In this document: positions 1 to 64,000 of the stretch, piece after piece
Numbering within the stretch: position 1 is the stretch's first letter
Layout of the letters: each line of letters starts with the position of its first letter
NCBI GenBank assembly: GCA_030390025.1
Contig: CM059440.1
Location: 52,452,001 to 52,516,000, forward strand
Source of the DNA: Squalus acanthias
Taxonomy: Eukaryota
DNA length: 64,000 nt
Reading direction: 5' to 3'
Position numbers and translations under genes: made by a program
The notes under the pieces: generated by a model
Databases searched by the model: none
Told to the model about the DNA's origin: nothing
Seen by the model: only the letters and a program-made list of their open reading frames with translations

Positions 1-1899
1 CTGATCATCCAAATTCAGTACCCTGTCCCTGCCTTCTCCCCATATCCCTTGATCCCTTTAGCTTTAAGAAATATATCTAACTCCTTCTTGAATATATTTA
101 ATGAATTGGCCTCTACTGCCTTCTGTGGTAGAGAATTCCACAGGTTCACCACTCTCTGGGTGAAGAAATTCCTCCTCATCTCAGTCCTAAATGGCTTACC
201 CCTTATCCTTAGACTGTGACCCCTGGTTCTGGACTCCCCGGCCATCGGGAACATCCTTCCTGCATCTAGTCTGTCTAGTCCTGTTAGAATTTTATAAGTT
301 TCAATGAGATCCCCTCTCATTCTTCTAAACTCCAGCGAGTATAAGCCCAATCGACCCAATCTCTCCTCATACGTCATTCCTGCCATCCCAGGTATCAGCC
401 TGGTGAATCTTTGCTGTACTCCCTCCATGGCAAGAACATCCTTCCTCAGATAAGGCGACCAAAACTGCACACAATACTCAAGGTGTGGTCTCACCAAGGC
501 CCTGTACAACTGCAGCAAGACATCCTTGTTCCTGTACTCGAACCCTTTCGCTACAAAGGCCAACATACCATTTGCCTTCTTAGCCGCCTGCTGCACCTGC
601 ATGCTTACCTTCAGTGACTGGTGCACAAGGACACTCAGGTCTCGTTGCACTTCCCCTTCTCCCAATCTATTGCCATTCAGATAATAATCTGCCTTCCTGT
701 TTTTGACACCAAAGTGAATAACCTCGCATTTATTCACATTATATTGCATCTGCCATGCTTCTGCCCAATCACCCAACCTATCCAAATCATACTGGAGTTT
801 CTCGGCATCCTCCTCACTGCACACACTCCCACCCAGCTCTGTGTCATCTGCAAACTTGGAGATATTACATCCAATACCCTCATCTAGATCATTAAAATAT
901 ATTGGGCCGAAAATTGATCCCGGGACGCGAGAGTACGCACTGCGTACTCTCGCGTATTCCCACTCCAATTGCCGGTTTTCTGCATGCCCTGCGCATGCGC
1001 TGAAAACAGGCAATTGCTCTTCTGAAAAGGGGGCGGGTCCTGGGTGCATCGCATGCGCGCTACAGGCTGCGCGCACGCGTGCACTTCATGCTTTGGACGC
1101 GCAGGTAAGTAGGGAAGATTTTGGAAATGTAAAAAGGAGGAGTAAGACCCGCTTTTAAGAAGGTAAGTAGTGAATTAAGTATTTTTTTGAATTTTTTTTT
1201 ACAGGTATATCTTTTTTAGAGACTTTAAAGACAGGTAAGTTTATTTTTATAACTTTTTAAAAGATTTTAAATTTTTTCAAAAATTTAATTTTTTATTTAA
1301 AATGGTTAATTTAATTAACTATACTTATTTTATTAATGTGATGGTTTTTTTTTTAATTTAATTGAGGTTTAGCTGTTATTTTGGGGGGGTGTAAGATTCA
1401 TAGATTTCACATCAGGTCTGTGAAACTTATGAATGGAAGATGGTGTGCTGCCATTGGCTCTAACTGAGTCACGTGATCCCACAGCTCGCACGAATTCACT
1501 ACGCCGCTGGGATACGCATGCCCAGCACAGCTGATGTCTGGAACATCAAGTTCGTGCGAGCTGGATCTGAAAAAGCACAAGCGAGGTGAGACATCGCGGG
1601 GAAGGCTTACCCCCGCGGGAACAGAGCGAGATCAATTTCTGGGCCATTGTGAATAGCTGGGGTCCTAGGACCGATACCCCACTAGTCACTGCCTGCCACT
1701 CGGAAAAAGACCCATTTATGCCAACTCTTTGCTTTCTGTCTGCCAACCAGTTCTCTACCCAAGTCAATACCTTGCCCCCAATCTCATGTGCCTTAACTTT
1801 ACACGCTAATCTCTTATGCGGGACCTTATCGAAAGCCTTCTGAAAGTCCAAATACACGTTCTCCCATATCTATTTTACTAGTTACATCCTCAAAAATTT
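1..1899 (-). mobile_element. CR1-clade LINE, 3' half of ORF2 (RT), split by the MITE at 904-1645; 3' tail runs off the window start
   Basis: YLDFQKAFDKVPH (ORF 1546-1857), KFADDT, LYRALVRPHLEYCVQFWSP and FFTQRVVNLWNSLP (ORF 15-1076) are CR1 RT/C-terminal motifs. Confidence 0.92.
904..1645. mobile_element. Non-autonomous PIF/Harbinger-like MITE (family 1), 742 bp
   Basis: Imperfect 16-bp TIRs (gggccgaaaattgatc / gatcaatttctgggcc), 3-bp TSD att (901-903, 1646-1648). It interrupts CR1 cleanly; near-identical copy at 43358-44101. The Harbinger assignment is inferred from the 3-bp TSD and GGG/GGC ends. Confidence 0.85.
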
Positions 1900-4800
1900 C
1901 CCGGATGCTTCTCCTCCACTTTGTGCGGTCTTGGGCCAGGGATTCCCAGGTGTCGGTGGGGATGTTGTACTTTTTCAAGGAGGCTTTGAGGGTGTCCTTG
2001 AAGCGTTTCCTCTGTCCACCTGAGGCTCTCTTGCTGTGTTGGAGCTCTGAGTAGAGCGCTTGTTTTGGGATTCTTGTACCGGGCATGCAGACGATGTGGC
2101 CCGTCCATCGAAGTTGATCGAGCGTGGTCAAAGCTTCGATGCTGGGGATGTTGGCCTCAGAGAGAACACGGACGTTGGTGCACCTATCCTGCCAATGGAT
2201 TTGCAGGATCTTGCAGAGGCATCGTTGGTGGTACCTCTCCAGTGCTTTGAGGTGCCTGCTGTACATGGTCCATGTCTCTGAAGCATACAGGAGGGCGGGT
2301 ATCACTACTGCTCTGTACACCATTAGCTTGGTGCTAGGTTTGAGGTCCTGGTCTTCAAACACTCTCTTCCTCAGGCAACCGAAGGCTGCACTGGCACACT
2401 GAAGATCGACGTCTGCCCCTGTTGACAGTAGGCTCCCGAGGTATGGAAAGTGGTCCACGTTGTCCAAGGCCTCGTCATGGATTTTGATAATCAGGGAGCA
2501 GTACTGTGTGGCGGGAGCAGGTTGGTAGAGGACCTTTGTCTTACGGATGTTTAGTGTAAGGCCTATGCTCTCGTACGCATCAGTGAAGGTGTTGCCAATG
2601 GATTGGAGTTCGGCCTCAGAGTGTGCACAGACGCAAGTGTCGACTGCATACTGTAATTCGATGACAGAGGATGGTACGACCTTGGATCTGGACTGGAGGC
2701 GACGGAGGTTCGAACAGTTTCCCGTTTGTTCTGTAAATTAGCTCCACTCCAACGGGGAGCTTACTGAGGGCGAGATGGAGCATTGCAGCCAGGAAGATCG
2801 AGAAGAGCATTGGTGCAATGACACAGCCTTGCTTGACCCCGGTCCGTACGTGAATTGGGTCTGTGGTGGATCCGTTGGTCAGGATCACGGCTTGCATGTC
2901 GTCGTGAAGCAGGCGGAGGATGGTGACAAACTTTTGAGGGCAGCCTAATTTGAGGAGGACACTCCATAATCCCTCACGGTTGACAGTGTCGAAGGCCTTT
3001 TTGAGGTCAAAGAAGGCCATGTACAGCGGTTGGTGCTGTTCCCTGCATTTCTCTTGTAATTGACGTGCGGTGAAGATCATGTCCATTGTGCCCCTTGGTG
3101 GGCGGAATCCGCATTGCGACTCTGAGAGGAGCTCTTCAGCCACTGGGAGAAGGCGATTTAGGAGGATTCTTGCGATGACTTTCCCTGTGGCAGACAGCAG
3201 GGAGACTCCTCTGTAATTACTGCAATCGGACTTGTCACCTTTCTTGAAGATGGTCACGATTACGGCGTCTCTGAGATCCCCGGCATGCTCTCCTCCTTCC
3301 AAATAAGAGAAATGAGTTCAAGTATTTGTGCCAATAGTGCTTCTCCGCATGTTTTAGCGCCTCGGCAGGGATTCCATCTGCTCCTGAGGCCTTGTTGTTC
3401 TTCAGTTGTCGGATGGCCTTTTCAACCTCATGCTGGGTTGGGGTTGTGCTGAGATGGTGGAGGATGGAGTTGAGGACACTCGCGTCGAAGACAGAGTCTC
3501 GGTTAAGGAGATCTTCGAAGTGCTCCTTCCAGCGGGTACTGACTACCTCTCTGTCCTTGATGAGTACCTCTCCATTCTTTGCCCGGAGTGGGGTAGGACC
3601 TTGGGTGCTTGGGCCGTAGGTGGTCTTGACTGCGCTAAAGAATCCACGCATGTCATGGTTGTCAGCTAGCTGCTGGATCTCCTGCACTTTCTCCACCCAC
3701 CATCTGTTCTTTAGGTCGCGAGTTTTTTGTTGGACCTCGGCCTTCAGGCGTCTGTAGAGCTGCTTTCTTTCTCTCGAGTTCTGTTGCTGTTTCCAGATCA
3801 GGAATACCTTGCACTTGCGGCTTTTTAGCTCCTGGATCTCCTGGTCGTTCTCGTCGAACCAGTCTTGGTGTTTCCTGGTCGAGTGACCGAGCGTCTCTTC
3901 ACAAATGCTGAATATGGAGGCCTTGAGTGCAGACCAGCCGCTGTGGACACACTGGGCTGGATTTTTATTGACCCGTGGAGGTGGGTTTAGAGGCGTGTGG
4001 GGGGTTAAAATTGCCTCCACGCAATTTTCATTAAATCGTGTCTGCTGGTCCCGCCTCTAAGGCTGTTAACAAGCACTAAATTGCCTCTATAATGCCATTT
4101 TGAAAGTCCTTTGTGATTTTAACCCTTTTTCTACGTGAAGCACGCCTGTTCAGAACCATGAATGTGAAACCTGGCGGGAGCACATTTGGATAGCTGACTA
4201 TAGCTGACTATGACTGACTGGCTGGCTATGGGGATGGATGCATATATGGATGGCTATGGGGATGGATGGATGCATATATGGATGGATGGGGAGGAGACAT
4301 ATCTGGGAGTGGTGGTGCAAAAATATCTGGGAGCAGAATTAGGGCTGCTGCTGCTCATTTTGCCTCCAGGTCCTCTCACAGCAAAGGCCAGGCAGTCTTT
4401 GCAGACCTTCAATGCAGCAGCAATGATGACATCATCAAAGGCGGCTTTCAGACTGAAAACACTAATTGGGTCATGGGTTCCCACATGCTGGAACTCAATT
4501 GCCCAATTAGGTGAAAATCGCATCAATCTCCCACATCCAATTGCAGTCGGGTGGATAACACGAAAAATGGATGACACGACCCCAACCCGCCCCAGTATCA
4601 AAATCCAGCCCTCTGTGTCTCTGAATCACTGGGAGTCATCAGGTTGGTTGTGAGGTGCAGGCTGAATAGGGCTTTCTTAGCAGGGTCTTTGAGTGCTCCA
4701 CTGTTGATTTTCCTGTGGCATTGCTTCTGTTGCCACCGCTGTTTTGGGGTTACATTGATGGAGATGACAGAGCGGATTAGGTGCTGGTCTGTCCAGCAGT

Positions 4801-5840
4801 CATCAGCTCCTGTCATGGCACGGGTGATGCGGACGTCTTTGCGGTCCCACGCTCGGACGATGACGTAGTCCAGCAGATGCCAGTGCTTGGAGCGAGGGTG
4901 TTGCCATGAAGTCTTGTACTTGTCTCTCTGATGGAACAAGGTGTTGGTTATGACAAGGCCATATTCTAAGCATTTCGACAGGAGGAGGGCACCATTGGAG
5001 TTGGCTTTCCCTACCCCCTCTCTGCCGATCACACCTCCCCAGAGGTCTGTGTCCTTTCCAACTCTGGCGTTGAAGTTGCCAAGGAGGATCAGCTTGTCGC
5101 CCGTTCGGACTTGGGACAGGGATTGTTCGAGGCTGGAGTAGAATTCCTCTTTGGTCTCGTCTGTGGCTTCCAGTGTTGGGGCGTATGCACTGATGACCGT
5201 AGCGTACTTGTTCCGAGCTAGGGTGAGCCGTAGAGTCATGAGGCGTTCGTTTATTCCACAAGGGGAGTCTCTGAGATGTTCAACTAGCTCATTTTTTATA
5301 GCAAAGCCTACCCGATGGAGGCAGTGTTCTTCTTCAGGTTTGCCTTTCCAGAAGAAGATGTAACCACCGCCTTGCTCCTTGAGCTGGCCTTCCCCTGCTC
5401 ACCAGGTCTCGCTTAGGGCAGCGATGTCTATGTCGAAATGTCTGAGCTCCCGTGCAATGATAGTAGTACGGCATTCCGGTCTGTCGCTTTTGGGGTTGTC
5501 CATGAGGGTCCTGACATTCCAGGTCCCGAACTTCATTTTAAAGGGTGGAAGATGCCTGTGTGTGAATTCTTTTAACATGGGGTGGCCGTTGCACACCAGC
5601 TACCACACGGGCTTGACAGAGCAAGGTCTTGGTCCAATGGCAAGGGGATCCAAGACGACTGGAGACCAGGCTCTGCTACATCGGCCTAGCACACAGACAC
5701 AAACATACTCCTACTGTCCTCCTCCCTCAGGTCCTCTCTGCCTGTGTTTCATAGGCTGCAGTTTGGTCCTCCCGACCCCGCTGCTGGTCCACGCTGTGCC
5801 ACTCCTGGGCCTCGACCTCGCCCTGGGCCTCGTCCTCGCC
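1900..5840 (-). mobile_element. RTE-clade LINE (APE endonuclease + RT), frameshifted, 3' end lost at the junction with CR1
   Basis: MKFGTWNVRTLMD...DIAALSET, ISAYAPT, LGNFNARVG, FFDLKKAFDTV, GVKQGCVIAP in ORFs 5399-5596, 4598-5239, 2616-3302, 1826-2467; collinear with copy at 27046-30560. Confidence 0.92.
3954..4611. mobile_element. Harbinger-like MITE (family 2) nested in RTE; internal (GGAT)n-rich tract
   Basis: Perfect 12-bp TIR gggctggatttt / aaaatccagccc, flanked by act/tct. The second RTE copy shows the empty site (ggacac-tct-gtgtctc, ~29360). Confidence 0.85.
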
Positions 5841-6150
5841 CTACAACCACCCGCGAGATCTCTGCACTCCTCCAAGTCTGGCCTCTTGCGCATCCCTGAT
5901 TTTAATCGCTCCACCATTGGCGGCCGTGCCTTCAGCTGCCGAGGACCTAAGCTCTGGAATTCCCTCCCTAAACCCCTCCACCTCTCTACCTCTCTTTCCT
6001 CCTTGAGGATGCTCCTTAAAACCTACCTCTGTGACCAAGCTCCTGTCGTAATATCTCATGTGGCTCGGTGTCAAATTTACTTTGCTAATGCTCCTCCGAA
6101 GCGCCTTTTGACGTTTTACTATGTTAAAGGCGCTGTATAATAAGTTGTTG
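5841..6150 (+). mobile_element. L2-clade LINE 3' end
   Basis: TIGGRAFSCRGPKLWNSLPKPL...LLKTYL, then tail ...aaaggcgctgtataataagttgttg. Confidence 0.75.
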
Positions 6151-6334
6151 TTTATGTAAGCATGTTAAAATGGAAAAACAAATACACTTGCACAAAAGGT
6201 ACAATTACTTTTCTTTTAATCACTGTGTAAACTTGAAGTCCAGCTGCTCATGGAGTGTTTTCAGTGAATTTCCCTCAAATTACCCATTTCCATCTTTTAA
6301 AGTTTTACTCAGCGACTGTTTCATTTTTACATTT

Positions 6335-6640
6335 TAAGGATATGCAGGAACTCCCTCACCCCCACTACAGAAAGACAAGTCAGTCTGTTCCCAGGATTTC
6401 ACATTTAGCCAGCAGAGTGAATGATCCAGCAAAGAGTGCAAAACACCACGCACAGGAGTTCCTTCGCTGTTTTTGCAGCAGTACTTGGGAGGGAGGACAC
6501 AGAAAATTAGGCAGGTGCTACAAAAATGCAAGTTGTTGTGGAATTAACTACATTTCAGTGAGTTACTATTTCCACTCTTGCCCGCCCTAGGTTTTAGCTC
6601 TTCCTGCTTGAGGTGGCCTCCTGGAACTTCTCGCACACCA
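6335..6640. repeat. ~305-bp unclassified dispersed duplicate (other copy 11977-12290)
   Basis: Direct, highly similar copies aaggatatgcaggaactccc ... gaacttctcgcacacca. Confidence 0.85.
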
Positions 6641-6786
6641 GCTGTTGACTACATGGAATCGCAACGTTTACAAGGTATGGGCCACGCGGCCCATTCAAAA
6701 GTCTGCGCATGCCCATTTTCTTTCAATTAAAAAGCCGGCTCACCCCTGGAGCGCTGCACAGCCACGCAACTTAGAGCGAACATTGC

Positions 6787-7022
6787 TCTCCCCGGTGTCC
6801 AGGCCAATATTAATCCCTCAATCCACATAACAAAAACAGATTATCTGGTCATAATCACATTGCTCTTTGTGGGAGCTTGCTGTGCGCAAATTGGCTGCCG
6901 CGTTTTCTCACATTACAACAGTGACTCCACTTCAAAAAGTACTGCATTGGCTGTAAAGTGCTTTGAGACGTCCGGTGGTCGTGAAAGGCGCCATAGAAAT
7001 GCAAGTCTTTCTTTCTTTCTTC
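6787..7022 (+). mobile_element. SacSINE1/DeuSINE-like SINE, 3' part
   Basis: Core ...cagattatctggtc...gtgggagcttgctgtgcgcaaattggctgcc... and L2-type tail aaaggcgccatagaaatgcaag; many copies in window. Confidence 0.75.
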
Positions 7023-7766
7023 TTTCAATTATGTATGGCCTCTGGAGTGATGATAAACTCTCCCAATTCCAAAGCCCAGTGGGATGTGTCTTGTCTTGAG
7101 AGAGCTCCATCCGTAGAAAGGGACAGATGGGCGTGTGCAGGACATAAATAGGCAGTTGCCCTGAGGAGAAGAGATTATAGGTGATTGCACAATGCTATGA
7201 TGTAAATTGCATTGAAATATATTGTAAGAACTGTTCCTTGTACATTGCTACAGCTAGAATTAACATGATTATAAATTCAGATATCGGAAGAAAAATTCTA
7301 AGCATCCGTTGGTTTTTTGTAAAGTCAGTTTCAATTCCTGTTAAAAAATAATGAAAATGAGTTATGGCAATGCTTTCAGTGCTAGTTTGAGTTTCTTTGC
7401 CAACACATTTTAAATTAACAATTTGACTTTAAAAAAAGTGACCTTGAATAAGCTGGTAATAAATTAGAAGTTAAAGTTGAGGCTGGGAAGGATCACATTG
7501 TTTCAGTACTGGTTTAATGATTCAGCTCGATATACACACTTGTACCCAGCGCCATCAGTGTCACTTAGAAGAATATTTTTCTTCCCAGAATATTGGAAAA
7601 TATCCCTTCCTTTAAAAGGAAACTCATAAATAGAGGCTATCTGATCAAATTAATGTTTACAAAAAGCATTTTTAAAGTTTGAGAATTGCACAAGCCACAC
7701 CCTTCTGTAATATTACGAGGCTTCACTATTGGGTGATTTATAGTAACTAAGTTGGAACTGAATTAA

Positions 7767-9684
7767 TGGCCGCGATTTTGACGGCACTCAGAGTGCAGGT
7801 TCGGAGGCGGGTCCTCTGTCAAAATCGAAATGATTGACAGCAGGTTGTGAACCCGCCTCCATGTAAGTTTCCAAACTGTCGGGTCTGCGATTTCAGAACA
7901 GACCCGACACCGAGTAGTGGGGAAGGCATTTAAGATAGTTAAATGCTTGTTAAACGCTTGTTTACTACTATTTTGCTAGCCTTTTTCTATTTTCCTGCTT
8001 TTTTAACGGGGTTCGTTTATATTAATAGATTTCTGACTAGTAAAGGCATCAAGGGATATGGCGATAGGGCCGGTGAATGGAGTTGAGGCAGAAGATTAGC
8101 CATGATCTCATCGAATGGCGGAGCAGGCTCAAAGGGCCGAATGGCCTACTCCTGCTCCTAGTTCTTATGTTCACGTCATTCGGAGATCACGTCAGGTAAA
8201 TAGGTCGGGTTCTCTATGTCTCCCCATTGCTGTGAATAGGTGACAGCTGCAAAAGTGGTATGAAAGCTACCATTTCACAGCTGTTCACTTTCCAATGTCA
8301 GAAGCTTGAGCCTTCAAGACTTGGAAGACACTTTTGAGCTTTATGTAGTTTGGAAGTGTTTGGAGTAAACTCTCTATCCACTGTCACCTCCTTGGAGCAA
8401 GCTCTCTCACCATTGACAGATTGCTTCTGTCATCTCAACTTCAGCTGCCATCTATTCCAGCGACATCGGTGCCCTTGAAACTATCTCACCTTGGACCTCT
8501 GAATCCCACCACGATCAGCCCCAGCACCAACATCACCAACAACAATATCAACCTTCTCCGCAATCACCTGATGCTGCACAGGACACAGGGCATCAGCACC
8601 CGACAACATTGCTGCCCAGGACGCCAGGGATGGCCTCACCATGGCCAGATTTACTTCACTTGATGCTGTACACACTGGCTGCCACATGATGCACCAGGTT
8701 GACACCACCCCACACCAGCACCATAAAACATCCCTACAATGTCCAAGCCATTCCTTTCACACTCATCACAATTGTGGGCAGGGGGGGGGAGGAAGTTATG
8801 TCTCAACATTCACTGGAACTCACTAAGACACTTCCAAAGGTGAGCATAGATCTGTCCAATAAGGTAAAGTATTGAAAATATAGATTTCAATGTTTGACAA
8901 CACATTAACAGAAACTTCTCAGGAACATTGGCTAAACCTCCCAGGTGCCTACCCTTGTGTGTTGTTAGTTGGTATGATTGGACTAGGATGAGGGTGAGTG
9001 TGAGGGGTGGTTAGTGATAAGGGGAAGTAATAATGTCGATGGAGAGGAATGGGTGGAAGTGCAAGGTAAGTTGGTGTGAGTAAAGATGTGCAGGAGTAGG
9101 GTAGGGAGGGCAGAGTGATGGGGGTGTGATGAGTGGCACAGCGGGATGAGGTTGAGTGTGGCTTGGCAGTAACGTTTCGTGATCTGCTCAGATCATTGAA
9201 AGGTTTACGCCACTGCAGCCTGGTCCTCCTGACGACATCCCTGCTTGTGCCCTCCTGTGCAATGTGCAACCAGGCTGCGTTGATCTCCTGTGGAGGTGTC
9301 TTCTGCCTATTGGAAGGGAAGAGAACCTCCCTGCATGCAGGATTCCCTCCATAAGCATATGGAGGGAGTCATGGGAGAGCCTGGCTGCAGCCGTGCACCT
9401 TTGTGCAGTGCTTGTCAGTGTTTGCAGCACCTCAATGCTGTAGAACACTGACAGCAGAAATGTCAAGATCAATTTGGACATGGCCCCCTTAAGGAAACCG
9501 GCTGATGACGTGTCATCAAATGATGTCATCAGACCCACTTCCTATTAATTGGCCGGGTACCTCGCAGGGCGGGCTTAACAAGCCCAATCAATGAAAAATC
9601 ACTTGGAGAGTGCGGGCTGCAGTAGGCAGCGGGCTGGGACCGCGACACCGACTCCGGCCGCCCCGGAAGGCAAAATCGCGACCA
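7767..9684. mobile_element. Degenerate PIF/Harbinger DNA transposon with Myb/SANT-like ORF remnant (- strand, ~9190-9400); small CR1 3' fragment nested at ~8020-8170
   Basis: 14-bp TIR tggccgcgattttg / caaaatcgcgacca, TAA TSD (7764-7766, 9685-9687); HIAQEGTSRDVVRRTRLQWRKPFNDLSRS resembles the Harbinger Myb/SANT motif W..IA...RT..QCRK.FNDL. Confidence 0.85.
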
Positions 9685-10074
9685 TAATGTTTGACCAATT
9701 TAGAAATTGCTGGGTGACAAACCTTCATTATTGATGTAACTGTGTGCGCACGGAGGGAGGGATCCTGTCAGAATAATTACTGAGCGGGACTCGGAGATGA
9801 ACAGCACTATATATATCTATATATATATACATAGATTCAATTATTGTATCTACTATTCAAGACCGCGTTTCACTGTGACTAGGTAGGGGAGGGAACGTGT
9901 TTTGATTGAGAGAAATTGTTACGTGTAGAGAAATTGTTACCGTCTCCCATTTCAACTGCGAACCTCCCATCTGACATATTTTGCTCAGTTAGGTCGAGTC
10001 CTTTTGTTCAGATAGGTTGAAACTTGATCATCCAATTCAGTTAGACGCCTAACAACATAAACTGGCAGTACTAC

Positions 10075-10570
10075 AGCAATAACTTACATTTATGGCGTGC
10101 CTTCAACATAGCTAAATGTCCCAGTGCACGTCACACAGGCGTGGCCATCAGAAATAGACACGCAGCCCAAAGTAGGTAATATTAACCAAAAGCTTTGTCA
10201 CAGTGGTAGGTTTTAAGAAGGGTCTTAAAGGAGGAGGTGGAAAGATGGAGGGATTTAGGGAGGGATTTCCAGAGCATGGAGCCTTGGGAGACTGAAGCCA
10301 CGACTGCCAATATGGGACGCTGGGAGGGTGGGGTGATGGGGGAAATGCACAAGAGGCCGGAGTCGGAGGAACAGAGAATTTGGGGGTGCGGGTTGTGGGG
10401 TCACAGAAGGCTGTAGAGATTGGGAGGGGCAAAGGCATGAAAGGAATTCAATATAAGGATGGGAATTTTAAATCGGAGGCAATGGGATACTGGGAGCCAA
10501 TGTAGATCGGGGGTGATGGGTCAGTGAGATGTGATGTGGGATAGGATATGGGCAGCAGAGGTTTGGATAA
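10075..10570 (-). mobile_element. L2-clade LINE 3' fragment, old
   Basis: Reverse-complement similarity to the L2 end at 5841-6150 (gagggatttagggagggatttccagagc; ggttttaagaagggtcttaaagg). Confidence 0.6.
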
Positions 10571-11227
10571 AAGAAGTATACAGAGGGTGGGTGATGGGTA
10601 GCCATCAAAGGATTTAGAAGACACTCCATAAATGGAAGTTTTTTCCCCTTTCTTAAACTACTTACGTTGTAGTGAAACAACAAAGGCAGATGTGTTGTGA
10701 CTGTTACCAGGGTACTGAGGGTGGAACTCAAGACGTTAGAGGTATCAACAATGCTTTGATTTGATTGCCCAGAAACATTCCAGGGATTTTTGTAACTTCA
10801 GTAAATTACGAGCTTATAATACTCCACTAGTAATATTTCCCATTACTGTTTAAACAAGAATGATAATATTCAATTGAAGACTGATACATTTTGTTCATTT
10901 AACATGATTTTACTGGTCAGATGTTGGGCTTGAAGCTCAGTTTGCAGACTCAGTTACTACTCCCTCGGTCATAATTGTACTTTCCGAGTCTAGTTTTCAT
11001 TCTCTCATCCTGCAAACACATAGGCATCATACCCATCCAACAGAACAAGTCTAACCACGCACTCCACCCGAGACTACAGCCTGTGTCACTCTTTCCAAAC
11101 ACCTGACTCCTAATATTTCCCCAGTGTTGACTGTGTGAACATTTGTCACGGGGGAATTAGTGCATTTCTGGCTGCAGTATTGATCATGTGGTAGAGACCG
11201 CGTTACATTACCTTACATCATACATAC

Positions 11228-11930
11228 AATGGCATGACCATCGCCGAATCCTCCACCATCAACATCCTGGGGGTCACCATTGACCAGAAACTTAACTGGA
11301 CCAGCCACATAAATACTGTGGCAACAAGAGCAGGTCAGAGGCTGGGTATTCTGCGGCGAGTGTCCCACCTCCTGACTCCCCAAAGCCTTTCCACCATCTA
11401 CAAGGCACAAGTAAGGAGTGTGATGGAATACTCCCCACTTGCCTGGATGAGTGCAGCTCCAGCAACACTCAAGAAGCTCGACACCATCCAGGACAAAGCA
11501 GCCCGCTTGATTGGCACCCCATCCACCGCCTTAAACATTCACTCCCTCCACCACCGGCGCACCGTGGCTGCAGTGTGTACCATCTACAAGATGCACTGCA
11601 GCAACTCGCCATGGCTTCTTCGGCAGCACCTCCCAAACCCGCGACCTCTTCCACCTAGAAGGACAAGGGCAGCAGGTGCATGGGAACACCACCCCCTCCA
11701 AGTTCCCCTCCAAGTCACACACCATCCTGACTTAGAAGTATATTGCCGATCCTTCATCGTCGCTGGGTCAAAATCCTGGAACTCCCTCCGTAACAACACT
11801 GTGGGAGTACCTTCACCACACAGACTGCAGCAGTTCAAGAAGGCGGCTCACCACCACCTTCTCAAGGGATGGGCAATAAATGCTGGCATTGCCAGCGACG
11901 CCCTGATCCCATAAACGAATTTAAAAAAAT
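11228..11930 (+). mobile_element. CR1-like LINE (second family) 3' end
   Basis: ILGVTIDQKLNWTSHI...IYKAQVRSVMEYSPLAW...IQDKAARLI; tail gggcaataaatgctggc and A-rich end. Confidence 0.85.
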
Positions 11931-11976
11931 CACTTATAATCTCTTCGCCTCGGGGCAACTGCAGTTTATGTCCTGC

Positions 11977-12290
11977 ACAAGGATATGCAGGAACTCCCCC
12001 AACACCACCCCACCACAGAAAGACAAGTCAGTCTGTTCCCAGGATTTCACATTTAGCCAGCAGAGGGAATGATCCAGCAAAGAGCGCAGAACATGACGCA
12101 CAGGAGTTCCTTCACTGTTTTTGCAGAAGTACTTTGGTAGGAGGACACAGAAAATTAGGCAAGTGCTGCAAAAATGCAAGTTGTTGTGGAGTTAAGTGTA
12201 ATTTCAGTGCGTTACTATTTCCACTCTTGCCCGCCCTAGGTTTTATCTCTTCCTGCTTGAGGTGGCCTCCTGGAACTTCTCGCACACCAA
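11977..12290. repeat. Second copy of the unclassified ~305-bp duplicate (see 6335-6640)
   Basis: Direct sequence similarity to 6335-6640. Confidence 0.85.
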
Positions 12291-12792
12291 GTAGAGGAGG
12301 TGCGTGGTGCTCCAGGCGAAGGGCCTGAACTCCTCCGGCAGGGAGTCCACCCGCCACTGGCCCACCAGGAGTCCAGAACATTTCTCCCAATTGATCCTGG
12401 CGGAGGATGCGTCCGAGTAAATCTGCTGGCATTCTCGCATCCTCCGCAAGTCCACGGGATCCGTGACCATGAGGAGCACGTCATCAGCGTAAACTGAGAG
12501 GATGACCTCCACGCCCGGCCCTTGCAGAGCCAGTCCCATCAACCTCTTCCGCAAGAGGCGCAGGAAAGGCTCCACGCAGACGGCGTATAACTGACTGGAC
12601 ATGGGGCATCCCTGGTGCACCCCACTCCCGAAGCGAAGGGGCGCCGTCAAAGACCCGTTGACTTTTATCAGTCACTCCGCGGCAGCGTACAGAAGTCTGA
12701 TCCAGGCGACGAAATGCGTCCCGAACCCGAATGCGCGCAGAGTTCCGAAAAGATACTCGTGATCCACCCTGTCGAACGCCTTCTCCTGATCC
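12289..12792 (-). mobile_element. Tx1/L1-clade LINE RT fragment
   Basis: GVHQGCPMS, SVYADDVLL, SARINWEKC (ORF 12243-12650); matches the 56579-57862 ORF. Confidence 0.88.
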
Positions 12793-13305
12793 AGGTAAGT
12801 TTTTAACAAGGTAAGTGGTTAATTAATTACAATTTAAAAAAATTTTCAACAGGTTTATCTTTTTTAGATACTTTAAAGAAAGGTAAGTTTATTTTTAGCA
12901 CCGTTACAAAGTATAATTAATTTTTTCAAAAATTTAAATTTTTGTTTAAAGTAGTTAATTTATGTAACTTATAGTTATTTTAAAAATGTGATGTTTTTTT
13001 AAAAATTTATTTTAAGTTTAAGTGTGGTTTTGGGGCCGATCTCTATTCATAGATTTGACAGGTCTTCCTGTCAAATCTATGAATGAAAATGCCCTGCTAG
13101 GATTGGCTCTCCGTGGCCCACGTGATCCCAGGGGATGCTTCGAACTAACTGCGCCCCTGGGATACGCAAGCACTGCGCACCGGCAGCTGGAGGAGGCCCA
13201 GGACCCGAAGTCTTCGTGGGCCCAAAGCACAACTGCAGACGCGGTAGGCAAGTACGCGCGCGATGCTTGCACCCGCAGGAAGCATGAAAGCTGAATTTCT
13301 GGCCC
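12791..13305. mobile_element. Left-truncated, diverged relative of MITE family 1
   Basis: Same AT-rich body with aggtaagt motifs, cacgtgatccca, and right end gaatttctggccc followed by att. Confidence 0.7.
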
Positions 13306-13374
13306 ATTAATTAACTCAAGATAAGGGTGACAATCTAGTCTAACGGTTGAGCAGTCGCAAATCACATAATAAGG

Positions 13375-14390
<1,016 letters not shown>

Positions 14391-14774
14391 CTTGAAATAA
14401 AACTTTTTAAAAATCTCAAGCCACATTCCCACGGGGCACACGGAGATGGGCCAAAAAAAAGAGCTGAACTTGAGCTCTGTAATGTTATTTACTGTAAATA
14501 AAATGTCCAAATAAAAAAAATCATTGTATATCCTGATGAAAGTGACGATATCACTCTTGCACAAGTATAATATGCGTGTCCCTACATTACAAGAGTGGTT
14601 GCACTTCAAAAGTGCTTCATTGGATGAGGTTAAAAAAAAAACATTCTCTGATTGCGGGCTGAATCTTTTTTTTTAAATGTTGTAGATTGGGAGATGGACT
14701 TGCATTTCAACAGCACCTTTCATGACCTCAGGATGTCCCAAAGCGCTTTACAGCCAATGAAGTACTTTTTTGAA

Positions 14775-16210
14775 ATTTTTATTATTCAAGTACATTAGTA
14801 ATCATACAACTCATCAGTTACATAGTAAACCATTACATACCTTGATCACAATAAAGCCTTAAAAACAGCTTTATGATTTTTTTTTCTGGGCCCTCCACAC
14901 TAGCATTCCCCGCAAGCAGCCAGGGTGAATCTTTTATTCAAATCAATAATACTTATACAACTCATCAATTACATAGTAAATCCATTACATTCATCCATCA
15001 CAGTAAAACATAAAGCCTTAAAAACAGCCTTATAGTTAATATAAATGCAATGATTAATTTTACAAATAATCAATAATGTTTACAGTACAAATACCCTTAA
15101 ACAATACCACACAATTTTTTAGATTTAAAATAATAAATCTCAGTTAACTCCACATAAAACAACCCATTTCAACACCACAGTGTACAGACACATAGCACCA
15201 TCATAATCCAATTAAATGCTACAGATAACATTTATTCCAATAAACCAAGAAAACCTGTTTTATGCCAGTCCTACTGGCATTGTTCATTCGATCATTCATT
15301 CAATTGTTCGTCCGTTCATTCAAGCGTTCGTCCGTTCGTTCACTCGAGCGTCCGTTCGTTCAATAATTTACCAATATTAATTTACTTTATCTTTTCAGCC
15401 ACACCCAACACTAGACAATAACCTCAAAGTAAATTCCTACATAACCACCAATACATCACCATGTGCAAATTCCCACAGTCCTTATCAGAAAATCAATTGA
15501 GCTTCAAGTAAACTGCTTTCAAACAGAAAACCTGAAACCTTCCCAACAAAACAATTAAATACCAGTTCTACGCCAGTCCTTTTGGCAATCCATTAACGAA
15601 TATCATTTGATGTTGTCGAACCATGTAAAGTCATAGTCCTTGTCCGCAGTCTTCAGCCCTTCCACGGAAAAAGAAGCCATCCACTGCCTGAAATCCCGTA
15701 AAAAGACCAAACACTCAAATCTTCTTCTGCTTGCTGTTATTGCTCACAGGACCCAACCATCAAAGAATACTCATCATTCCTTACTGATATTACTTTGCTC
15801 TGTCTTTTACTCTCCTTTTATTTTCCGTCTTTTAACCATTCACATTTTCCATCTTGTAACCGCTCACGCGCCCCATTACAGATGGAAACAGTTTGTCTTT
15901 CCTTCACCAATATGGCGACGCATAAACCGGTCCCATGACCAAGAAAAAGCCTTACAGCTGCCGCCAGGCAGAGCAGATGCTGGGCCGCTGGAACTCATTC
16001 AGGCCCGAAACCATTCTGCAACTTTCAGAACCAGTGCAGCAATGCTCACCAACCGCATCTCCCGACTCCACCTCTGCCGACCAGCCGCGCCGCCCTGGGC
16101 CCCCCGCCTGGGGTTCTCCCCGCCCAGGCCACTCTCCTCCGGGTCTTCCACCTTGGGCCTTCTGCACCGGACCCTCCGCACCGGCATTCCCCGCAAGCAG
16201 CCGGGGTGTG
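14775..16210 (-). mobile_element. Unclassified degenerate element, possibly an L1/Tx1-like 3' region; a short internally deleted copy (14775-14926) lies next to a long copy (14932-16210)
   Basis: Both copies start with tttatt...atacaactcatca.ttacatagtaaa and end with cattccccgcaagcagcc.gggtg. Family assignment is weak. Confidence 0.35.
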
Positions 16211-16912
16211 GAGCTCACCCGTTCACAAAGCACCAAGCTGAACTGAGAATCTTGCAGCCTGGGCTTCGATTTTGTCATTGGGGCGTGCTTTATGATTTTT
16301 TTTTAAGTTAATGGTCTTTTATTGGAAAAAAAAAGACTAGCATTTACAACTTGGAATGGGCATAATTGTAATTTGCCGAACAGCCATGTCGTCATTGTGC
16401 TGAAGTCCTATGTAGATATATACTCTGACGGCTCCAAGTTATGGTACAGAACAGAAGATAAACGCGAGAGTCCAAGACACTCCCTTATCATAGGTAACTT
16501 TTTAAAAAATTCAGTGAACGCTAAATTGCCTGACATCCGTTTCACTATAGTGCAATGCAGACACGTTAACCAAGTTTTATACAGACATGCCATCCATTTT
16601 TTAATTTTTTTTTAAATTAAGATCTTCAATCCTGGTAATTGTTTTGTGAGCACACTGTTAAGTATTGCTTTATGATTATTGCGGGCTGGAGTCCAGCTGG
16701 GCAATGCGTCTGGAGCGTCTATCTGCATGGAGTGTGTGTGCGTGCACAGCGCGCCAGAGACGAGCGGAGCTCCGAGGGTTGGGAGCTCTGTTCATGAGCT
16801 CTGCCCCGTGGAAGCCTCCATAAGATGCGGGGTTTTTTGCAGCCGTGGAAACCGATAAAGAAACGATTTTCACTGGTCGTCGTCTTGTGACAGCTGTCGA
16901 GGAGAGCAAAGT

Positions 16913-16967
16913 ATGGTGAGAAGTCTGCTCGCTGTTTTGGTGGCTGTTCAATTCAGTTTGGCTCAAG
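16913..16967 (+). CDS. Copy A exon 1 (signal peptide MVRSLLAVLVAVQFSLAQ)
   Basis: ATG in context aaagtATGg, hydrophobic leader, donor CAAG|GTAAGT; conserved in copies B and C. Confidence 0.85.
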
Positions 16968-19745
16968 GTAAGTCTTTAAATGTAAACAACAGAAAACGCT
17001 GGAAAAACTCAGCAGGCCAGGCAACATCCGTGGAGAGAGAAACAGTTAACGTTTCAGGTCGAAACCCTTCGTCAGAGTCTTTAAATGTAACTGTGTACTT
17101 GCACACATTAGAATGAACGATCTACACAGTTTCAGGTGGTCTTTTCACCATTTAGCAATGGCCCAAAGCAATAACAGTAGTTTCACTTGTAATGTTGGGT
17201 CATTTTAATGGGCAAGGTGGATAATTCCCAAGTAAGCATTGTTCATGGAGCTGAAAAGAGTATTTCAAAGAAACAGCTCCGTCTATTTTGTGATGTTTAC
17301 TGGTCATGTTGCTGCAGATGCTGCAGTACTTTTTTATGTCCATTTGCTGAGGTGAGATGAGGGAACCAAACTTTCTATTTCAGTAGATCACAGGAAATAT
17401 CAACCCAGGAAACAACTCTTCAGGGGAAGAGAGAAAATGCAGAAGTGGGGATAATTACTTCTTAGTGCTTTCCTGTCTTCAAGATTAAATCACTTGCAAC
17501 AATGTTGTTACTAATCTATTTGTTTTAATTCACAGCTCAGTTTCAAGTCCACACCCCAGAAGCACCAGTGACTGCTATCTACGGTCAGTACACGGTGCTG
17601 AGTTGCAGCTTTACAGCTCAGGGTGAATCATCACTGGATCGGCTGTTCATCAATTGGCACCGTGTCGAGACGGAGGAAGTTGTTTATAAATATTATTCTG
17701 GAAAAGAGCAACTGAGTCGCCAAAGCCCTCGGTATTCGGGGAGGACAAGCTTATTCCCAGAGGAGTTAAAACAAGGGAACGTTTCAGTGAAGCTAGACAG
17801 AGTGAGACCAGAGGATGCTGGACAGTATGTGTGCTTAGTTAGTAACGGAAAAGGAAATGGCCAGGGCATTGTGTCTCTAATATTTGCAGGTACATGCTTC
17901 TTTCAGTTTTCATTTTTGTTCTCAGTCAGTTCTGAAAAATTAAAGTCATGCTTCTTGGCCTCCCCTGATGGCTCAGTGAGTCTCACTATTGAGTGCCTGA
18001 GCCATACAGACCAGGTTTGATGCCCAGACTCTGCTGGTTTAGCTCCTCTCCGCTGGAGCAGTGCTATTGGTGCAATCGACACACCTCGGTTAGGGTTGGC
18101 AATCCCGTTTGCTATTCAGCAAGCCCTGTCTGGATGGCTCCAGGATCGGGCTGAACTGTGATGGCCTCGCAGGTGAAAAGCCCACTGATATTTACCATCA
18201 AGGGTTACGTATGATTTTGGCTGAACAGCTGCCAGCAGGATATTTATTGTGGGATTTTCACCTTCAACTTGATCACTTGGTACAATGATTTGAATATCTC
18301 CAAATTGATCACAAACAGCAATATCTACTATTCTGTTTGTACTTGGATTTGTTGTTTTTGAGCATTTAAAGCTTTTATTGCATTATTCAATTAGTTATTA
18401 ACTGGAACAAAATTCCTAGTTGGCATTATTTTTATCAAGTTTATTTCTTGTTTCTAATGACCCTTTTGTAAAATCTACAGCATACTACAAGGAACCTGAC
18501 TTTTTTATCCAATTAACACCATCCGGGACAGTGTTCAGATTCGAGTCCCAAGGTTACCCTGAGGCTACTGTTTCCTGGTACAATGAAGAAAATGAAGATA
18601 TTTCCACACTGTCTGAGACTTCGTACCAACAAAGTGGAGATGGTCTATACTCCCTGCAGAGTATTCTGCAAATCAGTGACACCAATAGGAGTGCGAACTA
18701 CACATTCAGATTAAGAAATGATGTTCTACACCAATCAGTTTCTCGAACATTTGGTCTTTCTGTAGGTAAGTTGTGTCCTACACTCAGTACTCATAACCTC
18801 CAGTTGTCTTGTGATACAATGCTGAATCACGACATCTTGATCTCCATGCCATTTGAAGTAAAGGAAATCTTCTTTCAGTTCTTCAGAAACTTCTGTTCCA
18901 GTCTCTGGTTCCACAAGTATAAACCGCTGCACCTTTTTTAACTTTCATGGGCCGACACTTCTTGACTTATCAATGTTCTTGGCCTCACTATCTCCCAAGA
19001 CCACAAATGGAGCTGCTGCATTGCTCGGCTGCTCAAAAGCTGTTTCCTCGTTTGTGCCAAACTTCTTACCAAATACCTTTAACTCTCTATAGCTCGAGTC
19101 CTTTTGTGACTTGGATACTGCTCCCATATTTGCGAAGACTCTCCTTAATGTCTCCCTCGCACCTTGGAGAGGATATAAGAAGTTTTCTCTCTATGCTGTA
19201 TTGTACCCTCCACGCTATGTAAACTTCAGCTCATCCAAAACCCTGCTGCCCTTCTCCTATCCTGCACTATGATCTGCTAACCCTGTCCCTGTGCTCGCTG
19301 GCCTACATTAGCTCCTGGTTACCAACGCCTCAAATTAAAAATTCTTATCCTTGTGGTTAAGTCCCTTCATGGCCTGATCCCTCCTAATCTCTCTGTACCC
19401 TTCTCTAGCCCTACAACCCTCTGAGAACTCTGCATTGCTCCAACTCTGGCATCTTGTGAATTCCCTACTGCCATCGCCCTGCCACTGGCAGCCATCTATA
19501 GCTTGCGCTCCAGAAGTGTGTGTGTGTGTGTGTGTGTGTGTGCGCTGAAACCACTGCTGTAATGATCAATAGTTTTTTTCCCCACAGAAATGAAAACTGA
19601 TCACGTTCTTACAAGAAATCGCTGGATGCTTGCAGTCACTCTCCTTGCTATTGAATTTATAATTTTAATTCTAGTCATAGCCGTGTGCAAGAAACTTGTT
19701 TCACTGGCAAATGGAGAGAAACAAAATGAACACGGCATTACGTGA
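16913..19745 (+). CDS. B7-family (CD276/B7-H3-like) type I membrane protein, copy A, 283 aa; join(16913-16967,17536-17889,18481-18765,19588-19745)
   Basis: Four phase-1 exons with GT-AG sites give one open frame of 852 nt: signal peptide, IgV (C..W..RTSLF..GNVSVKL..DAGQYVC), IgC with GYPEATVSW, TM, short tail; AATAAA 20016-20021. Confidence 0.9.
16986..17075 (-). mobile_element. 90-bp Penelope-like terminal fragment with hammerhead core, in intron 1 of copy A
   Basis: 15-bp TSD agtctttaaatgtaa (16971-16985, 17076-17090); empty site in copies B and C; matches 43120-43213; minus strand CTGACGA-agggtttcgacct-GAAAC. Confidence 0.85.
17536..17889 (+). CDS. Copy A exon 2 (IgV)
   Basis: cacag| acceptor, GCAG|GTAC donor, 354 nt, canonical IgV Cys-Trp-DxGxYxC. 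Confidence 0.93.
18481..18765 (+). CDS. Copy A exon 3 (IgC-like, cysteine-free)
   Basis: ctacag| acceptor, GTAG|GTAAGT donor, 285 nt; YYKEP...GYPEATVSW...GLYSLQSIL...NYTFRLRNDVLHQ. Confidence 0.92.
19588..19745 (+). CDS. Copy A exon 4 (TM + tail: EMKTDHVLTRNRWMLAVTLLAIEFIILILVIAVCKKLVSLANGEKQNEHGIT*)
   Basis: tttttttccccacag| acceptor, hydrophobic stretch then CKK stop-transfer, TGA 19743-19745. Confidence 0.88.
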
Positions 19746-21649
19746 TGGATCATTCAAGAAAATACATGTGATTGGACGCTGCCCCTTCAGCCATGAAAAC
19801 CGATATTTACTGTCGCAACATAGTGGGTTACTGCTTTTCGCAGCCTTGTGCAAATGTGGACACGTCTTCTTGACCCTCACTACTAAATATCAGCACGCAG
19901 AATAAGAAGTGCCATCTGATTGGTCCCTTTTCTCATTTGTAACTTCCAAACTCTTATTTATTTAATATAACTGTGTTTTTTGTCCATCTTCTGCTGGACC
20001 AGGACAGCTTAATGCAATAAAGCTTTGTATTTAATTCTATTTTTTTCTTTTGTCATTGTCTCCAAGAATTGCTTTCGTTATTTTAGCACCCTGTCCTCCT
20101 TTAGTTTAACACTTGCACTGTGAATTTCTTCGGGCCTTCTCCCGCTCCACCGCCATAACTTTGGGAAGCCCTGTTTTCCGATGTAATCTGACTGCTGCTG
20201 AAGTTAAGGCGGCACTGTGTGTGTGCGTGCGTGTGGTCTGTGAGCTGAGACACTGACTGAGGGTGTTTTGAGGATCAGTGTTCCACACACAGTAAACACT
20301 GGGAGCTAGAAACCGAATCCGAGGCTGATTCTTCCCCGTCAGTCTGGGGCACTAAGGGAATTGCAGCACGTTACTCCAATTAGGAATTGAACCTGGGGCC
20401 TTCTTAGTATGGCTGTTATATACTGGTTCTGTCAGCTGTACCATCAGATGACCTTCAAAAGAACTATGCTCTAACCCATTGCTACTCCCAGATCCTATTT
20501 TTGGGTAAAAGTGGGTGGGCTAGGAATGGCACTAGTGCAGAGTACTGTTTTTAAAAGATTGCATTGTAACACCACACAGAACTGACTTTAAATTAAGAAC
20601 CCTATAAGTTTAAGGGTGAAATGGCACTCTGATGCACCTATAAGATGCAAACCTGCCAGCACTACTAACCCTACCCAGGCTAAAGTCATGATCTCATTGA
20701 ATGGCGGAACAGGCTCGAGGGGCTGAATGGCCTCCTCCTGTTCCTATGTTCCAGACAGTAAAGAGGCAATCTGCTCACGGGTCCTATCAGTGCTGTTTTG
20801 TAAATGACCAGCAGGTGGCGGTTGAGACCAGTCCAGGGTGACTTGCCCTCTTGCTTTCCATCTGTGCCTGGGGAGCTGTTAACTGTTCGTTCATGGCTTA
20901 AAAATTCTTCATGAATAAAAAGCAGGACTTACTCAGCAGGTCAGGCAACATCTGTGGAGAAACAGAAGTCAGTCAGTCGCAAATTTAAGGTTGACAGCAG
21001 GTTATATCTATCAGGAAAGGATGAACAGGCTGGGTCTCTTTTCTCTTGAAAAGAGAAGGCTGAGGGGTGACCTAATAGAGGTCTTTAAAATTATGAAAGA
21101 TTTTGATAGAGTAGACACACAAAGTGTTTCCACTTGTGGGGAAGAGTAAAAAGAGAAAGAGCTGCAAATGCTGGAAATCTGAAACAAATTCACAAAAACA
21201 CATGGCAGGTCCATCAACATCTGTAAAGGGTTTACACTCTGCCTCAGAACTGAAGATTGGACTCTGAGTGATGAACTAGACAGCTGTTGGCACCTGTGCA
21301 CCACACAACACTTGAGTTACCACCTTCAGGAGAGGAGAAAATTGGAGGTAAAATACCAATAAAAGTGTCCCTTTTAGATTGTGGGCAGAAGAGAAGGCTG
21401 AAGTGCGTGAGGAGTTCGACAGGTTTGAGGCCTGGGGAAAGAATTAGTGTTGGAAAACAGTGAAACCAATCTTGATTTCAACACAATGGAGATGCCGGGA
21501 GGAGGAAGAGTTTGCACGACAGTGAATTTACAGTTAATAAGGAACAAGAGAGGTAAATTCGGGGAAGCACTGACCATAGCAGTATTGATAAAATAGAAGC
21601 AAGAAAGACTGCAGTAGAAAGAGAGGTTGGACACTATAGGTGAGAGGGA

Positions 21650-22036
21650 TTTTTTTTTAATTCATTCACAGGATGTGGGCATCACCTGCAAGGCCAGCAT
21701 TTATTGCCCATCTCTAACTGCCCTAGAGAAGTTGGTGGGCCATCATTTCAGAGGGCAGTTAAGAGTCAATGACAGTGCTGTGGGTCACATTATCGGCCAG
21801 ACCAGCAGATTTCCTTCCCTAAAGGACATTAGTGAGCCAGATGGGTTTTTATGACAATCTAGTAGTTTCACAGTCACCATTACTGACACTAGCTTTTTAT
21901 TCCAGATTTGTTTTATTAACTGAATTTAAATTCCACAGCTGCCATGGTGGGATTTGAATATAGGTTGACGCTGAATCATTAGTCCAAGCCTACTGGATTA
22001 CTAGTCCAGTAACATAACCACTATGCCACGATACCC
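21650..22036 (-). mobile_element. tRNA-headed SINE with 3' tail shared with the CR1-like LINE at 11228-11930
   Basis: Head gtggcatagtggttatg...aaatcccacca on - strand; tail gggcaataaatgctggccttg. Paralogous copy at 32996-33380; partial copy ~56130-56297. Confidence 0.7.
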
Positions 22037-22697
22037 TATTAGACAACAAGCTTTTAGCTTTTTCCTGTCTGGAACGTGAGGAGGGTGTCGGAAGGGAATG
22101 CGATTACAATTTTCTTGCATGCAGCACACCAAGGAATCCTTCCCCTATATTGCTTATCACATGATGATTATGAATGAGGAAGGCCAATCAGCCCATCTTA
22201 ATTCACCCATTCAGAGAGATCCTAATGTCTTCCCTGTTATGAGGTGTGCATAGGAAATGGCTAAGTTAGGATACCTCGACCTGAGGAGAAAGCATTGAGT
22301 GAATGCCTTGAAAAATGTATTTATTATGAGTGAATTATTATAAGTGAAAGAAAGAGCATTAAAAAGCTTCCTGAATGTAATAACATTTGTTAAGGTGGCA
22401 TCGGCATAAACATGCAGAATGTCCTTTGCCTTGTGTAAATAGCAGATTCTGTGCTCCCGGAGGAACGCCACGCTGGAAGGGAGCAGAGGTTGGGGATTTG
22501 AGCTGTTGCACTGTAGCCCCAATCCTCTGACCCTCCCTCCCTGCGAGGCACAAATCCCCACTGGGAGCCGGGATTGCAAGTATTTTATGGAGGATGGATG
22601 GGGATTGGAGGGGGGTGGTGTTGGTGATTCTGAGGGAAATGCAGTAACATTTGTAAATAGTGGGCAAATGCCATGTGGTTAAGCATCACGAGAGAAA

Positions 22698-23130
22698 AGA
22701 AAGACTTTCATTTATATAGCGCCTTTCGGGACATCCCAGAGTGCTTTACAGCCAATGAAGCACTTTTTGAAGTGTTGTCACTGTTGGAATGTGGCAGCCA
22801 ATTTGTGCACAGCAAGCTCCCACAAACAACAACGTGATAATGACCAGATAATCTGTTTTAGTGATGTTGATTGAGGGGTAAATATTGGCCCCAGGACACC
22901 AGGGATAACTCCCCTGCTCTTCTTCGAAATAATGACGTGGGATCTTTTACATCCAGCTGAGAGGGCAGAGGGGGCCTCAGTTTAAAGTCTCATCTGAAAG
23001 ACGGCACCTCCGACAGTGCGGCACTCCCTCAGCACTGCACTGGGAGTGTCAGCCTAGATTCTTGCGCTCAAGTCTCTGGGGTGGGACTTGAACCCATGAC
23101 CTTCTGACGCGGGTGCTACCAACTGAGCCA
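22698..23130 (-). mobile_element. SacSINE1/DeuSINE-like SINE, near full length
   Basis: Pol III A/B-box head (tggctcagttggtagc; ggttcaagtccc), Deu-like core, L2-type tail. Further copies at ~26650-26878, 36690-37085, 49385-49775, 54435-54860, 55195-55605, 58790-59105. Confidence 0.8.
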
Positions 23131-24649
23131 CACACGTGTCACGTGATCAAATCTCCAGGAATACTTCAAATCAGAATTGGCATCCCCAGTTGGGCTGTGT
23201 CCTGGGGTGGTTAATCGTTTATTGTTGTAGCCTATAAGATACAGAATTATGAAATAAGGCTGTTCACCTTGCTCCCTCTGTTTTTTGGAGGGGAAAAAGA
23301 TAGCTGGCCTGCAGGTCAAGCTTTGGAGAGAGGATGACATTGCTGGGGGGCTATTGCATGTGAGATTTAATCAATGTGCTGAGTAATACACCAGTTGCTA
23401 TTGTCGTCATTTTGGACGTGTCCTTTGATATTGTACACAGTCCGATAGAACAAGCATACCTCAGCTGTGGTTCAGTGTGTAGCACCCTCGCCTCTGAGTC
23501 AGAAGCCACAAAACATTGCTTCTTCTGCACTGATCGTGCAAAAAGCACCTGTTTCTATTTTGGGTGGGTGAAAGTTGATCCTCCATTCTAGTCTTACATC
23601 ACTTTGCCACTTGTATATCACTGCCCTGGAGGAGTGAAGTAGACAACAGTTGACAGACAGTAATGTGCTCTGCTCCACTATTGCTGTGATCGTTAAATGG
23701 CAGCTCTCCTGATTTAGGTTCCATCTCCTGCTGCTAATTTCAAATTGCAGCCTGCCCACGCAGGATAAACAGACAAAAAATCAATTTAAAAATCAGCAGT
23801 GGGAGCCTGGACGGGAATTGGGAGGAACAGTTGCTATTTAAATATCACAGTGCTGAAGGAGTGGAACGGAGCAATATTTACTATTAACAGCCGATAAGAG
23901 TGAGCTCGGGGCTGCAACAAGGGGGCAGGTAATGTGGCTTCGAAACGGAATCACCCGCACTGCTCCAGGAGTGGCCGAGCTACACTGCGGGATGGCAGCA
24001 CCAGTGAAGGACTGCCTGCTGCTCTGTGTGCTGGGGCAATTCCCCGGAGCCAGTTTCAGGAGCACCGGGGCGTTGTTGCCAGGGTGGCCGGGATGGGGAT
24101 GGTGGTGACGGGGGAGGAGGGCAGGTTGTTTTTAGAGTTTTCCACGGTGACCTCTCCTCCAATGCCCGTTCGGTTGCGCTGTGCAGTTGTGGCGCTGCTC
24201 AGGCACACCAGCTGCATAATTTAAAAAAGAAATCAGGAGCCTATTGAGCCTCGGGCACAACTTGTGCATTGGTGCCCAGCCCCCCTCTGACTCACCACCT
24301 TATTTGCACAAGCCAAGCACCTCAGGTACTTGGAAGGCGCCACACCTCATTTTCCCAGGAAGGACGCACCATCGTGTTATCAGCCCCATCTTTTCCAACA
24401 GAGTAAACAAAGCCGCTGTTTGTTCTTGTATAACTGATAATATTTTTGTGCACAAATCTTCCTAAATTCCTGGGTACATGCCTTACACATGAAGAAAGAG
24501 AAAAACAGACAGAAATTCAGAGAGAGAGAGACAGAAAGAATTAGCCAGTGGAAGCAGAGCAGAATGGATTACAGAAATTCAGAGAGAATTAGAGAGGAGC
24601 AGAGCAACATTGACAGAAATTCAGCGAGAGGCCATAAAGAGAACAATGT

Positions 24650-26560
24650 ACTGGGACTAGAGGAATAGAATACAGAAGGCGGGGGTGGGGGGGGGGGTAA
24701 TGTTAAATTTAGATAGAACCTTGGTTAGACCACACTTGGAGAATTCTGTGAAGTTCTGGTCTCCACACTACAAAAAGCTTTGAAGAAAGTGCCAAAAAAG
24801 ATTCACGAGGATGGGGGAATCCAGAACAAGAGGCACAATCTTAAATTTAGAGCCAGGCCATTTAGGAGTGAAATCAGGAAGCACTTTTTCCACACAAACG
24901 GTGGTGGATCTGGAACTCGTTCTCCCAAAAGACTGTGAATGCTGGGTCAACTGAAATTTTAAACACTGAGATTGATAGATTTTTATTCGGTAAGCATCTA
25001 AAGGATTATGGAGCAAATGGATTTGAGGTGCAGATCAGCCAAGATCGAATTGAATGGCGGAATAGGCTCGATGGGCTGAATGGCCTCCTCCTGTTCCTAT
25101 GATAGGGTAGATGTGGAAAAATTGCTTCCACTTGTGGGTGAGTCAAGAACAATGGGATAAGATAGCCACTAACTGATCAAAAAAAGAATTTAGGAGGAAT
25201 TTCTTGACACAAAGGGTGGTGTAGGGTTCCCAGCCCTCCCGCTATCTATCGGAATGGGCGATTGGTCTCTGAAACGTTGCTGCTGGCGACTCGGGAGAAA
25301 GGGTCCGTGTATTCGCATTGTCTGGGCCTTGCTGGTTCCCCAGCGATTGTCTCTCCTCATTCTTCCTACCAAAATGTATCTGTTATGTGTTGAATTTCAT
25401 CTGCCGTGAGTCCACCCATTCCACCAGCCTGTCTGTGTCCTTTTTAAGTCTATTACTGTCCTCCTGATTGTTTACTACACTTTCAAGTTTTGTATCGTCT
25501 GCCAATTTCGAAATTGTGCCCTATACCCTCAAGTCCAAGTCATTAATGTCTATGAAAAACAGCAGTGGTCCTAGTACTGAACCCGGGGGAACTCCACTGT
25601 ATACCTCCCTCCAGTCCAAGAAACAACCATTAAATAGAATATACAGCACGGAAACAGGCCATTTGGCCCAACCAGTCCATGCTGGGGTTCATGTTCCTCT
25701 CGAGACTTCTCCCATCCTTCCTCATACGAACATACGACATACGTACAATGACGGACAGGTAAAGGCCCTCTGGTCCATCCAGCCTGTCTCACACAATTGC
25801 GATACTTTGTGTATCACAATATATACACCCTCCACCCCACCCGAAACCATGTGATCTCCTGGGAGAGGCAAAAAAAACCAGGCCAATTTGGGAAAAAAAT
25901 CTGGGAAATTCCTCTCCATGATTGCCATCTAGGCGAGCAAACTAGTGCCGGAGATCACTCTGGCCCTGAATTCCCTGCAGTGCCTACCTTCTGTAAGAGG
26001 TGATCTCCGCCCCAGCCAGAAACAGGTCCAGCTCTTGCTTGAAGGAATTCAGCGAATCAGAGTCCACCGCACGAGACGACAGCCTGTTCCAGAGTTCCAC
26101 TACTCTCTGGGAAAAGAACCATCTCCTGGTATCTAACCTAGATCTGGCCTTATACAACTTCAATTTGTGACCACTAGTCCTCCCTGACCTAACTATCATC
26201 TAACTCTATCAGCATTTCCTCTATTCCCTTCTCCCTCAAATGCTTATCTAGCTTCCCCTTAAATGCATCTATACTATTCGCCTCAACCTTTGGAACAGAG
26301 GAGGCTGATGGGAGACTTGATTGAGGTGTATAAAATTATGAGGGGCCTAGATAGACTGGATAGGCAGAACCTATTTCCCTTAGCAGAGAGGTCAATAACC
26401 AGGGGGCATAGATTTAACGTAATTGGAGAAGGATTAGAGGGGAATGAGGGAGAACTTTTTTCACCCAGAGGCTGGATAGCTCTTTTTCAGCCGGCACAGA
26501 CACGATGGGCCGAATGGCTTCCTTTTGTGTCATAAATTTCTATGATTCTATGACCACTCC
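24650..26560. mobile_element. Cluster of short degenerate CR1 fragments in both orientations
   Basis: FFSQRVVELWNRL (25984-26199 -), LEQRRLMGDLIEVYKIM (26263-26535 +), antisense FADDTKL near 25480-25510. Confidence 0.7.
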
Positions 26561-27045
26561 CTGTGGTAGCGAGTTCCACATTCTCACCACTCTCTGGGTA
26601 AAGAGGTTTCCTCTGAATTCCCGATTTGATTTCTTGGTGACTATCTTAAAAGAAAAAGAAAGAATTTGGAATTTCTATAGCGCCTTTCACGACCACCGGT
26701 CGTCCCAAAGTGCTTTACAGCCAATGAAGCACTTTTTGAAGTGGAGTCACTGTTGGAATGTAGGAAACGTGGCAGCCAATTTGTGCACAGCAAGCTCCCA
26801 CAAACAGCAATGTGATAATGACCAGATCGTCTGTATTAGTGATGTTGATTGAGGGATAAATATTGGCCAGGACACCGGTAAAGGTATCTTATATGGATGC
26901 TCTCTAGTTTTACTCATCCCCACAAGTGGATACACTCTCTCTGTGTGTCTACTCTCTCAAAACTTCCCATAGATATAAGAACGGAGAGGTTATATCTATC
27001 AGGAATGATTGACCAGGCTGGATATCTTTTCTCTAGAAAAGAGAG

Positions 27046-30000
27046 TCTTCTTCTTAGGCAGTCCCTCGGAACCGAGGATGACTTGCTTCCACACTAAAAA
27101 TGAGTTCTCAGGTGACTGATGAGTCCAATGCGGGACCTACAGTCTCTGCCACAGGTGGGGCAGACGGTGGTTGAAGGCGCGGGTGGGTGGGGTCCTTGGG
27201 TTGACGTGCGCTCCTTCCGCTGTTTGCGCTTGGCTTCCGCTTGCTCCCGGCGAAGAGACTCAAGGTGTTCGGCGCCTTCCCGAATGCTTCTCCTTCACTT
27301 TGTGCGGTCTTGGGCCAGGGATTCCCAGGTGTCGGTGGGGATGTTGTACTTTTTCAAGGAGGCTTTGAGGGTGTCCTTGAAGCATTTCCCCTGCCCACCT
27401 GGGGCTCTCTTGCCGTGTCGGAGCTCCGAGTAGAGCGCTTGTTTTGGGAGTCTCGTATCGGGCATGCAGACGATGTGGCCCGTCCATCGGAGCTGATCGA
27501 GCGTGGTCAAAGCTTCGATGCTGGGGATGTTGGCCTGAGCGAGAACACTGACGTTGGTGCGCCTATCCTGCCAATGGATTTGCAGGATCTTGCGGAGGCA
27601 TCGTTGGTGGTACCTCTCCAGTGCTTTGAGGTGCCTGCTGTACATGGTCCATGTCTCTGAAGCATACAGGAGGGCGGGTATCACTACTGCTCTGTACACC
27701 ATGAGCTTGGTGCTGGGTTTGAGGTCCTGGTCTTCAAACACTCTCTTCCTCAGGCGACTGAAGGCTGCACTGGCACACTGAAGGCAGTGTTGGACTTCGT
27801 CGTCGACGTCTGCCCTTGTTGATAGTAGGCTCCCGAGGTATGGAAAGTGGTCCACCTTGTCCAAGGCCTCATCATGGATTTTGATAATCGGGGAGCAGTA
27901 CTGTGTGGCGGGGGCAGGTTGGTAGAGGACCTTTGCCTTACGGATGTTTAGTGTAAGGCCCATGCTGTCGTATGCTTTGGTGAAGGTGTTGCCGATGGAT
28001 TGGAGTTTGGCCTGAGAGTGTGCGCAGACGCAGGTGTCGTCTGCATACTGTAATTCGATGACAGAGGATGGGACGACCTTGGATCTGGACTGGAGGCGAC
28101 GGAGGTTGAACAGTTTCCCGTTTGTTCTGTTGATTAGCTCCACTCCAGCGGGGTGCTTACTGAGGGTGAGATGGAGCATTGCAGCCAGGAAGATCGAGAC
28201 GAGCGTTGGTGCGATGACACAGCCTTGCTTGACCCCGGTCCGTACATGAATTGGGTCTGTGGTGGATCCGTTGGTCAGGATCACGGCTTGCATGTCGCCG
28301 TGAAGCAGGCGGAGGATGGTGACAAACTTTTGAGGGCAGCCGAATTTGAGGAGGACACTCCATAATCCCTCACGGTTGACGGTGTCGAAGGCCTTTGTGA
28401 GGTCAAAGAAGGCCATGTACAGCGGTTGGTGCTGTTCCCTGCATTTCTCTTGCAGTTGACGCGCGGTGACGATCATGTCCATTGTGCCCCTAAGTGGGCA
28501 GAATCCACATTGCGACTCTGGGAGGAGCTCTTCAGCCACTGGGAGAAGGCGATTCAGGAGGATTCTTGCGATAACTTTCCCTGTGGCAGACAGCAGGGAG
28601 ACGCCTCTGTAATTACCGCAATCGGACTTGTCACCTTTCTTGAAGATGGTCACGATTACGGCGTCTCTGAGATCCCCTGGCATGCTCTCCTCCTTCCAAA
28701 TAAGAGAAATGAGTTCATGTATTCACACCAATAGTGCTTCTCCGCCATGTTTTAGCACCTCGGCGGGGATTCCATCTGCTCCTGAGGCCTTGTTGTTCTT
28801 CAGTTGTCGGATGGCCTTTTCAACCTCATGCCGGGCTGGGGTTGTGCTGAGGTGGTGGCGGGTAGCATGCTGCGGGATGGAGTTGAGGACACTCACGTCG
28901 AAGACAGAATCTTGGTTAAGGAGATCTTCGAATTGCTCCTTCCAGCGGGCACTGACTGGCTCTCTGTCCTTGATGAGTTCCTCTCCGTTCTTTGCCCGGA
29001 GTGGGGTAGGACCTTGGGTGCTTGAGCCGTAGGTGGTCTTGACTGCGCTAAAGAATCCACGCACGTCGTGGTTGTCGGCTAGCTGCTGGATCTCCTGCGC
29101 TTTCTCCACCCACCATCTGTTCTTTAGGTCGCGAGTTTTTTGTTGGACCTCGGCCTTCATGCGTCTGTAGAGCTGCTTTCTTTCTCTTGAGTTCTGTTGT
29201 TGTTTCCGGATCAGGAATGCCTTGCGCGTGCGACTTTTTAGCTCCTGGATCTCCTGGTTGTTCTCGTCGAACCAGTCTTGGTGTTTCCTGGTCGAGTGAC
29301 CGAGCGTCTCTTCACAGGTGCTGATTATGGAGGCCTTGAGTGCAGACCAGGTGCTGTGGACACTCTGTGTCTCTGAATCACTGGGAGTCGTCAGGTTGGT
29401 TGTGAGGCGCAGGCTGAATAGGACTTTCTTATCGGGGTCTTTGAGTGCTCCAGCGTTGAATTTCCTGCGGCATTGCTTCTGTTGCCACCGCTGTTTTGGG
29501 GCTACGTTGATGGAGATGACAGAGTGGATTAGGCGGTGGTCTGTCCAGCAGTCGTCAGCTCCTGTCATGGCACGGGTGATGCGGACGTCCTTGCGGTCCC
29601 TCGCTCGGACGATGACGTAGTCCAGCAGATGCCAGTGCTTGGAGCGAGGGTGTTGCCATGAAGCCTTGTACCTGTCTCTCTGACGGAACAAGGTGTTGGT
29701 TATGACAAGGCCAAGTTCTAAGCATTTCATCAGGAGGAGGGTACCATTGGAGTTGGCTTTCCCTACCCCCTCTCTGCTGATCACACCTCCCCAGAGGTCT
29801 GTGTCCTTTCCAACTCTGGCATTGAAGTCGCCAAGGAGGATCAGCTTGTCGCCCGTTGGGACTCGGGACAGGGATTGTTCGACGCTGGAGTAGAATTCCT
29901 CTTTGGTCTCGTCTGTGGCTTCCAGTGTTGGGGCATACGCACTGATGATTGTAGCGCACTGGTTCGAGGCTAGGGTGAGCCGTAGATTCATGAGGCATTC

Positions 30001-30560
30001 ATTTATTCCACAACTAGCTCATTTTTTATGGTGAAGCCTACCCCATGGAGGCGGCATTCTTCTTCAGGTTTGCCTTTCCAGAAGAAGGTGTAACCACCGC
30101 CTTGCTCCTTGAGCTGGCCTTCCCCTGCCCGCCGGGTCTCGCTTAGGGTTGTGATGTCTATGTCGAAACATCTGAGCTCCCAGATAACGATAGCAGTACG
30201 GCGTTCTGGTCTGTCGCTGTTGGGGTTGTCCATGAGGGTCCTGACGTTCCAGGTCCCGAACTTCATTTTAAAGGGTGGAAGATGCCTGTGCGTGAATTGT
30301 TTTAACGTGGGGTGGTCATTGCACACCACCAACACACGGGCTTGACAGAGAAAGGTCTTGGTCCAATGGCAAGGGGATCCAAGACGATTGGAGACCAGGC
30401 TCTGCTACATCGGCCTAGCACACACACACAAACATACTCCTACTGTCCTCCTCCCTCCTTCCCTCAGGTCCTCTCTACCTGGGTTTCATAGGCTGCAGTG
30501 TGGTTCTCCCGACCCCGCTTCTGGTCCAAGCTGCGCCACTCCTGGGCCTCGACCTCGCCC
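27046..30560 (-). mobile_element. RTE-clade LINE, near full length, few frameshifts
   Basis: EN ORFs 30003-30335 and 28723-29991, RT ORF 27295-28683 (462 aa, LQYADD), (GAA)n-like 3' tail at 27046-27055. Confidence 0.95.
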
Positions 30561-30785
30561 CTGGGCCTCGTCCTCGCTCCTGGGCCCCGTCCTCACTCCT
30601 GGGCCTCGTCCTCGCTCCTCAGCCTCAACCTCACTCCTGGGCCCCATCCTCACTCCTGGGCCTCGTCCTCGCTCCTCAGCCTCAACCTCACTCCTGGGCC
30701 CCATCCTCACTCCTGGGCCTTGTCCTCGCTCCTGGGTCCCGTCCTCACTCCTGGGCCTCGACCTCGCTCTTGGGTCCCGACCTCC
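30540..30785. repeat. Degenerate GC-rich tandem repeat (cctc.ctcctgggcc-based) at the RTE 5' end
   Basis: Repeated cctcactcctgggcc / cctcgctcctgggcc units; the first units are also present at 5800-5840 in the other RTE copy. Confidence 0.8.
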
Positions 30786-30793
30786 TTATAGCA

Positions 30794-31742
30794 TGTCTCC
30801 TTCCAGTGAGTGTGTCCCGCGGAGTGTCTCCTTCCAGTGAGTGTGTCCCGCGGAGTGTCTCCTTCCAGTGAGTGTGTCCCGCGGTGTGTCTCCTTCCAGT
30901 GAGTGTGTCCGCGATGTGTCTCCTTCCAGTGAGTGTGTCCCGCGGTGTCTCCTTCCAGTGAGTGGGTCCCGCGGTGTCTCCTTCCAGTGAGTGTGTCCCG
31001 CGGTGTCTCCTTCCAGTGAGTGTGTCCCGCGGTGTCTCCTTCCAGTGAGTGTGTCCCGCGGTGTCTCCTTCCAGTGAGTGTGTCCCGCGGTGTGTCTCCT
31101 CCCAGTGAGTGTGTCCCGCGGTGTCTCCTTCCAGTGAGTGTGTCCCGCGGTGTGTCTCCTCCCAGTGAGTGTGTCCCGCGGTGTCTCCTTCCAGTGTGTG
31201 TGTCCCGCGGTGTGTCTCCTTCCAGTGAGTGTGTCCCGCGGTGTGTCTCCTCCCAGTGAGTGTGTCCCGCGGTGTCTCCTTCCAGTGAGTGTGTCCCGCA
31301 GTGTCTCCTTCCAGTGAGTGTGTCCCGCGGTGTCTCCTTCCAGTGAGTGTGTCCCGCAGTGTGTCTCCTTCCAGTGAGTGTGTCCCGCGGTGTGTCTCCT
31401 TCCAGTGAGTGTGTCCCGCGGTGTCTCCTTCCAGTGAGTGTGTCCCGCGGTGTCTCCTTCCAGTGAGTGTGTCCCGCGGTGTCTCCTTCCAGTGAGTGTG
31501 TCCCGCGGTGTCTCCTTCCAGTGAGTGTGTCCCGCGGTGTCTCCTTCCAGTGAGTGTGTCCCGCGGTGTGTCTTCTTCCAGTGAGTGTGTCCCGCGGTGT
31601 CTCCTTCCAGTGAGTGTGTCCCGCGGTGTCTCCTTCCAGTGAGTGTGTCCCGCGGTGTCTCCTTCCAGTGAGTGTGTCCCACGGTGTCTCCTTCCAGTGA
31701 GTGTGTCCCGCGGTGTCTCCTTCCAGTGAGTGTATCCCGTGG
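30794..31742. repeat. Minisatellite, ~32 copies of gtgtctccttccagtgagtgtgtcccgcg (29 bp; 31-bp variant with extra gt)
   Basis: Head-to-tail, almost identical units visible directly; no spacers. Confidence 0.97.
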
Positions 31743-32278
31743 TGGCTAGACGCTACGATAAGTATGGCCAACCAAGGCAGAGCGGTTAGCAGCAAAGCCG
31801 ACACAATGTTGAATTATACAGCCCAAAAATGGTAGAATATAATTAAAATTTATAGTGCCTTTGTTCACCCAAACCTTGAATACTGCATCCCATTCTGGTC
31901 ACCCAGAAACAAGAGACAGCCAAATGCTGAAGGCGGTGTAGAGAAGAGCCACAAGACTGATTCTCAGGTGTCAGGGCTCTGAACTGAGGGGAAAGACTGG
32001 GTTTTTTCCCCACCAAGAAAGAGGCAGCTGAAAGATGATCTTATAGAGGCATATAGATTGCTACAGGTATAGAAAAAGTTAACCCAGAATGTGACTTTAA
32101 ATTAAGTTGCCGAAGTAGATCTAGAGGACACAGGTTCAGGCTAGTAAAAGGTAGTTTTAGGACAGGTATCAGGAAATTCATCTTCACACAGTGATCAACA
32201 TGTAGAATAAACTTCCAGAGAAAGTGGAGGCAAAAAACCTAGAATCACTAAACAATTGGATGGTACAATGGAAGTTGC

Positions 32279-32720
32279 TGTATAAACCGTATTTAACAGA
32301 TTCAAGGACCCATGAGTCAGTGACACAATGACAGATGTTTATTGACATTTGCCGGGCACTGAGACTACAAGTAAGTGATATATATCTATATGCTCACAAG
32401 TAGGAGGCCCATTGAGGACATATAAACAATACCTCTCATGTCGTTTGCAGCGCTGGAACTCAACTTGTGTTACAAATCACACATTTATACAGATTAGCAA
32501 ACAAGGATAGCTGAACTGAGTTCTGTTAGTTCCATCTTTGTATTTCCCTTTCAACTGCAGTCTTTTCCTCCCTTGTTCTAACCTTATCTGTAGCAGACGG
32601 TCCCAGTTCACTGTTCCCGAGGCGTCTTTTGCTTGTTTTCTTACATGGCTGCCATGAGCTGATTGTTGTACTTTTCCATCATCCCTAAACTAGGTTGACC
32701 CACAGTAACCCGAGCAATTC
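32279..32720 (-). mobile_element. Possible truncated LTR at the arm B breakpoint
   Basis: TG terminus at 32279, minus-strand AATAAA (32338-32343) downstream of minus-strand TATAAA (32484-32489); other end cut by duplicated sequence, no TSD visible. Confidence 0.3.
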
Positions 32721-35700
32721 TCAAGGCATTCACTCAATGCTTTCTCCTCAGGTCGAGGTATCCTAACTTAGCCATTTCCTATGCACACCTCATAACAGGG
32801 AAGACATTAGGATCTCTCTGAATGGGTGAATTAAGATGGGCTGATTGGCCTTCCTCATTCATAATCATCATGTGATAAGCAATATAGGGGAAGGATTCCT
32901 TGGTGTGCTGCATGCAAGAAAATTGTAATCGCATTCCCTTCCGACACCCTCCTCACGTTCCAGACAGGAAAAAGCTAAAAGCTTGCTGTCTAATAGGGTA
33001 TCGTGGCATAGTGGTTATGTTACTGGACTAGTAATCCAGTAGGCTTGGACTAATGATTCAGCGTCGACCTATATTCAAATCCCACCATGACAGCTGCGGA
33101 ATTTAAATTCAGTTAATAAAACAAATCTGGAATAAAAAGCTAATGTCAGTAATGGTGACTGTGAAACTACTAGATTGTCATAAAAACCCATCTGGCTCAC
33201 TAATGTCCTTTAGGGAAGGAAATCTGCTGGTCTGGCCAATAATGTGACCCACAGCACTGTCATTGACTCTTAACTGCCCTCTGAAATGATGGCCCACCAA
33301 CTTCTCTAGGGCAGTTAGAGATGGGCAATAAATGCTGGCCTTGCAGGTGATGCCCACATCCTGTGAATGAATTTTTAAAAAATCCCCCTCACCTAAAGTG
33401 TCCAACCTCTCTTTCTACTGCAGTCTTTCTTGCTTCTATTTTATCAATACTGCTATGGTCAGTGCTTCCCCGAATTTACCTCTCTTGTTCCTTATTAACT
33501 GCAAATTCACTGTCGTGCAAACTCTTCCTCCTCCCGGCATCTCCATTGTGTTGAAATCAAGATTGGTTTCACTGTTTTCCAACACTAATTCTTTCCCCAG
33601 GCCTCAAACCTGTCGAACTCCTCACGAACATCAGCCTTCTCTTCTGCCCACAATCTAAAAGGGACACTTTTATTTTTTATTTTACCTCCAATTTTCTCCT
33701 CTCCTGAAGGTTGTAACTCAAGTGTTGTGTGGTGCACAGGTGCCAACAGCTGTCTAGTTCATCACTCAGAGTCCAATCTTCAGTTCTGAGGCAGAGTGTA
33801 AACCCTTTACAGATGTTGATGGACCTGCCATGTGTTTTTGTGAATTTGTTTCAGATTTCCAGCATTTGCAGCTCTTTCTCTTTTTACTCTTCCCCACAAG
33901 TGGAAACACTCTTTCTGTGTCTACTCTATCAAAATCTTTCATAATTTTAAAGACCTCTATTAGGTCACCCCTCAGCCTTCTCTTTTCAAGAGAAAAGAGA
34001 CCCAGCCTGTTCATCCTTTCCTGATAGGTATAACCTGCTGTCAACCTTAAATTTGCGACTGACTGACTTCTGTTTCTCCACAGATGTTGCCTGACCTGCT
34101 GAGTAAGTCCTGCTTTTTTTTCATGACGAATTTTTAAGCCATGAACGAACAGTTAACAGCTCCCCAGGCACAGATGGAAAGCAAGAGGGCAAGTCACCCT
34201 GGACTGGTCTCAACCGCCACCTGCTGGTCATTTACAAAACAGTACTGACAGGACCCGTGAGCAGATTGCCTCTTTACTGTCTGGAACATAGGAACAGGAG
34301 GAGGCCATTCAGCCCCTCGAGCCTGTTCCGCCATTCAATGAGATCATGGCTGATCTGTGACTGAAAAGGTTGGCAGTGAGTATCCCAGTGTTTTTCTTTT
34401 CCATGATTAGCTGCTGTGAGTTCTGTATTGTTAGAAATTGGGATTCATGGAGTTACATCGAGTCTACAGCACAGAAACAGGCCATTCGGCCCAACTGCTC
34501 TATGCCGGTTTTTATGCTCCATGCGAGACTCCTCCCACCCAGAGGATTTTGAAGAATTATATTCATCACTGTGTGAGGATATGATTGTATGTTGGCCTCA
34601 GTCTGTGTTGCTTCAGGAGACAGATTTAACTGCAAAATGTATTCAGTTTCAAGGTTGAAATTCCATGAACCAAAGCTTGGAGTGGACAGTGCCAAAAACA
34701 GAGGGAAAAGCTAGAGTTTAAAAAAAATGGGAATATTCAACCACAACACACACGAAAGTGGAACCATGACACGAAAGTAGTAGAATGGGCAGTGCAGGGC
34801 ATTGGTTTCTTTCACACCATGACCAGTACCCCCCTTGCTCCCATCACGTGGTTCTTTCTCTCCTTCCGTTCTTTCATAAACTTCTCCCATCGGCTCGCCC
34901 TGGTTTGTAACTTCAGTTGCTGAGGATCCTTTTTGTGAGAATAGGCGCTCGTCTCGTGATTTATTTTGAACCACGTTGTTCTTGTGTCTCCTCCCAAGTT
35001 GTCAGCTTAAGAACATAAGAAATAGGAGCAGGAGTCGGCCACACGGCCCTTCGAGCCATTCAATATCACGGCCGATCTTCTACATCAACTCCACTTTCCC
35101 ACCCGATCCCCATATCCCTTGGTTCCTTTAGTGCCCAGAAATCTATACTCAACGACTGAGCATCCACAGCCCTCTGGGGTAGAGAATTCCAAAGATTCAC
35201 AAATTTCCAAATAAGTGCACCCGTTGTGTGGCTTGTATCGAAGAGGATGAGACAAGCTTGACTTTAGGTTGAACTTTTTGTTGGTTCCAGTAGTGGTTCT
35301 GGGGAACCGGTATGGAGTAACCACTTTAGTCTGGGTAGGGTTAGTAGTGCTGTGGGGTTTGCATCTTATAGGTGCATCAGAGTGCCATTTCACCCTTAAA
35401 CTTATAAGGTTCTTAATTTAAAGTCAGTTCTGTGTAGTGTTACAATGCAATCTTTTTAAAACAGTACTCTGCACTAATGCCATTCCTAGCCCACCCACTT
35501 TTACCCAAAAATAGGATCTGGGAGTAGCAATGGGTTAGAGCATGGTTCTTTGAGGTCATCTGATGGTACAGCTGACATAGCCAGTATATAACAGCCATAC
35601 TAAGAAGGCCCCAGGTTCAATTCCTAATTGGAGTAACGTGGTACAATTCTCTTAGTGCCCCAGATTGACGGGGAAGAATCAGACTCGGATGTGGTTTCTA

Positions 35701-36289
35701 GCTCCCAGTGTTTACTGTGTGTGGAACACTGATCCTCAAAACACCCTCAGTCAGTGTCTCAGCTCACAGACAATTGCCAGGAAATTCTTTGGGGTTTTTC
35801 ACCCCCCCCCACACACAGTGCCGCCTTAACTTCAGCAGCAGTCAGTTTACGTAGGAAAACAGGGTTTCCAAAGTGATGGCGGTGGAGCGGGAGAAGGCCT
35901 GAAGAAATTCACAGCGCAAGTGTTAAACTAAAGGAGGACAGGGTGCTAAAATAACTAAAGCAATTTTCGGAGACAATGACAAAAGAAGAAAATAGAATTA
36001 CATACAAAGCTTTATTGCATTAAGCTGTCCTGGTCCAGCAGAAGATGACCACTCCTGGTCCAGCAGAAGATGGACAAAAAACACGATTGTATTATATAAA
36101 TAGAGTTTGGAAGTTACAAATTAGAAAAGGGATCAATCAGATGGCACTTGTTATTCTGCATGTTGAAATTTAGTAGTGAGGGTTAAGAGGAAATGTCCAC
36201 ATTAGTAAAAAGTGGGTTGCGACAGTAAATATCGGTTTTCATGGCTGAAAGGGCAGCGTCCAATCACATGTATTTTCTTGAAAGATCCA

Positions 36290-36447
36290 TCACGAAATGC
36301 AGTGTTCATTTTGTTTCTCTCCATTTGCCAGTGAAACACGTTTCTTGCACACGGCTATGACTAGAATTACAATTATAAATGCAATAGCAAGGACAGTGAC
36401 TGCAAGCATCCAGCGATTTCTTGTAAGAACGTGATCAGTTTTCATTT
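36290..36447 (-). CDS. Copy B exon 4 (TM + tail)
   Basis: ORF 36290-36478: EMKTDHVLTRNRWMLAVTVLAIAFIIVILVIAVCKKRVSLANGEKQNEHCIS*. Confidence 0.88.
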
Positions 36448-39400
36448 CTGTGAAGAAAGGAAGAAAACTATTGATCATTACGGCAGTGGTTTCAGTGCTG
36501 GTTTGGTCTTCTATGCTAATACAGTTTAAAATACAATTACATTCTTAAATGTGGTTGTATGGTGAAAGTATTTTTAAATGTTGGAGAACACAGTAGTAGC
36601 CTAAACCAGAAACAAAGTGCATTGATATAGCACCTTTAATGTAGAAAAACATCCCAAGGTGCTTCACAGTAGCGTAATCAGCCAAAAAAAACACGTATTT
36701 ATACAGCACCTTTCACAACCCCAAAGCGCTTTACAGCCAATGAGGTACTACACTGTTGTAATGCAGGAAACGTGGCAGTCAATTTGTGCACAACAAGCTC
36801 CCACAAACAGTAATTAGATAATGACCAGATAATCTGGTGTTTTTTTTTCAAAAAGTGATGTTGGTTGAAGGATAATAATGATCAGGACACCGGGGAGAAC
36901 TCCCCTGCTCTTCGTAATAGTGCCATGGGATCTTTTACGTCCACCTGAGAGAGCAGACGGTGCCTCGGTTTAACGTCTCATCCGAAAGGCGGCACCTCCG
37001 ACAGTGCAGCACTCCCTCAGCACAGTGCTGGAGTGTCAGCCTAGATTTTTGTGCTCAAGTCTCGAGTTGGGCTTCAACCCACAACATTCTCCTACCTGAT
37101 GCAAGGCTGACACCTAAAAAGAGAGATATTAGAAGGGGTGACTAAAAGCTTGGTCAAAGAGGTGGATTTTAAGGAAAGTTTTAAAAAAGGGAGGAGAAAA
37201 GAGAGAGGTTTAGGGAGGGAATTCTGGAGCGCAAGCTATAGATGGCTGCCAGTGGCAGGGCGATGGCAGTAGGGAATTCACAAGATGCCAGAGTTGGAGC
37301 AATGCAGAGGTCTCAGAGGGTTGTAGGGCTAGAGAAGGGTACAGAGAGATTAGGAGGGACGAGGCCATGAAGGGTCTTAACCACAAGGATAAGAATTTTT
37401 AATTTGAGGCGTTGGTAGCCAGGAGCTAATGTAGGCCAGCGAGCACAGGGGGAGGGTTAGCAGATCATAGTGCAGGATAGGAGAAGGGCAGCAGGGTTTT
37501 GGATGAGCAGAAGTTTACATAGCGTGGAGGGTACAATACAGCATAGAGAGAGAACTTCTTATATCCTCTCCAAGGAGCGAGGGAGACATTAAGGAGAGTC
37601 TTCGCAAATATGGGAGCAGAATCCAAGTCACAAAAGGACTCGAGCTATAGAGAGTTAAAGGTATTTGGTAAGAAGTGTTGGGCACAAACGAGGAAACAGC
37701 TTTTGAGCAGCCGAGCAATGCAGCAGCTCCATTTGTGGTCTTGGGAGATAGTGAGGCCAAGAACATTGATAAGTCAAGAGAAGTGCAGGCCCATGAAAGT
37801 TAAAAAGGTGCAGCGGTTTATACTTGTGGAACCAGAAAGAAACTGGAACAGAAGTTTCTGAAGAACTGAAAGAAGATTTCCTTTACTTCAAATGGCATGG
37901 AGATCAAGATGTCGTGATTCAGCATTGTATCGCAAGACAACTGGAGGTTATGAGTACTGAGTGTAGGACACAACTTACCTACAGAAAGACCAAATGTTCG
38001 AGAAACTGATTGGTGTAGAACATCATTTCTTAATCTGAATGTGTAGTTCGAACTCCTGTTGGTGTCATTGATTTGCAGAATACTCTGCAGGGAGTATAGA
38101 CCATCTCCACTTTGTTGGTACGTAGTCTCAGACAGTGTAGAAATATCCTCATTTTCTTCATTGTACCAGGAAACAGTAGCCTCAGGGTAACCTTGGGACT
38201 CGAATCTGAACACTGTCCCGGATGGTGTTAACTGAATAAAAAAGTCAGGTTCCTTGTAGTATGCTGTAGATTTTACAAAAGGGTCATTAGAAACAAGAAA
38301 TAAACTTGATAAAAATGCCAACTTGGAATTTTGTTCCAGTTAATAACTAATTGAATATTGCAATAAAAGCTTTAAATGCTCAAAAACAACAAATCCAAGT
38401 ACAAACAGAATAGTAGATATTGCTGTTTGTGATCAATTTGGAGATATTCAAATCATTGTACCAAATGATCAAGTTGAAGGTGAAAATCCCACAATATCCT
38501 GCTGGCAGCTGTTCAGCCAAAATCATACGTAACCCTTGATGGTAAATATCAGTGGGCTTTTCACCTGTGAGGCCATCACAGTTCAGCCTGATCCTGGAGC
38601 CGTCCACAGGCAGGGCTTGCTGAATAGCAAATGGGAGTGCCAACCCTAACCGAGGTGTGTCGATTGCACCAATAGCACTGCTCCAGCGGAGAGGAGTTAA
38701 ACCAGCACATTCTGGACATCAAACATGGTCTGTACGGCTCAGGCACTCAATGGTGAGACTCACTGAGCCATCAGGGGAGGCCAAGAAGCATGACTTTAAT
38801 TTGCAGCACTGAGAACAAAAATGAAAACTGAAAGAAGCATGTACCTGCAAATATTAGAGACACAATGCCCTGGCCACTTCCTTTTGCATTCCTGACTAAG
38901 CACACATACTGTCCAGCATCCTCTGGTCTCACTCTGTCCAGCTTCACTGAAACGTTCCCTTGTTTTAACTCCTCTGGGAATAAGCTTGTCCTCCCCGAAT
39001 ACCGAGGGCTTTGGCGACTCAGTTGCTCTTTTCCAGAATAATAATAAACAACTTCCTCTGTCTCGACACGGTGCCAACTGATGAACAGCAGATCCAGTGA
39101 CGATTCACCCTGAGCTGTAAAGCTGCAACTCAGCACCGTGTACTGGCCGTAGACAGCAGTCACTGGTGCTTCTGGGGTGTGGACTTGAAACTGAGCTGTG
39201 AATTCAAACAAATAGATTAGTAACAGCATTGTTCCAAGAGATTTAATCTTAACTCTTCAGAATATTTTATTTTAAAAGGATGATAATACGAGATTTAATC
39301 TTGAACACAGGAAAGCACTAAGTAGTAATTATCCCCACAGCTGCATTTTCACTTCTCCAGAATGGTTGATATTTCCTGCTTTGATATTTTCTGTGATGTA

Positions 39401-41345
39401 TTGAAATAGAAAAAGTTTTGTTCCCTCACCTCACAAAATGGACATCAAAAAAAGTAACTGCAGCAACAGGATCAGTAAACATCACAAAATAATGGGACTA
39501 AAAGACAACAGGTCCCCTGGACCAGATGGCCTGCATCCCAGGGTCTTAAAAGAAGTGGCTGCAGAGATAGTGGATGTATTGGTTGCAATCTACCAAAATT
39601 CCCTGGACTCTGGAGAGGTCCCAGCGGATTGGAAAACCGCAAATGTAACACCCCTATTTAAGAAAGGAGGGAGACAGAAAGTACGAAACTATAGACCAGT
39701 TAGCTTAACATCTGTCGTTGGGAAAATGCTGGAGTCCTTCATGAAGGAAGCAATAGCAGGGCATTTGGAAAATCAATGCAGTCAAGCAGAGTCAGCATGG
39801 TTTTATGAAAGGGAAATCATGTTTAACAAATTTGCTGGAGTTCTTTGAGGATGTAACGAGCAGGATGGATAAGGGTGAGCCAGTGGATGTGGTGTATTTG
39901 GATTTCCAGAAGGCATTCGATAAGGTGCCACATAAAAGGTTACTGCATAAGATAAGAGTTCACGGAGCTGGGGGTAATATATTAGCATGGATAGAGAATT
40001 GGTTAATTAACAGAATACAGACAGTCAGGATAAATGGGTCATTTTCCGGTTGGCAAACGGTAACTAGTGGGGTGCCACAGGAATCAGTGCTGGGGCCTCA
40101 ACTATTTACAATCTACATTAATGACTTGGATGAAGGGACCGAGTGTAATGTAGCTAAGTTTGCAGATGATACAAAGATGGGTGGGAAAGCAAGTTGTGCA
40201 GAGGACTCAAAGAATCTGCAAAGGGATATAGACAGGCTAAGTGAGTGGGCAAACATTTGGCAGATGGAGTATAATGTGGGAAAGTGCAAGGTTATCCACT
40301 TTGGCAGGAAAAATAAAAAAGCAAATTATTTTTTAAATGTAGAGATTACAAAATGCTACAGTTCAGAGGGACCTGGGGGTCCTTGTGCATGAAACACAAA
40401 AAGTTAGCATGCAGGTGCAGCAAGTAATCAAAAAGGCAAATGGAATGTTGGCCTTTATTGCAAGGGGGTTGGAGTATAAAAGCAGGGAAGTCCTGCTCCA
40501 ACTGTACAGGGTATTGGTGAGACTACACCTTGAGTACTGCATACAGTTTTGGTCTTCTTATTTAAGGAAGGATATACTTGCATTGGAGGCAGTTCAGAGA
40601 CGATTCACACAGTTGATTCCAGAGATGAGGGGGTTGACTTATGAAGAAAGGTTGAGGAGGTTGGGCCTATACTCATTGGAATTTAGATGAATGAGAGGTG
40701 ATCTTATTGAAACATATAAGATACTGAGGGGACGCGACAAGGTAGACGCAGAGAGGATGTTTCCCCTCGTGGGGAAATCTAGAACTCGGGCATAGTTTCA
40801 GAATAAAGGGTCGCCCTTTTAGAACTGAGATGAGGAGGCATTTCCTCTCAGAGGGTCGTAAATCTCTGGAATTCTCTGCCCCAGAGAGCCGTGGAGGCTG
40901 GGTCATTAAATACATTTAAGGTGGAGATAGACAGATTTTTACAAGATAAGAGAGTGAAGGGTTAAGGGAAGTGGCTTTGAGCCCAAGATCAGCCATGATC
41001 TTATTGAATGGCGGAGCAGGCGCGAGGGGCCAAGTGGCCTATTCCTGCTCCCATTTCTTATGTTCTTATGTAAATAGACAGGGGCTATTTCTTTGAAATA
41101 TTATTTTCAGCTCCATGAACAATGTTTACTTGGGAATTATCCATCTTGCCCATTAAAATGACCCAACATTACAAGTGAAACTACTGTTACTGCTTTGGGC
41201 CATTGCTCAATGGTGAAAAGACCACCTCAAACTGCGTAGATCATTCATTCAAATGTGTGCAAGGACACACAGTTACAGTTAAAGACTTACCTTGAGCCAA
41301 ACTGAATTGAACAGCCACCAAAACAGCGAGCAGACTTCTCAGCAT
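36290..41345 (-). CDS. B7-family (CD276-like) copy B, 282 aa; complement(join(41291-41345,38845-39195,37979-38263,36290-36447))
   Basis: Four phase-1 GT-AG exons, 849-nt open frame; leader MLRSLLAVLVAVQFSLAQ; TM WMLAVTVLAIAFIIVILVIAVC; AATAAA at 36011-36016 (-). Confidence 0.9.
37979..38263 (-). CDS. Copy B exon 3 (IgC-like, cysteine-free)
   Basis: 285 nt, splice sites as in copy A. Confidence 0.92.
38845..39195 (-). CDS. Copy B exon 2 (IgV)
   Basis: 351 nt, splice sites as in copy A, one codon shorter. Confidence 0.93.
39489..41071 (+). mobile_element. CR1 LINE (5'-truncated) in intron 1 of copy B
   Basis: SPGPDGLHPRVLKE, YLDFQKAFDKVPH, KFADDTK; (tcttatgt) tail; same insertion as 45408-46990, absent in copy A. 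Confidence 0.93.
41291..41345 (-). CDS. Copy B exon 1 (signal peptide)
   Basis: 55 nt, donor CAAG|GTAAGT. Confidence 0.85.
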
Positions 41346-42247
41346 ACTTTGCTCTCCTCGACAGCTGTCAAAACAAGACGAAGACGAAGACGACGACCAG
41401 TGAAAATCGTTTCTTTATCGGTTTCCACAGCTGCAAAAGACCCGCATCTTCTGGAGGGTTGAGGCGGCGCTCGGGGCAGAGCTCATTGACAGAGCTCCCA
41501 ACCCTCGGGGCTCCTGTCGTCTTGTCTCTATGGGACGGCGCGCGCAGCCCGCCCTCTTTTTTCGTCCCTGCGTACTGCGTCATCGTCGTCCGGCTGCCCG
41601 CGAGCAACGTCCCAGACAGCGCGCGAGCAAGAAGTTCGATGGAGATTACTCCATAGAAATAAAGGAGGAAAAAAAATATTTTTTTTAAAAAAAAGGAAAA
41701 AACGGGCTGCGGCCGCTCAATCCGCTCCGCTCCGGTTTTAAAAAGAAAATAAAAGGGGTGGGGGGCTGCCGGGGAAATGCTTGAAGCAGTTTCTGCTTCG
41801 CTGGCTCTGCCCGCCGGGCGGAGTCTGAAGCGTTCCCAGTGGTCAGCCTACCTTTTTTTTCCCCCAAACTGTCAAAAATCAAATTAAAATTTAATGCGGG
41901 TTGACATCTTTTGTCAACCCATTAACTGAAAGGGCCTTCAAATTATCAAAATCAAATTAAAATGTTGCCGGCCCGCGAGACGATGCACTCCAGTGGTCAG
42001 CCTGATGAGGCTGAGGTGACAGGTCGGGATTCATGGGCACCGTCGATTGCAGCTCGCTGTTGGCCTCCCTCCCAGAGAGTGCAGCCCGGAGGGTATAAAA
42101 TAGCGGTCACCGAGCTCTGCCCCGTGGAGGGCCGGCGGAAGCCTCCAGAAGATGCGGGTCTTTTTGCAGCTGTGGAAACCGATAAAGAAATGATTTTCAC
42201 TGGTCGTCGTCTTGTCTTGTTTTGACAGCTGTCGAGGAGAGCAAAGT
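41346..42247. promoter_or_regulatory. Candidate divergent promoter region between copies B and C (CpG-rich; TATAAAA at 42094-42100)
   Basis: ATGs at 41345 (-) and 42248 (+); dense CpG ~41440-41830 and ~41960-42210; TATA 154 bp upstream of copy C ATG. Promoter activity is inferred. Confidence 0.6.
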
Positions 42248-42290
42248 ATGGTGAGAAGTCTGCTCGCTGTTGGATTCAGTTTGGCTCAAG
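42248..42290 (+). CDS. Copy C exon 1 (shortened signal peptide)
   Basis: 43 nt, 12-nt in-frame deletion vs A/B, donor CAAG|GTAAGT. Confidence 0.78.
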
Positions 42291-45200
42291 GTAAGTCTTT
42301 AAATGTAACTGTGTCCTTGCACACATTTGAATGAACGATCTACACAGTTTGAGGTGGTCTTTTCACCACTGAGCAATGGCCCAAAGCAATAACAGTAGTT
42401 TCACTTGTAATAGCAAAATACTGCGGATGCTGTGATTGTAAGTCAGAAGCGGACCCAGTGATGTACAAGGTCGACGCTCAGCCTAGATACAGATGACAGA
42501 CTTCGAGTGATGGTTCAAAACGGTCCTTTATTGTCCACAGGCCTGGGGAGAACCTTCTGAGACTCGACTCAGATCCGACTCCACCAATACCCTGGCAACG
42601 TTTACAATTATACACAAAAATCATATCCCGCCCTAGGGGTGGGTGCAAAGCTATCAAGTATACAGATTTATTACTAAATGGCAAATATAAAGTATAACAT
42701 TTCATCCTTCCTACCGCCTACAAATCGCGTGACATGTGGCATTACGCCCTACATTCCCGATTAATCACATTTCTGTTATCAGTTGGTCCAAGGAACTTCT
42801 GAGACTGCGGCCTTGGCTGAGTCTATTGCTGCTACAACTGCCCTTTGTCTCTGGCCAGATGGTTTGTGCAGTAGTGTTTTTTTCTTAAGATAACAGTTCC
42901 TGTTTTTGTAACAGGCTCAAGTTACTTCTGCAAAGCAAGCAGAGTGTGATTAGTGACTGTGAGACTTTTCCAATGGCTTTTAGCAGTCAGCCATTTTACG
43001 ATGCCCACATTACATACTTTACTTACTAAATACACATTTCCCCTCTATCTCGGTCCTATACCTAACACTTAATAATATTAAATATAAAATTTAATTACTT
43101 CATGCTGCAAATTTGAAATAACAACAGAAAACGCTGGAAAAACTCAGCAGGCCAGGCAGCATCCGTGGAGAGAGAAACAGAGTTAACGTTTCAGGTCTGG
43201 GACCCTTCATCAGAACTGGAAAAAGCTGGAGATGTAACAGATATTAAGCAGGTGCAGAGACACCGGGGGGGGGGGGGGGGGGGGGGGAGGGGGGGGGTGC
43301 GGGGGGAGAGGAACTGAAGGAACGTACTGTGCTTTTGTAAGAGGCAGGAAAGATAAAGGGCCGAAACTTGATCCCGGGACGCGAGAGTACGCACTGCGTA
43401 CTCTCGCGTATTCCCACTCCAATTGCCGGTTTTCTGCATGCCCTGCGCATGCGCTGAAAACCGGCAATTGCTTTTCTGAAAAGGGGGCGGGTCTTGGGTG
43501 CATCGCGTGCGCGCTACAGGCTGCGTGCACGCTGTGCACTTCATGCTTTGGACGCGCAGGTAAGTACTGAAGATTTTGCAAATGTAAAAAGGAGGAGTAA
43601 GACCCGCTTTTAAGAAGGTAAGTAGTGAATTAAGTATTTTTTTGAATTTTTTTTTACAGGTATATCTTTTTTAGAGACTTTAAAGACAGGTAAGTTTATT
43701 TTTATAACTTTTTAAAAGATTTTAAATTTTTTCAAAAATTTAATTTTTTATTTAAAATGGTTAATTTAATTAACTATACTTATTTTATTAATGTGATGGG
43801 TTTTTTTTTAATTTAATTGAGGTTTAGCTGTTATTTTGGGGGGGGTGTAAGATTCATAGATTTCACAGCAGGTCTGTGAAACTTATGAATGGAAGATGGT
43901 GTGCTGCCATTGGCTCTAACCGAGTCACGTGATCCCACAGCTCGCACGAATTCACTACGCCGCTGGGATACGCAAGCCCAGCACAGCTGATGTCTGGAAC
44001 ATCAAGTTCGTGCGAGCTGGATCTGAAAAAGCACAAGCGAGGTGAGACATCGCGGGGAAGGCTTACCCCCGCGGGAACAGAGCGAGATCAATTTCTGGGC
44101 CAAAATGTTGCAAATGGGGATGGCAAAATCATACAGCATGAGAAATGGGGGCAGGGGTTATAGTTTGAAATTGTTGAACTCAATGTTGATTCCAGAAGGC
44201 TGTAAAGAGCCTAATCGAAAGATGAGGTGCTGTTCCTCGAGCTTAAGTTGAGCTTCATTTGAACAATGTAATAGGCCGAGGTCAGAGTGGGACTGAAGCG
44301 GTGAATTAAAGTGACAGGTGACCGGAAGCTCGGGGTCACCCTTACGGACTGAACGGAGGTGTTCCGCAAAGCGGTCGCCCAATCTGCGTTTGGTCTCCCC
44401 AATGTAGAGGAGACCACATCGTGAGCAGCGAATACAGTATACTAAATTGCAAGAAGTACAAGTAAATCACTGTTTCACCTGGAAGGGGTGTTTGGGCCCT
44501 GGACAGTGGGAAGGGAGGAGGTAAAAGGGCAGGTGTTACATCTCCTGCGCTTGCATGGGAAGGTGCCGGGCGAAGGGGAAGAGCTGTTAAGGGTGATTCA
44601 GGAGTGGACCAGGGTGTCACGGAGGGAGCGGTCCCTTTGGAATGCTGAAAGGGGAGGGGAGGGGAAGATGCGTTTGGTGGGATCACGTTGGAGGTGGCGG
44701 AAATTACGCAGGATGATCCGTTGAATGTGGAGGCTGGTGGGGTGAAAGGTGAGGACAAGGGGAACCCTATCGTGGTTCTGGGAGGGAGGGGAAGGGGTGA
44801 GAGCAGAAGTGCAGGAAATGGAACAGACATGGTCAAGGGCCGTGTCAACCACAGTAGCGGCGAATCCTCGGTTGAGGAAAAAGGAAGACACGTCGGAAGC
44901 ACTGGTATGGAAGGTGGCATCGTCCGAACAGACGCGGCGGAGACGGAGAAACTGGGAGAATGGAATAGAGTCCTTACAGGAAGCGGGGTGGGAGGAAGTG
45001 TAGTCCAGGTAGCTGTGGGAGTCAGTGGGCTTGTAGTGGATGTTTGTCGAAAGCCGATCGCCAGAAATGGTGACGGAGAAGTCAAGGAAGGGAAGGGAAG
45101 AGTCGGAGATGGACCATGGTTCACGGACTCCCAGGCCGCCTGCCTTTTCTGCGGCCTAGAGGAGGAGTCTTAAGTTACAGTCAATTTGTTTAATCAAAAG

Positions 45201-48200
45201 AGCAACCAGAAAGAGTAACCTGCAGTTACCTGGCACCAACGATACCATAATAAGATACCATAATCTTGGTCACTGCGCTCGGTCCCAGTCTTGAATGGTT
45301 TCACTTGTAATGTTGGGTCATTTTAATGGGCAAGATGGATAACTCCCAAGTAAATATTGTTCATGGAGCTGAAAATAATATTTCAAAGAAACGGCCCCTG
45401 TCTATTTACATAAGAACATAAGAAATAGGAGCAGGAATAGGCCACTTGGCCCATCGAGCCTGCTCTGCCATTCAATAAGATCATGGCTGATCTTGGGCTC
45501 AAAGCCACTTCCCCGCCCGCTCCCCATAACCCTTCACTCCCTTATTTTGTAAAAATCTGTCTATCTCCACCTTAAATGTATTTAATGACCCAGCCTCTAC
45601 GGCTCTCTGGGGCAGAGAATTCCACAAATTTATGACCCTCAGAGAAGAAATTCCTCCTCATCTCAGTTCTAAAAGGGTGACCCTTTATTCTGAAACTATG
45701 CCCCTGAGTTCTAGATTTCCCCATGAGGGGAAACATCCTCTCTTAATCCACCTTGTCGAGCCCTCTCAGTATCTTGTATGCTTCAATAAGATCACCTCTC
45801 ATTCATCTAAATTCCAATGAGTATAGGCCAAACCTCCTCAACCTTTCTTCAAAAGTCAACCCCCTCATCTCTGGAATCAACTGTGTGAATCGTCTCTGAA
45901 CTGCCTCCAATGCAAGTATATCCTTCCTTAAATAAGGAGACCAAAACTGTATGCAGTACTCAAGGTGTGGTCTCACCAATACCCTGTACAGTGGTAGCAG
46001 GACTTCCCTGCTTTTATACTCCAACCCCCTTGCAATAAAGGCCAACATTCCATTTGCCTTTTTGATTACTTGCTGCACCTGCATGCTAACTTTTTGTGTT
46101 TCATGCACAAGGACCCCCAGGTCCCTCTGAACTGTAGCATTTCGTAAAATCTCTCCATTTAAAAAATAATTTGCTTTTTTATTTTTCCTTGCACTTTCCC
46201 ACATTATACTCCATCTGCCAAATGTTTGCCCACTCACTTAGCCTGTCTATGTCCCTTTGTAGATCTTTAAGTCCTCTGCACAACTTGCTTTCCCACCCAT
46301 CTTTGTATCATCTGCAAACTTGGCTACAGTACACTCGGTCCCTTCATCCAAGTCATTAATGTAGACTGTAAATAGCTGAGGCCCCAGCACCGATCCCTGT
46401 GGCACCCCACTAGTTACCGTTTGCCAACCGGGAAATGACCCATTTATCCCGACTCTCTGTTTTCTGTTAGTTAACTAATTCTCTATCCATGCTAATATAT
46501 TACCCCCAACTCCGTGAGCTCTTATCTTATGCAGTAACCTTTTATGTGGCACCTTATTGAATGCCTTCTGGAAATCCAAATACACCACATCCACTGGCTC
46601 ACCCTTCTCCACCCTGCTCGTTACATCCTCAAAGAACTCCAGCAAATTTGTTAAACATGATTTCCCTTTCATAAAACCATGCTGACTCTGCTTGACTGCA
46701 TTATGATTTTCCCAATACCCTGCTAATGCTTCCTTAATGAAGGAATCCAGCATTTTCCCAATGACAGATGTTAGGCTAACTGGTCTATAGTTTCCTGCTT
46801 TCTGTCTCCCTCCTTTCTTAAATAGGGGTGTTACATTTGCGGTTTTCCAATCCGCTGGGACCGCTCCAGAGTCCAGGGAATTTTGGTAGATTGCAACCAA
46901 TGCATCCACTATCTCTGCAGCCACTTCTTTTAAGACCCTGGGATGCAGGCCATCTGGTCCAGGGGACCTGTTGTCTTTTAGTCCCATTAATTTGTGGTGT
47001 TTACTGATCATGTTGCTGCAGTTACTTTTTTTGATGTCCATTTTGTGAGGTGAGGGAACAAAACATTTTCTATTTCAATAGATCACAGAAAATATCAAAG
47101 CAGGAAATATCAACCATTCAGGAGAAGAGAAAGTACAACTGTGGGGATAATTACTACTTAGTGCTTTCCTGTGTTCAAGATTAAATCTCGTATTAATCAT
47201 CCTTTTAAAATAAAATATTTTGAAGAGTTAAGATTAAATCTCTTGGAACAATGCTGTTACTAATCTATTTGTTTGAATTCACAGCTCAGTTTCAAGTCCA
47301 CACCCCAGAAGCACCAGTGACTGCTATCTACGGCCAGTACACGGTGCTGAGTTGCAGCTTTACAGCTCAGGGTGAATCATCACTGTATCTGCTGTTCATC
47401 AGTTGGCACCGTGTCGAGACGGAGGAAGTTGTTTATTATTATTCTGGAAAAGAGCAACTGAGTCGCCAAAGCCCTCGGTATTCGGGGAGGACAAGCTTAT
47501 TCCCAGAGGAGTTAAAACAAGGGAACGTTTCAGTGAAGCTGGACAGAGTGAGACCAGAGGATGCTGGACAGTACCTGTGCTTAGTCAGTAACGCAAAAGG
47601 AAGTGGCCAGGGCATTGTGTCTCTAATATTTGCAGGTACATGCTTCTTTCAGTTTTCATTTTTGTTCTGTCAGTGCTGCAAAATTAAAGTCATGCTTCTT
47701 GGCCTCCCCTGATGGCTCAGTGAGTCTCACCATTGAGTGCCTGAGCCATACAGACCAGGTTTGATGCCCAGACTGTGCTGGTTTAGCTCCTCTCCGCTGG
47801 AGCAGTGCTATTGGTGCAATCGACACACCTCGGTTAGGGTTGGCACTCCCGTTTGCTATTCAGCAAGCCCTGCCTGTGGACGGCTCCAGGATCGGGCTGA
47901 ACTGTGATGGCCTCGCAGGTGAAAAGCCCACTGATATTTACCATCAAGGGTTACGTATGATTTTGGCTGAACAGCTGCCAGCAGGATATTGTGGGATTTT
48001 CACCTTCAACTTGATCACTTGGTATAATGATTTGAATATCTCTAAATTGATCACAAACAGCAATATCTACTATTCTGTTTGTACTTGGATTTGTTGTTTT
48101 TGAGCATTTAAAGCTTTTATTGCAATTTTCAATTCGTTATTAACTGGAACAAAATTCCTAGTTGGCATTATTTTTATCAAGTTTATTTCTTGTTTCTAAT

Positions 48201-50014
48201 GACCCTTTTTAAAAAATCTACAGCATACTACAAGGAACTGACTTTTTTTATCCAGTTAACACCATCCGGGACAGTGTTCAGATTCGAGTCCCAAGGTTAC
48301 CCTGAGGCTACTGTTTCCTGGTACAATGAAGATATTTCCACACTGTCTGAGACTTCGTACCAACAAAGTGGAGATGGTCTATACTCCCTGCAGAGTATTC
48401 TGCAAATCAGTGACACCAATAGGAGTTCTAACTACACATTCAGATTAAGAAATGATGTTCTACATCAATCAGTTTCTCGAACATTTGGTCTTTCTGTAGG
48501 TAAGTTGTGTCCTACACTCAGTACTCATAACCTCCAGTTGTCTTGCGATACAATGCTGAATCACGACATCTTGATCTCCATGCCATTTGAAGTAAAGGAA
48601 ATCTTCTTTCAGTTCTTCAGAAACTTCTGTTCCAGTCTCTGGTTCCACAAGTATAAACCACTGCACCTTTTTAACTTTCATGGCCCTACACTTCTTGACT
48701 TATCAATGTTCTTGGCCTCACTATCTCCCAAGACCACAAATGGAGCTGCTGCATTGCTCGGCTGCTCAAAAGCTGTTTCCTCGTTTGTGCCAAACACTTC
48801 TTACCAAATACCTTTAACTCTCTATAGCTCGAGCCCTTTTGTGACTTGGATACAGCTCCCATATTTGGGAAGACTCTCCTTAATGTCTCCCTCACTCCTT
48901 GGAGAGGATATAAGAAGTTTTCTCTCTATGCTGTATTGTACCCTCCACGCTATGTAAACTTCAGCTCATCCAAAACTCTGCTGCCCTTCTCCTATCCTGC
49001 ACTACAATCTGCTAACCCTCCCCCTGTGCTCGCTGGCCTACATTAGCACCTGGTTACCAACACCTCAAATTTAAAATTCTTATCCTTGTGGTTAAGTCCC
49101 TTTGTGGCCTCGTCCCTCCTAATCTCTCTCTACCCTTCTCTAGCCCTACAACCCTCTGAGAACTCTGCATTGCTCCAACTCTGGCATCTTGTGAATTCCC
49201 TACTGCCATCGCCCTGCCACTGGCAGCCATCTATAGCTTGCGCTCCAGAATTCCCTCCCTAAACCTCTCTCTCTCTCTCTCTCTCTCTCTCCTTTTTTAA
49301 AACTTTCCTTAAAATCCACCTCTTTGACCAAGCTTTTAGTCACCCCTTCTAATATCTCTCTTTAGGTGTCAGCCATGCATCAGGTGGGAGAAGGTTGTGG
49401 GTTCAAGCCCAACTCCAGAGACTTGAGCACAAAAATCTAGGCTGACACTCCAGCACAATACTGAGGGAGTGCTGCACTGTCGGAGGTGCCGCCTTTCAGA
49501 TGAGACGTTAAACAGGTGGACGTAAAAGATCCCATGGCACTATTATGAAGAACAGGGGAGTTCTCCCTGGTGTCCTGACTATTATTATCCTTCAACCAAC
49601 ATCACTTTAAAAAAAAAAAAAAAAAAAAATTATTATCTGGTCATTATCTAATTACTGTTTGTGGGAGCTTGCTGTGTGCAAATTGTGCTGCTGCGTTTCC
49701 TGCATGACAACAGTGACCACTTAAAGTACTTCATTGGCTGTAAAGCACTTTGGGGTTGTGAAAGGCGCTGTGTAAATGTGTGGGCTTTTTTTGGCTGATT
49801 TAGCATAGAAGACCAAACCAGCACTGAAACCACTGCCGTAATGATCAATAGTTTTCTTCCCTTTTTTTCCACAGAAATGAAAACTGATCACGTTCTTACA
49901 AGAAATCGCTGGATGCTTGCAGTCACTGTCCTTGCTATTGAATTTATAATTTTAATTCTAGTCATAGCCATGTGCAAGAAACGTGTTTCACTGGCAAATG
50001 GAGAAACAAAATGA
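42248..50014 (+). CDS. B7-family (CD276-like) copy C, 269 aa; join(42248-42290,47285-47635,48224-48499,49875-50014)
   Basis: 810-nt open frame. Shortened leader MVRSLLAVGFSLAQ, 3-aa deletion in IgC, tail truncated at NGETK*; AATAAA 50300-50305. May be decaying. Confidence 0.8.
42433..43102 (-). mobile_element. Solo LTR, 670 bp
   Basis: TG...CA ends (tgattgtaa / ttacttca), 5-bp TSD tgctg (42428-42432, 43103-43107), minus-strand TATAA (~42608-42612) and AATAAA (42527-42532). Confidence 0.85.
43181..43217 (-). ncRNA. Minimal type I hammerhead ribozyme motif in the Penelope-like terminal repeat
   Basis: AGUU-CUGAUGA-AGGGUCCCAGACCU-GAAAC-GUU-AACU: intact core, stem I AGUU/AACU, stem II, palindromic ACGU in place of stem III. 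Activity untested. Confidence 0.7.
43358..44101. mobile_element. Harbinger-like MITE family 1, second copy, nested in the Penelope element
   Basis: Same TIRs as 904-1645, 3-bp TSD aaa (43355-43357, 44102-44104). Confidence 0.87.
45408..46990 (-). mobile_element. CR1 LINE in intron 1 of copy C (same insertion as 39489-41071)
   Basis: ORFs 46475-47041 and 45803-46237; identical junctions. Confidence 0.93.
47285..47635 (+). CDS. Copy C exon 2 (IgV)
   Basis: 351 nt, conserved splice sites. Confidence 0.92.
48224..48499 (+). CDS. Copy C exon 3 (IgC-like, cysteine-free)
   Basis: 276 nt, conserved splice sites. Confidence 0.9.
49875..50014 (+). CDS. Copy C exon 4 (TM + tail: EMKTDHVLTRNRWMLAVTVLAIEFIILILVIAMCKKRVSLANGETK*)
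   Basis: ccacag| acceptor; TGA 50012-50014 after a 2-nt deletion. Confidence 0.86.
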
Positions 50015-52269
50015 ACACGGCATTACGTGATGGATCATTCAAGAAAATACATGTGATTGGACGCTGCCCCTTCAGCCGTGAAAACCGATATTTACTGTCG
50101 CAACATAGTGGGTTAATGCTATTCGCAGCCTTGTGCAAATGTGGACACGTCTTCTTAACCCTCACTACTAAATATCAACACGCAGAATAAGAAGTGCCAT
50201 CTGATTGGTCCCTTTTCTCATTTGTAACTTCCAAACTCTTTATTTAATACAATAGTTTTTTTTTTGTCCATCTTCTGCTGGATCAGGACAGCTTAATGCA
50301 ATAAAGCTTTGTATTTAATTCTATTTTCTTCTTTTGTCATTGTCTCCAAGAATTGCTTTAGTTATTTTAGCACCCTGTCCTCCTTTAGTTTAACACTTGC
50401 GCTGTGAATTTCTTCGGGCCTTCTCCCGCTCCGCCGCCATCACTTTGGAAACCCTGTTTTCCGACGTAAACTGACTGCTGCACTGTGTGTGGGGGGGGTG
50501 AAAAAACCCAAAGAATTTCCTGGCAATTGTCTGTGAGCTGAGACACTGACTGAGGGTATTTTGAGGATCAGTGTTCCACGCACAGTAAACACTGGTAGCT
50601 GGAAACCACATCCGAGGCTGATTCTTCCCCGTTAGTCTGGGGCACTAAGGGAATTGTAGCGCGTTATTCCAATTAGGAATTGAACCTGGGGCCTTCTTAG
50701 TATGGCTGTTATATACTGGCTATGTCAGCTGTAGCAGCAGATGCCCTTCAAAAGAACCATGCTCTAACCCATTGCTACTCCCAGACCCTATTTTTGGGTA
50801 AAAGTGGGTGGACTAGGAATGGCACTAGTGCCGAGTACTGTTTTAAAAAGATTGCATTGTAACACTACACAGAACTGACTTTAAATTAAGAACCTTATAA
50901 GTTTAAGGGTGAAATGGCACTCTGATGCACCTATAAGATGCAAACCCGCCAGCACTACCAACCCGACCCAGACTAAAGTGGTTACTCCATACCGGTTCCC
51001 CAGAACCACTACTGGAACCAACAAAAAGTTCAACCTAAAGTCAAGCTTGTCTCGTCCTCTTCGATACAAGCCACACAAAGGGTGCACTTATTTGGAAATT
51101 TGTGAATCTTTGGAATTCTCTACCCCAGAGGGCTGTGGATGCTCAGTCGTTGAATAGATTTCTGGACACTAAAGGAACCAAGGGATATGGGGATCGGGTG
51201 GGAATGTGGAGTTGATGTAGAAGATCGGCCGTGATATTGAATGGCTCGAAGGGCCGTGTGGCCGACTCCTACTCCTGTTTCTTATGTTCTTAAACTGACA
51301 ACTTGGGAGAAGACACGAGAATAACGTGGCTCAAAATAAATCACGATACGAGCGCCTATTCTCACAAAAAGGATCCTCAGCAACTGACGTTACAAACCAG
51401 GGAGAGCCGATGGGAGAAGTTTATGAAAGAACGGAAGGAGAGAAAGAACCACGTGATGGGAGCAAGGGGGGTACTGGTCATGGTGTGAAAGAAACCAATG
51501 CCCTGCACTGCCCACTCTACTACTTTCCTGTCATGGTTCCACTTTCTTGTGTGTTGTTGTTGAATATTCCCATTTTTTTTTTAAACTCGAGCTTTTCCCT
51601 CTGTTTATGGCACTGTCCACTCCAAGCTTTGGTTCATGGAATTTCAACCTTGAAACTGAATACATTTTGCAGTTAAATCTGTCTCCTGAAGCAGCACAGA
51701 CTGAGGCCAACATACAATCATTTCCTCACGTAGTGATGTATATAATTGTTCAAATCCTCTGGGTGGGAGGAGTCGCGCATGGAGCATAAAAGCTGGCATA
51801 GAGCAGTTGGTCCGAATGGCCTGTTTCTGCGCTGTAGACTCGATGTAACTCGATGAATCCCAATTTCTAACAATACATGGTGTAGAACTCACAGCAGCTA
51901 ATCATGGAAAAGAAAAACATTGGGATCCTCACTACCAACATTTTCGGTCACAGATCAGCCATGATCTCATTGAATGGCAGAACAGGCTCGAGGGGCTGAA
52001 TGGCCTCCTCCTGTTCCTATGTTCCAGACAGTAAAGAGGCAATCTGCTCACAGGTCCTGTCAGTGCTGTTTTGTAAATGACCAGCAGGTGGCGGTTGAGA
52101 CCAGTCCAGGGTGACTTGCCCTCTTGCTTTCCATCTGTGCCTGGGGAGCTGTTAACTGTTCGTTCATGGCTTAAAAATTCTTCGTGAAAAAAAAGCAGGA
52201 CTTACTCAGCAGGTCAGGCAACGTCTGTGGAGAAACAGAAGTCAGTCAGTCGCAAATTTAAGGTTGATA

Positions 52270-52720
52270 CCAGAAATGCGAGGTTATACCTATCAGGAAA
52301 GGATGAACAGGCTGGGTCTCTTTTGAAAAGAGAAGGCTGAGGGGTGACCTAATAGAGGTTTTTAAAATTACGAAAGGTTTTGATAGAGTGGACAGAGAAA
52401 GAGTGTTTCCACTTGTGGGGAAGAGCAAATCTCACGGCCATCAATATAAGATAGTCACCAAGAAATCAAATAGGGAATTCAGAGGAAACTTCTTTACCCA
52501 GAGAGTGGTGAGAATGTGGAACTCGCTACCACAGGGAGTGGTTGAAGCAAATAGTATTGATGCATTTAAGGGGAGGCTAGACAAGCATATGAGGGAGAAG
52601 GGAGTAGAGGGTTATGCTGATAGAGTTAGATGAGGAAAGACAGGAGGAGGCTCGAGTGGAGCATAAACGCCGGCAATGACTGGTTGGGCCGAATGGCCTG
52701 TTTCGTGCTGTATATCCTAT
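52270..52720 (+). mobile_element. CR1 3' end; only its first ~150 bp survive in arms A (21000-21147) and B
   Basis: FFTQRVVRMWNSLPQGVVEA motif and 3' UTR. Confidence 0.8.
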
Positions 52721-55700
52721 GAAATCCAAATTTTCATCCTCCTTTATATTATTAGTGGTGCTGGATCTTCACACTAGCCATCCAGAGCTGCTTAAAACAT
52801 TAGGAGGAATCATCATATTACTCCAATAAAAATATCACAGTGTTAGAGCAAGGTTCAGTTTAAATATTCAAACAGGCCCCTCGAGCCTGTTCCGTCATTC
52901 AATGAGATCATGGCTGATTTGTGACCTAACTCCATATACCCGCCTTTGCCCCACATCCCTTAACACCCCTGGTTAACAGAAATCTATCAATCTCGGATTT
53001 AAAATGAACAATTTAGTCCTGACTAGGATGATGCCAGGTCTATGCTGAGTTAGCTGATCTGAGCAAGGCCAATAGTGGGGCTCTACATTTGGCTCTGGCT
53101 GCAAGACGTCAGTCAGGTTTCCCATTCCTGATCACTGCCCGTCACCCGTGCTGGAAAGAGTGTGTGTGTGTGGATGTTAAATGAGGATCGTGATCCAGGT
53201 CAGGTGGATACCCTCAATGTCCAAACATCTCGCTGTCCAGGATTAGACACGAAGAAAGGGTAAAAAGAGAAAGAGCTGCAAATGCTGGAAATCTGAAACA
53301 AATTCACAAAAACACATGGCAGATCCATCAACATCTGTAAAGGGTTTACACTCTGCCTCAGAACTGAAGATTGGACTCTGAGTGATGAACTAGACAGCTG
53401 TTGGCACCTGTGCACCACACAACACTTGAGTTACCACCTTCAGGAGAGGAGAAAATTGGAGGTAAAATACTAATAAAAGTGTCCCTTTTAGATTGTGGGC
53501 AGAAGAGAAGGCTGAAGTTCGTGAGGAGTTCGACAGGTTTGAGGCCTGGGGAAAGAATTAGTGTTGGAAAACAGTGAAACCAATCTTGATTTCAACACAA
53601 TGGAGATGCTGGGAGGAGGAAGAGTTTGCACGACTGTGAATTTGCAGTTAATAAGGAACAAGAGAGGTAAATTCGGGGAAGCACTGACCATAGCAGTATT
53701 GATAAAATAGAAGCATGAAAGACTGCAGTAGAAAGAGAGGTTGGAAGCTATAGGTGCGAGGGATTACCTATTAGACAACAAGCTTTTAGCTTTTTCCTGT
53801 CTGGAACGTGAGGAGGGTGTCGGAAGGGAATGCGATTACAATTTTCTTGCATGCAGCACACCAAGGAATCCTTCCCCTATATTGCTTATCACATGATGAT
53901 TATGAATGAGGAAGGCAAATCAGCCCATCTTAATTCACCCATTCAGAGAGATCCTAATGTCTTCCCTGTTATGAGGTGTGCATAGAAAATGGCCAAGTTA
54001 GAATACCTCGACCTGAGGAGAAAGCATTGAGTGAATGCCTTGAAAAATGTATTTATTATGAGTGAATTATTATAAGTGAAAGAAAGAACATTAAAAAGCT
54101 TCCTGAATGTAATAACATTTGTTATGGTGGCATCGGCATAAACATGCAGAATGTCCTTTGCCTTGTGTAAATAGCAGATTCTGTGCTCCCGGAGGAACGT
54201 CACGCTGGAAGGGAGCAGAGGTTGGGGATGTGAGCTGCTGCACTGTAGCCCCAATCCTCTGACCCTCCCTCCCTGCGAGGCACAAATCCCCACTGGGAGC
54301 CGGGATTGCAAGTATTTTATGGAGGACGGATGGGGATTGGACGGTGAGGGGTGTTGGTGATTCTGAGGTAAATGCAGTAACATTTGTAAATAGTGGGCAA
54401 ATGCCATGTGGTTAAGCATTACGAGAGAAAAGAAAGACTTTCATTTATATAGCGCCTTTCGGGACATCCCAGAGTGCTTTACAGCCAATGAAGCACTTTT
54501 TGAAGTGTAGTCACTGTTGGAAATTGGCAGCCAATTTGTGCACAGCAAGGTCCCAGAAACAGCAACGTGATAATGACCAGATAATCTGTTTTAGTGAATT
54601 TGATTGAGGGGTAAATATTGGCCCCAAGACACCGGGATAACTCCCCTGCTCTTCTTCAAAATAGTGCCACGGGATCTTTTACATCCACCTGAGAGAGCAG
54701 ACGGGGCCTCGGTTTAACGTCTCACCCAAAAGACGGCACCTCCGACAGTGCGGCACTCCCTCAGCACTGCACTGGAGTGTCAGCCTAGATTCTTGCGCTC
54801 AAGTCTCTGGAGTGGGACTTGAACCCACAACCTTCTGACGCGGGTGCTACCAACTGAGCCACACATGTGTCACGTGATCAAATCTCCAGGAATACTTCAA
54901 ATCAGAATTGGCATCCCCAGTTGGGCTGTGTCCTGGGGTGGTTAATCGTTTACTTGTTGTAGCCTATAAGATACAGAATTATGAAATAAAGCTGTTCACC
55001 TTGCTCCCTCTGTTTTTTGGAGGGGAAAAAGATAGCTGGCCTGCAGGTCAAGCTTTGGAGAGAGGATGACATTGCTGGGGGCCTATTGCATGTGAGATTT
55101 AATCAATGTGCTGAGTAATACACCAGTTGCTATTGTCGTCATTTTGGACTTGTCCTTTGATATTGTACACAGTCCGATAGGAGAAGTATACCTCAGCTGT
55201 GGCTCAGTATGTAGCACCCTCACCTCTGCGTCAGAAGGTTGTGGGTTCAATCCCACTCCAGAGACTTGGGCGCAAAAATCTAGACTGACACTCCCAGGGG
55301 AGTGCTGCACTGTTGGAGGTGCTGTCTTTCGGATCAGACGTTAAACCGAGGCCTCGTCTGCTCTCTCAAGTGGATGTAAAAGATCCCGTGGCACTATTTC
55401 GAAGAAGAGCAGGGGAATTATCTGGTCATTATCACATTGCTGTTTGTGGGGGCTTGTGTGCAAATTTGGCTGCTGTGTCTTTATCTCTGTCACTAACTTT
55501 CTCACATTACAACAGCAACTCCACTTCAAAAGTACTTCATTGACTGTAAAGTGCTTTGAGATGTCTGGTGGTCGTGAAAGGCGCTATATAAATGCAAGTC
55601 TTTCTTTTAACTAAATCATTGATGAAATATCACTTGGTCAGTGGCCTTTTTAAAAGCAAAGTTCAGTGACAAATACCAGTAACCACGACAGTAAGGACCA

Positions 55701-56302
55701 TAAGAAACCAAGGAAGCACTGAGCAGCCAAATAGAAACATAGAAGATAGGAGCAGGAGTAGGCCATTCGGCCCCTCGAGCCTGCTCCGCCACTTAATGAG
55801 ATCATGGCTGATCATCCAAATTCAGTACCCTGTCCCTGCTTTCTCCCCATATCCCTTGATCCCTTGAAATGCAGTTACTAATGTGCATAGGGCATGCATG
55901 GTCACTCCTTCTCCTGTAGTAATTTGCCATTACTGTCGTGTGTTCTGTTGCTCGGTTAAGGTAGAAAATCACTGTGTCCCGGTGGGATAGACTGGGGGAA
56001 AGAGGCAAATTATCATGCCTCATCCCATATACTGTATTGGTTTGTAAAGGGTAGAAATCCCAAAGTGGTAAGGACCTCTGATATACTCTTCACCTTCTCT
56101 GGTAAATTGAGCTCCAGTTAATTAAATACATCTGGAGTAAAAAAGCTAGTATCAGTAATGGTAACCATGAAACTATCGGATTGTCATAAAAACCCATCTG
56201 GTTCACTAATGTCCTTTAGGAAAGGAAATCTGCCGACCTTACCCGGTCTGGCCTATATGTGACTCCAGACACACAGTAATGTGGTTGACTCTTAACTTAC
56301 AG

Positions 56303-58555
56303 CCGATTTCAGAGGGCTCCCCCTTCTTCTACTCGCTGGAAAAAAGACGGGGGGTCCGTAAGCAGCTCTTGGGGCTGCTGGCCGACGACGGATCTCTGGT
56401 CTCGGATCCGGAGGGAATCAGCGCGGAGGCCCGGGCCTATTACGGGGCTCTGTTCTCGCCGGATCCGTCCAGCGAGGATGCGCGCAGAGTTTTGTGGGAG
56501 GACTTGCCGAAGCATTTCGTCGCCCGGATCTGACTTCTGTACGCCGCCGCGGAGTGACTGATAAAAGTTAACGGGTCTTTGACGGTGCCCCTTCGCTTCG
56601 GGAGGGGGGTACGTCAGGGATGCCCCATGTCCGGTCAGTTATACGCCGTCTGCGTGCAGCCTTTCCTGCGCCTCTTGCGGAACAGGTTGATGGGACTGTC
56701 TCTGCAAGGGCCGGGCGTGGAGGTCGTCCTCTCGGCTTACGCCGATGACGTGCTCCTCATGTTCACGGATCCCGTCGACTTGCGGAGGATGCGAGAATGC
56801 CAGCAGATTTACTCGGACGCATCCTCCGCCAAGATCAACTGGGAAAAATGTTCTGGACTCCTGGTGGGCCAGTGGCGGGTGGACTCCCTGCCGGAGGAGT
56901 TCAGGCCCTTCGCCTGGAGCACCACGCACCTCCTCTACTTGGGAGTCTACCTCAGCCCCGCTGAGGACGCCTGGCCGGCGAACTGGCATGAGCTGGAGGC
57001 CAAAGCCACCGCTCACCTAGGACGCTGGACAGGACTGCTCCGAGTGTTGTCCTACAGGGGTCGAGCGCTGGTCATAAACCAGCTGGTGGCCGCCATGCTG
57101 TGGTACCTGTTGATCACTTTGATCCCTCCCCCTGCGTTTGTCGCCAAGATGCAGAGGAAGCTCATCGACTTCTTCTGGGACAAAAGGAAGCACTGGGTCT
57201 CTGCCGCGGTTCTGAGTCTCCCGCTTAGGGAAGGCGGTCAAGCGCTGGTGTGCCTTCGCACCCAGGCGGCGACTTTCCATCTTCGGACGCTGCAGCAATA
57301 CCTGTACATTGAGAATCCTCCCAGATGGCGTGCGCTGGCGACGTATTTCTTCTGCCAGCTGCACGGCCTCAACTACGACATGCAGCTCCTGTTTGTGGAA
57401 TTGGGCCGTACACGTGCCTACCTGTGGGAGCTGCCTGTCTTCTACCAGGAACTGCTATGGGTCTGGAACAGCGTCGCCTCCAGGCAGCGTTCTCCCCCGT
57501 CAGGAATTGTGGCCGTCCTTCGGGAGCCGCTGTTCAGGAATCCGCACCTCCACGACCGCTGGTTCGGGCGGCTGGCGGAGGGAAGGGCTGTGCCTGGCAA
57601 GGAGACTAGAATCAGGGACCTGCTCGATGGCGGAGGAGCGGGCTGGATGGCGCCGGAGGAGTTGGCGCGGCGCCTCTCCTCGGCCGACGTCTGGCTCGCG
57701 GCCAAAGCCATCGAGTCACTGAAAGTGGCACTAGGCCCTCATTGCACTAGGTGTATCGAGGAGGCTCAAGCACGTGGGGTGATCCCATCCGAACTGGGAC
57801 GTAATTCCTCATCGGCGCGCGGCCCCAAAACCCCTCTCGGGAACCGGCACCTCACAACTTGAGCCATCTCAGGGAAATGCCCTCCGTGCCTTTTAGTTCT
57901 GCGCGAAGGGGTTTCTTGTACGCGCTGCTCCTGCACCCTCTCCACTTTGTCATCTTCGCCTGCCGTCCAGACACGCCTTGACGTGCCATCTTGCCGTCCG
58001 GCGGAGGCGAAGGTCCCCAATGGAGGGCTCTCTATGCGGGAGTCCTCCCTTTATCTATTGGGGACTTGGCCTGGAGGGTGTTGCACGGAGCAGTCCCGTG
58101 CAATAAGATTTTAAACAAGTTCATGGACTCCCAGGCCGCCTGCCTTTTCTGCGGCCTAGAGGAGTCCATCTTCCATATTTACATGGAATGTGCGAGATTG
58201 CAGCCCCTCTTCCAGTATTTGAAGGGGCTGATCCTCGATTTTTGGCTGCACTTCAGTCCCACGCTCCTGATCTGTGGTCACCCGGTGCGGAGGGGAGCGG
58301 GCAGGTCGGAGGACCTCCTCGTGGGACTGCTCCTGGGCCTGGCCAAAGTAGCCATAAACAGTTCCTGGCAGTGGGTGGTCGAGGGGGTCGTTCGGCCCGA
58401 TTGCCTGCCTCTCTTCCGCGGCTATGTTCGCGCCCGGGTGGCCCTGGAGATGGAGCACACGGTGTCCGCCGGCACGCTCGAGGCATTCCGCGACCGGTGG
58501 GCGCCGTGGGGACTGGAGTGCATCATCACACCGGCCAAAATTTTTTACATTTAAT
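56303..58555 (+). mobile_element. Tx1/L1-clade LINE, 5'-truncated ORF2 with an internal deletion near 56510
   Basis: GVRQGCPMSG, SAYADDV, YLGVYL, LPLREGG (427-aa ORF) and C-terminal CLFCGLEESIFHIYMEC. Confidence 0.92.
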
Positions 58556-60977
58556 TTGTAAAGTTTTATTAGTTACAGATCATTTGTTTTAGCACCCAAA
58601 CCAAAAAGAGTTCACTGAAAGCGCTAACCAATAAAAACCAACTTGTATTTATATAGCGCCTTTAATGTCGTAAAACGTCCCAAGGCGATTCACAGGAGCG
58701 TTATGAGACAAAAAATTTGACACCGAGCCACATGAGGAGAAATTAGGGCAGGTGACCAAAAGCTTGGTCAAAGAGGTAGGTTTTAAAGAAAGAAAGACTT
58801 GCATTTCTATCGTGCCTTTCACAACCACCAGACGTCCCAAAGCACTTTACAGCCAATGAAGTACTTTTTGAAGTGGAGTCACTGTTGTAATGTAGGAAAT
58901 GCGGCAGCCAATTTGTGCACAGCAAGCTCCCACAAACAGCAATGTGAAAATGACCAGAAAAACTGTTTTTGTTATGGTGGTTGAGGGATAAACATTGGCC
59001 AGGACACCGGGGAGAACTCCCTTACTCTTCAAAATAGTGCCATGGGATCTTTTATGTCCACCTGAGAGAGCAGACGGGGCCTCGGTTTAACATCTCATCC
59101 GAAAGTGACAGGAAAATGTCCTGAGAAGTAAGTGTTACAGTTACAAGAAACATGTCACATGACTTTTAGTAAGCTCAGGATCAAAAAGAGTGAGACCGCT
59201 TGTAAGCCCAATTAAACTTGTGAGGCTGTCTTTATTCTTAAGAATGAGATGAAGTAGAGTCTGTATGAGAATCTCAAAAAAAACTAAGCAAAATTATTTG
59301 AAAGGGGTGAAACATGAGATAGAAATGGAATGCATTCCAGGGAGCAGCAGATTGCACAACATAGGACATTTGTATCACGATCATCGTAAACCGTGCCTTT
59401 GGCGTTTGTTGGTTTTCTTGGATTTTGTATAACCCACTGGCCTTTGAAATGTAATATATACGTATACCGATTGTTGATTCTCATTCAGTACTTGCAGTGG
59501 TTAATCCTTCAGGGAAGAAACTCTCAGCAATGCAGTGTGGAGGGTACATCAGTGTTTTCATCTGTTAGCAAAGAAGTGCACGCTCAAAGAAATAAAAGCA
59601 CCCCCTTGAAGTCTGCAGTTCGAATATCACAAAACATACTGGTACATAGGAACGATTTGAAGGCTGCAATGTCATCTCAGAGTTATACACCACTCAAGCT
59701 TCACTCTGGTAGTTTATGACATCATCTGAACCCCTCTATGAGTTTACTGCCATGTAATCACTTCCAGCTCTCCACTACCTAACATGTGCTGGACACAGGA
59801 CCTCCCCAGTGCCTCAGTCTCCAAGCACTTTTTGTAGCGCTGAGCTGATCAAATTAAAGAAGCCCCCAGGGTTGATGGTTTTGAGGTCCTTGCTGAAACA
59901 GTCAACAGGAATGGATGCAACTGACCTCAGCTTCCTGGGCAATCGGAGCAAAAGAGAAACATCCGAGATTCCCATTCCTGATCCCTCCTGCAGTGCAGAT
60001 GCCCGATAAGGGTAGCGTTGGGCTTACCCCGCAGTCGAATAGTTTACCGGCAGTCGCTGCACAAAAAGAATAGGCACTTGGACAACAACAACCTGCATTT
60101 CTGTAGTGCCCCTCACATACAGGGTCGGCCGTGGCTCAGTGGGTAGCACTCTTGTGTCTGGGCCAGAAGGTTGTGGGTTCCAAGTCCCTCTCGAGACTTG
60201 AGCACAAAAACTTAGGCTGATGCTTTAGTGCTGCACTGACACTGCCTTCATTTGGAAACCTTTTTAGTTGATTGCTTGTACGCGCTCCCTCCCTCTTTCC
60301 CTCTCGCTCTCTCATGTGCTCGCTCTCTTTCCTCGGCTCATTTCCTTGTAGCACGTTCTGCTGCTGGGTCGGCCTGCTGGCCAAATTGGGGCCACGCGGG
60401 CGGCTTTTATCAATGTGCAGAAAGGCCCACATCTTGTTCTGGTCTGAATTGGGCAAAGGCGTCTTGAATTGGGTTGTGGGCTTGAGCCTGTTTTAAGCAG
60501 CTGGGCCTGGGAGAGGAGAAAAAGCTGCTCCCTAATTGTGTGTATTTTGAGGCAGGAAGGAGCAGCGTTTTTACAGCAGTGAGTGAGTGGGTGAGCGAGG
60601 TAAGGAAGGGTGGAGCTAATGGAGTTTTGAAGGTTGAGGCAAGGGGAAGGCAATGACGGGTAGGGCTTGAAGTTTGTGTGTGTGGGGAAGCCTGAGGATC
60701 AAGAGAGCAAGGTGGGGAAGGTGGGAAAGAAATATAAAAGGAAACATAAACTAGACAACAGGACTGCAAGCCTTTGGGTAAAGGGAAAGCCAATCAGCAG
60801 ATGCCTACCCTACTATTCTGAAAACACCCGATCGTGCCATGAAGGAATGCTCTGTTTTATAAGGGTAGAAGAATAAATCTGAAAGAGTATTTTAAATATA
60901 GACTAAAAGAGCATTATGAGGCTTTGTGGTTCCATTATTCTGAAAGGAATTTAAGGATGGTATTTCTTAATCAGTAT

Positions 60978-61641
60978 TTGCAGTGCATCTTGTAGATGGT
61001 ACACACTGCAGCCACGGTACGCCGGTGGTGGAGGGAGTGAATGTTTAAGGTGGGAGATGAGGTGCCAATCAAGCGGGCTGCTTTGTCTTGGATGGTGTCG
61101 AGCTTCTTGAGTGTTGTTGGAGCTGCACTCATCCAGGCAAGTGGAGAGTATTCCATCACACTCCTTACTTGTGCCTTGTAGATGGTAGAAAGGCTTTGGG
61201 GAGTCAGGAGGTGAGACACTCGCTGCAGAATACCTAGCCTCTGACCTGCTCTTGTTGCCACAGTATTTATGTGGCTGGACCAGTTAAGTTTCTGGTCAAT
61301 GGTGACCCCCAGAATGTTGATGGTGGGGGATTTGGCGATGGTAATGCCATTGAATGTCAAGGGGCGGTGGTTAGACTCTCGCTTCTTGGAGATAGTCATT
61401 GACTGGCACTTCCGTGGCGCGAATGTTACCTGCCACTTATCAGCCAAAGCCTGAACGTCGTCTAGGTCATATTGCATGCAGGCATGGATTGCTTCATTAT
61501 CTGAGGAGTTGTGAATGGCACTGAACACTGTGCAGTCATCAGCGAACATCCCCACTTCTGACCTTATGTTGAAGGGAAGGTCATTGATGAAGCAGCTGAA
61601 GATGGCAGTTAGGGATGGGCAATAAATGCTGTCCTTGCCAG
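60978..61641 (-). mobile_element. CR1-like LINE (family of 11228-11930): RT part on - strand joined to its 3' tail on + strand
   Basis: MFADDC...ILGVTIDQKLNWSSHI (ORF 60971-61555); tail gggcaataaatgctg at ~61606-61641 in the opposite orientation. Confidence 0.85.
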
Positions 61642-61654
61642 ACTGAGTAAAAGA

Positions 61655-64000
61655 GCTAGGAAGGTAGTGCAGGAGTCCCCTGGGTCCATCTCCCTCTCCA
61701 ACAGATTTTCCGTTTTGGATACTGCTGGGGGAGATGTTTTCCCAGGGGAATGCAGAAGAGCCAAGTCCATGGCACTACGAGTGGCTCAGCTGCACAGGAC
61801 TGGAGGAAAAGAGTGGGAGAGCAATAGTGATAGGGGATTCTATCGTAAGGGGAACAGATAGACGTTTCTGTGGCCGCAGATGTGACTCCAGGATGGTATG
61901 TTGTCTCCCTGGTGCCAGGGTCAAGGATGTCACTGAGCGGCTGCAGGACATTCTGAAGGGGGGTGGTGAACAGCCAGAGGTCGTGGTCCATATCGGTACC
62001 AACGACATAGGTAGAAAGAGGGATGAGGTCCTGCAAGCAGAATATAGGGAGCTAGGAAATAAATTAAAAAGCAGGACCTCAAAGGTAGTAATCTCAGGAT
62101 TACTCCCAGGGCCACGTGCTAGCGAGAGCAGAAATAGGAGAATAGACCAGATGAATGCATGGCTGGAGAGATGGTGTGGGAGGGAGTGATTTAAATTCCT
62201 GAGGCATTGGGACCGATTCTGGGGAAGGCGGGACCTGTACAAGCTGGACGAATTACACCTCGGCAGAACTGGGACCAATATCCTCGCAGGGGGGTTTGCT
62301 AGTGCTGTTGGGAATGATTTAAACTAGTTTGTCAGGGGGCTGGGAACCTAAGTGTGGGCCCAGAATGGAGAGAAACAAAGCTGGAAGTGCAAGTTAGAAA
62401 AGTAGTCAGCAAAACTAGTAGGGAGCAGAAACAAAGGCCAATAGTAAAGAGGGTCAAAGTGCAGAAAAATATTAAACAGGCAAAGTTGAAGGCACTTTAT
62501 CTAAATGCACGTAGCATTCGCAACAAGGTGGATGAAATTAATGACACTAATAGAAGTAAATGGATATGATGTCATTGCCATTACAGAGACATGGCTGCAG
62601 GGTAACCAAAGCTGCGAACTGAATGTTCCAGGGTACTCAACATTTAGGAAGGACAGACAAAAAGGAAAAGGAGGTGGCATAGCGCTGTTAATAAGGGATG
62701 AGATCGGTACGGTAGAGATAAAAGATCTTGGCTCGGCAGATCGTGATGTATAACTGGATTCAGTTTGGGTGGAGCTAAGAAACAGCAAAGGGCGGAAAAC
62801 ATTGGTGGGAGTTGTGTATAGGCCACCAAACAGTAGTGGTAATGTAGGGCACAGTATCAATCCAGAAATTAGAAGTGCATGTAACAAGGGCAATACGGTA
62901 ATCATGGGGGACTTTAATCTACATATGGACTGGGCAAATCAAATTACCACTAATGGTGTGGGGGGACGAATTCTTGGAATGCATGCGAGATGGTTTCCTG
63001 GATCAGTATGTAGAGGAACCAACCAGGGAACAGGCTATTCTGGATCTGGTACTGTGTAATGAGAAAGGGCTAATCAATAATCTTGTGGTAAAGGGGCCTT
63101 TAGGGACAAGTGACCATAATATGATTGAATTTTACATTAATTTTGAGAGTGATGTAGTCCAATCTGAAACTAAGGTCGTCAATCTAAACAGAGGAAACTA
63201 CAAGGGTATGAGGGACAAGTTGGCCATGGTAGATTGGGAGACTACACTAAAAGGTATGAAGGTGGACATACAATGGCTAACATTCAAGGAAATAATGCAT
63301 AATTTGCAACAAACATATATTCCTCTCAGGCATAAAAACCCAAAAGGAAAAGTGATCCAACCATGGCTAACAAAAGAAATTAAAGCTAGTATTAAGTCAA
63401 AGGAGGAAGCTTATAAAGTTGCCAGAAAAAGCAGTCAGCCTGAGGATTGGGATCTTTTTAGAAATCAGCAAAGGGGGACCAAGAAATTGATAAAGAAAGG
63501 GAAAATGGATTATGAGCACAAACTAGCGAAAAAACAGATTGTAAAAGCTTCTATAGGTATGTGAAAAGGAAAAGACTGGCGAAGGTAAATGTAGGTCCTT
63601 TACAGTCAGAGACGGGAGAATTTATAATGGGGAATGAGGAAATGGCTGAGAAATTAAATAAATACTTTGTTTCTGTCTTCACGGAGGAAGACACAAAAAA
63701 TCTCCCAGAAATACGAGAAAACCAAGGGTGTGGCGAGAATGAGGAACATAAAGAAATTGTTATTAGTAAAAAAACAGTACTAGCAAAATTAATGGGACTA
63801 AAAGTTGATAAATCCCAAGGACCGGATGACCTACATCCTAGGGCTCTGAAAGAGGTCGCCATTGGGATAGTGGACACATTGGTTGTCGTCTTCCAAAATT
63901 CTATAGATTCTGGAACGGTTCCTGCAGATTGGAGGATAGCAAATGTAACCCCGCTATTTAAGAAAGGAGGGAGAGAGAAAACGGGGAATTACAGACCTGT
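61655..64000 (+). mobile_element. CR1 LINE: ORF1 (SGNH/esterase-like) and ORF2 (APE endonuclease onward), frameshifted, runs off window
   Basis: VIGDSIVR...CLPGARVKDV...VHIGTND; LYLNARSIRNK, AITETW, VVYRPP, IMGDFN, ILDLVL, SDHNMI. Confidence 0.93.

Follow-up and report, generated by a model that had tools for sequence, protein, structure and literature searches.

A B7-type IgC exon in Squalus acanthias lacks both canonical cysteines and belongs to an apparently unnamed lineage related to CD276

Introduction

B7 proteins bind their receptors through the GFC face, and a canonical disulfide joining the B and F strands of the IgC domain is a usual trait of the family. In a different family, Ig domains of CD4 and LAG-3 have lost the B-F cysteine pair, and LAG-3 has a replacement disulfide running from the B to the G strand, as set out in PMC10768021; on this precedent, a disulfide-free Ig fold is not new. 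CD28-family members bind mainly B7 proteins, and fishes possess extra members of that family (CD28X, CD28H-like), according to PMC11599192. The fish gene zgc:153911 is treated as a screen hit or a neighboring gene, with its domains undescribed, in the portions of PMC9950062 and PMC13601605 that mention it. In an F0 screen, its knockout in zebrafish is reported to score as that of a negative regulator of RPE regeneration (PMC9950062), which is not an immune assay.

Full-text literature searches on B7 in fishes, zgc:153911, and disulfide-free Ig domains found no description of a B7 lineage with a Cys-less IgC domain; Flajnik 2012, Collins 2005, and Hansen 2009 may contain one. One supplement of the elephant shark paper gave no match to six B7 terms. 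Here we describe such a domain in a stretch of S. acanthias DNA and trace its relatives.

Results

The window holds three copies of a gene with the B7 layout

The window, by which we mean the whole stretch of 64,000 nucleotides that was analyzed, contains three gene copies (Table 1). Their architecture of leader, IgV, IgC, transmembrane segment, and tail, with phase-1 exons and a type-I layout, matches that of the extended B7 family. Copies 2 and 3 are arranged head to head and have open frames; close to the start of the copy 3 IgC exon, an additional 1-nt deletion/insertion is compensated. The IgV domain of copy 1 keeps both canonical cysteines (C23 and C99), which presumably form a bond, together with Trp40. 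The tail of copy 1 has no Tyr and ends ~20 residues past the membrane helix.

We used contigs from four public runs in two studies, none of which is on record as RNA, their RNA status being a guess. Introns were bridged with GT..AG joints between leader and V exons in three runs, between V and C exons in four, and between C and TM exons in three. The contigs were 95-98% alike and therefore derive from close copies or alleles. Both Phe codons described below were intact in the spliced contigs, and in contig sets X1 and X2 every IgC difference was accounted for, with none at a Phe codon. An in-frame V-to-TM joint that skips the IgC exon was seen in one run at a depth of 21.8, and inclusion of the exon was seen in all four at depths of 64-131. 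The contigs also carry a 2-nt deletion at window position 19714, which would yield a short tail like that of copy 3.

Table 1. Exons of the three gene copies and key codons of the copy 1 IgC exon, in window coordinates
Feature	Position	Strand	Support
Copy 1 leader exon, 18-residue signal peptide, phase-1 donor	16913..16967	+	ATG and GT donor; GT..AG joint to V exon in contigs
Copy 1 IgV exon	17536..17889	+	Pfam V-set 2.8e-12; best PDB match CD276; splice joints
Copy 1 IgC exon, Cys-less	18481..18765	+	Pfam, AlphaFold, spliced at both sides
Phe20 (TTC), B-strand Cys site	18540..18542	+	Profile and paralog alignments
Trp32 (TGG), retained C-strand core tryptophan	18576..18578	+	Trp also in 128/129 Cys-less relatives
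Phe75 (TTC), F-strand Cys site	18705..18707	+	CD276, profile, and paralog alignments
Copy 1 stalk, transmembrane helix, and short tail, coding part of last exon	19588..19745	+	Translation; joint from C exon
Copy 2 leader exon	41291..41345	-	
Copy 2 IgV exon, C' strand one codon shorter	38845..39195	-	
Copy 2 IgC exon, Phe/Phe, open frame	37979..38263	-	
Copy 2 transmembrane/tail exon, coding part	36290..36447	-	
Copy 3 leader exon, 12 nt shorter in frame	42248..42290	+	
Copy 3 IgV exon	47285..47635	+	
Copy 3 IgC exon, Phe/Phe, 9-nt in-frame deletion in C-D loop	48224..48499	+	
Copy 3 transmembrane/tail exon, shorter tail, shifted frame	49875..50014	+	

Phenylalanine occupies both disulfide sites of the IgC domain

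The IgC exon of copy 1 has AG..GT borders, is phase 1 at both ends, and encodes 94 residues of the B7/butyrophilin type (Pfam C2-set_3, 1.4e-7), with N-glycan sequons at N68 and N72. A first-pass annotation had reported that the exon encodes no Cys, and this is so. By itself this is unremarkable, as the chance of finding zero Cys in 94 random residues is about 0.15 at 2% Cys. What goes beyond chance is that both canonical positions lack it, for 26 of the 27 listed non-family B7/BTN-type domains have Cys at both. The same annotation had read Phe at both sites in all three copies, with Trp and Tyr retained. The codons bear this out: Phe20 and Phe75 are present in copy 1 and the same Phe/Phe codons in copies 2 and 3, and copy 1 has both Trp32 and Tyr73 (TAC, 18699-18701). 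However, the three copies are recent duplicates with 95-97% DNA identity, so that their agreement counts as one observation and not as independent evidence.

The alignment to CD276 on which that reading was based stood for one site and needed support from elsewhere for the other. F75 falls opposite the second Cys of human and mouse CD276 in a gap-free alignment. At the B-strand site, where the B-C loop of CD276 is one residue longer, the comparison with CD276 has a one-residue ambiguity, and ungapped phmmer places R19, not F20, opposite the first Cys. F20 lies on the Cys without gaps when the domain is aligned with bovine BTN1A1 (by profile) or with a Cys-bearing paralog of the same genome, which we take to be PD-L1-like, and it lies on the CD276 Cys in the family profile. 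Because these other B7/BTN domains and the profile all give F20, R19 was ruled out as the Cys equivalent.

The Cys-less domain is predicted to adopt a B7-type fold

AlphaFold modeled the window IgC exon, from an alignment of 55 rows of which 4 had Cys, as a seven-stranded domain with a pLDDT of 94.1. The structure prediction proposed at first pass has thus returned a B7-type IgC fold: Foldseek gave B7-H3 as the best match (TM 0.84), and comparison with the IgC domains of BTN1A1, B7-H3, PD-L1, ICOSL, and CD80 gave Z scores of 13.2-14.0 and rmsd values of 1.4-2.2 Å over 86-92 residues. In the model F20 falls within strand 15-24, W32 within strand 29-33, and F75 within strand 71-79, positions from which the two Phe would be buried against the Trp.

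A different arrangement was found in paralog group D (P0010 type; sharks and rays), in which Leu and Val/Ala replace the canonical cysteines and two new Cys are present, one located two residues past the C-strand Trp and the other just ahead of the F strand. In the P0010 model, whose ectodomain matches B7-H3 and PD-L1 best, the new Cys, C181 and C218, sit at adjoining ends of strands 176-181 and 219-226. The C-F pair therefore fits a putative replacement disulfide and, being confined to one clade, reflects one event.

Cys-less relatives are widespread in fishes and differ in their filler residues

The search for fish relatives recovered Cys-less members across cartilaginous, ray-finned, and lobe-finned fishes, namely sharks, rays, chimaera, bichir, sturgeon, paddlefish, gar, bowfin, teleosts (including a protein named 'Zgc:153911'), lungfish, and coelacanth. 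A truncated caecilian protein also lacks the B-site Cys. A feature common to so many fishes is peculiar neither to this locus nor to this species, and loss of an Ig Cys pair has the precedent described in PMC10768021. Among 161 V+C proteins, a set drawn from searches seeded with the Cys-less family, 129 had neither Cys, 28 had both, and 4 had a Cys adjoining the B site and none at the F site. When 1.84 billion proteins were searched with an IgC profile, counting multi-domain matches only at 38 bits or more per domain, the 62 domains scoring at least 67 bits were all without the Cys pair, and 26 of the 27 domains at or below 59 bits had both Cys. The ESM Atlas yielded generic B7 clusters only, at the phylum level. 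No Cys-less amniote member was found among the named matches (9 named of the 12 looked up out of 61 high-scoring representatives).

The residues that replace the cysteines were tallied in the 129 Cys-less relatives, in an alignment where a few B-site calls are off by one. The F site holds Phe in 108, with Val/Ala also occurring, while the B site holds Phe in 44, Tyr in 39, and Leu in 32, plus others; the Phe/Phe combination is found in 44. The Trp is retained in 128 and the Tyr two residues ahead of the F site in only 53. These counts do not support the specifically aromatic Phe/Phe core that had been suggested at first pass. What is required is a hydrophobic filling, for which the sub-lineage of the window uses Phe/Phe.

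The window lineage is separate from CD276

In a tree built from IgV alone, all 51 Cys-less rows grouped with 4 turtle rows (SH-aLRT 90); such a tree contains no information on the IgC cysteines. V+C trees from which the Cys columns had been removed recovered the Cys-less and turtle group at 99/97 (HMM alignment, 71 rows) and at 85/83 (MAFFT, 46-row subset), four long-branch rows being omitted from the 71-row V+C and IgC-only trees. Within this group the subclade of the window, made up of sharks, lungfish, and ray-fins and including P0126, which is named Zgc:153911, is all Cys-less (100/99 and 99/99), and its own loss is therefore old in any case.

CD276 formed a separate clade (100/99). It includes a shark gene at G000:C19:55.5 Mb, a separate CD276 with both IgC Cys in the same genome whose window cluster lies on C16. 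The BTN clade was also separate from the window lineage in the V+C trees. AU tests rejected both the window gene as sister of the shark CD276 (p 0.0002) and the window subclade joined to CD276 (p 0.03). The distinct B7 subfamily raised by the first-pass annotation is therefore recovered as a lineage apart from CD276, both in the trees and by the AU test, and since the trees place the gene among B7 proteins, its B7 membership is kept despite the missing IgC disulfide.

Turtle relatives bear on the history of the loss

The turtle proteins, named 'CD276-like', have both canonical Cys and yet are nested in the Cys-less group, so that the Cys-less state is not a clean marker of the clade. One history that would accommodate them is a single loss after which the turtle (amniote) branch acquired the canonical pair anew, which we consider quite possible, if short of probable. 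In agreement with it, none of the 200 bootstrap trees of either V+C analysis united the Cys-less rows in a single clade, the turtles clustered with lungfish, coelacanth, and shark group E (95/80 and 91/85), and the IgC-only tree joined them to coelacanth (SH-aLRT 80, weak) and not to CD276. Moreover, lungfish and coelacanth members have Tyr at the B site and Phe at the F site, each a single base from Cys. However, the turtles sit on a long branch, their pair may have come with an exon taken over from a Cys-bearing paralog, and AU tests did not reject monophyly of the Cys-less rows with the turtles outside (p 0.238 and 0.387) or the turtles grouped with CD276 (p 0.0998). Besides regain or parallel loss, the turtles may be misplaced in the trees.

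Parallel losses seem unlikely to us. Here the disulfide would have been present in the ancestor and would survive in turtles, with separate losses in sharks, ray-finned fishes, lungfish, coelacanth, and amphibians after the core came to tolerate its absence. The nested Cys-bearing turtles would be expected on this account, a change from Cys to Phe or Tyr takes one base, and the B-site residue differs by branch (F, Y, L, V, M). The F site, on the other hand, is Phe in 26 of the 28 Cys-less rows of the 46-row tree, in all branches, which is simpler as one event, and the wholly Cys-less subclade of the window stands at 99/99.

Alternatively, the Phe pair might be more than a tolerated filling and have a role of its own, for example in making the stalk insensitive to redox conditions or mechanically extensible, or in forming a dimer surface. 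The Cys-less state has persisted across jawed fishes though each Cys is one base away, the A-B hairpin is ~5 residues shorter than that of CD276, and a Gln/Arg pair of the G strand is conserved. Against these points, the fillers vary widely, a different Cys pair arose in one paralog group, and the canonical pair is present in turtles. A dedicated role for the Phe pair is distinctly improbable.

The IgC exon is conserved in an expanded set of genomic copies

The genome contains 50 matches to the IgC exon, which fall into five paralog groups: A, the window type; B, at about 65-70%; C, at C16:67.2 Mb; D, on C2339; and E, on C502. Phe was present at both sites in all 31 group-A copies examined. 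V and C exons were both open in 14 of these, and about 3 of the 17 not scored open in both may be alignment-edge artifacts. Many genomic copies contain stops or frameshifts, and an identical stop codon in four copies indicates that some may be haplotype duplicates. The IgC pN/pS ratio was 0.29 (0.0177/0.0610) for the 13 distinct exons of the 14 V+C-open copies, and IgC identity among nine shark proteins was 80-87%.

One sub-lineage has expanded by birth and death to about 30 near-identical copies, in which the IgC domain is held by purifying selection and the outward-facing IgV residues of the GFC face are variable. Of 10 outward sites on the GFC face, 8 varied in at least two of the 14 open copies, compared with a single one of the 10 BED-face sites (Fisher p 0.0055); the GFC sites were picked after the variation had been seen. 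In the core, 1 of 11 sites varied to this extent. The GFC-face pN of 0.176 was 3.0 times the all-site pS and was reached by none of 20,000 random 10-site sets, pairwise counts among copies being inflated by gene conversion and possible haplotype duplicates. As the sites were chosen post hoc and conversion among copies is possible, the GFC-face variation is only a lead.

Taken together, these results agree with the first-pass proposal of a selected loss rather than decay: the exon is under purifying selection, is spliced in contigs, has a confident B7-type fold, and is conserved across jawed fishes, and the Cys loss is old and under selection. That the exon comes from a degenerate pseudogene family, as the stops and frameshifts in many copies and the joint that skips it in one run might suggest, is scarcely credible given the open frames and GT..AG sites of the three window copies, the low pN/pS, the identity across sharks with a state shared by bony fishes, and the deeper inclusion of the exon in every run, and it is contradicted by the cross-species conservation.

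Discussion

Very probably, the exon encodes the membrane-proximal IgC domain of a functional type-I membrane protein that comes from an ancient B7 lineage and is related to CD276 without being its ortholog, and the domain folds without the disulfide. This distinct lineage is old, separate from CD276, and apparently unnamed. We hypothesize that the B-F disulfide disappeared no later than about the time when cartilaginous and bony fishes diverged, and that the space next to the core Trp is taken up by bulky hydrophobic residues (Phe in the window; elsewhere Tyr, Leu, Val, or Met), so that the domain could fold without the bond. By analogy with B7-family anatomy, the IgC domain would serve as a rigid spacer that raises the IgV domain, whose GFC face would bind a receptor on another cell. 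Since the tail has no tyrosine motif, the protein is most likely a ligand, whose best candidate partner would be a receptor of the CD28 family or a similar IgV receptor. Pairing of the extra fish CD28-family receptors with the Cys-less B7 lineage is speculation.

A broader reading would make this an undescribed core B7 lineage of jawed vertebrates with a single early loss of the IgC disulfide. The domain would have recovered its stability in two ways, through a C-F disulfide in one elasmobranch paralog and through the return of both canonical cysteines in turtles. Some of the extra CD28-family receptors of fishes would bind members of the lineage, and positive selection would be driving change in the receptor-binding face of the ~30 shark copies. 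Taken as a whole, we find this reading doubtful. The lineage was not seen in mammals or birds among the 12 high-scoring representatives that were looked up here.

Returning to the reading that we prefer, an ancient CD276-related lineage with a disulfide-free IgC domain, disulfide loss alone will not surprise an Ig specialist. The significance lies first in annotation, since many fish 'CD276-like' proteins form a separate old B7 lineage, recognizable by the Cys-less IgC, and naming it corrects their annotation. The lineage also adds candidate ligands for the additional fish CD28-family receptors. Finally, it offers a natural experiment on the Ig disulfide, in which one scaffold carries Phe, Tyr, Leu, or Val as fillers, a Cys pair at a new location, and perhaps a canonical pair that was regained.

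Among known systems, CD276/B7-H3 (human 9ly5 and 9lme; mouse 4i0k) is the best PDB sequence match for both domains of the window gene, shares its V-C-TM layout, and is the nearest named group in the V+C trees. It differs in keeping both IgC Cys, also in the shark, in its longer A-B loop, and in forming a separate clade, and the window IgC is only 25% identical to that of shark CD276. Fish 'CD276 antigen-like' proteins, including the zgc:153911 group, have a Cys-less IgC domain and an aromatic motif in the IgV C' strand, as in the window gene, but their names are automatic only, and the closest relatives of the window gene are elasmobranch-specific paralogs. The zebrafish neighbors of zgc:153911, lgmn and pcnx1, gave family matches on C1, C9, and C27 and none on C16; the teleost group has several paralogs.

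The IgC domains of PD-L1, ICOSL, CD80, and butyrophilin share the fold of the window IgC (Z 13-14), and in the PD-L1-like paralog the spacing from the B site to Gly-Tyr-Pro equals that of the window domain. Unlike the window IgC, the members aligned residue by residue keep the B-F Cys, at 15-27% identity. Butyrophilins differ further in their B30.2 domain, which is absent from the window gene, and in their separate BTN clade. The losses in CD4 and LAG-3, which belong to a different family, are described in PMC10768021 as species-specific, whereas the loss reported here spans a whole B7 lineage.

Variation in the IgV domain and isoforms lacking IgC

Among the group-A paralogues, which are those of the window type and include copy 1 (IgV exon at 17536-17889 of the window), the amino-acid differences between IgV exons cluster at outward residues of the GFC face, and the C' strand is one codon shorter in many copies. 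In sequencing run X3, presumed to be RNA, an isoform skips the IgC exon in-frame, with a joint that corresponds to 17889-19588 of the window. Short database isoforms without the IgC domain are found in Pristiophorus (P0036) and Mobula (P0051).

Genomic arrangement of the family

The start codons of copies 2 and 3 lie head-to-head about 900 bp apart (41345 and 42248), and a promoter common to the two is possible. Copy 1 is located about 2.5 kb downstream of a ferritin retrocopy that has an A-rich tail and is interrupted by a stop codon.

Features of the window and the group D paralogue
Feature	Position	Strand	Remarks
Ferritin retrocopy, 5'-truncated	window 14111-14400		Pfam Ferritin 1.4e-9
Tandem array, units ~29-31 bp	window 30537-31744		adjoins repeat-like sequence
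Large inverted duplication	window 36676-41181 vs 45298-49800		contains head-to-head copies 2 and 3
Group D paralogue, IgC	L022:4649-4939 = G000:C2339:640 kb	(-)	P0010 group

Near-identical counterparts of the window cluster (contig C16) are present in the same genome at C4:43.4-43.9 Mb, C3806, C3598, and C794, where the inactivating stops of the C16 cluster recur; these represent either segmental duplications or uncollapsed haplotypes. At C26:0-7.6 Mb, B7/BTN-type IgV exons are densely arrayed (~30 matches), and the two that were sampled fall with the butyrophilins in the tree.

Cysteine arrangements in related IgC domains

Proteins of the P0010 group (group D) have a new Cys pair, with one residue at Trp+2 of the C strand and the other just before the F strand. 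This pair is kept in sharks and rays and is likely a replacement disulfide.

In the IgC domain of a butyrophilin-like protein from Hemiscyllium (P0228, residues 284-359), the B site is Cys but the F site is Tyr, making this a naturally occurring single-Cys domain.

Both the IgV and the V+C trees place turtle "CD276-like" proteins (P0064-P0067, P0069-P0071, P0073-P0075, and P0079) with the Cys-less family. Those that were aligned contain both canonical IgC cysteines, which may reflect either regain or retention of the pair.
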